This document shows, one piece after another, positions 1 to 64,000 of a stretch of 64,000 nt of DNA. Each line of letters begins with the position of its first letter. Within the stretch, counting starts at the first letter, position 1. The notes under the pieces were generated by a model. That model was given only the letters and a program-made list of their open reading frames with translations. It searched no databases and was not told the origin of the DNA. Both the position numbers and the translations under genes were made by a program. Source of the DNA: Fistulifera solaris (lineage: Eukaryota); contig AP026142.1 of the NCBI GenBank assembly GCA_030295235.1, forward strand, positions 744,001 to 808,000, read 5' to 3'.

Positions 1-831
1 GTTTTAATGCTACATTAAGGGGTGAAAGCGCTCGAGAATTTTGGCGGGGTCGCTTGGACTTGGGGAGTTTTGACCCAGATGCTTCCGAAGACGTCCTCCT
101 TTTCTTTGATTCTTTCGGAACTACACGTGATGGGTTTTCATCGGCACTTGCTAGAGAAGCCGCAACAGGCACTTGCTTTTCAGGAGGTGGTGATTGCGAA
201 GGACTATGACTTGTTTTTTTGGTCACTTGCGAGGAGGGAAGCAATGGGACTGGCGATTGCTGCTGTGCACGGAGTGCGGCCGCTAGTAACGCGGGAGAGC
301 TGCTAGCGCTCAAATTGGGAGAATTTGATCGCGAAACATCGTCGACTGTAATCACCGCCCCAAGTTGCTGGCGTCGTAACTCTTCTTGATATCGTAACTG
401 AGCCTGCGCTACCTGCTCGCGCCGAAGATTTAGCTGTTCGGAAAGCAACAAATTCTGGTAATGCTGCAGATCCGACAAGTCATGTAACGGATCTGCCAGC
501 GCCCTCAACTGATGACTTTGTACGTGCTGGCCAAGCTGTTCCTGCAAAAGCAGTTGTCGGATCTGCTGGTCTCTTTGCAGATCATGCTGTTGACGTTGTT
601 GCGATTGTAATAACACCGAAAGGTCGTCGACTTGCGTTAAACCGAGCGCTGCTCGTAGCTGTGCTTGAGTCAACTACAACAAAATAATAATAATATTATC
701 AGAATAAAGAGATTTGGTCATGATGAAATCGCTCTCTTGACTCCGAAAACATAAGATATCTTCGCTCGTGATAAACATACCTGAGTATTTCCATTTCCAC
801 CAGCTGCGTCGAAAGGGAATCTTCGGTCCAT
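1..831 (-). CDS. 5' part of a Gln-rich, probably nuclear protein (runs off the window edge)
   Basis: ATG at 831. Exon 1 (831-781) encodes MDRRFPFDAAGGNGNTQ, followed by a GT-AG intron at 780-674. A stop-free frame then runs 673->1 (LTQAQLRAALG...QQIRQLLLQEQ...ESKKRRTSS...KSKRPR) with NLS-like basic clusters. Not in the ORF track because it has no stop in the window. Confidence 0.7.
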
Positions 832-2014
832 GATCTTGCTTCGCAATACTTCGACAGCCTACAACGATATGAAAGAGAAGGGGATGAGATCTGTCGAAAA
901 GATGCGAATAGAAACAATACGTTAATACAACGCCTTGAGACACACCCACATTCTGTTTATCCGATGAACACCGTTATGCGATATATATCGATATTTCTCT
1001 CGATAGCACGATTCAGGCAACTTACCTTGTTAACAAAAAGAAATTCAAAACGAAGAAGCAGCAAAACAAGTGATTAACCGCAAGAATCATGAATTGCCGT
1101 GATACCTCTATAACGCCGCTGTGTTGTAAAAAAGTGGCTTGTGCCTTCGTGGTGCTTTTCGACCGAAAGACGAAGCAGCCACACAACGCTCACCAAGGAA
1201 GACGACGAGAACAACACGCGGGACGCGGGCAACGCTACCCCGAGCGAGTGTACAATTTGGGTCACTGCTAAATGGGACTAACTTCATACTCGACTTCAAT
1301 GTAGCATGTAGAAAGACGGAGGATTGCCCTTCTCGAAGGCTCTTCGATAACAAGGGTCTCGAAATGTCGCTTTTCTTTCATGTTCGTATCTGACAAAATG
1401 ACTTTGTCAGATTTACTAGTGTGAGTGCAAACGGTCATCAACACGAATTGTTCTTTGTCTATAATTTGTACAATGAGGAACATCACCGGCGACATAATAC
1501 TCACGGATTTTGGTCATTTGTGTCTTTTTATTATCGACTGTCGCGTAACTGGTAAAATGTACTCTTGAGCGGAAGACCATAATCCATAAACATAAACTAA
1601 ACCAGAACCTGGTTTAGGACGCAGCAACCATAGCTTGAAGCTAAAACCCAAAGGAGTCTCTGCTTAACCTGCGCAACGGCCCACAATGCACATTCAGCCG
1701 AACACATTGACATCTATAAATCTAAATGGCAAGCCCATTGCTAAATTACAATCAAACATTCCAAACCTCAAATGTATGAGAATTCTAGATGTCTAGTCAA
1801 CACACACACACACAGATAATCCTCGTCTTTATTCCTAATTTCCTAGAGTCAGATTGCAAATTTGCGTTGACGTCAAGATTGATTCACTTCTATCTATCCT
1901 CTAGCGACGTGGCCTAGAATAAAGAGAAGAAGTAGCAAAGGTGATTGCAGGCAACGTTATTTAACCTCTATTCGTAGACAACTGACCAATTGAGCACCCC
2001 TTTCTTTCTCCGAG

Positions 2015-3457
2015 TCAAGGCAATTCGACTAATTTTTCCAAACGACTCCACAGAGCATCGTCTATTGTCGTTCCTTTCTTTTGTCCTCTCGTCCATTTCT
2101 GCACAACATGACACAAGGCCTGGCAATCAAGTTCCGACAAACCCTCGTCGTACAACGCGAGAATGGTCGAAAACGAACACAACTGAGAAAGAAGAGACGC
2201 ACTATCACGTTCTGTCAAGGCTTCTCGCAAGCCTTTGCGTGCTTTTTTCAGCAAGCGGCCTGTTTTGGTGGATACGGCATTCGTCGGCGACCCGTACCAT
2301 CCCGTGTGACTCAGTAAAGCCGTATTGACCAAACAAAACACAGAATCAAATTCATTGACTTCTTGTCCCTCCACCAAAACGGGATGACGGGTATGTGCTT
2401 GTCGTTGATTTTGTTGAGACGACGACATGTCAAACATATCCTCCGCAACCATTTGTACGGCAACATCACTCAATTGAAAGACTTCGGTGGCACCAGATGT
2501 AGCATCCATGGCGCACGTGACCCACGCGGTCGGATACAAATCATCTTTGTCGGTGAATTGCATGTTTTGCATTTGACCTTGTGCGGCTTGTACTATTTCG
2601 GGCACGTGCATGGGCAAACCATCGTTGGCGTGTCGATCGTCCACATACGTAAAGATCCAGCCTATGGGTCGCAGTCCCAACCACGTCGCAACCTGTCGTG
2701 CTTTGCTCTGTGGGTCGTAAAAATCATTACGAGGATAAATGGCGTGTACTTTGGCGGCAACACACATTTCTTCGGCTTCGGTTGTGGACGACAAGGATGT
2801 TTTCGGTCGGCGTTTGGGATCTTGACGTTCCCGTACGACCGTCCCCAAAAGCAGTGCCGGTTGATGTGTTTTTTGTTGAAAAAAACGTTCTGCGGAGGGA
2901 GCACACATGTAAAGACGCTGCACGGTCGAAGTGGATTGCGGTTCTATGACGTGCAATTCTTTTCGGAGATCTGAGAGTGCTGCATACGAATTCGCCGATC
3001 TTCGTTGCCGTTGGTGTCTTCGCAACGCAGCGGTATAATCTTTAGCCAGTTCAGGAAACGGATTGTATTTGGGCTTGCTTGCTTTTGATGCTTGCGATGA
3101 TGTATTGTGTTCTTTAGTGTCGTTTGTTCCCGCGACAGAAGAACGCAGAGCAATGAGGGATCCGTGTGAAAGATTCAAGTTTGGCAATGTTTGAGAGGGA
3201 TCTAATGACTGAGTACCCAATTGAATTGTCAATTCATCAAGTGATTGATTCAGCGGCTTTAAAACATCTTCTAATGTCAGTAGAGAGGATTCGTTGGGGA
3301 CATGCAATCGTTGCATAGAGCCATCGGGCAATCGTATTCGCAAAAGGAAACTGCCGCTCGAAGAAGATGATGAAGTTGCGACTCTGACAAAGATCCACAG
3401 GAAAATGATACGAGATAAGTATGAAGAATGCATCATTTTGAAACAGAAGGAGTGCAT
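2015..3457 (-). CDS. NPL4: Npl4-family protein with an N-terminal signal peptide (probable SELMA symbiont-type sNpl4)
   Basis: Ubiquitin-like N-domain (LLRIRLPDGSMQRLHV...LNLSHGSLIAL). MPN-like Npl4 core (ATWLGLRPIGWIFTY; EVFQLSDVAVQMVAEDMF; NEFDSVFCLVN). Hydrophobic leader RIIFLWIFVRVATS followed by poly-Ser. Confidence 0.75.
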   Translation of the reverse strand: MHSFCFKMMHSSYLSRIIFLWIFVRVATSSSSSSGSFLLRIRLPDGSMQRLHVPNESSLLTLEDVLKPLNQSLDELTIQLGTQSLDPSQTLPNLNLSHGSLIALRSSVAGTNDTKEHNTSSQASKASKPKYNPFPELAKDYTAALRRHQRQRRSANSYAALSDLRKELHVIEPQSTSTVQRLYMCAPSAERFFQQKTHQPALLLGTVVRERQDPKRRPKTSLSSTTEAEEMCVAAKVHAIYPRNDFYDPQSKARQVATWLGLRPIGWIFTYVDDRHANDGLPMHVPEIVQAAQGQMQNMQFTDKDDLYPTAWVTCAMDATSGATEVFQLSDVAVQMVAEDMFDMSSSQQNQRQAHTRHPVLVEGQEVNEFDSVFCLVNTALLSHTGWYGSPTNAVSTKTGRLLKKARKGLREALTERDSASLLSQLCSFSTILALYDEGLSELDCQALCHVVQKWTRGQKKGTTIDDALWSRLEKLVELP

Positions 3458-4067
3458 TTGGAGGCAACAAAGTATTCTATTGACAACAAGCTATCGCGAC
3501 TGCTATTGCGTCGCAAGTCGCAAAATGCGTGCGGTGCGAGAAAAAAATACACGTGGAAACTATCATCGTCCGTTGAGGTTCGGGATTACAGTTCCACTCT
3601 CGATCCAACTTAGAGTTAGAGGATAATAGAAACTCCGTAATACTGTAGACAATTGGTATTCCCGACTGGGTCTCTGTCACGAGTCACCAATATCTAAAAT
3701 TTGATTTCTGCATGGTATGATAGTTCGAAACAAAAGTTCCTTGAAGTAAGAAACTGTTGTATTTCAATAGGTTGAATTTCTTGTGATCTTTTCGTACCAT
3801 TATCACTTGCAGACAAGCGGTGAGGACAAGCATTCGTCGCATTCGAGTATGTTGGTTCGTCAACAGTAGTTCGATTTTTTCTGCTACACGAAATTTCATG
3901 GATTCGTTTAATGAAGCTGTTGCGAGTGAAGAGTTTTTTAGATCACGGTAACGCTAGTTCTCCTTGATGATGCTACGCTTCTCTGCGTGGAACAAAATAT
4001 ATTGTTTAGAGTTGCCAGAAATTCATTTCCTTCTGTATAGTATCGTCATCGTATTTATTTTCCTTTC

Positions 4068-6095
4068 TTAGAAACCCCGATTGGCATCGCGTGCCGCCTG
4101 TCGTGATTGCTGTAGAAACTGTTCGACAGCTACATGATCTTTTATTCCTTTCGAAGCTTCTACACCCGAGCTCACATCGACACCGAAGGGACGAGTGCTT
4201 GCTACACAGTCAGCCACATTGTCAGGCGTCAAACCACCAGCAACCAATACAGGCAGTCCTTGATTTTGCAACTCCAATGCAAGCTGCCAATCAAATGTTT
4301 TCCCAGTTCCTCCTTGTTGTCCGGGTACAGCGGTATCTAACAGAATGGCCATGGGATCGTTCGTCAATGATTGCAAAAGTGTTTGAATGGGAGAATCGCT
4401 GTTGTCGTGGGTCTCGGAAGATGAGGGAATGTCAACGACGCGCAGCACAGGCACTCCATTGTACAAGTCACGATTAGCTGCCGCCATACCTTCCGATCCG
4501 TGCAATTGAATCACATCCAATCCTGCTTGTTCACACACACTCCGTATATATTCGGATGATTGGTTCTGAAAGACTCCCACCACCGCCGGACGCTGCGGTG
4601 TTGCTGTTTGTGCTAAAATACGGGCTTGTTGCGTCAAATGCAACAGCGGATTGCTGAACGTAGCAGTGGTAGCAGGAAACTCCAAACGCGATGACCGCTC
4701 GCCGAATTGACGCACTGTTTGTACAATTTCCTTCGCTTGTTCCATGCTTGTCACTTTCCGAGGACTCTTTTCCGCAAAGATAATTCCGATCAAATTGGCT
4801 CCACTTTGACACGCTTTAAGTGCATCGTGGGAGTTTGTAATTCCACAGACTTTGACAATTTGAGTACCAGCCGTGTATGCCGCAATCGAGCCGCTGCTTA
4901 CATTAGTTTGGGCCTCCCAATCTTCGGGATGGAGACACAAATTTTGAATTGCTGCTACAGGATCCGACGCCCTCATTAAGGATTCTCCAATCAAACACAT
5001 GCCGATACCGACTTGGCGATATCGATGCACATCCATCGCGTTGGACATACCCGACAAGGCACACAAGCAGACTTGTTGGTTGTATGGAGATCCGTGTTGA
5101 TACACAATCCCTTCTTTTTGCAAGAACGCGGCCATGCGTTCCGAAGTCTGCAAATCCATTTGAAATGTATGTAGATTGCGATTGTTGACACCAATCACGC
5201 GAGCACCTGCTTGTAGAGCGACTTTCAATTCGTCTGTCGTGTGAACTTCGACCAATGGCTCCATTTGAAAAGTATCGCGTGCATAGTGCATCAGACGTTG
5301 CAACAAGTGCAGAGGCAAGACGGCGACAATTAATAAGACCGTATCACCTCCTGCCGCGGCAGCTTGTGCAATCATGTATTCATTAATCACAAAGTCTTTG
5401 CGCAAAATAGCAGGTCGCTGTCGGTTGTCCTTGCCAATATTCTGAATATCGTTGGTAGCCAATCGAATGTCAGTCAAATCTTGCAACGACCCTTGAAACC
5501 AACGAGGTTCCGTCAATACACTTAATATATTAGCCCCCGCGTGTGCATATCGCATCCCCTGTTCGGCCGCACTCGTATTCTCGGGAGCCATGCGTCCCTT
5601 GGAAGGCGAGGCCCGTTTGAATTCGGCGGCTAACGCCATGGTGGGTGCTTGTTGTTGAATGACTTGTTGCAACGACAGCAAGGGTCCATGTGTCTGTGCA
5701 AACACTTTTGCAGCTTCTTCTAGATGCTGTAAGGAAGGACTGGTCGGCAATTGTTGATAATTGTTATAATCTAGACAGACAGTTGCCGTAATTTCCTGTA
5801 GTTTACTCAATATCTCGTCAGGAGCGACATACAAATGAGCGCCATCGGCGGCAGGATTGTCGGAATCGTCCAATAAATTCTGCAAGGCCTGCTTCAATTG
5901 TTCGGGTGTATATTGTGCAGATGTATCGACTGTTTCAATAAGGGTATTTGTTGTTATAAAGGTTCTGGAAGAAGACATTCGCGCACACGAAGACGGAGGA
6001 GAAGAAGAGACGACAAAAGCAGTAGTTGTCGCAATTCCTAGCATGCTACTCGCGAGCCACCACCATGAGTAGTACAAGGAAGATTTGCGTCGCAT
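4068..6095 (-). CDS. trpCF: Plastid-targeted bifunctional indole-3-glycerol-phosphate synthase / phosphoribosylanthranilate isomerase
   Basis: IGPS motifs AAEFKRASPSKG, LSVLTEPRWFQGS, LRKDF, IGVNNRNL, LIGESLM. PRAI motifs VKVCGIT, IQLHGSE, GGTGKTFDW, LVAGGLTPDNV, GVDVSSGVE. Presequence cleavage motif TTA-FVV. Confidence 0.95.
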   Translation of the reverse strand: MRRKSSLYYSWWWLASSMLGIATTTAFVVSSSPPSSCARMSSSRTFITTNTLIETVDTSAQYTPEQLKQALQNLLDDSDNPAADGAHLYVAPDEILSKLQEITATVCLDYNNYQQLPTSPSLQHLEEAAKVFAQTHGPLLSLQQVIQQQAPTMALAAEFKRASPSKGRMAPENTSAAEQGMRYAHAGANILSVLTEPRWFQGSLQDLTDIRLATNDIQNIGKDNRQRPAILRKDFVINEYMIAQAAAAGGDTVLLIVAVLPLHLLQRLMHYARDTFQMEPLVEVHTTDELKVALQAGARVIGVNNRNLHTFQMDLQTSERMAAFLQKEGIVYQHGSPYNQQVCLCALSGMSNAMDVHRYRQVGIGMCLIGESLMRASDPVAAIQNLCLHPEDWEAQTNVSSGSIAAYTAGTQIVKVCGITNSHDALKACQSGANLIGIIFAEKSPRKVTSMEQAKEIVQTVRQFGERSSRLEFPATTATFSNPLLHLTQQARILAQTATPQRPAVVGVFQNQSSEYIRSVCEQAGLDVIQLHGSEGMAAANRDLYNGVPVLRVVDIPSSSETHDNSDSPIQTLLQSLTNDPMAILLDTAVPGQQGGTGKTFDWQLALELQNQGLPVLVAGGLTPDNVADCVASTRPFGVDVSSGVEASKGIKDHVAVEQFLQQSRQAARDANRGF

Positions 6096-6463
6096 CGGAG
6101 TGTTTGAGGAAAAATAGAGCTTCAGTAATTAGTCATACTGATAATTTGTTGTTATTGAGTCTCGTCGTCATCGTTTATCGTCTCGTCGCATCACTCTCAT
6201 CATCGCATCTCCATGCTGGTAGCGTTGCAAATATAAATCGCAATCGCGGACAGACGACGAAAGCGTCACTATAAATAATACGGAGTAAGTTCAAAGTGTT
6301 GACGCAACTTATCCACGACTGCATTTCAAACATGAGTGATCGTTTGGATGAACTGATATGCTACTTACAAGTAAGTAAACATCCATTTACATACAGCGTC
6401 AGCAATCATTGAACTTGATACCAGATACAGCTAGCACTTTATAAATCCTTTACCGGTCTTTAT

Positions 6464-7822
6464 TTACGCTATAACGTCAGCGACAGCATTCCTTTTCTCT
6501 TTTCCAGTCGTCCTCGCTTCTTCTCCGGTCGCGGTGTTTTCACACTCTACTAGTTCTGGCAAATCGTGCACTGAAATACCCCGTTTCTCTCGCTCCTGTC
6601 GAACCCATTTCAGTTGATTCTGTTGGAAGGTTTCATAGGCTCGCACAACCATATCGGCTTCCACTTGAATAGCCTGGCGTAATGCGTGCACTTGATCTTG
6701 GGTCAAGTGATGCAAGTAGGGTTTGATGATGGTCTGCAAGGATCGAACAGCTTCAATCGGTGCCATGGGAACAGGACAAGCTTCCGACAAGGGACGCAAT
6801 TGTTTTGTCAAGCCGGCGGGTAATTTCTTTGGCGGATATACGAAATGGGGACCAAAATTCGCTCGGATCGAACCACCCAAATACAAGGACACGGCTGGAT
6901 AATACACTCCATCATCCAAATCCGTAAAAGCTTCTCCACCTATTCGTTTGCCCTTCGTCAAAATAAAGGTACCCATACAGGTTCCATTCTTGAAAAAGCG
7001 AATGTGATTGCTGTCTTCTCTTGTGCTGATGTTCGCACTACCCTCTTCTTCATCATTATCGCTACCACCATTTGCTGTCAAGAACAATGCACATCCAATC
7101 AAGTCTCCAGGACCGAAGCCTTCTCCACCCCAGTCATCTTGTCGTTGCGATCGATGCAAAATAGATCCACCTTGATCTCGGATACCGTAAGACCATTTGT
7201 CGTAGCCGACGGGAGCTTGTAAATCGCCCGTCCGCATACTCCAACCCAGACGTATGTGTCCTCCAACCGCACAAGGAGAATTATTTTCTGGTTCATCATC
7301 ATTTCCTTGCTGTTGCTCTTCGGCTTGTAAAGCCGCTTCTAATTGCTCTCGCAAGCTCGGCCCCAACCGCGCCCACGGAGGCAAGCCCGCCGCAATTTCT
7401 TTCGCAGACGGCCCCGGCTGCATCAATACTTCATAATAATATGCACCCCCACTTTCGGCCGCTTGTGACGCCCGTGCCATGCGATATCCTCGTACGACCG
7501 TCGGTGTGACGCTACAACGCGCGACATCGGGGCATTTCAATTGCGGCGCCATATCCGCTTTATTCCAGTGTACCCACGGAGGACGATCGTGCAGTGCTTT
7601 CGGGACCCAAACGAGCAATTGATCTTCGGTAGGAATAATTCCTTGTTGTTGTAAACTACTCGCTGTGGCGTGATAATTGTGTTGCGTACAGAATTGGGCA
7701 ATAGCGGTGAAAGCGGCGTGCAAAAGAGGATCCGTATCCATTAACCCGCGAACGCGTTTGCGATTTGTAGCGGCGTTTAACGACGACGAAGGAGGAGGCG
7801 TTAAAGAACGTTCCGATGACAT
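6464..7822 (-). CDS. ASH2L: SPRY-domain COMPASS subunit, ASH2L/Bre2-like
   Basis: GYRMARAS, YYYEV, GHIRLGWS, LQAPVGYDKWSYGIRD, GFGPGDLIGC, IRFFKNG and YYPAVSLY..ANFGPHFVYPP match the ASH2-type SPRY domain. Confidence 0.85.
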   Translation of the reverse strand: MSSERSLTPPPSSSLNAATNRKRVRGLMDTDPLLHAAFTAIAQFCTQHNYHATASSLQQQGIIPTEDQLLVWVPKALHDRPPWVHWNKADMAPQLKCPDVARCSVTPTVVRGYRMARASQAAESGGAYYYEVLMQPGPSAKEIAAGLPPWARLGPSLREQLEAALQAEEQQQGNDDEPENNSPCAVGGHIRLGWSMRTGDLQAPVGYDKWSYGIRDQGGSILHRSQRQDDWGGEGFGPGDLIGCALFLTANGGSDNDEEEGSANISTREDSNHIRFFKNGTCMGTFILTKGKRIGGEAFTDLDDGVYYPAVSLYLGGSIRANFGPHFVYPPKKLPAGLTKQLRPLSEACPVPMAPIEAVRSLQTIIKPYLHHLTQDQVHALRQAIQVEADMVVRAYETFQQNQLKWVRQEREKRGISVHDLPELVECENTATGEEARTTGKEKRNAVADVIA

Positions 7823-8052
7823 TGTGTGACTAGAAACGAACGAAAGATGGCAATGAGAAAAGAATAATGTTTGAAAGTGGAAACAAAGGCGAAAAGTTGC
7901 GGTGCAACTTATAAAAAAGAGGCTGCGCGTTTTATGGGCCCATGACCTGATAGAGGCCTTGTAGTTGTAGGGGAAGTGAAAACGGGTACAGTACCTGGTA
8001 CGGAGTACTTGACAAAATTGTTTTTCGTCAAGTTTGGCGCTAGACGTTTGTT

Positions 8053-11000
8053 CTATAGTTTAGTAGTCATTGGAGTCGTGGCCGGAGTACCTGCTGAATG
8101 CCGCAAAGATGGTCCGATCGTCGTCATCTTCTTTGTCATCATTGTTCGCTGCAAGATTGGTACTACAAGCGTACGAAAATCCTTCATTCTTGACTTTGAC
8201 TGAGAGCATGGATGGAGCTGGAGCGGTCGGTGCGCTGTACAAATCTTCGGCATCGAATCGCACAAATCAATCACTTCACCCTTCTTCTTGGCCTCTTCAA
8301 GTCGACGGTCGAGGACTTGATCAAAGGTTTCTCACGGCCATGAGATACAGTTCCATTTCTTCTTGTTCAATTCCCAACAAAGCGCTTCGCCCGGCTTGAA
8401 TCTCACACAAACGGTTCAATTCAGGTAACAGAGCATCGCGACATTCACGAATCTTCTTCAACATGGCCGGATCGATCAACTTGGCAGAAGCACCTGATTG
8501 ATCGTCCCAGCACATAGAAAACACATTCTCCATTGTCTTACAAATCACTTGCGAGGGCAGAAGCAATCATGGCGTGCAAACGCTGAATAACAGATTGGAT
8601 CCCAGCTAGTAGATTGCGCGTCGCATCACTGAACATGCGATTCACCACTTTTTGAGCCCCGGTCGCCATAGCGTCTTTCATGCGCATGTATTTTCCAGTA
8701 CCACCTTGTACACTCAGAACAGCCTGATAGGAGGACTCCATTTGACTTTGAACGGCAGGAAGCAGAGTGCGACTGAGTTTGCGCTGCGCATCCACGGCGA
8801 CAGCTCCCATTTGCTCAAACAGTGATTTCAAGGCTGAAATGGCAGAACGATTGGCGGTGTTTACCATAGTATTCAATCGATTCGCATCCAAACCGTGAGC
8901 TCGAAAGCTACTGGCCAGGGACTGGCACACTTCTGCACACAGTTGCAAAACGCTTCTTTCCATCTCACTTAACAAAAGTCGAATAGTCGAATCAAGAACT
9001 GCTTGCCAGTCGGTTGAAAATTCTTTCTCCATGGGATCACATAACTCCTGGTTGAAATCTACAGCACCCGCACTTCCGGATGTAAAGACCCCACTGTCGC
9101 CGTACCACTGCACCATATGTCGCTAGTAGTAAAGACCTATTTTTATATGGAAACAGCGTGAGTACGTCTGCACGTGATTTTCCGGAACAAACACTTATCA
9201 GAAGGTACCATTCTTGTCAGGACGACGCTCCTGGGCCGTTCGGCAGTGACTTGAGCCCCACGATTGCACGGTATTCATTGCTTCCGCCGTTCCTTTCTCG
9301 GCTCCAACACGTAAAGACTTTGTCAGTGTTCGACTAATTTTATCCTCCAAAACTTTTTTTGAAATTGTGGGCAATTGCTGCAATTTTAGGGTCCATCTTT
9401 CTCATTTCGCTTTCGAAAGCTAACTTCATTCTTTGTGCACTTCGACCACTTGAGTTTTCTTTACCATCGGTGGTGAGCAACTTCATTCGGTCCAACAAGT
9501 CATTTGTATTTTCGACAAAAGTTTTGGAGTGTGATTTGCTGTGTAGATAATCATTGAGGATAGTCGACGAAGGGAGCAAACGATAGACTAGAACCGCACA
9601 AAGATACTTACCAGATTCGAGAAGTGATATCGCGGACAAACGCTTCCGAAGCTGGGGGACTTGAGTATCTGCGGGATTGAAGAAAGTATTCGGTGGGCCA
9701 TCACGTGAAGGTTTTATATTCATCCGCTTCAAATAGTCATTTGCAGAGATGCAAAAGACATCCATATTGAAATTGTCCTGCAAAGCAATGTTGTCGTTGC
9801 TGTCATCATTTCCACCATCGGTGTCATCGTCTTTGCGATACAATTCTTTCAATCCCGACCGGAAGTCTTCCTGGAGGCAAGACTTGCTGTATTCGTTACG
9901 CACGGCTGCGCGTAACGTTTTTAGCTCCTTTGCATTCTGCTGCATCTCTCTTGATCAGACTGAATGGAATTTTGGTTCTCTTTTCTGAAATCTGTGAGCG
10001 CTTGTTCTGCTTCTTTTAGTGCTGATTTGTTTGTGGCGACCACATTTCGCAAACTCTGCAACAAGCATTCGTCGATTTCAATGTCCGAAGTCGTCATCAT
10101 TATCCTTCAAGACCTCGTCTAGGTCAGGTTTCGCCTCATCATATTGCTGATGAGCTTCCTGAACTTGAGAATCCAGATCTTCTTCCTCCAGAAGTCTATC
10201 ATTGAGCTCTTTTTCTAATTCGATCAAAGAGCTTGACAGCTTAGACATTCTCTCCCACCTTCCCTGAACTTCGCTGAGCGACATCCTCGTGGTCTCGCAT
10301 TGTTTCCGTAGCCTCAAGATCATCTGTTTGAGTGCAAATGAAGAAGACGTTTCCGTACTGACTGTCCATCAAAAGACGTCTTTTGAACTGTTCTCCCAAA
10401 AGCTCTTTAGCAGTCCCATCGTCAACGGCTAGCTTAATGGGGAGCCACAATGGCAATCTGATTGCAGTTTTGCAAGTATCGTTCAGCCACTTTAGCACGA
10501 GCGGCGTTACTGTCTCAAACACCCGGCAAATCAACCAAGACCGCCTCCCGTGGATAATACCGACCAAGGACCACGAAGTTCGACTTTTCGGATCAATGGC
10601 CAAGTCTGTGGTTCGTCGCCATTCCCCATCCGGTAGATGTAAGAATTGATTTCCTTGCGGAAGTCTTGCTTCCATTGCTCCTTGTCGCGCTTCGTACAAG
10701 CTTTCATCTTATTAAATGGCTTTAATAGTTCCAGAGCTTCTTCCGAACCAGGAGTCACTTCTCCGATATCTCACGTTGACAGAGTTGTATTCCTTTCCGG
10801 GCGTCTTCGCTGTAAGCAATGTCCGGACGCGAGCATTAGTAGACAGCTGGGCAATCACCACTTGTGTAGGAAGCTTGTGAAATCGTCTCATAAATCCTTT
10901 TCCGTAAACTTGTTCAATTTTCTGCCACGCCGCAGCCGCTGATGGCGATTTGTCTTCTTCAGGGACCAGGGCATACCTTTCGTCCTTCTTGTTTCAAAGA

Positions 11001-11170
11001 AAGGCTGAATCCCGTTCACCTTAAAGGAAAAGTCTTTTGCCGGAAGCTGTTCTTCGTCCAGCTCTTTTAAAATTAAAGCGAACTTGCAGCAACGTGTCAT
11101 TTTCATTCACATCGACGTAGCTGCGTTCACCCAAGGATGTCATAATTAATTCTTTCGTGGCCGCCATTTT
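8053..11170 (-). pseudogene. Disrupted dynamin-like nuclear GTPase (SLIP-GC/NUGGC-like)
   Basis: Fragments WPLIRKVELRGPWSVLSTG, VLVDLPGV*DSNAAR (in-frame TGA at 10515-10517), AVDDGTAKELL, FICTQTD, VFCISANDY and VDFNQELCDPM are spread over several frames. No P-loop (GxxxxGKS) is visible. Boundaries approximate. Confidence 0.7.
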
Positions 11171-12153
11171 CTCTTTCGCGAGTAAATCCAGAAACAAGCG
11201 CAGCACCGCGAAAGGATTGAGAAAATAGAACGATGGCTTTTTGCAATTTTCTTGTTCAAGGGCGATCCAAAATGAAAACCACATGCACTTGGAAATCAAC
11301 CTTTTGCTGCCGCCTTTTATTTCCCTCCATGTTGCTGCGGGAACAGCTATCTTGCCATGCCGGCGCTGATAGTAGTGTGCAACAAAAAACGTCAACGGAA
11401 CGAAGGATTATCATCATCATTAAATAATAATAGACGTGCCGGGCTTGTGATACCTCTGGAGCGCAGCAGTACACAAAAAAGCACACCGATTAGTTTTTGA
11501 AAGAAGACCCTTCACCTTAATGCGCTCCCATGAGGAGTCATGAGAAATGAGAATCATCATCATGAGTTTGCCGAGCTTTACTGCTAACATGAACTTCGTT
11601 CGTTTTGATGAATTGGTAGTCAACACTGATCTAGACACGATACAAATACATTAGCGACTTTTGCAAGGCATGCCTTGATTGATTATGTCTGTAAACCTTT
11701 TAAATCCCTTAACGTCCTATTTACTATAGACCCAAAGTGTTCGCCGCATTTCGCCATGATTGCATTTCAGTCCTGAGTTTAGTTTCTTTGCTATAAGCCC
11801 AAAGTGTAGTCCGTATTTCGCCAAGACTACATTTCAGTCATGAGTCTTCGACCTCCGGGTCTTAGTCAAATCGCTAGGTTTACGTAAGCTCGGTTCGTTC
11901 TCATAGATTATTAAAAGCTAAAATGATCATTAATACGACACAGTTACAATTGGCGATGGTTTCAAGGTACGCCTTGATTGTTTACGTCGAAAATTCTTGT
12001 GTCATATGATCTCCTTCAACATCCGGGTTGGTGACTCAGGGAAGATGACGACCGAAAGCAAGAAGAGGAACGCTTATCAGGTATTCAGCACAAAAAGCGT
12101 AGAACGAGAAATATCGAAATACCAGAGTAACTTGACACTTAATTACATTCATA

Positions 12154-13533
12154 ATGAAATTCCTGCTGTTTGTCTACATCGCTTTTGCAACAGGAGCTTG
12201 CGCTTTTGCACCGCAATCAAATGATGATTCAATGTCTTCTTCGGTCAGGCGACGCACCTCGGCCGTTCTTCCAGTCTCCAGCAACCGCAACAACAACTCA
12301 TTTGACATGGCGAAACCCGTCTTTGATTTGTTTTCGCTACGATCAATTCGTGGCGATGCTCTCTTCGCGATACAATACGAGCTCAATCAAAGCGAACCGC
12401 TCCGTATCAATCTATACGCCTTGTTGGCTGTTACTCTCTTTTCTGCTCCAGTGATCAGTGAAAGTGTCGGCGGAGAATCTCTAGACACAGTACAAACAAT
12501 AACATCAATATGTAGTGGCATAATAAGTACAGGACTATTCGTACAAGAATGTCAAAGGCGATCGAATCAGCTAAATCGCATGGAAAAGAATTGAACGCCA
12601 AGAATCTGCAAATACGAGTTGCAGCCAATGTGTGGTCGGATCGACCCTACAAAAAACCACAAACGCTTCGAAAACTGCGACAATCATCATATCCACCACG
12701 AATCTTGGCTTTGTCGGGAACAGCTTTGGAATTAAATACTGCATTATCAGAGCTTCGTGTCCTGGGACGACGGCTGCAGCAGAGTTTGACCTATGTCGTT
12801 CTGGTTCCGCTGAGATGCTCCACTCCACCTGTCGTTCCAAGCAAGTTGGCTAGCGGAACCATACAATATAGACGAATGGAAGGGATACTTTAACGATTTG
12901 TCGGCCGACGATCGAGTTTCGATGGTTTGGACTGAACTTCAATGGTAGATCGTTTGGTTCCGGTTCGGGTGAATCTCCTCAATGGCTAGAATTGTTAGGG
13001 CAATATCTTCGACCTACTAACTTGTTGGATCAAGAAATGGAACCCGAGGATCCCTCCGATGCGGATTGTGCGTCGGTGCTTCAAGCACAGAAAGCATTTT
13101 ATGCGGCATTGACCAGGGGGGGATATAGACGCCATGAATGCTATCTATTTCTTTGGCTTTTCTCAGCAAGTAACTGATGTAGTTAATGCCGGAGGCCGTA
13201 TTGATTCTTGGAAAGATTGTCTCATGGATGGGGCTCGACCCGAAGGAATGCGGATAGCAGGTAGCGATGCTTGTATCCTATCCGATAAGGAAGCTTACAG
13301 CACAGTTATCGAATTTCCATCTGGCACCGGTAGCAATACAGCTACACTTCTGGCAGTACAAAAGTGGGTGCGATCTTCAGAGACGATCAATGGAAATTGC
13401 AACTGCATCAGACCATTCCGTGGAGTCGCGATACCAGTGCACAAGGAACATTGAGATGCGACTGTCGTGGTTGTGTAGCTTTGATGCGTTCCTTCGAATG
13501 AAGCACGTTTGGCGGACTTGTTGGCTATACTGA
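12154..13533 (+). pseudogene. Plastid-targeted LPA1/DUF3493-like protein with a C-terminal SnoaL/NTF2-like domain, broken by multiple frameshifts
   Basis: Presequence ACA-FAP. ELNQSEPLRINLY followed by two TM helices. C-terminal SVLQAQKAFYAALT..., AYSTVIEF and LLAVQKW. The coding signal changes frame at least 4 times. Could be an intact gene with assembly indels. Confidence 0.55.
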
Positions 13534-14287
13534 TTAGTGAGACGACTTTGCATGAATTTCTTCTATTGTAAGCGATCCTTAAAAAGCTCTACTCCAATAG
13601 TCGGAAACAAAACGAATAGGAAAGGTGATGCTCAGGGCGTTTGCCAGGTATTGAACTCTCGCCGACCCCCATCGCTGAATAGTCGCCCTAGCGATACTGT
13701 ACAAAGTATGCTTGGCGTCAATGTCAACTTAGTCCAGCTTTCGTCGAATACCAATACCTTCGAGCTTTACAGCATTGACAGAATTGACTCGTATTAATTT
13801 TTTGGCATTTTGTGACGATTTTGTTGTCGGCGCTAGCGCGGGTTGGGCGACCTGGCACTGTGCGTGATACATTCGTGTACCTCTCTAGTAAATGACTAGG
13901 ACTCTGGGACCTCGAAAATTTTTGATTGTATTTTGTACTTAGTATAGTCGTTTCACTAATAAGATTTCTGATAGGAAAGCGCCTTTTACGTTTCACCACG
14001 TATGCAATTTCATAGTGAACGTTCATTTCGCCAAGATTTTATTTTCATTCTTCATGTAGAGTAAAAAATAGAATAGCGTGTTGAGTAATACCGGCGTGGC
14101 CGGAATCTCCCTGAACGTCGAATTTTTATCTCGAACTCACACTGTTCAACGTCTTTCGAGTTCTGCATTCTGCAACAAGGAAAGAAGAAAGAATTCTTGA
14201 GCGAAATAAGGAACAAATACAACGACGTCCGTCTATCCTTTATTTTTCTTCCGTCTTTGAAAAAGAGAGTTCGACTTGTTGGAAATC

Positions 14288-15020
14288 ATGTTATCGACTT
14301 CCCCTCGTGATGTTCAGTCGCTCTTAGAACATGACAAGATTGATGCCTCTTCTAAGGAGGATACCCCATTTTTGAACGAGTTCTTGAGAGATCTACCTTT
14401 GCAATTTGTCAACGGAAGAAAGAACTGTCTCGTGGTTTCAAGGATCCCATTAGCGAGCTTTTTAGGTAAGCTAATCTTCTATGCTACTCCCTAAGGGACT
14501 TCAATGGCTGAATCACTCAAACGGTCCAACTCGTTTATTTTTTCGTTTGCTCTTTAGAAAACTTCATTTGCACCAAAGTGACTGGATAAAGTACTGTCAT
14601 TGGGATTCTTCCCGTCCTTATACACGCAACTTAGTTGCTACAGATCACGAAACGTACACACTCTTGTTGTTGTGCTGGAATCCGGGCCAGGCGAGTCCTA
14701 TTCACGATCATCCCTGCGATGGATGTTGGATGCGCGTCTTGCAAGGTTGTGTGCACGAAGAGCGATTTGTCAAGTCAGTGGTCGATCATCGCACCATGCA
14801 TTGCACGCGCAATGAACTGTATTCCGCTGGTGAATTGTTGTACATGGAAGACAGCATGGGCTATCATCGTGTGGGCAATCCTTCGGCCGACGAATTGGCG
14901 GTGACTCTGCATTTGTACTGTCCTCCGTATCACCAATGCAAAATCTGGGCCGATATTGAACAGTCGGAACCGATGATCGGTCAAATTAGTCACTATACGG
15001 AGTACGGAAGGAAAGTCTAA
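14288..15020 (+). CDS. CDO1: Cysteine dioxygenase type I (cupin)
   Basis: YTRNLV, LLLLCWNPGQASPIHDH..GCWMRVLQG, MGYHRVGNPS and AVTLHLYCPPY. Intron 14466-14557. Exon 1 needs one extra base (T-run near 14398-14400) to join in frame. Confidence 0.9.
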
Positions 15021-15118
15021 TGACTTTTCGCCGTCTCGGGAATTTTTGTAAACTTAAACAATAGACGATAAAATGACGTAAATATATACAGAATAGTTCC
15101 AGCAAATATTGAGAGTTC

Positions 15119-15709
15119 CTAGACGACATTTTCTTGTTGTGATTCCTCTAAACCAGCTGTCGATGGCTTATACAACGTGTCGGCATTGGGAACACAGCAA
15201 CTCAAAAAGACATGTCCACAACCGGCTCCCAACCAGGCCAATCCGGTAGCCCAATCCAATCCTTTCACTGCAGTGGTTTCATCCTTCCACATACCGATGC
15301 ACAAGAATGCAATAAAAATCAAATAGAATCCCTTTCCTTTTAAACCGTACATGAAGCCAAAATTCTTTCGGAATGTCTTGTTGATGCTGGGTACAGGCTG
15401 CCACCACGCAAACTCGTACATCGCTAAGAGTACCGCAAAGACGACCATGTAAATCGCCAAGAATGCTTCCGTCACGTCGTTGAGCTCCTTAAAATCCATC
15501 TCAATTAACGAAAGTAAACCCAAAGCAGCCATCATGGCGGCGAGACCTAAATCAAGTAAAGACAAAGCGGCGATCCAGCATTTCGTCTTTTCTCTATAGA
15601 AAAGTAGAATGAGTCGAAAGTAAGACACGAAGAAATGCTGAGTAGGTAGCCATGCAAACCCGCACTCACCGTTCAGGTCGTCCACCTCCGCTGGATACGC
15701 CGGTAGCAT
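15119..15709 (-). CDS. COPI-associated/Golgi membrane protein (TVP15-like)
   Basis: Multi-TM protein with the motif FRKNFGFMYGLKGKGFYLIFIAFL. Short exon 1 (MLPAYPAEVDDLN), then an intron starting GTGAGT at 15669. Confidence 0.7.
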   Translation of the reverse strand: MLPAYPAEVDDLNGECGFAWLPTQHFFVSYFRLILLFYREKTKCWIAALSLLDLGLAAMMAALGLLSLIEMDFKELNDVTEAFLAIYMVVFAVLLAMYEFAWWQPVPSINKTFRKNFGFMYGLKGKGFYLIFIAFLCIGMWKDETTAVKGLDWATGLAWLGAGCGHVFLSCCVPNADTLYKPSTAGLEESQQENVV

Positions 15710-16218
15710 TGTTGTTGTTGCTGCTGCCTGTATTGACAGTGACCATGTTATTGCTGGCCGATGTATTACCGGGACTCGCCCAATCAGGTTCTCCGTACGG
15801 CGGCATGATTTGTTAGACTGAATAGAGTCAAAAACTCGATTGATGAAATAACAACACAATGATATTCAAGCTGCGGCTGCTCTCAACGATTGAGTCTTTC
15901 TTTTGCGCTCTTTCGTTTCGTCATGGCCGGAAGAGCCGTTCGTGCGGCTCATGGACGACAAGCGGTACTCGGATGGAAACGGAGTATAGAAGTGAGTGTA
16001 AAATGGATTTGCTGGGCCCTGAAGTAATCTCTCAACGGTCTTTCCGTTGAAGTCTCTCAGTGTCTAAATATTTTCTCGACGGGCGCTAAGAACACGTTTG
16101 CTTCGTCGGTCGAGCGTCACCTTCATTCATCAAATTCTCATCAACAACAACAAAGGTGTTGCACGAAACGATCCATAAAGCGTAATCAATACAACAATAC
16201 AAGCCACAAACACTCATT

Positions 16219-17002
16219 ATGACCCATGTGTTGCATTCGTTCTCGCCCAAATTTGACGGCATTCAGCGCGATCATGTCGAAGCACTCATTCACGATTTTC
16301 GTCGCGAACAAGAGCAGCAGATGAAGAACATTCAAATGGAAGCGGATAAGCAGAAACAGCGACAGAAACAATTGCACGCTACAGAAATGGTCCGTATTCC
16401 GAAAACAATCAAACAAATGTCGGTGGATGACTTTAATTTGTTGTATCAGTGCGATTTATTGCAAATGATTCGTGAAACGGAAGGAGTTGCGGCGACCAAC
16501 AGCGTTCTGCCGGCTGGTTTGCAAACTCCGTCCTTTAAATCGAAAATGAAACTCGAGACGCCCTCTCGAACGATTCGACGTGGTGAAGGTATCTAGTAAG
16601 TCGAAGCGATGGGATGAGAGTTGCTTTTATATCAACATTCGCCTCACGACAAAATTGCAGTTCCTCGAACGGATCTCCTTTGGAAAAAGAAGATGATAAA
16701 GAAGATGTTTTACTTACAGTTACCAAAAAGAAACGACATGATGCTACCACTGGGGAAGAAGAGGACGATTTGAATCTCGTAGTGGGTGGAGTCCCCACGA
16801 GTCTGACACACGAAAACATTCAACTCATGCCACACAACGTCCAAAATGAAGCTTACACGAACTTGAAGAAAATGTAAGTGCATTTGCTGTTTTGCTTTGA
16901 ACTTCTAATCGACGTTGTCTCTCACCAGATCCATCGTTCTCATACAACAGGCACGAAAACATTGGAAAGTTGTTGCAGCAATTCGAACAAAACACTGCTT
17001 AG
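16219..17002 (+). CDS. Borealin/Nbl1-like chromosomal passenger complex subunit
   Basis: N-terminal helix LIHDFRREQEQQ...EMVRIPKTIKQMSVDDF. After splicing (introns 16596-16660 and 16874-16950) it reads RTIRRGEGIYSSNGSPL, resembling the Borealin C-terminal motif. Stop TAG at 17000-17002. Confidence 0.7.
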
Positions 17003-17442
17003 ATTTTCCTCTGCGTCCATCGCGATATGGAGTCATCTTTACGAGGAATCTGAAATTACTCTTAATTCATCACTTTTAGCTGTTCATTAAGACCTGAAAC
17101 AGGTTCGTTTGTTTTGTTATCCAAATCCGTTCTGTCGTAGTAAGCAAAAGAGCCGTCTCGCAACGAGACACTATTTCCGTGACGACCGATACTAAAATAA
17201 GGTGTAATCATTCAACCACATACTCTCTGCTTTGAAATGAAAGGAGACACATTCCAATGAGGAGATAACGATAAGTAGTTTGATGCGCCAAAAGAGGCAA
17301 ACGCCGTAAATTTCGTATCGTTTCAAAACGTTACGACACAAACGCGCAGGGTATGAGAAGATAATAAGCGGCCAAACTTTCTTTGTATCTTTTCGGCAAA
17401 TCCGAGGAGACTAAAAACAGTTAGTTCGTTTTAGCTACACTT

Positions 17443-18056
17443 TCATTTTCGCTGCATGCGTTCTCGTTCACGATCTTTCTTTTCCAACTCGAATTTCCGA
17501 TGATCGACTCTCCCTAAAAAGTCCTGTCGCTTTAGGAATGCTGCTTTCGATTCTGCTTGCTCTTCTAATTTGTCTCCTAAACCCGTTTGTTCCTTAAACT
17601 GACCCCAATCGGCGTGTGTCTTGGCGACCGTGGTTATTGTTTGTGGGCCTGACAGTTCCTGCAGCAAATTCTGCACTCCGCCTTTTCTCGGTGCTGTTAC
17701 CGCTTGAGATTTGAAAGCCGCACTAAGAGCAGGTTGCGGTACAGTCGAAGAGGTAGAGGGTTTCGAAGTTTTGTAGTACTGAGGTTTGCGAACGACTTTT
17801 ATTTCTTTCTTTTGCAATGTGGGGTTTTTCAACAGTATTTGTGCGGCTGTTTCGGGGCCAAAAATCTCACAAAGAATGTTTTCTTGTCGCGATGATGATA
17901 ATTTTGAGTCACTCGTTTCTCCGTGATGCAATGCGAAATGGGTGCCCCAAGGATAGCCAAAAGTTTCTCGAAAGCTCGATTGACGGCTTCTTCTTGTATG
18001 CCGCTTAAAGCCAAGTGGGCACCAGCGCTCCTCTTTTGCTCTTTTTCTTGCATCAT
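17443..18056 (-). CDS. BCNT-domain protein (CFDP1/SWC5-like, SWR1 complex)
   Basis: C-terminal TTVAKTHADWGQFKEQTGLGDKLEEQ..AFLKRQDFLGRVDHRKFELEKKDR. The N-terminus (MMQEKEQK...AFEKL) joins FGYPWGTHF only if one base is added in the run at 17959-17962. Confidence 0.8.
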
Positions 18057-18220
18057 TCCTCGCACCAGCGTTTGACAATAATAGAAAAAGACAACACAGC
18101 AGTCAACCGCGTATTTAATAATAGGACGACGGCTATGTTATTTGACATGTTTGACACGAGATAAAAAGCGGCGTACAACTAGCGACTCATGACCAAAAAT
18201 CCAGTCATGGTGGAACTAAC

Positions 18221-18623
18221 GTCGTTTGTAACTATGTCTCTACACTCATTTAATGGCGTTCATGAAATAATAGCATGCATAGACATCAATGACAATTATT
18301 GAAAACTAACTTCAAGTGCTTGTCGTTTGTGATTAGGTCTCTACACTCATTTAAAAGCGTTCTTCAAATGATAGCATGCATAGACACTAATATACATTAT
18401 GGAAAAACTAACTTCAAGGGCTTGTCGTTTGTGATTAGGTCTCTACACTCATTTAAAAGCGTTCATCAAATGATAGCATGCATAGACACTAATATACATT
18501 ATGGAAAAATAACTTCAAGGGCTTGTCGTTTGTGATTTGGTCTCTACACTCATTTAAAAGCGTTCATCAAATAATAGCATGCATAGACACTAATGTACAT
18601 TATGGAAAACTAACTTCAAAGGC
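18221..18623. repeat. Tandem array of 4 copies of a 101-102 bp unit
   Basis: Units start GTCGTTTGT at 18221, 18322, 18424 and 18525. They share TCTCTACACTCATTTAA, ATAGCATGCATAGACA and AACTTCAA. There are no unique spacers. Confidence 0.95.
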
Positions 18624-18643
18624 CTTTGCAAAGGAAGGCAAAC

Positions 18644-21267
18644 TTATGCCGTCGGAGAGTCGGTTGTCCCTTCCGTCGGAGTTTCCTCTTCTATCACAGT
18701 TGTTACGGGAGCCGGCGACATTGCGGTTGGCACCGACGATGTTGTGGCACCTTGGACTGGGCTGGGGGCCTCGATCAAATTGGGCGCTCCTTCGGGTATA
18801 ATGATAAGGACTGGGCTGGGAGCCTGGATCAAAGACGGCGCTCCTTCCGAACCTGCGGAGGGTGGTCTAGCTGGTGCCAAGGCAGGGGCCGGTTCAGGTG
18901 CAATAGGCGACACTGGAACTGCAACAGGCGCCGACACGGGTGTAGGCGGATCGTAGTTCGGAATGGGTTGCGCAACAGGCGGCCGTACCGGTGACCATTC
19001 CACTTTGGGCAAAGCGGGTTTTAGTTGTGGCGGCAAATACGGGGCCAAGATTGCTATTTGGGATGGAACCAAATTTAAGGTAGGTTGCAGTATTGGTTGC
19101 TGTAGAATCGTCGGAATAGTAGGAATTGAAGGCGCAAGGGCCGGAGGAGCATTCGATGCATACACAGGGAGTTGCGCTGGTACTGAGAATGGAGGAATAA
19201 TGGTTGGCGGATGACGAACTGGCATTCGTGTTGGAGCTGGAAATCCGTCTTCAGGCACCGTTATTAAGATGGGTGATGGTACTGGGGCTAGCGCTGGTGC
19301 TTGCACAGGCGCATTGACCGGCGGGTTCAATCCAAAAGTGGGAGCTGGCGTCCCTGAACCTGCTGTTGGAGTGACAGGAGCGACTGCGGGTTTGGTTGTG
19401 GAAATCACTTGCGGTGCCGTAGGGACAACCGGTGTAGGAAATAGGACCGGTGTTACCGGAACAGCCGGTTGCGCTTGCGGAGAGCTTTGTGGTGCCGGAA
19501 TCATTTCTGGTGTTGGTACGTTCGGCAGAGTCGGCGTTGTTTGCGGCGTAGGGACCGTTTGCGTGGTAGGCATCGTTGGCACTGTCTGTGGCATAGGTAC
19601 TGTGGGCACGGACTGCGTTGTAGGCACTGTCGGTATTGTTTGCGGAGAAGGCACTGTTGCTACAGTTGGCAAACTCGGTAGAGTCGGCACTGCCTGCGAA
19701 GTAGGCGCCATCGGTAAACTTGGTGATGTGGGAGTCACGGGGACCGTAGGAACAGTGAACACCGGTGCTGCTAAGGGTGGAAGCACTGGAGTAGCAACCG
19801 GTGAAGGTGCCACGGCAGACGTTGGAACCGAGACAGGCAAAGAAGGCAGATTCGGCATGACGCCACTCGTTGGAGTTGCCAAGAGACTAGGGGCAGTCAC
19901 GACAGTTGGTAGCATCGCAGCCACAGGACCTGCTGCAACGGGAGCAGCAGCGGGTGCCACGAGAGAGCAGTCTGGAACGCAACAACTGCATGCAACAGTT
20001 GCGCAATCGACTAGCAACACGACACCCTCCGTACACCACGTGTCTGGAATGGTGCCGTACAATTGATTTCCCTCTAAATTCAGATACTTCATTTGCTTGA
20101 GATGCTTCAATTGCTCAGGAATGGAATCGACTAAATGATTCCTACTCAAATCCAAAACTTCCAGAGGCAGCAAGGCAACTTCCGGTGGAATTGTCCCTAG
20201 CAATTGATTGTTGCTCAAACGCAATGCTGCAACGTTCATGCCATCATTATCACCCTTGCCTTCGGGCTGCATTAATCTTCTTCGCTGAATTTGCGAAGAT
20301 GGTTTGCAGGTTACACCATGCCACGAACATACCGACAAACCGCTATACCAGTTCGTGTTATTCGTCCAGCGACTTCCTTGCATACTTTCGTACAGCACTA
20401 AAAGAGCGTACGTCGTTACTAGATCTTCTCCCGGATACAAATTTCTTCGGGAGACCACGGTGCGAAACGCATTTGATTGCGGTGTACCGGGCCGATCCAT
20501 ACTTTCACCTTGATCGAATGTCAGGGGCCGTAAATATTCGGCTAAGACGCGATTGCGATCCGTGGTAGGGGCAGCAGTCGGAGCAAAGGTAGGCGAGAGA
20601 GTCGGGCGCTGCGTAGGCAAGGGAGTAGAAGGCGCTATGGTGGGCTGCGGAGAAAATGTCGGAACCGCCAGAAGTTCATCTGTATCCGGTTTTATTAATA
20701 CCAAACGTGTAACCAGAATTGCCGCGAGAATGGCCGCTATAGCTAAGCAAACAACCATTCCCAAATTGCGTTTCTGATGCCCCGGTTTCTCGGCTTGAAT
20801 GTGACTAGCTTGTACCGCATTTTGTAAAATACGACCGCGAATTTCCGATTCCAGGTCTTCATTCGAAATAGCAATCGCTGTTGTTGTGTATGAACCTTCG
20901 TAAGACGGCTGCTCTTGATCATCTTGTTGCGAGCCAGATTGTGAAGGTTCTTCTATATCCTGCGTCTCATTGGAAGTACTTGTTGAGCCAATAATTGATA
21001 CAGCACCAGGAGATTGCAGTAAATAACCCTTTGTTCATGGATAGAAACGTTTCTTTGTAAAGGAGGAGGCATTGCTGCCGCTTTTTCGTCTAAACAATCA
21101 TCGAGAGAGATTCTTTCACTCTGGAAGGATGCCGGGGACGTTGGTGCTGGTACTGGTTCTACGGGCTCAAAGAGACTCGTAGGATCTGTTAATTGCGACA
21201 CTATGGAATAAGATCCGCTCACCAAACGTTCCGGTGGTGGCAATTCTTTTGCTTCTTGCTCTTTCAT
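18644..21267 (-). CDS. Type II membrane LRR protein with a long Pro/Thr/Val-rich C-terminal stalk
   Basis: Cytosolic N-terminus from ~21267 (frameshifted), TM GMVVCLAIAAILAAILVT, LRR cap WTNNTNWYSGLSVCSWHGVTC and LRRs (LSNNQLLGTIP, LEGNQLYGTIP). Cys cap VDCATVACSCC, then ~430 aa rich in P/T/V/A. Confidence 0.8.
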
Positions 21268-22677
21268 AATTCATGCAGTGATTGTGGATTGTTCGTGTGC
21301 AAATGAATGTCTCTGCGATACAATGGCAACGCAAGGATGAAAAAGATCTTGAGTGCTCCGTTATCAAGTGAAAATCGAAAGCAAGATGGCGTTGCGCGCA
21401 CCTTTATTTTAAACAACACTCAAAAACAATAAATACGGTGCGCATTTCGCTCTTTGCTGGGAGTGGCACTATCCAGTACACAACTGTATTATCTTACCAG
21501 TAGGTTTAATATCGGGGCACGGCTATTCGTGTTTCTGAGCGGTTTTACTGTAAAGACGTGAATGTTCTATTTCCATTGGCATCTCCCATTCTTCCTCCGA
21601 ATTCGTTTGGGCCTATCAGACTTTTCTCGTGTTTTGATAAGAAACTGTACTTGATTTCTTAGAGCATTTAATTGGGGCTATTCTTTATGTGTATCCAGCT
21701 GGCACAGCCATTTTTGGCGTTGAGACTTAACATTCTTATTCACAAATTCTCCTCCGCTTTTCAACGGAAATTCTACTAGGTTAGACCCGGTTCGAGAAAA
21801 ATTTCAAAAAGTACAAATAGGCTTTGCCGGCGTTTTTGCTTTCCACTTTCTTCGTATCAGCACATTCCAAACCGTACAGTACCTGCTCCCTTTTCTTGAA
21901 ATAATGTGTACTGGTAATACTCCGTACGAGAAAACAAGCAATCACGCGACAAGCAGTCACGAGTAAAACCATGTTCCCGGGTACCAGTACCGGTACCGGT
22001 ACCAGGTACTTGTACAAGTCAAAAAAAATTTTAAGCACCATGCGGGGTATCGGTAAAAACGTCAAAACTTCATTTTTTACAAACAGATCGAGCAAAAAAC
22101 AACAGCATTTCAAACGGATCATTACAGGAATTGCTAGGCGTTAATGTTAGAGCTATGTAAGCATTATTACAGTGACTAGAGCGGAGAAGACTCTCTCGGT
22201 AGGTCCCATGTCATTGAATCTAATGAAAAGAGGGAGGATCGCATATCAGGTTACAAGCGAGCAACGTCACAAACCTCGCCATAACATTCAGTGGAATAAA
22301 ATCTCAAGTATTTGTTTCCGGATCTTGCTCATGTTCGAACTCTATTCGTGGGTTCCGGGAACCATCTCTTTGGGCGATACCTGGTAGTGGATTATCGACA
22401 TCGACGCAAAAAAAGCAGTGCAATTTATTTGTTAAAGCAACCAATGTTTTGGCTTTTCGAATAGACATTCGTAGTCGAGTCACAATTGCTGTCGTTCCCA
22501 CCGATTTCCAAATCCAGATCATGACTGAAAGTCCAGTCGTGGATCCCATAAACCGACTTTGCAAAAGTAATGATTCCGTCAATTATCGACGAGAATGGAG
22601 GATGAATGCTCGGCGATGTTGTGAGCAAGCAACTTTGGTAGAAATCTGAGAGTCACGCATAGACTGGTTCATATCGC

Positions 22678-24022
22678 CTACGGGACGGAAGGAACCAACG
22701 GAGCCATGGTTGTGGAGATATTCACACCATAACAATCTGGAGTACAGCAAGTGCACACTACATGCTCACAGTCGACTTGCAATGTTGCTTCATTCGCACA
22801 TAATTCGGTCGTCAGGCTCCCCGTTAACCAGTTATTAGAAAGATCCAGCACCGTCAATTGACTCCAAATGCGATAGTTCCGGCGGAATCGCATCTACCAA
22901 AGCATTGTTGTGCAGGTCGAATATCTTAAGGGGCAACAGAGTTATTTCCCAAGGCAACGTCCCCACGAGTCGGTTGTTGGCTAAATTGAGACCCACAATG
23001 TTAGTAGCGCCGCTCGCATCCGAAGTTGTATCTTGACAAGAAACTCCATACCACGTGCAGAGCGGTGCATCAGAATTCCAATTGGTGTTGTTGTGCCAGC
23101 TAGCGCCTTGTGTACTTTCGTAGAGCACCATCAATCGATACGCTGTGAGCCAGTCAGTTTGAGGTAGACGCGGCATGGACGCAACCGCTTGCAGTGCCTG
23201 ATATTGGGAAGTTCCTATTTCGTGTTGCAAAGGATCGTGAGCCTCGCTGCTTCGAAAGTATTCAATCACTTGAGCGTGAAACGGAGTGGTGGGTGCCACT
23301 GTAGGATACGACGGAGAAAGTAAAGAAGGAGAACCGTTGAAAGAAGTCGATGATTCCTCACTGGATCGTGTCCATAAAACAACCGTGAGAACAACGGCCG
23401 CAGCCAACAACAGCCCGGCAATAATCATTTTGTTCATTCGAGCAAACAGCTTCTGCGATACATAGTCTTCCGCTTTCAACACTTTTGCCTGTACGGCCGT
23501 TTCTAGAATGCGGAGACGATATTCATCTTCGAGTTCCTTGTCGGAAATAGCAATGGCTGTCGCCATTCTTTCTACTTCGATTGCACAATCAGCTTCCACA
23601 GTATCATCATCGCATGCGATGGTAGAAGGCGTATGCGGTAATTCTCCGATACCACGAACTGCCATGGCACCCGGTGAACTAATAAAGGAAGTGGTCGATG
23701 TTGCCGTATGGCGCATCAGCAATGGAGGAGGCACTTTGGATTTTTCATTGTGTTGTTTGCCCAGCGTATCCTCTGAGAAAACGTGAAGCTTTGGGCTTGT
23801 ATCGCCTGGGTGGGGTTGAAGAATCGAGACACGAATCATCCCTGATTCTTCGCAATCAGTAGAACTCTCGATATTGAGAGATTCTTCATCACCGACTGAA
23901 AGCAACCGATGCGAAGTATGTGAATTCGTTAGTTCAGATATCGCGCTGTCGCCGCTAGCAACTCGCTGCATTGGGGATTTAGGTAAAGCTTTTCGCTTTT
24001 CAAGCACGTCTTCTTTTGTCAT
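22678..24022 (-). CDS. Type II membrane LRR protein (tandem paralogue of 18644-21267)
   Basis: TM IIAGLLLAAAVVLTVVLW, WHNNTNWNSDAPLCTWYGVSC, LANNRLVGTLP. After a frameshift near 22870 it continues LTVLDLSNNWLTGSL and VDCEHVVCTCC. The 3' end is uncertain. Confidence 0.75.
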
Positions 24023-24648
24023 GGTGTGATCGTTCTCCTCTTTGTTGTACTTGTATTGCTTTCGATCGATCCTTTGAACGCATTTTGCAACCAGGCGTTC
24101 TGGATGAAAGGTGGAGGGTGGAATACAAAGTAATGAGGTCGACAGGAACTCAATGGAAACAGGAAACTATACAGTTCAATTCATGCACGATTCGTCCTTC
24201 TGATTGACTACTGACTTTCAAATGACCAAGTAGGAGTCGGTCAAGGGGACTGTGAAGCGAAGTGTGGGAGGTTTCTGCCTTCAAAGACTATACAATATAA
24301 AGTACATGAAGCACATTAGGCTCTTCGTGTCGCAGCGTTGTTGTTGCACAAGCAATCGGAAAACGATCAACGTTAAAAAGTCAAAAAATGCAAGGAAGAA
24401 ATACTCTAAACAGTTGGATCTTCGAAGCTCCTTCCAAGCAGTCAGCGACCAGGTGTGACAATGACAGTTAGTAACGACATTACTTATGCTAGCATAACGG
24501 ATTAGAAGTTAGCATTATCGAAGCGCGAGCTATGGGATAACCTCAGTTCACGGTAAGAGGTCAGAAGAGTAAAGACTGATGAAAATTGAAGAAAGGTGAT
24601 TGGATATTATTCTCTCTGTATTCTTTTTTATCACGAAGGACTTACAAG

Positions 24649-25677
24649 ATGAATTGTGACGCACATAATGAATGGGTCGTTGAGCAATTGAGAATTGCTG
24701 CACAAGTGAAAATATTTACAGATGAACACACTCCTCGATCTCGTTTCTCGCGCATACTGCTTCCTGAGAGTGCTGTAACTGACGCTATGAAACAACATGC
24801 ATATGTCGGCGGTGTCGATGTGAGTTACTCGCTCATTACGAATGTAGCCATTGCCGTGTATGTCATTCTAGAGGTGCCCTCCTTCGAAGCTGTCTTTGTA
24901 GAATACGAAGCGTTCGAGGTAGAGCAAACGTACATTCCTTCTTTCTTGGCATTTCGTGAAATCGGGCCCTTACAACGACTGATTGAAAAACAGACAACGC
25001 ATTATCCGCAATGGACACCAATCGTCATTCTTGTGGATGGAAATGGCATCTTCCATTCTAGAGGAGCCGGATTAGCGTGCGCGTTGGGTGTTACGACGGG
25101 TTTACCTACCATTGGCATAGGGAAAACACTTTATCAAATCGATAATCTTACCAAAGATGTCGTGTGGCGAGGTATCGACAAGAGTTTGATGGATGCTACG
25201 CGATATTTATCTTCACTGGAAGAGGAAGAAGCAGAAGAGGACGATCAACACCAGAATGTGGATGAAAGTGATTATTGGATTCGTGATAATGAATGGATCT
25301 CGGGCGAACCGAAACAGCAGGAAGTAGGATTCGAAAGATTTTCATCGCAAGAGCGTCGACAAATGGTAGAAAAACTCGTTTCCTCGTCGATGACTTGCAG
25401 CGAATCAAACAAGCGTACATCACAATTGCACGGTCTAGCAATTCCCTTGTATGTGCCGTCTCATGGCATTTTGGCGTGTGCTGTGTTGGCACATGGTCAA
25501 CGACGACAGCCGACACAAACACCCATCTTTGTGTCTGTTGGCCATTTAATATCGTTAGAGCAAGCTACACAGTGGGTAATTGCAATGTCGGTCTTTTCAC
25601 GCATTCCGGAACCAGTACGGCAAGCGGATCTAAGGGGACGTGCATTGTTGCGTGCTAAAGAGGTGTTAAAAGGTTAA
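24649..25677 (+). CDS. ENDOV: Endonuclease V (inosine-specific nuclease)
   Basis: VGGVDVSY, YIPSFLAFRE, ILVDGNGIFHSRGAGLAC, PTIGIGK, PIFVSVGH and RIPEPVRQAD, carrying the catalytic D-E-D residues. Confidence 0.93.
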   Translation: MNCDAHNEWVVEQLRIAAQVKIFTDEHTPRSRFSRILLPESAVTDAMKQHAYVGGVDVSYSLITNVAIAVYVILEVPSFEAVFVEYEAFEVEQTYIPSFLAFREIGPLQRLIEKQTTHYPQWTPIVILVDGNGIFHSRGAGLACALGVTTGLPTIGIGKTLYQIDNLTKDVVWRGIDKSLMDATRYLSSLEEEEAEEDDQHQNVDESDYWIRDNEWISGEPKQQEVGFERFSSQERRQMVEKLVSSSMTCSESNKRTSQLHGLAIPLYVPSHGILACAVLAHGQRRQPTQTPIFVSVGHLISLEQATQWVIAMSVFSRIPEPVRQADLRGRALLRAKEVLKG

Positions 25678-25889
25678 CGTTTGGGTTTGTTGTTGATTGA
25701 TGCGTTAACAAATTCAATGGTGACGCTTTGAATCGATAATGGTTGCTTGTCAACGCATCAAGTACAAGTGTAAAATATTCTTTAAAATAAAGCGATTATT
25801 TTGACGATCCGTAAACGATAGCGAAGTTGATTGATTGAGGTTACAATTTTCTGATTTGATGAACAAGACAAAGCCCCCATCTTCCGTTC

Positions 25890-26300
25890 TCAGCTCGCTT
25901 GCAGCAGTGATTCTTGAACATAATCCGCCAAGGCTTCTAATTTTGCTTTTACCAAGCCCGGCGGAGTGCTTGCTTCACCCACCACAATCACTAAGGAATC
26001 CATTTCCCAACAGCCCGCAATCCCGACTAATCCTAATTCCAATTCGATCAGTAAACACTTCATGTGGCTTTTCGACCGCGGATTAGCATCAACGGCCGCA
26101 AAGTCTTCTCCCAGTCGTTGATAATCGACACCAATGTCAGCCAATAAAGCCGCAATGGCTTCTGGATCTTCCGTGCGCGTTGAGTTGCTGCAATTGGACG
26201 CACCCAACAGGGCGCCGTCGCGAGTAACGAGAAAAGCCGAATGAATTGTGTCATCGCAAATGCGATTCAATAGAGGAGGAATATTACACGAGCGAATCAT
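25890..26300 (-). CDS. LAMTOR2: Roadblock-domain Ragulator subunit LAMTOR2-like
   Basis: MIRSCNIPPLLNRI..IHSAFLVTRDGALLGAS, IAALLADIGVDY, CLLIELELGLVGIA and PPGLVKAKLEALADYVQESL. Confidence 0.75.
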   Translation of the reverse strand: MIRSCNIPPLLNRICDDTIHSAFLVTRDGALLGASNCSNSTRTEDPEAIAALLADIGVDYQRLGEDFAAVDANPRSKSHMKCLLIELELGLVGIAGCWEMDSLVIVVGEASTPPGLVKAKLEALADYVQESLLQAS

Positions 26301-26577
26301 TGTAATGTACTTTTGTAGTGTTGATAATAATTCTTTCTTGAAAGAAGGAATTTCAATGATTTGCTTATTTGCATAATATAATGAAAAAGCGCACAAATTC
26401 ATGACTAAAAATCCAGTCGTAGAACGATTCCTTCAAGCAGGTAGAAGTAAAAATTTGCGTCATGAGGGAGAGGCTATCTTTGCAAATGTTTATAATCGAG
26501 ATTTTACACTGCCGATTCAGTGCATAGCATTATTGCTACGAAATGGCTCCTTAAGCGTCCATAGCCTTCTGGATCTT

Positions 26578-27504
26578 TCACGGAAAAATCCATATCCAGT
26601 CTTCTTCGTCGCTTTCCTTGACGCGGGTACCATCCGGATAAAGCTTATATCCATCCGATGTCATTTCGACTTCTTCCAAAGCGCTCCACAAATCCAATCG
26701 TAACATCAAGTCATCATCTTCAGTGACATTTCCTTCGATAGAAACATGATCCAAACATTCTGTGTCGTTGATGATGCGTCCTCCTTCTGTTTGTGCTATC
26801 ATGCGTTCCCATGCTAACTCTTTGCGCAGCTCTTGTCGTGCTACGTAGGCTGTACTAATCACTGCACCAATGCAAAAACCCAAACCAGCCACGATTAGTA
26901 GAATACGCACAGAATATACCGCCGCATCGGGATCCTCGGCAGCATAGACCATTTGTTCGGCCGTCGTACCAGCCACGACGGTCAAAAGTGTCATGGGGAT
27001 GATCCCCACCAGCGAATACAGAAATTGTTCAACTGTGATTTCGGTACTCCCTGCGATATGATTGAGTGCATTGAAGGGCACAATGGGGCACAATCGCAAG
27101 AGAAGGAAGACACGAAAACCGTGCCTGGACATGGTCCGATGAATGGCTCGAATGATGCGATAGCGTTTCGCAAATAGCGTCACCAAATCACGCATCATAT
27201 ACCTTGAACGGAACAAGGCCAAGATAGCACCGACAGTACATCCAAACAAGGAAGCAAAGAACACCAAGGCAACGCCCCAAGCCCCCGCCGCTGTACTATA
27301 AATGTAGCCTCCCATAAAGAGAATCGGTAAAGGCGGAATCATGACGAGTGCCGCCACGATAAGCACGGCAATGTACAACCATGTTCCGCGAATCAAATGC
27401 GTCGCCAAGTAGTTGCCGTAGGCTTGTATCGCTTGCACAATCGTCCCGAGAAAGAGTAAATCCAGAATCACATAGAGACTGCAAGCCATCATGAGAATTG
27501 TCAA
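26578..27504 (-). CDS. DedA/VTT (TVP38/TMEM64-like) membrane protein
   Basis: LVMIPPLPILFMGGYIY, GCTVGAILALFRSRY, GFRVFLLLRLCPIVPFNALNHIAG and FLYSLVGIIP. A short upstream exon from ATG ~27671 is likely. Confidence 0.85.
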   Translation of the reverse strand: MTILMMACSLYVILDLLFLGTIVQAIQAYGNYLATHLIRGTWLYIAVLIVAALVMIPPLPILFMGGYIYSTAAGAWGVALVFFASLFGCTVGAILALFRSRYMMRDLVTLFAKRYRIIRAIHRTMSRHGFRVFLLLRLCPIVPFNALNHIAGSTEITVEQFLYSLVGIIPMTLLTVVAGTTAEQMVYAAEDPDAAVYSVRILLIVAGLGFCIGAVISTAYVARQELRKELAWERMIAQTEGGRIINDTECLDHVSIEGNVTEDDDLMLRLDLWSALEEVEMTSDGYKLYPDGTRVKESDEEDWIWIFP

Positions 27505-28684
27505 GACTTTTTTCTTCCAACTACGGTGTCGAAAAAGTCCATTAATTCGTAAACCAAATCTCTTATTTCCGTTTGTATTTGAAAGAGCTTACTGCTATTA
27601 TTCTCTTCTTTGAAAGAAGCCATGGTTCGATAGGAGGTCAATGTCTCTCCTTGACAAATTGTTTCCGACATGAAAGATTATATTATGCAATAGAATTTAT
27701 GATTTGAGAGGGCGATTTTTGTGAAAGCCGTTTCTCTGTTTTCTAACAGAAACGTTAACATTAACATCGAAGAAAGGAAATACAATATCTTTGATTACTA
27801 TTTGTCTCAACGATGATGAAGTATACGGAGTATTACTTGCCACAATGGACGCAAACGCAATGCGTTGCGTTTTGCGTGGAATGAATAGAAAAAAAGCATC
27901 AACGTCATCAGTGACGGTCCGATGTCGTAGTATTGGGTTTTTTCTTTTTTCTTTTTCAGATACCGGTACCGGTACAGTACCGCTACTTGGAAGCTAAAAC
28001 AAATACTCCGGAGTCCGGAGTACTGGAGTACTGCGTAACGCCTAACCGTAACCTAAGCTAAAAAAAGATAACGGTTAAGGTAACCTTGCTTGTAACGGAG
28101 AATAATCATCATCTGCGTCGAGTGGTCGCTGGCCGCTCTCTCCTTTCTCCTTTCAGAACGTTCTAAATTCTTTTTTTTACTTACTACTGGATGGCCTCCT
28201 TTTCTTCATTAAGTCCAAGTTACCCAACGCATAATCTTAGTAGTGTTCTTCAGTTTGGGCTCCAGCACAAGTTAATGCAGTCTCTCAATATTATTCATAG
28301 TAAACAATGCAACATGCAACATGCAACCCTCTCGAGGTCGCCGTCCGTCATCATCCGCCACTCACTGTGAAGGAACAAGGAACAAGGAACACAAGATCCC
28401 CGAAGGATTTTCTATTTCCTACCATAATTATAGTAGTAAAAGGATGTTTCTGGAATCTTGAACCCGTCGTTGGAAGGTGATGATGCCGAAGTTTCGCCGC
28501 GCGCAGCCGAAAACGGACGAGAACGCGTTCATTTCAAGTCCGGCGAAATATACAGCGCGAGGGCAAAGTGCAAATAATTCAGCAGCCTTGTGCACCACGT
28601 TCAACAAATCGATCAATGCACAGTGCTACAACTTTTTAAAGCTATTATAATTACTATTATTACTGCACGCAACTTAAAGCAAAC

Positions 28685-29658
28685 ATGGATCAAACTGAAT
28701 CAAATGAGTTGTTGGAATTCCTTACGGAAGGTAACGCCTCAGTGGAAGACTTTGACACGAATTTCTTGCTGAGAGAGCCCATTGCGGATGAAAGGGATAT
28801 GACGACACGGTCACAAGACACATTTGATAGTTTCGGAGACTTTGCGGAAGATATTGATATTGATTTGAGTGAAGAGGACCTCTCTTTGCATCATCAATCA
28901 ATGTCGGGGAGCCTTGAAGCCGTAACGGCAGCCGATTTGTCTCCTGCGCCCGCTATGTCTCCTACAGTGCAGAAACCTTCTGCTTCTGCTGCTCCTCCTT
29001 TGCTGCTTCTCCTAATTCATTACCTGTAGCCAATTCCTTTCTTTCTGTTCCTGTTTCATCGGGAAATCACTTGCGACAAATACCTACGCGAGCTGCTTCT
29101 TATTCGGAAGGCGATCAGCAAAGGCTTTTGCTGCAAATTCAGCAAATGAGCTTGATGCAAATGCAGCAACAACAGTTGATGTTACCTACCAACAATCTTA
29201 CAGCGTTGCAGAATGCGTCTTTTCACGAAAGTTCTACAAGTAACACTACTGCTACTACCATTACTTCAAGAGAACAGTCTCTCTTCTCGCAACAATCATT
29301 GCCGCTGACACAAGGAATACCAAGCGCGCAGACGCCAGCAAATCTCAATGATGCCATGGAAAAATTGTGCGAGACGATGAAACGGTCGGCCGTGACACGC
29401 AATCTCGTCAAACAGTTGGGTGTCACGCGCAGCAACTCGGGGGTCGGGCTCATGCGGACCAATTCGGGGGCGCCCCTCAAACGCTCTTCGTCAGCGAAGG
29501 GTATTATTGGAGAAATGGCGCGCATGGCACCTATACGAAAGCCTTCGAGTAGTAAACACTCCATTAAACGAGGAGTACTGCCGCAATCGTCGCAGCACAG
29601 CCTGGATGGCTCGAATCATGTTTTACAAGTAGATGGTCGAACTATTGCACATTTTTAG
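28685..29658 (+). CDS. Low-complexity Ser/Gln-rich hypothetical protein (two frames joined by a frameshift or small intron near 29000-29070)
   Basis: Acidic N-terminus, poly-Q, LNDAMEKLCETMKRSAVTRNLVKQ helix and repeated R[ST]NSG motifs. Confidence 0.55.
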
Positions 29659-29727
29659 CAATTATTCTAATGGAAAGCATTGCTTCGAAGATTTAAGATT
29701 ACGACTTAACACGCAAGAACGGCAGTT

Positions 29728-32630
29728 TCATACAACTCGTTTTTCAATTCCGTCTACTTTGCGTAAAACGGTGAGAGTTCGCTCTTGATCCGAACGAGCC
29801 GTGATAAGAGATGTTACTTCACTGACCGTCATCAACGTAATGTCTTCTCCATCCAGCGCGACTGCAAGCATTTGAAAAGCAGGAAAGGTGGGTGTTAGAG
29901 TGTTGATGAAACATGTTTTGAGTAGAAAATATAGAGAAAACTTACCCAGCTTATCACCCGATGAAAGCAAGCCCCTCAAACAGCTTGTGGGACGTACTTT
30001 GGATACAAAAGTTCCAGGACCACTGGATCGATTAGTAAGAACAATTCCCAATTTACCAGGAGGGATTGCGACAACCACACGATAACGCTTGCCGAGTCGA
30101 CTCGAATGTGTGGAGACGCTGGCGAAAGAAACACTAGTTGTATCCGTGCCATCACAACCACTATATGTGGCCTGCAAATCGTCATCATATCGTTTTAAAT
30201 CCTCGTCCAACCAGCGTGGAACAATCCCGTGATCGGCCGACAGCGAACGCAGGTTCGACCTGTTATCTGGACACTTTTCAAAACTATGGCTACAGGTGGA
30301 CTGCAGTGACATCAAACCTGATGCATGGGATGCATCTGTAAAGTCTTCGAATATCAACGGACCAGTAGATTCGATTTCGTCCAACAGTCCATTGTTAGAA
30401 TTTTCTGTGCCCCTTTCTCGTTTATTTATTAACGGCTGTTTAGTCTCGATGACCATATCGTCCTTAAAATTTGTAACAAGAAGATCTGAGACAGTGCTCT
30501 GCAGAATTTTTTCGGATAGATGGACACGTGGTGAATCGGATGATACTGTTGGAAATGTTTCCACTTCTGATGCGAGCTGCATTTTAAAAATGTTCGCTGG
30601 ATCAGGTGGTTCCGCTGTAGTCTCTGCTTCTTCATACATCTGACGGGCTTCCCAAAGGACACTCCATAGCGGTCCGCAATAAGCAGCTTGCCGAGGAGCA
30701 GTGACAATAGGTTCATCAGAATCAGAACTTTTCAACGTAAAACGACTCTTGAGATTGTCCGACAGATTCGGAGAAGGCAATGGCTCAAGGCCTTCTTTCA
30801 AATCAAAACTGTTCGACTGAGGCAAGTTTGGAAACTCTCTCATCATGATTGTTTTGATATCACTATAGCTAGAATCCTCCATCGTCACATTCGAAATATT
30901 CAGTCGAGGATCAACGCTGTCTTCATTTGCGTTGACGTCATGGTGCTCGTCAGAGCCGATGGGTGTAGACTTAAGAGGAGCACTCTGTGGGACTTCTTGA
31001 GTGGTTGCAGGTTCACAAGGCACGCTATCGCCGTCTCTGTCTACAATCAATGACGCTGTTTTTTGCGTGTCGTCGCCAACCGAGGCCTTCGGATCTTTTT
31101 CAGTAACGGCAGGCGTCTGAGCCCTAGCAGGTACTGTCGTCGACGAGTCTTGTGCTGCACACAAATCACCATAAGAAACAACATCAGCGTCAATATCGTT
31201 TAAAATTGAGGCGCACTCGTGGGCTCTGTAGGATCGCAGTAGCTCCGATGCCAGAGTAAAAGTTGAGTTTCGCTGGTTTGACTTTACTATTTGAGGTCTC
31301 GAGTTGTAAACACCGACAAATAGGTCTTCCTCTTCGTCGTCACTATCTTCCACCTTCGCCTTTCGCGGAATCATATCCAGTGCACTTTGATACAATCCGG
31401 GATAAATCTTATTCGATCTGTTTTCTTTACTCGCTCGAGACGAGACCATCAAAGAGTTGTCGTAGGAATCACATGGGACTCTAACCTCAGGCTCCCATTC
31501 GTTCTCGACCATTCTTTCCTCCACAATTTTCGTAATGCGAATCGCAGTATTCGTTCCATTCTGACCAGAAGTGCCATCGTGAACATGTATTCGATTTTGA
31601 TTTGTGTTGACGGTAGCTGTAGCAGGTGGACCGTTCCGGATGCAGAATATGTAGACACCAAGAATCATCAGGCCCGTAATCAGTGCTGTCAAACCGACAA
31701 TGATACCAGTAATGTGCGGTTTTTTCTCTTTCTTGTCGCGTTTTTCAATCGTTTCGGTCGATTCAAACGTTGGAAAGTCGACTGAGGTCGGAATATCAAA
31801 CGAGGGAATATTCGAGGAAATGTGCGGTTTTGTCGAAGGGGTTCTCTCCTGCAACAACGGTGCGAAAGACGGTTGCGACGAAGGCCTGGTAGAGGGAGAA
31901 GGCGAAGACTTCGTTTCTTCCCAAACAATTGACGGTTTCTCATTTTGCAACTCTACTTTCACAACGTTATTGAACGCAGGATTCTGCACCAATAAACTGC
32001 GGAAGCGTGCTCGTCCACCAGTGGTTCGCATAAAACCATGCTGTACCAAGTCTGACACTTCCTCTTGAGAAATCTTCCACGCACTTGTGACGTAAACAAC
32101 TTGCTCTACGGTAACTTGTAAGATGACAGACCCAGGCACTACCACGGATTTTTTCTCATCTTCGTTCGGGAGCTTCCGCCGTACTCGAGTTACCGAACAT
32201 TCTGTATCTAAGCTGAATGTAGAGCTTATTTTGGTATCGACAGTCACCCCCAATGGAAGAGATACCACATTTACTTGATGACTTGTAGCCTGAAAACAAA
32301 AGAAAGACGAGCGTTAGAGTTTTCTTGAGTGCTTAACGAAACTCTCTTTTCAAAGCTTGATGTACGTACTTGTTTATTGACGCTTTTGCAGAAATGCTGT
32401 ACGGGTTCCAAAGATGACGAACTATTAGCGAGTCCTCGAGTAGCCTCCACAAACTGTTCTTCAAGAGTAGAGTCGGCGTAGAAGACAGCCACGACAAGCT
32501 CCACCGTGAAAGGGGCAAGACTCTCGAGTTGACGATCAACTCTACTTCGCAATCGGTGAGCTTCCAGAGGATTCAAGACACTTAAAAAGAAGCAGAGTAA
32601 GCATTGAAAAAGCTTGTGTGGTTCATTCAT
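29728..32630 (-). CDS. Single-pass membrane protein with a C-terminal cytoplasmic PDZ domain
   Basis: Signal-like N-terminus from ATG 32630, intron ~32368-32290, TM ITGIIVGLTALITGLMILGVYIFCI and a long acidic region. PDZ VVAIPPGKLGIVL...VSKVRPTSCLRGLLSSGDKL (small intron) VALDGEDIT...RTLTVLR. Confidence 0.75.
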
Positions 32631-33477
32631 CTGGTCGGGCGTCTTTGTTTGATTAAGGGAAATGTTTGAATGCCAACCTGCAAGAGAAAATGATTTCGTG
32701 CAATAGACTTTTCGAGGGTAAACGACATGTTTTTGTTCGCTGAAGTTCCACGCTGAGCATTCTTCCACGCTGGCGCCGCTACTTATACTTATGCACCTCT
32801 TTCTCTTCGCCGTAGCTTTCTTCTCTAGCGTCTTCGTTTCGCAATTCGTCGCCTTCTAGCCATAACTCCGATATGATCGTTGCACGACAATAACGGGAGC
32901 TTTAACAATAAACCTTGGTTTCATTCTATAAACGTACGCCAATTAGTTGTTAGCTATAACGATAGACAAATCTATAACACTCAGGTTTTTTTTTATACGG
33001 CGTTATTTTGTGCTTAATTAATAGTGCGGCTGCGTTTGATGAGTTTACACTGCGGTGCTGACAGCTGCTCTGTACCTGGTACGAGTACCAGTACCTGGTA
33101 TCGTTACCAGGTAACATAACGTCGTAACATGTTAGTTCCATGTTCTAACGACTCACAAAATTTCAGTCCCGGATAGCTTTTCCACAAAAAGAATCGCTCG
33201 ACTCTAGTCCTTATACTTATACGTTTTACGGACCTATTTTTGATTCAAGAATTCAATGAATCTTTTCAATCTTATTTTCCTTGTATTGATGACATGCATG
33301 TAGATCATAACTGGAACTTTGACTTCCTGGAAATGGGGCCTTACTGCCGCATAGCCAAAACAAGATGATGATAAGAATTCCATGACAATTCTAATTGATG
33401 ATTTCAATTTAAAGTATGTTCAGTGTTTCAAAAGCGTTGAAACAAATCCTAAAGAAGTCCTTCATGAGAAAGCAAAA

Positions 33478-33984
33478 TCATAACTCAAGAAGGAAGATTC
33501 CTTCCTCGGGTAAAGCCTCGTGTTCCTCTGCATCGCCAAAGATTCGGGAACTTTGGGCCAAGTCACGAGATGTGTTCTGACCACACAGGTTAACATCATC
33601 ATCCGTAAGGCATGGTAGAGCAGGTCGACCGGTTATTCGAATGCGCTTGTACATCAACAAAGTGTCTCGATCATACGCTTTACGCAACTCGTCTTGAGAA
33701 GTGGCGGCAAAGCTGTCGCGGAAACGCGTTCCACGCTGTCGATGAGAGTCAAAGGTGTAGTCTAGTTTCTCTAAATCTTTGGGGTAAACATCATCGTTGC
33801 GCATAGACGATGCAGCCATTGTGTGAGCAAAATCGCGTCGTTGCTGCGTGAAGTGAGCACAGTCTCTCTCATCATCGCTTCGATGCGTCTGTTGCAGGAG
33901 CACGGATAGTCCTGACCGCTGTCGACAACAGAACTGTCTTTTGCTTGTTTCATTGCCGCAGGTATCGGAAGAGGAGGGAAACAT
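33478..33984 (-). CDS. Hypothetical protein
   Basis: Open frame of ~168 aa with a YDRDTLLMYKRI motif and an acidic C-terminus EEGIFLLEL, a pattern I associate with diatom-specific small proteins. Confidence 0.55.
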   Translation of the reverse strand: MFPSSSDTCGNETSKRQFCCRQRSGLSVLLQQTHRSDDERDCAHFTQQRRDFAHTMAASSMRNDDVYPKDLEKLDYTFDSHRQRGTRFRDSFAATSQDELRKAYDRDTLLMYKRIRITGRPALPCLTDDDVNLCGQNTSRDLAQSSRIFGDAEEHEALPEEGIFLLEL

Positions 33985-34658
33985 GACAAAATGCAAAATG
34001 TATTGGTGAAATATAACAAAAGGTGAACGAAAATGTTTGATTTAATCTGCTAGATGCGTTTACGACTGCATAGGCGTTTCGGATGTGGAAAGGAGAAATA
34101 TGTTGAGAGCGATTACTTGGCTGCTCGAATCGGACCGAATGAAGATGCATTTGTAACGAATCTTGCACAGGTCGAATCAACGTAAACGGGTGGTTGCCAT
34201 TTTGAGTGTTGTGGTTGTGATAGCGGGTCATCGGCTTGGTCATTATTTGCTCAGTCATCATTCAAAACATGCTTGTGTACATTGAGATCTATAGACAAAG
34301 ACTCCTGCGCGCTGAATTTATTCACAGTTGTCAGACCTCATTGAATTAAGATTCTTAGTTCTTAGAGACACTGCTTAGAATTTAGTCATCAGGTTGAGTT
34401 AGAGTTTAGAGTTCCCTATACCCTATACCTGGTACCGTACCAGGTATCAGGTATAGGTTCGATAAAGCAGGCAATCGACAGAACCCGGATAGCGTGCTCG
34501 CAAAAACTATGGGCAAACGGCGCTTTTAGACTGACTTCTAAATATTGACGGCATTTGAGCAGCATCATGCTAAAAGCAAGCATCATACCGTAGATTATTT
34601 GTGGGTCGTGCTGTTAAATCTCGAGAAGATTTTGGGAACACCGGCATCCATTGGGCCT

Positions 34659-36677
34659 CTATGAAGTCTGGGAACGATTGCTCGATCGATTACTTTCCTG
34701 TTGGTGTGGATGCCCTTCTGTACTTTCAGTCGACCATTGATATCGCTTGAGTGCTAGACCCTCGGAATCATCCATTGGCGTTCTTCTTCGAAAGCTACCG
34801 TGATTAGATGATGTTCCAATCGATACCTTGTTTGACAGCGTCTCTCGTGAGACTTCGTCGTCGTCACTCAGTTCGGATCCGTCTTTCATAGAATCATCTT
34901 GCGCAATCAACGACCCAAATCGAAATCTCACTTCCATTTTAGCTTGTATAGTTTCTTGTAAATGATTTGCGGCGCTTTCTTTCAATCTCGCTTTTTCATG
35001 TTGGGCGGCGCTTATTTTGGGTACGAAGATGAGCAAGATGATCGATAAACAGCACACGGACACAGCCATGCAAGAAACGACATAATGAACGAGAGGCAAC
35101 TCCGTTGTCAAGAACAACATTGGCACTGCCGTCAGAACCGCCTGCAGTAAACAAACCATGCTGAGGGCAATGTACTTAGACTCTGAAAACTCGGATTGAA
35201 TGTGCCGCGCCTCGTAGGCTTGCCAGTTCGCAATGATTACAGCACTCAGATTGATGGCAACCAAAATAAACCCAAAGGCTTTTGATTGAACTTCACACAC
35301 TCCATACGTGGATATGACGCGATTCCATTCATCGGTACCTGGGTGCGCTTTCCGCACGTACTGAACTGGATCCCAAATCGTCCAACAAGTCAGACAGAAG
35401 ATGTTTGCGCCAAGTAAGCCGAAGAGCGGTAGATAGAGATCTCTGGGAAGAATCTTCAATCGTGCATTCGGAAAAGGATTTCGAAAGATTTGGTTTATTC
35501 GCCATGTTTTCGAGAACAAGGCCGAGAACATGAGGGTAAAACCGATGGAAGCCAGCCACGGAACGCTTTGACATGCCCTGTCGGCCCGAGTCCCGTCAAA
35601 GTTCGGATCTGAATCATCCAGTGAAAGTGGAATGAGCGCACTGCCACAAACCAGCGCTCCGAGACAAATGAGTAGCAAAAACTGAGGCTGGGACGCAACC
35701 ACCACACGGACACCCGACATGTGACATGTCCATGCTGCGAATGAGACCGCAAGCACGGCAATCACGGTAAATAAAGAAATCCCGAGAAACCGCAAATTCC
35801 CTAAATAATTGCAATTGAGATTCGGCGGAGGCAATTCGATAGGTACTCGCACCATTTCCATAAATGCTGTGCCGTAAATGGAGTCTTCCGAAGGGGTAGG
35901 GGTCTTATACAGCAAGTTGACTGCTTGAACCCCCATTTGGTAGGGATCTTGCCCCACCAGACCATTAACATGCCCAGACGTCAGTAAATCAATTTGTACC
36001 GGTAATGTATCCGCAATCACGTACGTAATGTTCTTTCCGATTGTAGAAACAACGTATTCCCAACGGGTTGTATTGGGACGATACATGGGCCACCCGCCTG
36101 CTGCAATGATGGCACCTAAACCTGGCATTCTCGAAAATTGTTCAACTTGATCCAATGCTTTTTCGACGCTGTCTTGTGTATCACTCGGAGAGCTCTCAAT
36201 TTCTACCCATTCACTATCTTTCAAAAAGTTTCGCACTCCATCGTTCCGCTCCAGTATATTGGGTGAAATCGCACTGACGATTGCGTACTTTCCGCCTTTC
36301 GGTTTTAATTGAAGCAGTATTTTCCCTAACGTTTCCCCAAAAGCAAAATTATTGGTGCCTACGTATTGTAGACGACCCGAGAAAGGAGCATCGCTATCAA
36401 ATGTAATGACAGGAATGTTTTTGGCTAACGCTTCTTGTACAGCAATTTGCGTAATATTGTCGTCTAATGAACTGATAGCGATTCCGTCGACATTGTCATT
36501 GATTTTTTGTCGGATAATTTCAAGTTGATCGAGTGCGATTGGATGAATAGGTCCTTCAAAGTCGCAAATCACTCCGAGATCGTTAGCGCGAGCGGTGCAT
36601 CCTTCATGAACGATGGCGAAGAAGGGATTCGTAGTTTCTTGTTGCTTGGGTACTACGGCAAATCTCTTTGCCGACAT
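34659..36677 (-). CDS. Class C (GABA-B-like) GPCR with an N-terminal periplasmic sugar-binding (RbsB/LsrB-like) domain
   Basis: PBP domain FAVVPK..NPFF..VHEGC, VDGIAIS, IPVITFDSDAP, YVGTNNFAFG, GLVGQDPYQMG. 7TM_3 motifs VVVASQPQFLLLICLG, CQSVPWLASIGFTLMFSALFSKTWRINQIF, FSESKYI and LLIFVPK. The true start is probably further upstream (apparent frameshift at ~36678). Confidence 0.9.
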   Translation of the reverse strand: MSAKRFAVVPKQQETTNPFFAIVHEGCTARANDLGVICDFEGPIHPIALDQLEIIRQKINDNVDGIAISSLDDNITQIAVQEALAKNIPVITFDSDAPFSGRLQYVGTNNFAFGETLGKILLQLKPKGGKYAIVSAISPNILERNDGVRNFLKDSEWVEIESSPSDTQDSVEKALDQVEQFSRMPGLGAIIAAGGWPMYRPNTTRWEYVVSTIGKNITYVIADTLPVQIDLLTSGHVNGLVGQDPYQMGVQAVNLLYKTPTPSEDSIYGTAFMEMVRVPIELPPPNLNCNYLGNLRFLGISLFTVIAVLAVSFAAWTCHMSGVRVVVASQPQFLLLICLGALVCGSALIPLSLDDSDPNFDGTRADRACQSVPWLASIGFTLMFSALFSKTWRINQIFRNPFPNARLKILPRDLYLPLFGLLGANIFCLTCWTIWDPVQYVRKAHPGTDEWNRVISTYGVCEVQSKAFGFILVAINLSAVIIANWQAYEARHIQSEFSESKYIALSMVCLLQAVLTAVPMLFLTTELPLVHYVVSCMAVSVCCLSIILLIFVPKISAAQHEKARLKESAANHLQETIQAKMEVRFRFGSLIAQDDSMKDGSELSDDDEVSRETLSNKVSIGTSSNHGSFRRRTPMDDSEGLALKRYQWSTESTEGHPHQQESNRSSNRSQTS

Positions 36678-36927
36678 TTCTTATCCATCAAAAGTGAACT
36701 GTCGTTATTTTGCAAGCTGGAAGACTTCTTTCTTGCTTCAATAACACGAAAATGAAGAGCGAATGAGCCGCATCGACTGGCTGTTGCGAGTGTGGTGCTG
36801 GTGCTCTGCAACGTGTACCTCCTATCACACAGCGATTCTGTTCGTTGTCAGAAGAAAGGCTTTCTGGCTTCAAAGTTAATTTATTCGTCGTGGGTCGCGG
36901 GTCGCGTGTCGCGTGGCTCAGTTCTCC

Positions 36928-37009
36928 GGGAAGGACGTTAAAATTCTGCCTCCCAGTACAAGATTCTACGTAGCGTCTACGACGAGGCAGAATTTTAACG
37001 ACGTTCCCC
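36928..37009 (+). mobile_element. ~80-bp hairpin MITE, copy 1
   Basis: 17-bp inverted repeats CGTTAAAATTCTGCCTC (36936-36952) and GAGGCAGAATTTTAACG (36984-37000). Flanked by the direct repeat GTTCTCC(G) at 36921 and 37010. Confidence 0.75.
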
Positions 37010-38602
37010 GTTCTCCGAGAATGCTAAGAGAGCATGTCGCGCTCAGCATGTCGCACGAAGAAAATACTATACACCAAACAGTTGACGTTCGATATATGAA
37101 AATCAACTTATTCGAAATGAAAAAATTATCTACTGGTAAATTGTCATACTGTCAAACACATTTCCATTTTTCAGGGAGTTGTACCTGTTATGTGATTTTA
37201 ATTTCACGCTTTCACTTATAGCTAGCTCTCTACCTTGGCTAAAAAGGTTTCATGCTCGAAAGTCTTTAAGGCAAGGCGCGTTGTACAGCCACCAATAACA
37301 CGCAAGTGGAAAATAAAACAACAAGATGTTTGTGTGTGTAGTTAAAAGCATGTCACTTCGAGATCGACCTTTTATCAGAATCGCGAAAACTGTGATTGAC
37401 CCTAGAAGTGCTAGCTTCCGCTTGATAGGCATAATGTTTGACTATTCAGCGTATAACCTCCGCTGTCCAATTGTGTCAAAGCATACTTGTCCTTATAAGA
37501 ACAATCTGCGAGTTGTTGGAACTTACGACACATATCATTAGACAGCGGAGCACAAAAAAGAAGACATCCTACATTTGTGATGATTACTTTTCTTTTCTGT
37601 TCTTGCTATTGCTAGAGATGACATTAGCTGCATGTAGGGTGTAGGATGACGGATTGATATCGCGTGCGCATAAAACATGAATAGAGAGAGAAGCCTATCC
37701 CATCCATTGTCATTGAGATTCGCGCATACATGCACACCCCCAAGAGATGTTGTAGTGACTGGATACTGGATCGATCCGACTGGACTAGAAGCATGAGAGG
37801 TATGAGTGGAAAGATTGTGTGTGGTTCTATTCTGATCGATCTTCGCTCTTTCAAGGAGCGAGGAGCAGGCTGACAACTAAAATCTAAAATAGCGAACAGT
37901 CAACTACGCTACGGTAGAAAGTGTGACTCGACATGACCAGTGTAAAAGACTTATGACTCCGACATTTCCCCTTCAAAATTCTAACAAACCAGTCACGAAA
38001 CTCTTCTCTTTCTCCTGTCTGTATTCTGTGATTCTGTGTGACTTTGTGACATGTGCGTTGGAGACTTTAGCCTTTAGCCGGAATTTCGTGAATTGTTTCG
38101 TGATTGTCAAGAGGACGAGGAGCTAATAACAGTCTTTCCGTTACGTACTCTGGTATGGTGCGCGCTGCATGATGCATCTTGACACTTATAAAATGCAAGC
38201 AACATGAAACCCTTGCATTTTGCATTAGATCCCTACTGTTAGGATGAAGGATGAAGGTTCAGTAAGAAAGTCCATCGAACGCCAAAGTTCCGATACTTGT
38301 ACCAGTTACAACTTGCTCAGCAAAACCTTATAATGTCACTTGATACTTGCTGTTTGTGAGCGGGGTCTCACATGTCAATAGAATGGATGTACTCGTTATC
38401 TGATAGCTTGGGTGAGTGACAAGTTCATGGGAGTGTCCGATGCCTGGTGCCATGACCCATGACCTTCTATCTTTCCCTCCCAAACGCTTCAACCAACAAA
38501 TAAATGTTTCGTGCAAATTCCGCACTCATTTTTGAGGCAAGCAATCTATCATCCATCGTAGTCAGCCATTGATCGAACAAACAATAAAAAGAGAAAGATA
38601 CC

Positions 38603-41600
38603 ATGAAGTCACCTGATAGCGAACTGATTGTCTCCGAATTCGAACGAGAAAACATGCTGGAGAAATCAAGCACGCATGGCTCGGATGCGTCCCTTGCAGA
38701 AGGCATCGGACGTTACGAAGGACGCCTTGTTAATCGATCGAAAGTCATTCTTTACGTCACGCTGTGTCTCGCCGGTGTTTGTATTTCATTAGCTACATTC
38801 TTTTCATTAAAAACCAGGAAGAAGCGACCTTTGAAAGTGAGGTAAGCACTATCGCCCTCGACGGAGATCAGAAGAGTATCACCGTCGAAAGAGTCTAACA
38901 CTTCGTTTCTATCGGTTTCACAGTTTCGTAATCTTGCCAATGAAATCATTGATGTCGCCACGAGCAACACGGAAAACACAATAGGTCAAATTCGTAGCAT
39001 ATCGACGGCATACGCTTCCTACGCCGGCGATTCGCCGAGCCGAAGTTGGCCGAACATTACTTTGCCTCACTTCAAGCACCAAGTCTTTGAATCAATTCGT
39101 CTCACTGGAGCGGAATGGATTGCCTTTCTACCTAGAATTTCCAGAGAACAACAAGCTGGTTTTGAGGCATTCGCACAAGAAGAATATATTCGGCTTGGCA
39201 TGGCGAACACCAGTACTAGTTTGCCGCAAGAAATTCGCAGTACGAACGGCAACTCTCTTGAAAAGGACTATTTCGCACCGATTTGGCAAATAGCTCCTCT
39301 AAGTGCGAGTGCGGATGTTCTCCTCATTGATATGGACTCTTTTCCGTGGTTCAAGGAAGTGAAAGCCGACGTGTTACGTACTAACCACGCTATCATGTCG
39401 CGCGTTGTCGATATTGATCCAACCGTGGCAGCTGAAGATGACCATGATGGAGATTACCATCCGCATACTGTCATTTTGAATGGTATTCCACGTTTCGATG
39501 GTGATGTTTTGGTAGATGACTTTGAGAACGACCGATTCGGCTTTATCATGGCCGTGTTGCCTTGGGAAGTTTACTTCACTGAGGTGATACCCAGTGACAC
39601 CTTCGGCTTTCTCGTAGAAGTTGACGATCACTGTGGTAGCGTATTCACATACGTAATCAACGGCCACCATGCCCAAGTGCTGGGAGAAGGAAAGTTGCAT
39701 AACAGTAAGTATGATTACCTCCATGAATTCGCTGACTGGTCAATGTTAGCATCAGAGGGAAATCTTATTGAGGGGATCGACAATCCAGAACAGCTGACAT
39801 GCTATTACACCATTGATGTTTATCCTACCGATGAACTGAAGGCGGTATACACAAGCGGCGACCAAGTTGTGTTTGCAGTTGCCATCTTGGCGGTCTTCGT
39901 GTTTATTGTGGGGATCTTTTTTGTCTATGATGTTGCTGTGCAGAGACGGCAAGATAGAGTGACACGGGTCGCACGACAAACAGCAAAAATTGTGAATTCG
40001 CTTTTTCCCAAAAATGTACAGCGCCGGATCATGGAAGAGGCTCAACAAGCAGCAGAAGCTGATGAGGAAAAGCAGCATGGTTTCCGGTTTAGTGCAAAAG
40101 ATCGTCTTAAGAAAGCGTTGCTGAGTAACGGTACAGACGACGACCAAGACCGTCTAAAGAATGCTCCACCTATTGCTGATCTGTTCCCTTCCACAACAAT
40201 TATGGTACGTGAACACGCATAGCTACAGCCCGAACAGTCACGTGGGAGTATTTAACTCAACCTTGCTATCCCCCTTTTTAACATTGGATGAAATGGCAGT
40301 TTGGAGATTTGGTTGGTAAGTACACGACCGGATTGTATGGCATGCTTCATGGAAATAGTTTGCAGTCAACTCACCTTTCGGTGGCTTTTCTAACCATAGG
40401 ATTTACTGCGTGGAGCTCGATGCGAGAGCCGGCACAAGTATTTCAACTTTTGGAGACTATATACTCTGAATTCGACGAGATCGCTAAAAAACGACGCATC
40501 TTCAAAGTGGAAACAGTAGGAGATTGCTATGTAGCCGCCTGTGGCATTCCAGATCCTCGACGTGACCATGTTGTAGCCATGGCTCGCTTCGCGCGTGATT
40601 GCAGAAATCGAATGATGGCTCTCATGACAGATTTGGAAACAAAACTTGGACCCGATACAGGTGAACTTGGCCTTCGAATCGGTTTGCATAGCGGTCCCGT
40701 TACAGTGAGTGGCATATTTTTATTCAAAAAATTATTGTTGAGCAAAATTAACATTTGATTTTTACAACAGGGAGGTGTTTTACGTGGCGAAAAGGCGCGT
40801 TTTCAGCTGTTTGGAGACACCATGAATACGACGGCTCGTATTGAAACCACTGGCAAGAAGAACATGATCCACCTCTCTGAGGAGACGGCCATTCTCTTAC
40901 AAGCCTTCGGAAAAGGTCATTGGGTTAAATTGCGCGAAGATAAAGTTCAAGCCAAAGGCAAAGGCGAACTGACCACATACTGGCTCGTCAAAGATGATGG
41001 ACCACATTCAACAACATCCTCTGGAAACTCCCCAAGCGACGGGGATGACGATGCGGCTGCCAGTGACGAAGAAAATGATGGCGGCACAGCAATTTGCATT
41101 GAATCGACTTTTGCTGAGACAAGTGCATTGACAGAGAAAGTACAACGTCTGGTGAAGTGGAATGCCGAAGTTCTCGGCAAAATTCTAAAAGAAGTGATTC
41201 AAAGACGAAAAGCGCGTAAAAACCCTCCTGATTTTATTGCAGTTCGTCGCCTGGAAGAAGAAACTAAGCTCGGTAGGGTACTCGAAGAAGCTACAGACAT
41301 TTTAGCACTTCCAACTTTTGATGCAGAGGCCGCGGCTCGTCAGGAAGCGCTACCCCCTGTCATATTGGACGAAAAGGTCACCCAGCAGCTCGAAGCCTTC
41401 ATCCATGCTATCGCAATGATGTATCATGACAACACATTCCACAACTTTGAGCATGCTAGCCACGTTACAATGTCTGTTACAAAGCTATTTTCGCGCATTG
41501 TAGTCCCTGAGGTTTCCGGTGATGAGCGCACCCTACACGATCACACCTACGGCATCACATCGGATCCTTTGACCCAGTTTGCTGCAGCCTTTGCCGCCCT

Positions 41601-42321
41601 AATTCATGACGTCGATCATCAAGGAGTCACGAACGCGACACTGATTGAAGAGAATAGTCCCATCGCCGCAGTCTACAAGAACAAAAGCGTCGCTGAACAG
41701 AATTCGGTCGACATTGCCTGGTCACTTCTCATGGACGAGTCTTTCATTGACCTACGAAACTGCATTTACACAACCCCGGCAGGGTACCAACGTTTCCGAC
41801 AGCTGGTTGTGAATTCAGTCATGGCAACAGATATCATGGACAGGACTCTGAGTCAGGCTCGTAAGGATCGTTGGGCTAAGGCATTTGCTGAGAGCGAAGG
41901 TGACGATAACAATCCAATGGAAGATTATCAAAAACAAATCAACCGCAAAGCGACTATTGTGTTGGAGCACGTCATTCAAGCATCCGATGTCTCTCACACA
42001 ATGCAGCACTGGCATATTTACCGCAAGTGGAATGCTCGTTTGTTTGAGGAAATGAATGCAGCATATCGTCAAGGGCGTACGCAAAAGAACCCCGCGGATA
42101 CTTGGTATGAAGGCGAGATCGGCTTCTTCGATTTTTACATCATTCCTTTAGCAAAGAAACTGAAGGAGTGTGGTGTCTTTGGTGTTTCGAGCGACGAGTA
42201 TTTGAATTATGCTGAGAAGAATCGCAAGGAATGGGAAGCCAAGGGCAGAGAAGTTGTTGCAGAAATGGTAGCAAAGCTTCAATCTGCACCACCTTCGGTC
42301 GAATATCAGCTTTCAATGTGA
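38603..42321 (+). CDS. Receptor-type guanylyl cyclase-phosphodiesterase fusion (TM, CHASE-like ectodomain, TM, cyclase, class I PDE)
   Basis: Two TM helices bracket WPNITLPHF/FAPIWQIAP. Cyclase motifs TIMFGDLVGFTAWSS, FKVETVGDCYVA, LRIGLHSGPVT and RFQLFGDTMNTTARIE. PDE motifs FHNFEHASHV, IHDVDHQGVTN, VMATD and IQASDVSH. Introns ~38842-38923, 40205-40299, 40316-40399 and ~40706-40770. Confidence 0.93.
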
Positions 42322-42460
42322 ATTGTTCGTTGATTGTTAAAGCGGCGCGTAATACAAAGTCGAAGTCATTCTTTCTAGAAAATGCATAATTCATGCTTTC
42401 ATTTGAATGAGTGAATAATGAATAATAAGCAGAACAGAGATGCATACCTGGTACTAGTAC

Positions 42461-42544
42461 CTGGAAACGGCGTTAAAATTCTGCCTCGTCGTGGACGCTA
42501 CGTAGAATCTTGTACTGGAGGCAGAAATTTAACGTCCTTTCCAG
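42461..42544 (-). mobile_element. ~80-bp hairpin MITE, copy 2 (inverted relative to copy 1)
   Basis: The reverse complement aligns with 36928-37009 with few differences. Ends are CTGGAAA...TTTCCAG. Confidence 0.75.
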
Positions 42545-43122
42545 ATTTCCTAGGTTTCTAGGTACCTTAAAACTCTAGACCCCCATATTTTCTGGGTACG
42601 TGAAAATACAACAGGTCCAGATTTTCTGGACAAGTGTAAATAACACCCCCTTGAAAACTGAAAAAAAACGCCGTGGCTGCAAAGTACAGCCTGGCTGCTG
42701 TAATTACGGTAACGATGCGATACTTATTGAAAAGTTGGTACGGGACTGATACGCATTGTTCGTAAGTAGATCTAGGTAGGATACTCTCGAATGTTGTTGA
42801 CTAAGCAAGCGTCAACAAAACTATGTGAACTGCCAACAAAGCAATGGCTGAAAGTGGGTGAGGAATAGATTATTGAAGTAAGATTACCAAGAGCAACTTG
42901 CTTTATTGCTTAAATGAGCTCGGTCTTTGATCGTGAGCGGCAATATACGGGACTGGATTTCATTGAATCATGATCATTTTGATACCAGATACCACACTCC
43001 CAAAAACCTTAAGCTTACTGTAAGTGTCGCAGCGTATCGTCCGCATATTTTCATAACCACGATGCGAGCGACGCTGCAAAATAAGTCATAGCGTTGCTTT
43101 ATGATCTTATTTCTCTTGCACA

Positions 43123-46100
43123 ATGGCAGATGATCAATTTTCTATCAACGCAAAGTCTACAGCGGAGACGCTAGGCGAAGAAACGCAAGAAATTCGGCAG
43201 TATCCTTTGCCTACGCCTCAGAGAGCTCGTTCACCGCTGCGCGCTTCTGTTTATGACACAGAAACACCGCTACGCCGTAACATTAAGGAACCTTTGATTC
43301 CTCCATCGACAGCTAAATCTCGCAGCAAAAGTCGCAACAAAACAAGAGTGCGCCGGAAACGTCGTATTCCTGGAAGAGATTTTCAACATCCGCAAGACAT
43401 GATCGCCGCTCCTTGTATAACTGTTTCATTGCCGCATCGCGTCGCTTTTGAACGGAACACGCTTTCTCTGGACGAAAAGACATACAATTTGCACGCAAAG
43501 AACAAACGGTCTCCTTCTTTGGGTCACTTGTACTGGATTCAGAGGCTACAAAGTGTCACAAAAATACGGCAAGTGCAGTTTCAAAATGTTTTGCCGGATC
43601 AATATCAAGCCATTTTACCAGATACGAGCGAATTACCATCACCGGCACCCACACTCAGTCATAAAAGATACGATTACCGCACCGTGCGGATGTGGGCTTT
43701 CCGAATGCGACGCCAGAAGAAATTGAAAGCAAACAAATCGAAATTCGTAACGAAACTGTGCAGGAAGAAGCGAGCTTGCGATTGATTGCGCTAGTGGCCG
43801 ACTTAGGGCGACAAGTAGCGGAGCAAAAAATACCCGAACGGTCAGTGCCTCCAAAAACAATATATAGCATTCTGACGCCCCCGCTGCAGTCGATTCCGTC
43901 AACCAGTCAAGGTTGGCGGCCACGGTTGTTTCATGATCGACCTTCCTTTTTAGAGTATCTATACGTTCATTGTGAAGCACCAGATGGATGTCTGGCACTG
44001 TACAATAGAGCTCTCCGAAAAGTTAGCGAGGATTTTTGGTATTCTAAGGGTCAAAAGGGATCTTTGGTATTCCGTCGGGTTGCGAAGAGACTTTGCTCCT
44101 CGTGTGGCGACCACAGCAAGCTGCTGATGAAGCGTTTGGTGTAGTGACGATTTCTTATCGACATTGGCCGAATTTACAAGAGATTCATATGTCGGTTTAT
44201 TCAGGACATTTCACTTTCGAGAGATTGCAAAGCATAATGTCAGGATTGGATGTGACCGATTCGGATGCCAGCGTTGCCAAGAAAAAAGGAGTCATGGGAC
44301 GCATGTTCCGCACTCCGCAAAAGCCAACCAAGACGATGTCACCGACTCCAGACTATTCATCGACTACTTACAAAGTGAGGATTTCGTTTTTGGGTGGAGA
44401 TTTTCTTCAGCCATTGCTATCGAAGCCAGAACAGGATACAGAAACTACAACAAACAGATTATTGGCTGATGTATCGGGCGACTTTGCTGTAGCCCTTGAC
44501 AAGCAAGACTCCGAGCAACCATCTTCTACTAAAAAGAAACGTTCACATTTACTTCGGCTCCCGAAAGCAACGCAGCCTGCAGCCTATTTTGCGGCTGCGG
44601 AGTTTCGTGAAGTGCTGTATTTGCCAGCTTCGCCACGCTACGACTATGATCGACCCTTCTCGTACTGGTCATTGGTAAATCTGATGTATCTATATCCGCG
44701 GGTCTTGCAGATCACCAGTGGCCGTACTTTTAAACATGAAGAGGGTGTTTCCATTCACATGCGAGCATGCAAGATTGAGGGCGAGCATGCAGTAACGATT
44801 GCCAAATCATTCTACAGCACATCCTCTCAGGCGAATTTGCTTGATGAAGTAAATCTAGACGTTACTGCCTACAGTTTTTCTCCTGGTAGCAGCGTCGTTT
44901 TGCAAGATGAATATAAGCTGAGACTACCAGTTTCTCTTGACAAACGATTTGTGCTGCAAGTGTTATTGCTCAGCTCAAGTAAGGAGATACGTGAAGAGGT
45001 CCAAGTACCTCTTTGCAGCTACTCATCCACAAAGTCCGGTAAAGTCAGAGCGCTGACTCTTATTCCGAATGGTATTCATAGATTAAAACTGGGCGACTTT
45101 CAGCTACAGCTCGAAAGTCGTCTTGTGAGTGCAGTTCACGTTTCTGATCCCTGCGTGGCCGCATGGCTTCGTGATTGTCCCCAATTATACACCGAGTTAA
45201 ACGAAAGGAGCCAAGCATCAGCCACAAAGGAAGATCAATTCGATTCAGTGTTATCTGAAGCTTCAGAAAGTGCAGTTTTAGCTCATTTCAGGCCGCTCTT
45301 TTACTCTCATTTGTGGAACTTTACCCAGGGCAATGTAGAACCGGGGCTGTCGCAGTTATCCAGTTTCTTTGATCTACTTGATAAGAGCAAACAAGCGTTA
45401 GGCAAAAACCGTCTACCTAATTTCATCAAGAGCTTATGGGACGAATATGATGAAATATTTTTGACGGATAAGGCGGGGCCGGTTCTCGACAACGACACAA
45501 CGGATAAACTTCACAACACACAGGAAGACTTCTTTGAAGATGATAATTCTAATGAAAGTCAGGCGCCATTCCGCAATAATAAGAAAGGACCTGTGTTCAG
45601 TAGATTGGATAAACGTAGGAAAGACACCATGAGAGCTCTGATGCCTTCGGGAACTCCTTTTTCCAGAACTGCGTACGGCGCGTCGAAGACTGATCGAATG
45701 CGCTTGGAAGCTGAGTTACAATTGAAAAGCCAGAGTTTTGCGCTAACACCATTTTTTGAAGACGATGAAACTATTGCAACTATGCCGTCCGTTCTTACCG
45801 ACTCGCGGTCTTTCATTGATTCCAGCGCTGGTCATTCGGAACGTTTCTTCTCACCTCGATCTAGCCACAGAAACATTATAAAGACTCCCTTCCCTGTATC
45901 GACAGGCTTACAAAGCGATAACAACGAAAACGAGTTTGCTACGCGCGTGAAGACAGTTGCTAAGGTCATATTAGCCCCATGCGTGGGTCCTTCGTTTTCC
46001 AGCATTCTCTCAAGCAATATGACGTTGGGTGCGGCTAGCTGCTTCGAAACGCAGGCTGCAAAAGAGAAACTCAAAGAAGACAGCTCTGACAAAGAGTCGA

Positions 46101-49100
46101 AAGCGTTCTGCGTGTATCCCGGATCTGATGACGACCAGTCTCGTGAACTCATTGAGGAAGGCGAACACCACCTCACGTCCAAGAGCTCTTTTCGTGGGGT
46201 CATCGATAGCCCTTTGCTCCGTTTTTCGCTGACTTTCGAGCTAGAAAATCAGATCCCTAGCGGAGTTTGCGAGTACGTTTACGAGTCAATTATTATCATG
46301 TGGCTCCGAGCATGGTTGGACCACGTTGAGCTAATTTTTCGTGAACAGGCAAGCACGGCAAAAGGAGCCGCGACCTTTTCAATTCCTCCTTACAAGTTTA
46401 CAGACATTAATGCTGGGACAATTTTCCGTTTCTACGGACATATGGATTTGCTTCTTCCGCTGTGTCTCAAATCTTTCATTTTTCGGTACACCAATAACGT
46501 CGAACACCTTTTCCCACCCGTTACCAAAGTAATTGTCGACCATGGTCACATGCTGTTGTTGGAGCCGTTTGCTGAACTTCTTGCTCGTGGACTCGTTGGT
46601 GAGGTGCTTTCTGGTCTCGAGTCATTTACAAGTCGGGAGGAGTCGCTTCAACGAGCATTGCAGCGCTCAGACATAGTACTCGACTTTCTCATTGGTTTGG
46701 TCTCATTTTTACACCCTGAACACAGTCGAGTTCTTGTGTCAAAATTTCTTCATACTTTGCGTAATGGCGAGACGGAGCATCTTGGAAGCGACGTATCCGA
46801 TATCAATTTCCGATGGGACGAGGAGAGTCTCCATCGGGTTCGATGTTGCCGCGAAATCCGGATTCACACAATAGAAGCACTGCTTATGTTGCCTGCATTC
46901 GTTAATCTAAATTATCCTCTCAAATATTCTGGCCATGCAGATAATTTACAGGCGCCAAAAGTGGTATGGCTCCAACAATACCAGGATTGTGACATGAAAC
47001 TCGGAAACCCAATTAGCAATGAAGATTCAGACTGTAGTCTGAACAAACTGCCACAAAGTGGCTGGCTTGCAGAGCTACTCATTGGAGAGGGTCTCTCCGT
47101 ATCTTCTTTGTCTAGCGAAGCAATTGTTGCGGAAGCGATCGCTCAACTTGAAGTGACCTCTACTGGAAGCACAACGAGCACTATGTCACTCAGGAAGCGC
47201 CCTGGTGCCACTTTGAGTAGAGATGATCTCTTAATGCTTCAATCCCTTGGACTAAAAGCGATCAGCGTCGTCTATGAGCTTGGTTTTCGACGACACGCTC
47301 TCGATCGACGGTATCAATCAAACTCTGCCAGAGAACGTACTGCCGCGCTCTTTGCCTCGGTTGTTATGAACAAATGTTTATCAAGCGTAAAGTGGTTATC
47401 CAAAATGGATCCTACACAGAAGATTAGATCACTTTGGCTACTGTCTTTCATTTTTGTTCTCCAAGAAGCTCCAGACTCTTTACTTCGTCATTATCTGCGG
47501 CGCTGCTGCGATTCCCAGGTAAGCGAATGTCTCATAGGGTGCTTTTTGATCTCTTCAACTCATTCTATTGTCAGAACATGCGCATACATAGATTTGTTCG
47601 ATTGCTCCGGCTATGCAGTGCAACTTTTCAGACTTTTACAGAGAGCCACGGCAACTTTTCACCCAGCAACTTCAATAGTGTAGTCGCACCGTGGCTTCTA
47701 CAAGAAAGTTTTAACACAATTTGCGCTACTGCTATAATGATCATTGAGGAATGCATTGGTCTCACTTCCAACGATCCTCCTCAGCAGGAGAAACTGCTGC
47801 AAGGGATTCTTGATTTGCTCTTGAACGTTCTCACGTCGCCGCAATCATCTGTGACTCATTTACGAGTAGCTGGTGGGGCCTTGCAAGTCCTCGAAACCTT
47901 CGGCGCCCCCCGTTTTGTCGCCTTTGTAGGCCAAAATCTCCAGCACTGGATTCGGATTTTGATAAGCCTCATGAACAGTGTTTCATTGAGTGTAAGATCA
48001 ATTGCAGTTGATTTCTTCGTTTCTCTGATGGGCAGTGTCTTCGATCTTGAGGGCAGCTTAGATAGTATTTCTCTCGTATTTCTCACTGTCTTGCCAGAAG
48101 TGGCTGCTCGAGAAATAGGACTCTACACCGTGAGTGGGCATATCAGCGATATGGACCATGTTTCAAAGGCTCTGTGGCCTATTCGACGTGCGCTTGCTGA
48201 ATTAGGAGACGCAAGTCCACTCGACGACGATAGGGTTGACCCTGCTCTCCCTTACAATCTACACCCCTTCTGTCGGGCAAGTCAGGCCGTCCTTGATGGA
48301 GTTTTAATTGAACTAAAATTGAAATGGGAAGAAGTATTGGGATTTAAAATTTCTCGAAGCATGCCACACGAGTCCCATTTTGACGCAGACGAGGAATCGC
48401 TTTTTGAAGCGATCTCTTTTTTCTTGCCTGAATCAGGTCCTTTACAGCGAATTCGCTGGCTGACGACATTAGCACATCTTCACGAGTCGAAAACACAATG
48501 GGTGGAAGCAGCAGAAGCTATGTTTCTTTGCGCCCGCACTGTGGCAGATTCGCTCCGACATTTGCAGTATGTCTGGCGGCCATCTCGATTTGTTTTATGG
48601 AGTGACACCAAGCGCTCGCTTTGGCTTGAATCGGTTGGTGAAGAAATCGGACATCCGGACAGAGGAAATGCTCAAATCATGGATTTCGCAAATCAGTTCT
48701 TGGAGCCCTCATCTCTCCAAGGAAATCAATTCAGCAGTAAACTCTCGAAGCTTCCCCAACCAACCCTATCCATGATGTGCGAAAAACTCATTGAATTTTC
48801 AAAACGCGCAATAGATCTGTATCTAAAAGATGACGGATTAGTCCGATTGGCATACGCCCGAATAGAGGAGCTACAAGCGTCGTTGGTTGCCGCACTGGGG
48901 GAAACTTCGTGTTTGATACCTACTCGGGGCGGTCTTTCGTCCTCTGAGCGCAACTTTGAGGACGATGCTGCATTGCGAAGGGTCCTTGCTAGCCTCAGTG
49001 GCGATATGGCAAAGCTTGCGGAGCGATTACTTCTGGTCGTAAAGGATGACGTATCGAATGGAGGAATTCTGCCTTACTCTGCTGGATCCCACGTTTCGAA

Positions 49101-49569
49101 GGCAAATGAATCTTGCTTCGTATTGCTTCGTTTCGCAGGCCAAAGTAAACCTCTTCGCTTTCAAGAAAGCACAACACTTCCAACATTCCTGGATTGGGAT
49201 ACCGATTGCATTTGTCGAGTTTCCCGATCCATCGTTGATAACCCTTCAACCGATCCACTGGAGTTCTCGAGACAACTGTGTAGCGCATTTGCACAACCTT
49301 TCGTTTCTGCCTTGAAAAGTTTCGGCAATGTTATTGTTCAAGTCAATAATTCTTCTACTGAAACAGCTACGACAGACGCCGACATTGTAATTTATGTTTC
49401 TTTGCTGGAGGCAGTCGGCACCTCCGAAAACACACGGCGCTTCCTCCTAGACCGAGCCGATGGAACATCCGTAACAGAGTTCACTGTAGCACATTCCTTT
49501 CCTTGTCCTCTCTCTCGACAACGAATTTTGCTTCAATCCGAAATTGTTCCGAGTACGTATACAGTTTAG
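43123..49569 (+). CDS. DOCK-family-like protein (DHR-1/C2 domain plus partial DHR-2)
   Basis: DHR-1-like NLMYLYPRVL...LQDEYKLRLPVSL...LQLESRLVSAVHVSDP. DHR-2 lobe A-like PLQRIRWLTTLAHLHESKTQWVEAAEA. Terminal FTVAHSFPCPLSRQRI. Intron ~47519-47573. Frame breaks near 43700 and 44100. Confidence 0.65.
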
Positions 49570-49726
49570 GATAATGCCAGATAAATTTGGAACTGCGTTA
49601 AGTGCTACTTTGTCTTGTAAAGTTTTAACTATAGAGATGAGTGCTTTTAAATTTATTTGACAGTGTAATGTATCTTTATGACCTCGTGTTCACAAAGAAG
49701 CGCTAAGCAAATAGCATCGAAGGTGC

Positions 49727-50179
49727 CTAGCGTCGCACCGAATGAGTGTGCTGGAAGTTGGGAATCTTTCGAAGCTCCGCTCGCTTTCTCCAAGCTCGAT
49801 CAATGATAGCATCATGCGAATGCTCTGGAGATGTATTATTTGATTTCCATTCGTTTTGTAGTTGAGAAATGGTGCAAGTCAACAGAATCGCCGAGTCATC
49901 TTCTCGATCATCAGTCGTTTCTTGTGGCACTTTATTCGCAACACACCATGCTTGAATTACAGAACACAGTGCACGATTGGAGATCAAGTCTTTTACGGTG
50001 AGAGTATTTCGTGTCATAGGACACGTATTATTCTTTTCTTTGAGCCATGTGAGGATCGCTTTCCGTTCGTAATTGTGGCCCGATCGCGTCATGACCGGAT
50101 GCATCATGATGCACTGCGAAATAGGGCATATGAAATGCAAAGGAATCTCTTCGTGTTCTAATGCTGAAAACGATGCCAT
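49727..50179 (-). CDS. U-box domain protein (putative E3 ubiquitin ligase)
   Basis: IPLHFICPISQCIMMHPVMTRSGHNYERKAILTWL..NNTCPMTRNTL..DLISNRAL..IQAWC. Confidence 0.92.
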   Translation of the reverse strand: MASFSALEHEEIPLHFICPISQCIMMHPVMTRSGHNYERKAILTWLKEKNNTCPMTRNTLTVKDLISNRALCSVIQAWCVANKVPQETTDDREDDSAILLTCTISQLQNEWKSNNTSPEHSHDAIIDRAWRKRAELRKIPNFQHTHSVRR

Positions 50180-50623
50180 TGTTACGCCTTGAAAAGAAAC
50201 GGAGTAGAAGTTTATGACTAGAATGAGATATTTTCAGAGGTTTACGATGGTGAAACAAAGCCGATGAATGGAAAACGGAGGAATTTAGTGGGAAGAGCGG
50301 AGAATTGAGAATAGTGTGACAAAGTGACGTGGGACGGGCGGGGGATACCCAGTCAGTTCTTGTCTACGTGGTCTATAGCCTCCCGAATGTTTGGACTTGA
50401 GAGAAACAGAATGTGGACCAAAAAGTAGTCAGGTGGCATCCGTCGTTTGTTCTACGGACCGTGGGACGTTTTGTTCTCTTTGGTGCTTAAAAGTGGCATA
50501 CGTGGCAGCTCGACAGAAACAACAAACAAGACAACAAGACCAAGTTCCCAGACATAGGGAGATAGAGAGCAAAATAAGTCGATCATTGTACGGTACGTGG
50601 TACGTGGTACCAGGTACGGTTCA

Positions 50624-50701
50624 GGGAAGGACGTTAAAATTCTGCCTCCCAGAACAAGATTCTACGTAGCGTCTACGACGAGGCAGAATTTTAACGCCGT
50701 T
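50624..50701 (+). mobile_element. ~80-bp hairpin MITE, copy 3
   Basis: GGGAAGGACGTTAAAATTCTGCCTCCCAGAACAAGATTCTACGTAGCGTCTACGACGAGGCAGAATTTTAACG, nearly identical to copy 1. Confidence 0.75.
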
Positions 50702-52238
50702 AAATGCAAGACTTCCTCGATCCTCGATGTTAACCTCTTATCGCGACCATGACACCATGACGGCGAAAGAACGAGTGAAAGAGCAATTATGGAGCAATAA
50801 ACTACGAGCAACACGAATATTAACTGTTTCGTGCCCTCCAGTCGCTATTATGAAAACAATCACAGGAACAGAGCCGCCGCAAAGAGGAAGTTGTTCTGAA
50901 AACGACCGATTATGATTCGCGAAAGAACCTCACGTTTCTGCACCGTGGCGCTGTTCGCCTCGAATATCGCTTCGCTGCTTTCATGTCCAAGCAAGATATT
51001 TCCTGTTACATTATTGAAATAAAAACTTGCAAGATCAATCTCTTGAGACGAGTAGAGGAAAGACTTTCGTTACAGGAAAACGGACTACACAACCCACGGC
51101 CTCTCGTAACAGAACGAAGTCAAAGCTGTATGGTGTCTGGACGATTGCTTGCTAGAGGATGATAGCGACCAAGAAGGAGAATAACTTAGCAAAGGAATCT
51201 TTTTTGTCCTTGGATTCTTGTTTGTAGTCGTCTCGGATGGAATCACAGTTTCGATGATGCAAGGATCAGCACTTTGACCGTTTCGAAGGGTAAGGGTATT
51301 GCCCAGTTATGAAATGCTTACCGCAAATAACCATTTAATTTGACGCGACAAAAATGCAAGACGATGATCAGTCGTACAGGCAACACATGGAATATTAAGC
51401 TGACAATTTGATCCATTGGAAATGTACTAAATAACAAATCAAATTTAATCTATAAAGAAATTCGGAGTATCAGGCAACTATGCATCGAGCGCGCTTGCTG
51501 GTTTCAAAGGGGTAGGTGTGTTCGGGATAATGATTGAGCCTCTGACAATCCCCCTGCCTTGCTTTCTCAACAATCGGACGAAGAGATCGACTCACTTGCG
51601 GTGTTGGGATATTCGTGTCGAACCAAAGGATGCGGTTCTGGAGGTCGATACTGTGTCAAGGGATCCCCTGATCGTTCGGAATCGCGTTGTGCTTGTTTTT
51701 CTATGACGCGCAAACTATCGGTCTCTTCGGCTATTTGCCAATCGAAACACCGCGAGCTCGGCCGAGCGGCGCATTCCAGATGCTTCTTCGCGACACATGA
51801 ATGAGAACAACCCATGGTGCCAAGCAATAACCAAAGCTAATGCGCTTTTTTGCGACCCATGAATTGGAAAATTGTGATGACGAGTGGACGCGCAACGTAA
51901 ATCTGATCAAAAGTAGTTTCGTGTGCAGTTTCGGTGTCCAGTCTCGACTCTCGACTTGCGTCATTGCTCATTGCTGTTTTCGTTCAGAAACATCCAACAC
52001 ACGTGATGGGAGCTACTGAGCTTACTACGATACTCACAGAGGAAGGGAACAAGAAACGAGAAACGCAACTCGGAGAATAGGGGTAAAGTGATAGAAGAGG
52101 TCGTCGACTCCTCACTCCTCCTCTAAAGTTCCGGAACTCTAGAGAGAGAATCATTTCAGAAATCGGCTCAAATACGTTAGGTTTTGCTGTTTTGCCGCAT
52201 TCAATATTCAATAGCCTCTCTTGGACTATCTATCTAAG

Positions 52239-52298
52239 AAGTCAACCAGCGACACGCGACACTCCACAGAAGACACTAGACACGACCACGAAGGTAAG
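52239..52298 (+). repeat. Short repeat, inverted partner of 55800-55852
   Basis: Identical to the reverse complement of 55800-55852 except for a 7-bp internal duplication (GCGACAC). Confidence 0.9.
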
Positions 52299-53099
52299 TC
52301 TAAAATCCTAAGATCTAAGAGAAGAAGGAAGAAGGTATTTTCATAATTGTTTGTGGTTTGTGGAGTTCCGAAATCCGAAAGCATACAAAGTAGAGCATAG
52401 AGGCTGTAAAGTGTTCAATAAACAAAGCCGTTCTACTGGTACGTTCTCTAGTCCTAAAACAAACCGGTTGATCATGATTGAAATCCAGTCCTGGAAAAGT
52501 TACCCTCTACACTTAATGATACAACACAGTGTTAGCCACGGAGTTGTCAATAATTTGGTACGGTAATTGAATTCTGGGTAACATGCAAATGAAATAAAAT
52601 AAAAGCCAGCATCTGCTTCATGCATCATCAATCATCATCATTAAACTGATTTTTGTGATTAATCTCTTGTTGGGATAGGACGTAAGACTGATAAATTCTG
52701 GCCATTTTTGAAGTGCGATCAATGCTCAGCTTATATTTTTTAATTTATTTCACAAGGCGGACATTTCACCGAAATTTCATTATCAATTTCTTGTCAAAGC
52801 CGTGCGAGATGACTTCTTTCTCCACAAAACACATAGTCAATGTATAAAGGTTTTTGTTACCAGTGGAAGTTAGTTTCATGAGCTCGATCTCGTGACTGAA
52901 ATTCATTCGTTACGAACGGTCGCCTACACTTTGAACTACAGTGCGTTTCAGCGCCAAAAAATGAGCAGCAAATAAAAAAAAGCGAGGAACCGGAGATACA
53001 AGTAAATAAATTTATGTCGACAAAACGAACGAATTCATTCCTAGCGTATCACTTTCATCAGTCTTTATTTCAAAAAGCTCTTTCAGGCGTCTGTAGAGC

Positions 53100-54142
53100 A
53101 TGCGACTCGCAGTTACTGTAACTGTTTTTCAATTTGTGATACTTTTATCACAATTTGTTGCTTTGTTTGCGTTCAGCAGCACAAGAATACCTAAAAATGT
53201 CAAAATACTCATTCTTCCCGGTTTCGGGAACGATATGAGTGACTATTACTATCTCAATTCCCCGAAGGGTCGTTGGTACAGTCTTTGCGAAAACGCGGCT
53301 GGAACGAAGAGGCAATTCGTGTCTTGCCGTTACCCAAACGCTCCGATTGGCTACAAGTATTTTGGAAGGGCGCTTTCGATCCTCAATTTTGGGCCGGTCA
53401 AGCTCCGCCAATTCGTCCGGCTTTTGCGTGGTACTTGCAACGAATTGCCGACACTATTCAAGAGATGAGAGACAGCAAAAACGGCAACGGAAACAGCAGC
53501 GAATCGATAGCATCGGTGGCGACTACTTCACCCAAAATTATATTAATAGGGCATAGCGCAGGAGGATGGTTAGCTCGGGCGGCATTGGGATATTTAAGTC
53601 AGTCAACTGGAAAAGACGAAGCTTTTCCCGCTATTCCGCTCGACTGCATTCTTGGTCTAGTCACATTAGGAACACCGCATTTGTCGCCGCCTCCTCAAAT
53701 CATGGACATGACGCGAGGTGCTTTGCGTATTACAAACGAACAGTTCCCCGGGGCGTATCATCAATCATCCCCAGACGAACCCGATTCGTTGTTCTATTTG
53801 ACTGTCATGGGAGACGCCATTCGGGGTGTGCAACAAGTACGCAAGAGTCCGTGGGAACCAACAGTCGTGTCTGGATTCGCTTACAATTCGTACGAAGCGG
53901 TATGTGGGCAAGGAGATGTCACCGGAGATGGTGTGGTGCCCTTGAACTCTGGTCACTTGGACCAAGCGAAACAATTAACCTTGCCTGGGATCTTTCATTC
54001 CATCAACCGACCGGATCAATGGTACGGTTCCGATAACGTTATTGATTCGTGGCACGACGTCATGCTAGAGCTCATCGGACGACAACTCGAGCAAGAGAGT
54101 AGCAACAGGAAACAGCCGTGGAACTTTTATTTTTGGAAATAA
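53100..54142 (+). CDS. PGAP1-like alpha/beta hydrolase, probably plastid-targeted
   Basis: Signal peptide ending LFA-FSS, ILILPGFGN, nucleophile elbow IILIGHSAGG, LVTLGTPH, GDGVVP and GIFHS. One frameshift near 53260-53270. Confidence 0.85.
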
Positions 54143-54205
54143 CCGATCAAGATTCAGTAGATTCATTGCAACTTTTGAATGGAGACGTTCGCGACGCATC
54201 ACTGA

Positions 54206-55479
54206 GGCCCGTTCCTAACCAAAATATCGTACCCCCAATCCATCGTACGTCAACGTACGAAGGAAGCTAGTGACGATGTTCCAGTCCTAACCGAATCGCT
54301 TCCATCGTACCATCCGGCATTCAGACCCCACTGATTAATTGGCGCCAATTTGACATTCCGATCCGCAAAACAATCATTCCTCCATAACTTCATTTATTAT
54401 TTCGTCTTACTTATCCTACGCAATTGCGGACAACGGAACGTGTACAACATAAAATTCAAAAACAATCTTTGTCATGATTCTCCGTCGGCTGCATCATTTG
54501 GTCGTCTCATAATTGTCACCTAGGGGTCGTTGTGGATAATGTTTGTTTTGCAATTGTTTTTATAAATCTTTCAATGCTATCGTTTGATTGTATTTCCTTC
54601 CCTTGCATTTTGTTTTGTTCTTTGGCTATTTGATCGCGACATCCGACGCGGTAAGAGTTACCATCGCTTCATGGCGTCGTTGTGCGATTGGTTTGACCGG
54701 TCGTGCAACTGTAATTCAGTTCCTTGATGCATTTGCTCGCCATTTTATAGGCTTTCGGACTGATGGTTTGACTGCTTTGTCAGAGGCTGTCGATGGATGC
54801 CCTTAAAGGTCAATTGTTTTGCCGTTTGCTTTCCTTTGAGCCGGGCGTTTGTCGGATGGGTCGCTATCGGAATTGAACAACAATAATAGTGATAAGTAAA
54901 CAAAACAATGATTATAATACATTTAAGTTATTAACAAGCTAGAGTTCTTGTTGATAATCTTCGTTGTAGACTATGTTCATGCTTCAATTAATCATCTCGA
55001 TGACTTACCTTTCTCTTCGACGAAGTCGCTGGCCAAATCACAAAATCGTGTGAATCCAACATAACAGCCATGCCATCATCGCCAGTGGAAGAAAGCAACA
55101 TTTCGACCAGCTTCGTTGAAACGCTTCGAAAATAGGTTGTTGCTGCAACGGAAGCGTTTCCTTGGCTCACGACAATAACATTGTTTTGATTCATGTTCCG
55201 TACCAAAAAGGGATAGCTATGTCCTAACAATAATGATGGATGATTGCTTCCAAATTATTGAAAAGTGTGTGCGACAAAGAAATTTTATTGGAATGTCAAT
55301 TCGTTGTTATTCAAAAGGTTCCCAGTTTATGGTTCGAGTTTGGATACGATGGATCGCATCGTACCCCATCGCACGCGAGGGTACGATGGAAATCCATCGC
55401 ACAAAAAAAAGGGATAACCCGGAAATGAGTGCGATGAAGTGTACGATATTGGGTACGATATTTTGGTTAGGAACGGGCC
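54206..55479. mobile_element. Non-autonomous PIF/Harbinger-like DNA transposon (1274 bp)
   Basis: Perfect 29-bp TIRs GGCCCGTTCCTAACCAAAATATCGTACCC. 3-bp target duplication TGA (54203-54205 and 55480-55482). Subterminal CATCGTAC/GTACGAT repeats. AT-rich interior with no transposase ORF. Confidence 0.85.
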
Positions 55480-55799
55480 TGAGATTCGTTCCGCTTAGAC
55501 TAGCTTGCTTTTATAAGATTCGCGAATAGTAAGAGTAGAGGAGATTCACACTATAGCAATCGGCTGCTTGTCCAGAGTACGCAGCATTAAGCTCCGTAGA
55601 CTTCGACACCACAAACATTCTAGCTGGACTCGAGCAACCCTTGACTCCAGAACTATCGCTCTAGAAAATGAGTTGACTGTTGCCATTCAAGGTTCCAGCG
55701 AATTCGTTGCGCAAAGCTGTGAGAGCCAGATTGCGGCATGCGGCATCTGCTTCTGAAATTTACTACGATTAACAAAAACAACCATGATCACGATTAAGT

Positions 55800-55852
55800 C
55801 TTACCTTCGTGGTCGTGTCTAGTGTCTTCTGTGGAGTGTCGCTGGTTGACTT
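55800..55852 (-). repeat. Short repeat, inverted partner of 52239-52298
   Basis: CTTACCTTCGTGGTCGTGTCTAGTGTCTTCTGTGGAGTGTCGCTGGTTGACTT. Confidence 0.9.
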
Positions 55853-56494
55853 GTTTGCGATCAGCTTTTAAGACGCTCAAGTACCGGTAGTCTAGCTACA
55901 GTAGTTAGAGATACAACCCTGTTAGCTTGAACTATGTCCCTCACGTGCCCCGCGCCACGTGCCTGAATTCAGAATTCATTATTCATTCAGGATTCAGGAT
56001 CCCGTCGAGTGTAGAATGACTCTGGACTCTGGACGTGGCAATCCGACTATCCTACAGGCTGGATTGTACCGCAAGCTAGATTCGATAACCTACTGTAATT
56101 AAAAATTAAAAATCACTACAGGCTACGATTTGAATGATGCATCCTGGACTTATAACGATCATTACGAAAGAATGAATCATGAATCACCAAATAAATACTC
56201 AGTTTTGGAAAGCTTATGGCTTATGCAAGATGTGAATAATCGCGTGTTTAGCTCCTGCATTCGAATCTCAGGCATTTATTGCTCTCGCTACTTTCTCCAT
56301 CATGGCCCATTTCCCATTTGACTTTCGAATGACCAATGACCGGAAGTAAAGATGCCACGATCCACGATCGAGAATTTGTGGCGTGATCACGCCCAAAGAC
56401 AACTCAGCATTGCTGTTTTTAGTGGAAAGAAGGACATGAGACATGAGACATGAGCCACCAAAGCCGTACACTGTTTCTGTGAGAAGATGATAGT

Positions 56495-56564
56495 TTGGGC
56501 CCAAATCGCAAGTCGCATGCAGCCCGCACGTATCAGCAACAGCAAGCTTAAAGAATCTATCAGA
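56495..56564 (+). repeat. 70-bp inverted repeat, left arm
   Basis: Matches the reverse complement of 57859-57928 with 2 mismatches. Confidence 0.9.
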
Positions 56565-56732
56565 TTCATGATTCACGATGGAGCGGCGGATCGTTCATCG
56601 TTCGGGCTTCATTGGCCAGCCAAACTGGTTTACACGTTCTTGACTTTAAGACTTGCTGGTTTACAGAATTACAGAATTATCATCATTATTTCATTTGACG
56701 GACTCTCTCCAAATATAACGCAAGACCGCATC

Positions 56733-57383
56733 ATGTTCCTGGTAAGCAACTCTGTCGCCACCACTACCAAGAAGATCGGCATTGAGCAAAAACGCCGTGA
56801 TGAGAAGATCAAAAACAAGATAGTCAATTCGAAAGCAAAATGGTCCAAGGATATCACTTACACTGATAGCGAATCGCTTCGATCGGGGGGTTCGGAGAGC
56901 CTTTCGATTACGAAGAAAAGCGCCTCCATCAAGTCTGGCTCACCTCGGGAAGACTTTGATAATTGTGATCGAGTTACCAAAGAAATGAGAGCAAAGGCAT
57001 TTGCCATTGCGTTCATTGAAGATCAGTTTGAAAAGTACCAAGCCGATATTGAGACATGCACCAAGAGATACGACGCTTGCAAGCAAATTATTTTAGCTCG
57101 AATGCAGAGTCGCTCGGCTGTTGGAATCATTCTCGCCATCAATGAGTACAAGAAGCTTTTGGCCAAAGAAGCAACTGCAAGAAGAGTCCTTGAACAGCTG
57201 GAGTCTCTTTTGTCAGAAGTTGTGGACTGCATCGAGCTTCCTGGAACAATTGCACAATACAAAGCCAAGGCGAAGGAAATTGTCGAGGAAGCGCCGGTTG
57301 ACCCTGAAACGTTGCCTCTAGCGGGTGTAACGGGAAAGATGGTGTCCGATGAACTAGCGAAGCTCGGAATCGCTCGAAACTAG
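56733..57383 (+). CDS. Hypothetical helical/coiled-coil protein (216 aa)
   Basis: Open frame with a Ser/Lys-rich N-terminus and an amphipathic helical C-terminal half. No recognised domain. Confidence 0.6.
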   Translation: MFLVSNSVATTTKKIGIEQKRRDEKIKNKIVNSKAKWSKDITYTDSESLRSGGSESLSITKKSASIKSGSPREDFDNCDRVTKEMRAKAFAIAFIEDQFEKYQADIETCTKRYDACKQIILARMQSRSAVGIILAINEYKKLLAKEATARRVLEQLESLLSEVVDCIELPGTIAQYKAKAKEIVEEAPVDPETLPLAGVTGKMVSDELAKLGIARN

Positions 57384-57858
57384 GGACAGCAGGCGTTGAA
57401 TCAATGTTAATATTTAGTCTTTGGACACTAGTAAGTAGTCCCTTTTAAAACCAGCCTTTGTCTGAAAACTAAACTCGTTTCACCAAAGGGTTAGTCGGTT
57501 AACGTTTCGTGAAGGCATGGGGATGTTCAGACCTCTTATTCCGTGCTGCATTTCTAAAACCATTGCTCATGTCCATCTTCATGCTCTTGGAATCGGGCAG
57601 TTCGCAAAGCTGTAGAAGGTAGAAGGTAGAATGCACAAAGCAGAAATCCTAAAGGTCATCTCCTCTCCGTCGTCGTTCGTCGTGTGGTCAAGATTACAAA
57701 GAATTACACAATCGTGTATCCTGTCTATAGTACCAATACACTCCCACCAAAGGTTCCTCAGCCAACAGTCACAGGTCACAAATCACAAGTCACAAGTCAC
57801 AATGCAGGCCGTAAAAAGTACTAGGTAAAAAGTAAAAACGATTGCAGCTAGAACCTAC

Positions 57859-57928
57859 TCTGGTAGATTCTTTAAGCTTGCTGTTGCTGATACGTGCGGG
57901 CTGCTTGCGACTTGCGATTTGGGCCCAA
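57859..57928 (-). repeat. 70-bp inverted repeat, right arm
   Basis: Partner of 56495-56564. Confidence 0.9.
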
Positions 57929-58540
57929 GGAGTAAAACAATACTACGTACCTGGTACCTGGTACCACAGTTTTTTGTTTTTTCCCTTTGGTCTCTCTTTC
58001 GGGCATGTACTTGTACCAGTAAAATTCCAGGTACCGGTACCGGTACAAAGTACCGGTACAATACCGGTACCGTGCCTTGGACAAGGCGGCAATCATATTG
58101 CACGTCCAGAGTGTATATCATTGGGGATGGAGTTCAGAATTTGGAATTTGACCCGGGTCTCAAAATGTTTTCCCATTCACGCTTCTCGTGGAGAGCGGCG
58201 ACATACCGCGCGCGCGGCGCATCATCGACACCTAGACATGACACTGTCAATTAAAATGTGGCTAAAAAAGATGTCAGTTGTTCTTTGATCCAGTTTTTCT
58301 GACCAGACAACATTAATCAGTATAGTAGATAGTAGAACGGGAAACGGAAAATGGTGTTTCGTCCTTTTCTCCGTCGTGAATATTTCGCGTCGAGCCGCAC
58401 GCATTTCTCGTTGCACTCCACTAATAAAAAATCCTTTCTTTGCTGCTTTTGCCAGTTCGGATCCTTTGCATTCGATTGATAAGACCAGATTCATTTTAGA
58501 CTCTCTCAATCTAACAAAAATACTTTGTAGCTTTCCCGCG

Positions 58541-59266
58541 ATGAACCAATTAGAAACGATGAACAATCCATATCGTGCCGCCATTTACCTGAATAATGTT
58601 GCCGTTACTCTTTTAAAAGGTGGCTGTTCTCTACAAGCACTGAATACACTGAGAGATGCTGTTCAGATCGTGTCCAGTATCTGCTCTAAAGAGTTACTCG
58701 AGTCATCTCTTGTGAACGCTACATTAATGAAAGCTGCACAGCGGCTCGCGAACCCTGTAATCGATCATGGCTCTCTGTCGAAGAAGGATTTTACAGTAAT
58801 CGCCGAAGACACGCTGGTGTATTCAAACTTCAAGTTTGCTCTCCAAGGCTACTATGTCGTTCATATTGACAGCCTCGATCAGTCAAGAAGCAATTACGAG
58901 CAAGATCAGCCGATCGAGTGTGCTACGGTACTATATAACTTGGGCATGACTTACGAGCTACTCAATACGCAATGCCCCATTGAAGCTCTCGTTGGTTTCT
59001 CTTTGGCGTATTCATTGCTAGAGCCAACGATACAAAAGTGGCTGGAAGGCTCTTTACCGAAAGACAAAAATCGAATTGATGAATGCGACTGGTGTAGTAT
59101 CTTACTGATAGGATTTCTTTCTTTGCAGAAACTGAAAGCGTATTCGTTGCAAATAGGGATTGATGAGGACCACGCCACCAGCATCCTGGAGATCATGAAG
59201 TTTGCAATCATCTGGTTTCAGAAGACGGATAGTACGGTGGGCGAAGTGGTAGCCGCAGCCGCTTGA
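58541..59266 (+). CDS. TPR-like hypothetical protein
   Basis: AAIYLNNVAVTLL..GCSLQALNTLRDAV, ATVLYNLGMTY and a C-terminal AAAA, a pattern typical of an expanded diatom family. Confidence 0.65.
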   Translation: MNQLETMNNPYRAAIYLNNVAVTLLKGGCSLQALNTLRDAVQIVSSICSKELLESSLVNATLMKAAQRLANPVIDHGSLSKKDFTVIAEDTLVYSNFKFALQGYYVVHIDSLDQSRSNYEQDQPIECATVLYNLGMTYELLNTQCPIEALVGFSLAYSLLEPTIQKWLEGSLPKDKNRIDECDWCSILLIGFLSLQKLKAYSLQIGIDEDHATSILEIMKFAIIWFQKTDSTVGEVVAAAA

Positions 59267-60260
59267 CAATCATAACATTTCGTAATGGTAAGTACAAATG
59301 TCTTGTTGCGCTTGTTAGCTCTTGCTCACTGATTGTTTCTGGAAGAGGCTCATTGACCACCTTGGATGAGCACCTGTTCTGTCGAACGGATTCCGATTCA
59401 TATCACAGCGAAACACGGTAAGAAAACTATTGCATTTGTGTTGTACGTAGAGGAACTTTTGTAAGAAAATAAACATTCGAATAAAAAAAAAACGTTTCAA
59501 TCTCAAGTAGTCAGTGTAGTTCCGAGATGTGAGTTCCTTTCGAGTTAAGAGGTTCTTCAAATCAATTTATCTCGCGAAAAGCAAAATGTAAACGCGTTCC
59601 GTCTTTCGACCACATTCAAGTTTTGTCATCCCAAAGTGTCATTCCAAAGCTTGTTCGCTCTGCAACCTAAGACAGTTTTATCATTGCAAACGCCTTTTGC
59701 AGAATTTACAATGCACGCTTGGAATGTTGATTTCCAGCATATCTTGTCGATTTTCGATAATAAATACTCTGTCATAAATATCCTTTCTACGATTTAGTAT
59801 AGTCTCAAAGTGTAAGCGACCATTTATCACGACTGCATTTCAGTCATGAATGCGTTTTCCACTGGATCTCCGTTGCAGCGGCGGCCACAAAACCATTCTT
59901 GATATTACTCTTTCAAAGTGCTTTCATTGAAACCAATTAACGCAGCAAGTAAAGCAATTAGCAACGAAGGAGAAGAGCCGCAACAGTCCTCGGAATCTCA
60001 ACCGATCGTACCCGATCCGGCGCGTTAAATCACATGGCCCATTCGCAAGACGCGGGAGACACCGCAGCATCTGCGAGATTTTTATTCAAGGGAACAAAGG
60101 ACTCCAAGTGTGTTGGAAACAAAAATGGAACTTTTCTGTAATTTTAGCATCGTTAGTCTACGGCACGAACGCGTAGGAGCGAGTACAAGATGTGTTTGAT
60201 TTGAGGGCTCAATAATGAAAAATGAAAAATGGAGAGTTTATCGTACTTATTTTCTATCCC

Positions 60261-61303
60261 TATGGCAGAACCGACACGCTATCTGGCTTAGACGCTGTCT
60301 AGGCCGGATTGCCAGGTCACTGGTATTTTGACACATTTGCGAAATAATAAGTCGCTCGAAAGAAGCCATTTTCGAAACCGTCAAGATGCTCTGGATTTTA
60401 CCAGCGACAGGCGTAAAAAGGCTTGCTACTTATTACAGTGAAATTGTATGTTCACCGAAGGATCTATTTTCTATGTTTCAGTTAAAGTATCCTGATGCAT
60501 CGATGGAGTTGTGGTTGCTACTAAGGTCAGACGAAGAATTTGCTCTTGTCGATGGGTATTCAAATAGTCAGTCAGTGTATTACCGTGGGAGTGAATTATG
60601 AACGGCATCAGTGACATGTCCAATGTTCGGGAAATTTACTTCAACCATATGAAATTTAAACTCCCCGTTGAACTGACACGCAGAGCGCTATCAACACCAG
60701 TTCATTCGATCTGCATCCGCATTGATGGAAGAGATTTACAAGGACATGACCTAAGATCAGTTAACATTGTGGCGAAGGAAGTTTTCCTTATAGTCTTAGC
60801 AGACTTCCTTTTTCCGAGGCAACTAACGGCTTCTCCGCCATGGGACACGCGAGACAGTTAGAAAGCATGGACTTGGCGTTTTGTCAACACAGGGTCCTTC
60901 TGGGATTGTCGATACCAGAACTGCAGAAAATATCGTGAGGGAGTTTATCACGATTATCGAATCGAACCAAAAGGTGAAATTGCACTCTCGAATGTTCAAA
61001 CTTTGCTGAGAAGATATTGGCTGCAATGAAACGGAATTGAGGGCTGTTTTCTGTCAACATAGATGCAGTATACAAGAACGTTATGACTTTCCCATTAATA
61101 TGGATCCAGAGATCAATCCGCGCTTCTTCCGTCTTGCCAAGGAACCTCGGGCAACTCGACAGCCATTGCTGGCTTATGCTCAAACTGAAAACGCGAGACA
61201 AGTTTCGAATCTGCGTCGCTGTTGGAGTAAAACGCCGATACTTTGTGCGAGCTCCTCCAGGAAACATTGTGTAGTTCGATGGTCGTTGCGCATCAGAGCT
61301 TGA
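60261..61303 (+). pseudogene. Degraded lineage-specific gene
   Basis: A chain of short same-strand ORFs (60386, 60598, 61037) with protein-like composition, interrupted by stops and frameshifts. Confidence 0.35.
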
Positions 61304-63501
61304 GAGACGCTACTCAACATCGATTTCTGTCATTCCAGCACCTACCAAGAAGGCACAACAAACGATAAGGATACAACGAACAAGGGCTGCAAAGACACGA
61401 GCACGATGTACTGATCTGCAGACTGCAGGCTCACTAGTTTTCGCCTCGACTTGCGTACGAATCACCCGAAGACACCTCGCGACAGCCGCAAAGCGGCGAA
61501 AATGATAGATAGCAACGAAGTTACCATAAAAATATAAGGTATGGTAGCAATATTATACATCTAGCTATTCGAAGTATCAAAAATACAGTCCGAGGTAATT
61601 CAACCTTTCGCCGATTTTGGGATTGTTCGTGCATCATCGACAGGAACTGCCGAAACTAAAAAAAGCATTACGGTGAATGGGCAGAAAGGAAAATTGACAA
61701 CTTTCGTTCAGGCTGTGCATGCAGCAAAAATTACGTATTGTGATACCTGTGAAATCACACTTGGAAACGAATAATGTAAAGATAGAAAAATTTCATCCTT
61801 AGATTTCTCCTGTCTGATGTCCATACCCCACTGTCTATGCCGCGAAGCTATCTCGTCCCTGTGTAGATTATCCAATTTCAGCCTGTATCAACTACTAAAC
61901 GCAAATGCATCGTCGTCGTGATTTCGGTAAAGGCGAACAAATGAAATACAAAAATGAATCTCGCGATGATATCGAGGGATCCAATCGCAGTATTTCCAAA
62001 ATAGTGAAAAAGCCTTTTCCCACAGTTCTTGGATCCAAAAGTCGTAGACAGCCTACTCATAAGATTGTGAAATGTAGGCGCGGGCAGTAAGATATTCCTG
62101 AACTTCCTTTAGCTCTAATTCGCCGAACTGTTTTACGCGCGTTTCAAAAAGCCTTCCACATCGTCATCGTGTTCACCCATTCCCAGCATCAAAGGGGAGA
62201 TCTCGTCATTTTTAAGTCTTCGATTTCGTTTTTGCAACTTGTTGTCAGAGCTTGCGGAGCTCTTTGAAGTGCATCTTTATCTTTTGACAGTCGCTACTAC
62301 AAGACCTCGCTACCTGACAACGTGAACACCGTTTGAGCCCCGAAGCGTCTCCAAGATAATTACAAGAATAACACTAGGGATGTTCTTTTAAACACGTATC
62401 CTTCCCTTCGTAGTAAGCTTCAAAAAGGTGTTATGCTCTTGGAGGAAGGTGGGGGTCGAACAGCAAATCTGACATCTTCTTCTCGGCCTCATAGTCCAAT
62501 CAGGATGTTAAGGTTTTCGAATAGAAATATTGCGCCGCTCTTTGGGAAGATTACAATGGAAACTTGGAGGAGAAGAGAGACACTTGCAACCATTTATTCG
62601 CATCTTTTCTTCTCTGCTCGTCGTTGCGTCCTTCCCGTTTATATGTTTACGTGCGGTCGATCTCCACGGTGTCGTAGTGTGTCTCGATGGATTCTGCATT
62701 GCAAGTGTACTTTTGTGGTTCACTTACATCTTCCATCGTCGCGCCTTTCGGCGATAAAGATGACGACGAAAAAGTCGTTCGACATTCTGGGTTTGCGCAG
62801 AAGATAATATGAAGAGAGATCGCATAAAAGAAAGGCAAGGACTAATTTCAAGTGCTTTTTTTACTTTTACGATCGTATGAAAAGAGAATAGAGAATCACA
62901 GGATGGAAGTGACTCAAAATCGTTCTGAACCTTGTTATTGCTCATCCGGGCCATCACGAAACGATTTGAATAATACCGATTTCGGGGTTCAACCGCCAAC
63001 CATTTCTCGAAAGAACACTTGGTTGTCTCTAGGCATCTCGATGTTGCAAGGATTCTGTAAGCCGAAGCGAAATTCATTGGCGAGCGATGAGGACAGCGAT
63101 GAGGACGACGATGATACTGGACTTTCCAGCATCACAACATTAGTGACTTGTCAACATTCTCCGAATTATTCCAATTGCTTTGTTTATGGTTCCAGACAAA
63201 GCATATTGGAGATCTGGGTAGCCGCATGCGTGCTCCTCGGATGGACGATACGCGTTCTTCAATACAAGGACACCTCTTTGGCTTTGACGTCGACTGTCGT
63301 CGCGAACAAGTTCTAGAGTTTCTCCGTATCATTCGCCCTCAGCGATACGCCGTTCTGCTGAATAAATCGAATAGCCATTTTAAATATATATGTAAGTAAT
63401 TTCTAACATGACTCTTTACGATTTATACACTTTGCGACGACAGCCGTTTATTCTCTCTCCCACTCGTTCGCTTGCTCGCCTCTCTAGACTACCTTTGTTT
63501 G

Positions 63502-63503
<2 letters not shown>

Positions 63504-63533
<30 letters not shown>
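63504..63533. repeat. (CAT)10 microsatellite
   Basis: Ten perfect CAT units. Confidence 0.95.
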
Positions 63534-63680
63534 ATGTTTTCATATTCAGATAATACGACCCCAGATTGTATAAAGTTTACATCACAAAAACGTACGGAGT
63601 ACTCCGTAATTTAGCTATCAAACAACATTGAGTCCAACAGCCGCATTTCGACGTTTCATCTTCCGTGTATCGGGTAACCG

Positions 63681-64000
63681 TCAAGTCATATCCGCTTGAA
63701 AAGATCCCGTCGTTGTCTCTCCTCCATTCATAGCAAGACTCATTGTAGCGGTCTCTTCTTTTGGTACTTTGACACCGTCCTTACCGACGTACAGGCACAA
63801 TGCATTCGTCAGCAACGCTGCAATCAACCAGAACATGCAACTGACTAAATCTGTTTTCATTGCTGTGATAGAAGTCTCTTCATCTTTGCGTGCAATATGT
63901 ACATAACTCAAGCAAATATCTAGAACTGCCCCAAGAAAGAATTCGACATCCGCCACTAATCGCAACCCTCGAATGGTTTGACTCTCGTCTTTTCTCTTTT
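63681..64000 (-). CDS. 3' end of a membrane protein gene (5' part lies outside the window)
   Basis: Open frame with two hydrophobic helices (FFLGAVLDICLSYV and LVSCMFWLIAALL), ending in TGA at 63681. Confidence 0.5.
   Translation of the reverse strand, partial: KRKDESQTIRGLRLVADVEFFLGAVLDICLSYVHIARKDEETSITAMKTDLVSCMFWLIAALLTNALCLYVGKDGVKVPKEETATMSLAMNGGETTTGSFQADMT

Follow-up and report, generated by a model that had tools for sequence, protein, structure and literature searches.

The open reading frame at 34659..36677 of the 64,000-nucleotide stretch of Fistulifera solaris DNA analysed here (the window) encodes what is, on the evidence of its sequence, a class C G-protein-coupled receptor (GPCR) of the GABA-B-like branch, with putative dimerisation and G-protein coupling. 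We lean towards the view that in this diatom receptor the usual flytrap has been replaced by a bacterial-type CUT2 monosaccharide-binding domain, which was acquired once and now heads a family of diatom proteins. An earlier note, made from the letters of the window, had proposed a GABA-B-like seven-transmembrane (7TM) module fused to an ectodomain with motifs of the RbsB/LsrB type, in place of the usual glutamate/GABA flytrap, and this two-domain architecture held when it was put to profile searches.

The reading frame consists of 672 codons and a stop, fills the interval exactly and contains all five motifs that had been quoted from it (FAVVPK, residues 6-11; NPFF, 17-20; VITFDSDAP, 90-98; YVGTNN, 105-110; VGQDPYQMG, 241-249). 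In Pfam, Peripla_BP_4 (PF13407) scored 151 bits over residues 6-258 (cut-off 35.1, E = 5.9e-44) and 7tm_3 (PF00003) matched residues 297-554 with 130.5 bits against a gathering score of 33.5 (E = 1.1e-37), whereas neither ANF_receptor nor Peripla_BP_6 gave any match at E ≤ 1 in the 672-residue protein, so that no flytrap of the ANF_receptor/LIVBP type was detected and the outcome that the earlier note had named as refuting it, a better score to ANF_receptor, did not arise. The identical 672-residue sequence is already recorded in NCBI, UniRef and EukProt. A second Fistulifera solaris copy (GAX21165.1) is 94% identical and starts at the same place; it too is intact, which was counted in favour of 34659..36677 being a functional gene; at least three further paralogues of the receptor are present in this species.

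The ectodomain was modelled by AlphaFold with a mean pLDDT of 94.5, and its final two strands extend beyond the end of the Pfam match (residue 258) to residue 276 (Table 1). The full-length model, which was confident over residues 1-590 (mean pLDDT 87.8), placed seven helices in the stretch from residue 293 to about residue 555, after the large N-terminal domain and mostly with pLDDT above 90 (293-319, 331-351, 362-399, 411-435, 467-492, 499-523 and 528 onward), together with an ECL2 hairpin formed by strands 439-444 and 456-462. The stalk between the two domains, where the mean pLDDT per 10-residue block was 82-92 (residues 261-290), has an invariant P279, with L282 and P283 conserved to 90% or more among 94 family members, and like that of GABA-B it has no cysteine-rich domain. 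A homodimer prediction with two copies of the ectodomain (residues 1-290) scored 0.29 against a mark of 0.32, a value that counts neither for nor against a dimer.

Table 1. Receptor gene, its predicted parts and nearby features, in window positions.
Feature	Position	Strand	Basis or remark
Whole open reading frame, stop included	34659..36677	-	One exon as read here; public gene model likewise
Ectodomain with a two-lobe fold of the CUT2 sugar-binding type, residues 6-276	35850..36662	-	Pfam, AlphaFold, Foldseek
Stalk, residues 277-292, conserved Pro-rich motif	35802..35849	-	Alignment of 94 family members
Class C seven-helix domain, residues 297-554	35016..35789	-	Pfam 7tm_3, model, GABA-B best solved match
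Long predicted cytoplasmic helix extending TM7, residues 555-592	34902..35015	-	Model helix 528-592
Predicted disordered C-terminal tail, Ser/Asp-rich, residues 593-672	34662..34901	-	pLDDT <50
Candidate upstream exon, signal-peptide-like start	37369..37432	-	Read from sequence
Small palindromic dispersed repeat	36934..37002	.	Upstream of gene, outside it

Bacterial contamination as the source of the gene was ruled out, as its neighbours in the window are eukaryotic-type genes (an IGPS-PRAI fusion, SPRY, LRR and cyclase/phosphodiesterase) and the G+C content around it is even (0.43-0.51). CUT2 binding proteins are characteristically free periplasmic proteins with an ABC permease and ATPase alongside; here the domain is fused to a 7TM module, and none of the 17 other window ORFs of at least 200 residues that were scanned matched an ABC permease or ATPase. 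The window contains three copies of the repeat that lies upstream of the gene, and every copy has a pair of inverted arms (6 matches; expectation 0.01). The repeat reached a word depth of about 12,700 in run X1, compared with 12-63 in the remaining bins.

The resemblance of the 7TM module to GABA-B was evident both in sequence and in conserved residues. Metazoan GABA-B receptors (GABBR1/GABBR2; 6wiv, 7c7q, 9jr0) were the closest solved 7TM domains by sequence, with values from 3.9e-25 (9jr0) to 1e-13 and GABBR2 at about 8e-19; GPR156 (4e-8) and mGlu2 (9e-6) also matched. In 94 sequences C369, C461, K390 and E499 were invariant and R393, P553 and K554 were present in at least 90%; a Lys/Arg in TM3, an acidic residue in TM6 and a Pro-Lys in TM7 are common to the diatom receptor and GABA-B, as is the short stalk. 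Such residue features are named as class C/GABA-B determinants by Port et al. (2013; PMC3727952). The best Foldseek matches of the full-length model were full-length GABA-B receptors (E = 6e-18), although its superposition on the whole of GABA-B was poor (TMq 0.39, rmsd about 19 Å). The two also differ in their heads, an ANF_receptor/LIVBP-type flytrap in GABA-B and a Peripla_BP_4 domain in the diatom protein, and the diatom receptor, unlike GABA-B, is not known to have a coiled-coil heterodimer partner.

Searches returned 187 homologues at E ≤ 1e-3; both domains were found in 117 of the best 120 and 7tm_3 only in 3, and all of the named sources among these 120 were diatoms. An Atlas cluster combining Peripla_BP_4 with 7tm_3 was 100% Eukaryota, with Bacillariophyta as its commonest phylum. 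By these comparisons the window gene belongs to a large diatom family and is not a one-off. The family had already been noted in 2013, when Port et al. (PMC3727952) described three of five P. tricornutum GPCRs as having N-termini that resemble ABC sugar-transporter binding proteins; as public annotations also record both domains, the novelty claimed in the earlier note was overstated. The lengths given for P. tricornutum GPCR1A, GPCR1B and GPCR2 (626-799 residues; PMC3727952, PMC7452957) are similar to that of the window protein, and these class C-like receptors are likened to it by published description and length rather than by alignment. In the available part of Fu et al. (2020; PMC7452957), expression of GPCR1A or GPCR4 shifts P. 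tricornutum to an oval, surface-colonising form; that part names no ligand, and the words 'sugar' and 'periplasmic' do not occur in it. The literature consulted, including the available parts of these two papers, gave no ligand that is established for a diatom GPCR, in keeping with what the earlier note had said. Apart from Port et al. (2013), nothing was found there on the combination of Peripla_BP_4 with 7tm_3; the GPCRs in the genome papers on Seminavis and Pseudo-nitzschia are all other ones. What is new here is the kinship of the head with proteins of Hyphomicrobiales, the linkage of bacterial relatives to xylA, the single eukaryotic clade, the match at the sugar site and the weakness of the likeness to LsrB. 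A lead outside the diatoms is an amoebozoan cluster in the Atlas (88 members, commonest phylum Evosea, feature score 0.84) in which a class C 7TM module is likewise joined to an ABC-transporter-type binding domain, but one of another family (Bmp, PF02608) and in another eukaryotic lineage, which suggests that binding-protein heads have been swapped on class C bundles more than once.

Both the sequence and the predicted fold of the ectodomain support its assignment to the bacterial CUT2 sugar-binding type. Its best solved relatives by sequence were a T. maritima binder (2qvc/2h3h/3c6q, 1e-25), GanP (6gq0, 6e-22) and 5hqj, and the best Foldseek matches were 2h3h, the T. maritima glucose-binding protein (TMq 0.85), GanP 6gt9 and 5hqj, with TMq values of 0.82-0.85 for several sugar binders. 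The sugars of these fold matches are glucose (2h3h), glucose-galactose (GanP) and glucose/xylose (3c6q), and XylFII is also among them. The T. maritima proteins 2h3h/3c6q and Geobacillus GanP 6gt9, although the best solved matches, are transport proteins and only 24-27% identical to the ectodomain. XylFII of Clostridium beijerinckii is a CUT2 xylose binder that acts in signalling and was solved together with the sensor domain of LytS (5xss, 5xsj); it matched the ectodomain in fold (E = 2.5e-19, TMq 0.82) and in sequence (about 1e-15), but XylFII and LytS are separate bacterial proteins with a histidine kinase output, whereas in the diatom the binding domain and a eukaryotic 7TM module form one chain.

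The closest stand-alone relatives are 314-residue binding proteins of Hyphomicrobiales (such as those of Devosia geojensis, D. pacifica and Bradyrhizobium spp.), which are 42-46% identical to the ectodomain over 87-91% of its length. They have the conserved sugar-site positions and the Cys pair in common with it, but they are free periplasmic proteins with their own signal peptide, encoded beside an ABC permease and an ATPase; at position 244 they have Arg, and the N-x-S/T sequon at 216 is missing from them. Among 80 bacterial loci, xylose isomerase (XylA) was encoded within 8 kb in 39 and XylB in 35, with no XylA within 8 kb in the other 41. At the Devosia pacifica and Bradyrhizobium loci the genes run LacI, XylB, XylA, ABC ATPase, permease and binding protein, and the XylB and XylA of those loci scored 554 bits against a cut-off of 380 and 666 bits against 533, respectively. 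The relatives are thus putative xylose binders by gene neighbourhood. On the ectodomain the E. coli-type XylF model (TIGR02634) reached 20.4 bits against a cut-off of 389.55, and the Devosia relative likewise stayed below it (42.4 bits), so that the xylose link rests on operon context and not on the XylF model; at 42-46% identity, moreover, specificity can differ.

The earlier note had offered sugars or bacterial quorum signals as what this receptor senses. The first of these is favoured by the comparison with glucose and xylose binders, but we give very little credence to the second, in which the ectodomain would bind autoinducer-2 (AI-2) as LsrB does and report bacterial density. Diatoms live among bacteria, LsrB (AI-2) and RbsB (ribose) have both Pfam family and fold in common with the ectodomain, and the NCBIfam LsrB equivalog (NF011937) matched it at E = 7.8e-11. 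That match, however, amounted to 41.4 bits against a cut-off of 384, covered residues 2-126 only and was outscored by the RhaS and AlsB models, and the RbsB equivalog (NF007936) gave 22.3 bits against 337. Solved LsrB chains were matched at about 1e-7 (6.5e-8 to 1.6e-5), some 18 orders of magnitude short of the glucose/xylose binders, and the E. coli ribose-binding protein at only about 1e-4. No LsrB entry was present among the listed Foldseek ranks 1-50, and the nearest bacterial relatives adjoin xylA/xylB. We therefore regard a monosaccharide as the likeliest ligand and AI-2 as an unlikely one.

Across 125 fused and 66 bacterial domains, K11, F19, F20, D94, D96, R102, N110, N140, R144, D223 and Q243 were near-invariant, and the candidate sugar-contact residues K11, N17, F19, F20, D94, D96, R144, W196, Y199, D223 and Q243 are present in the window copy. 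The positions examined were chosen from conserved columns, from residues of the ribose-binding protein and from two residues of the T. maritima glucose-binding protein (tmGBP) that are named in PMC9601137 and were mapped onto the ectodomain by sequence alignment, rather than from a liganded structure. The window copy agreed with the Devosia clade at 29 of the 31 positions and differed at 199 (F to Y) and at 244 (R to D). At the latter the bacterial relatives have Arg and the window copy Asp, whereas most paralogues carry Leu, Val or Met; positions 17, 194-196 and 199 vary among the paralogues. This pattern, which suggests diversification of ligands across the family, together with the limited identity to the bacterial proteins, makes it a real though minor possibility that the pocket has drifted to something other than a monosaccharide, such as a polyol, a sugar acid, an amino sugar, the end of an oligosaccharide or an algal metabolite; rhizopine is another ligand of CUT2 proteins, and the superfamily also includes TorT, of the TMAO system, both being weak profile matches here. 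Nevertheless, the hydrogen-bonding and aromatic positions common to sugar binders are near-invariant, and the window copy is among those nearest to the bacterial state. Class C receptors act in pairs, and one of the GABA-B subunits, GABA-B2, does not itself bind GABA. By that precedent, and with many paralogues available, those of Fistulifera solaris among them, the window protein might be a ligand-insensitive or modulatory subunit that pairs with another family member; we consider this improbable, as the pocket positions kept in its sequence would argue for a working site.

In a tree of 140 rows from a quick maximum-likelihood search in IQ-TREE, which was unrooted and in which the bacterial rows were best hits only, all 90 fused domains and 3 anchored non-7TM proteins formed one clade among the bacterial proteins (SH-aLRT 99). 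One eukaryotic clade in this position fits one ancient transfer and, with the identity to the Hyphomicrobiales proteins, supports a bacterial origin of the ectodomain, much as the earlier note had suspected in suggesting a horizontally acquired domain.

That the N-terminal domain probably faces outward is suggested by three features of the family: signal-peptide-like starts in 55 of 108 members, clear ones being found in sister subclades; C27 and C38, which are kept in all 26 members of the window subclade; and the eukaryotic N-x-S/T sequon at residue 216, present in 74 of 125 fused but 1 of 66 bacterial domains and in 19 of the 26. The window ORF itself, however, has no signal peptide, nor have 25 of the 26 members of its subclade, including P0011, whose source labels it a complete transcript ORF. 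This is unusual for a folded outward-facing domain of 290 residues and, beside the Cys pair and the sequon, remains a puzzle. Together with the stop codon that lies one codon upstream of the window start codon, it could mean that the domain faces the cytosol, where it would sense internal sugar, and that the helix bundle has the opposite orientation or does not function as a GPCR. Such an arrangement seems very improbable in view of the cysteines, the eukaryote-specific sequon, the signal peptides of the sister subclades and a hand count of Lys/Arg residues, which gave 13 in the predicted cytoplasmic loops and 7 on the opposite side. A signal peptide might instead be supplied by a candidate upstream exon that encodes a Met, basic residues and a hydrophobic run, and which would be in frame if splicing removed a 689-nt intron (37368..36680, GT..AG). 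Read from the letters, the joining of this exon (37432..37369) to the ORF is doubtful, and the public model and the 94% copy, which start at the same Met, speak against it, as does the subclade member labelled a complete transcript ORF, which has no signal peptide either. In three sequencing runs the proposed intron was covered like the gene and no joint was found, and one contig of 396 nt (36555 to 36950) crossed the proposed acceptor without a break; these observations bear on neither splicing nor expression. Two scans of metagenome contigs, with the protein and then an alignment as query, yielded no relative whose orthologous locus could be compared for the upstream exon.

The reading that we prefer, a bacterial-type sugar binder at the head of a diatom class C receptor, would work as follows. 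The diatom lineage would have acquired a CUT2-type domain from bacteria in a single event, the living proteins closest to this domain being the Hyphomicrobiales binding proteins that are often found in xylose operons. With the N-terminal domain facing outward, a neutral pyranose, xylose- or glucose-like, would bind between the two lobes and cause them to close, and this movement would travel by way of the short, conserved Pro-rich stalk and the ECL2 hairpin into the bundle of seven helices, which would then activate a heterotrimeric G protein. In this account the architecture, the fold, the place in the family, the affinity to bacterial proteins and the conservation at the sugar site are observations, and the class of ligand, the topology, the coupling and the direction in which the domain was transferred are inferences.

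A further proposal, unlikely in its full form, is that the family, with a head captured from bacteria that use xylose, serves as a diatom monosaccharide sense for free pentoses or hexoses and drives decisions such as surface colonisation, the subclade without signal peptides being exported unconventionally. The sugars would come from the breakdown of cell walls or exopolymers by bacteria or by the algae themselves, and the role in surface colonisation is suggested by the switch of P. tricornutum morphotype upon GPCR1A expression. For the preferred reading, the evidence narrows the search for the ligands of this family to neutral monosaccharides, foremost xylose and glucose, and the soluble domain of 290 residues can be expressed and screened directly. 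The receptor would be a clear instance in which a eukaryotic G-protein receptor took over a bacterial transport protein for its sensing head, a functional parallel, of independent origin, to the sweet taste receptors of animals, and if confirmed it would link the dissolved sugars around algal cells to the behaviour of diatoms.

The receptor gene is a single open reading frame (ORF; Table) whose translation contains every motif quoted in the earlier note, and its two parts were assigned by Pfam to Peripla_BP_4 (PF13407) and 7tm_3 (PF00003), with no match to ANF_receptor or Peripla_BP_6 in the protein at E<=1. The observation made in that note, of a class C receptor with a GABA-B-like seven-helix (7TM) part joined to a bacterial-type ectodomain, is thus confirmed, coordinates included, and the ectodomain is of the Peripla_BP_4 rather than the ANF_receptor type, so that the better ANF_receptor score named in the note as refuting it did not occur. 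NCBI, UniRef and EukProt all list the exact protein sequence, the public gene model is the identical single-exon ORF, G+C content is even around the gene, and the neighbours are eukaryotic in type (an IGPS-PRAI fusion, SPRY, LRR, endonuclease V, a VTT domain and a cyclase/phosphodiesterase). A second 672-aa protein of F. solaris, GAX21165.1, is 94% identical to the receptor without gaps, and the two sequence versions found over parts of the gene in X1, a sequencing run covering this region, which are many letters apart, fit such an intact second copy.

The receptor gene stands head to head with a cyclic-nucleotide enzyme gene, about 2.5 kb away. A palindromic element some 70 bases long occurs in three copies in the window, and every copy carries a pair of inverted arms (6 arm matches, with 0.01 expected). 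With a word depth in X1 of about 12,700, compared with 12-63 in other bins, it is a high-copy dispersed repeat, and possibly a miniature inverted-repeat element.

Positions of the receptor gene, its protein parts and nearby features (window positions unless residues are stated)
Feature	Position (strand)	Detail
Receptor ORF	34659..36677 (-)	672 aa
Peripla_BP_4	residues 6-258	Pfam E 5.9e-44, 151 bits (cut-off 35.1)
7tm_3	residues 297-554	Pfam E 1.1e-37, 130.5 bits (cut-off 33.5)
Helix continuing TM7	to residue 592	full-length model
Disordered tail	residues 593-672	full-length model
Doubtful candidate upstream exon	37432..37369	in frame; GT..AG intron, 689 nt
Region covered in X1	34200-37900	two sequence versions over parts of gene
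X1 versions compared	35988-36272	23/285 letters different
Next large ORFs 5' of receptor start	39200-42321 (+)	opposite strand to receptor
First of these ORFs	39200-40219	no Pfam match
Cyclic-nucleotide enzyme ORF	40822-42318	end of guanylate/adenylate cyclase domain (Guanylate_cyc 1.2e-06) fused to cyclic-nucleotide phosphodiesterase (PDEase_I 1.3e-33)
Indole-3-glycerol-phosphate synthase and phosphoribosylanthranilate isomerase fusion	4071-6095 (-)	one ORF; IGPS 3.9e-65, PRAI 4.8e-45
Palindromic element	36934-37002, 42469-42536, 50630-50698	

Of 7997 candidates scored out of 5.8 billion proteins, 187 matched the receptor at E<=1e-3. The two domains were fused in 117 of the best 120 of these matches, the other 3 having PF00003 alone, and among those listed all source-named matches came from diatoms (Fistulifera solaris, Seminavis robusta, Cyclotella cryptica, Amphora coffeaeformis and Odontella aurita). 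An Atlas cluster of 79 members, eukaryotic throughout and with Bacillariophyta as its commonest phylum, carried 7tm_3 in 100% and Peripla_BP_4 in 94%. Three P. tricornutum GPCRs with N-termini similar to the binding proteins of ABC sugar transporters were noted in 2013 (Port et al., 2013, PMC3727952), so the receptor class was already published and the present receptor adds a member to it. In P. tricornutum, expression of GPCR1A or GPCR4 leads to the oval, surface-colonising form, and the available part of that report gives no ligand for either (Fu et al., 2020, PMC7452957); literature searches for the Peripla_BP_4 plus 7tm_3 architecture found nothing further. Another Atlas cluster, of 88 proteins with Evosea (Amoebozoa) as the commonest phylum, combines 7tm_3 with a Bmp-type (PF02608) ABC-transporter binding domain (feature score 0.84); this is no more than a lead, but it hints at repeated exchange of binding-protein heads among class C receptors.

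The AlphaFold model of the ectodomain, built from a 69-sequence alignment, was confident and two-lobed (mean pLDDT 94.5, pTM 0.89). The top Foldseek matches in the PDB were, in order, 2h3h, the liganded form of the T. maritima glucose-binding protein (TMq 0.85), GanP, a glucose-galactose binder (6gt9), 5hqj, a thermophilic glucose/xylose-binding protein (3c6q), and XylFII in its complex with the LytS sensor domain (5xss, 5xsj). Ranking of the solved chains by sequence followed that by fold (2qvc/2h3h/3c6q about 1e-25, GanP 6e-22), with the E. coli ribose-binding protein at about 1e-4. The NCBIfam equivalogs RhaS, AlsB, LsrB, rhizopine, RbsB and XylF gave weak matches, all far under their cut-offs, so the ectodomain falls in none of these subfamilies. 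The earlier note had offered sugars or autoinducer-2 (AI-2) as ligands; the first is the best-supported, and AI-2 is unlikely, as the solved LsrB entries reached only 6.5e-8 to 1.6e-5 against about 1e-25.

In a 209-row alignment, K11, F19, F20, D94, D96, R102, N110, N140, R144, D223 and Q243 were near-invariant across 125 fused and 66 bacterial domains, a set that we take to include columns matching the sugar contacts of the E. coli ribose-binding protein. Of the 31 positions compared, 29 were the same in the receptor as in the Devosia clade, the exceptions being position 199 (Tyr, compared with Phe in 8/8 Devosia-clade rows) and position 244 (Asp, compared with Arg in 8/8). Y199 aligns with tmGBP Y190 in the sequence alignment to solved chains, and we infer that K11 is the equivalent of tmGBP K9, which lies just beyond that alignment; in the published tmGBP study, Y190 stacks on glucose and K9 hydrogen bonds to sugar O4 (PMC9601137). 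Positions 17, 194-196, 199 and 244 vary family-wide, which would fit paralogues tuned to differing ligands.

When residues 1-290 were compared with shorter proteins, 117 of 461 candidates matched. The best 60 of the 117 were 304-316 aa long (apart from one 270-aa fragment) and 42-46% identical across 80-91% of the ectodomain, those named being from Devosia geojensis, Devosia sp., D. pacifica, Metarhizobium album and Rhizobium sp. With the D. geojensis protein as query, a relative was encoded in 528 of 584 candidate stretches of GTDB species genomes; the best 80 of the 528 loci were almost all from Hyphomicrobiales (Devosia, Kaistia, Rhizobium, Bosea, Mesorhizobium, Chelatococcus, Bradyrhizobium), with a few from Rubellimicrobium or unclassified genomes. 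The D. pacifica (L006) and Bradyrhizobium (L051) loci share the order LacI-type regulator, xylulokinase (TIGR01312, 554 bits, cut-off 380), xylose isomerase (TIGR02630, 666 and 683 bits, cut-off 533), ABC ATPase, permease and binding protein, and the Devosia locus additionally has a GH43 xylosidase-type enzyme. A Kaistia locus (L018) has another setting, with GntR, a Zn-dehydrogenase and a molybdenum dehydrogenase. Counting by tblastn within 8 kb per side of the best 80 loci, some cut by contig ends, gave permease at 77, ATPase at 74, XylA at 39, LacI at 36, XylB at 35 and GH43 at 8; judged by gene neighbourhood, and given the XylA and XylB counts, many members of the closest bacterial clade, but not all, are linked to the use of xylose. 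Among bacterial relatives, P0310 consists of a permease fused to the binding protein (BPD_transp_2 + Peripla_BP_4), and in P0247, P0272, P0294 and P0325 two binding proteins are joined in tandem.

When 1.84 billion representatives were searched exhaustively by HMMER with the ectodomain as query, 3618 proteins matched at E<=1e-3 and 129 at E<=1e-30. The domain was cut from all stored matches, rows were kept if they began no later than query position 25 and reached at least position 240 (275 rows), and thinning of near-duplicates left 209, of which 125 had a 7TM part and 84 did not. FastTree separated all 125 fused rows and 15 non-7TM rows from 69 stand-alone rows (branch support 91); at least some of the 15 are cut gene calls, as with P0283, whose longer cluster mate P0362 has 7tm_3. 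An IQ-TREE quick search (LG+C20+F+G4; 140 rows, 90 fused and 50 labelled bacterial, 15 omitted) placed 90/90 fused rows and three others, P0266, P0248 and P0253, in one 93-row clade (SH-aLRT 99), whose sister, weakly supported (17), was a mixed bacterial set to which the Devosia clade belongs. These three proteins, from metagenomes, have a signal peptide and the same binding domain, end in a short hydrophobic tail and have no 7TM part; their branches fall within the receptor-ectodomain clade or beside it. They resemble eukaryotic paralogues with a membrane or GPI anchor, and may be anchored sugar binders akin to the form that preceded the fusion. With the root assumed at a distant Pseudoalteromonas-type group and only the best-scoring bacterial proteins sampled, the tree is consistent with a single transfer from a bacterium to diatoms and later fusion and expansion, and the horizontal acquisition suggested earlier is the best-supported origin.

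The closest solved chains to the 7TM part were GABA-B receptors (9jr0 3.9e-25; GABBR2 about 8e-19), followed by GPR156 (4e-8) and mGlu2 (9e-6). In a 94-sequence family alignment C369, C461, K390 and E499 were invariant and R393, P553 and K554 at least 90% conserved, features given as class C and GABA-B determinants by Port et al. (2013, PMC3727952); in the stalk, P279 was invariant and L282 and P283 reached at least 90%. In the full-length model (mean pLDDT 87.8, pTM 0.75) the binding domain is followed by a short stalk, placed with confidence, and by seven helices with a hairpin in ECL2; a long helix continues TM7 before the tail. Full-length GABA-B chains were its best Foldseek matches (E 6e-18), but the whole-chain TM-score was only 0.39, so the fold match does not establish the same domain arrangement.

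The N-terminus was less expected, as a folded domain of 290 aa would have to pass the membrane without a signal peptide. Among 114 fused proteins keeping the domain start, Met came first in 108, and of these 55 had a signal-peptide-like hydrophobic start ahead of the domain and 42 started no more than 14 residues ahead of it. The 26-row subclade holding the receptor (FastTree support 88) lacked such a start in 25 rows, including P0011, a transcript ORF labelled complete by its source. In the receptor gene a stop lies one codon 5' of the start Met. A candidate upstream exon (Table) would supply a signal-like peptide, but seems unlikely. C27 and C38 are kept in 26/26 rows of the subclade, and an N-x-S/T sequon at residue 216 occurs in 19/26 (74/125 fused and 1/66 bacterial domains). 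The Cys pair and sequon suggest an oxidising, glycosylating compartment, and the binding domain therefore probably faces outward.

Taken together, sequence and models best support a sugar receptor whose binding domain was acquired horizontally. What is new here is the xylose/glucose-type affinity, the single-clade origin and the conserved predicted pocket, together with the anchored non-7TM paralogues and the signal-peptide puzzle; combined, these make the ligand question open to direct test.
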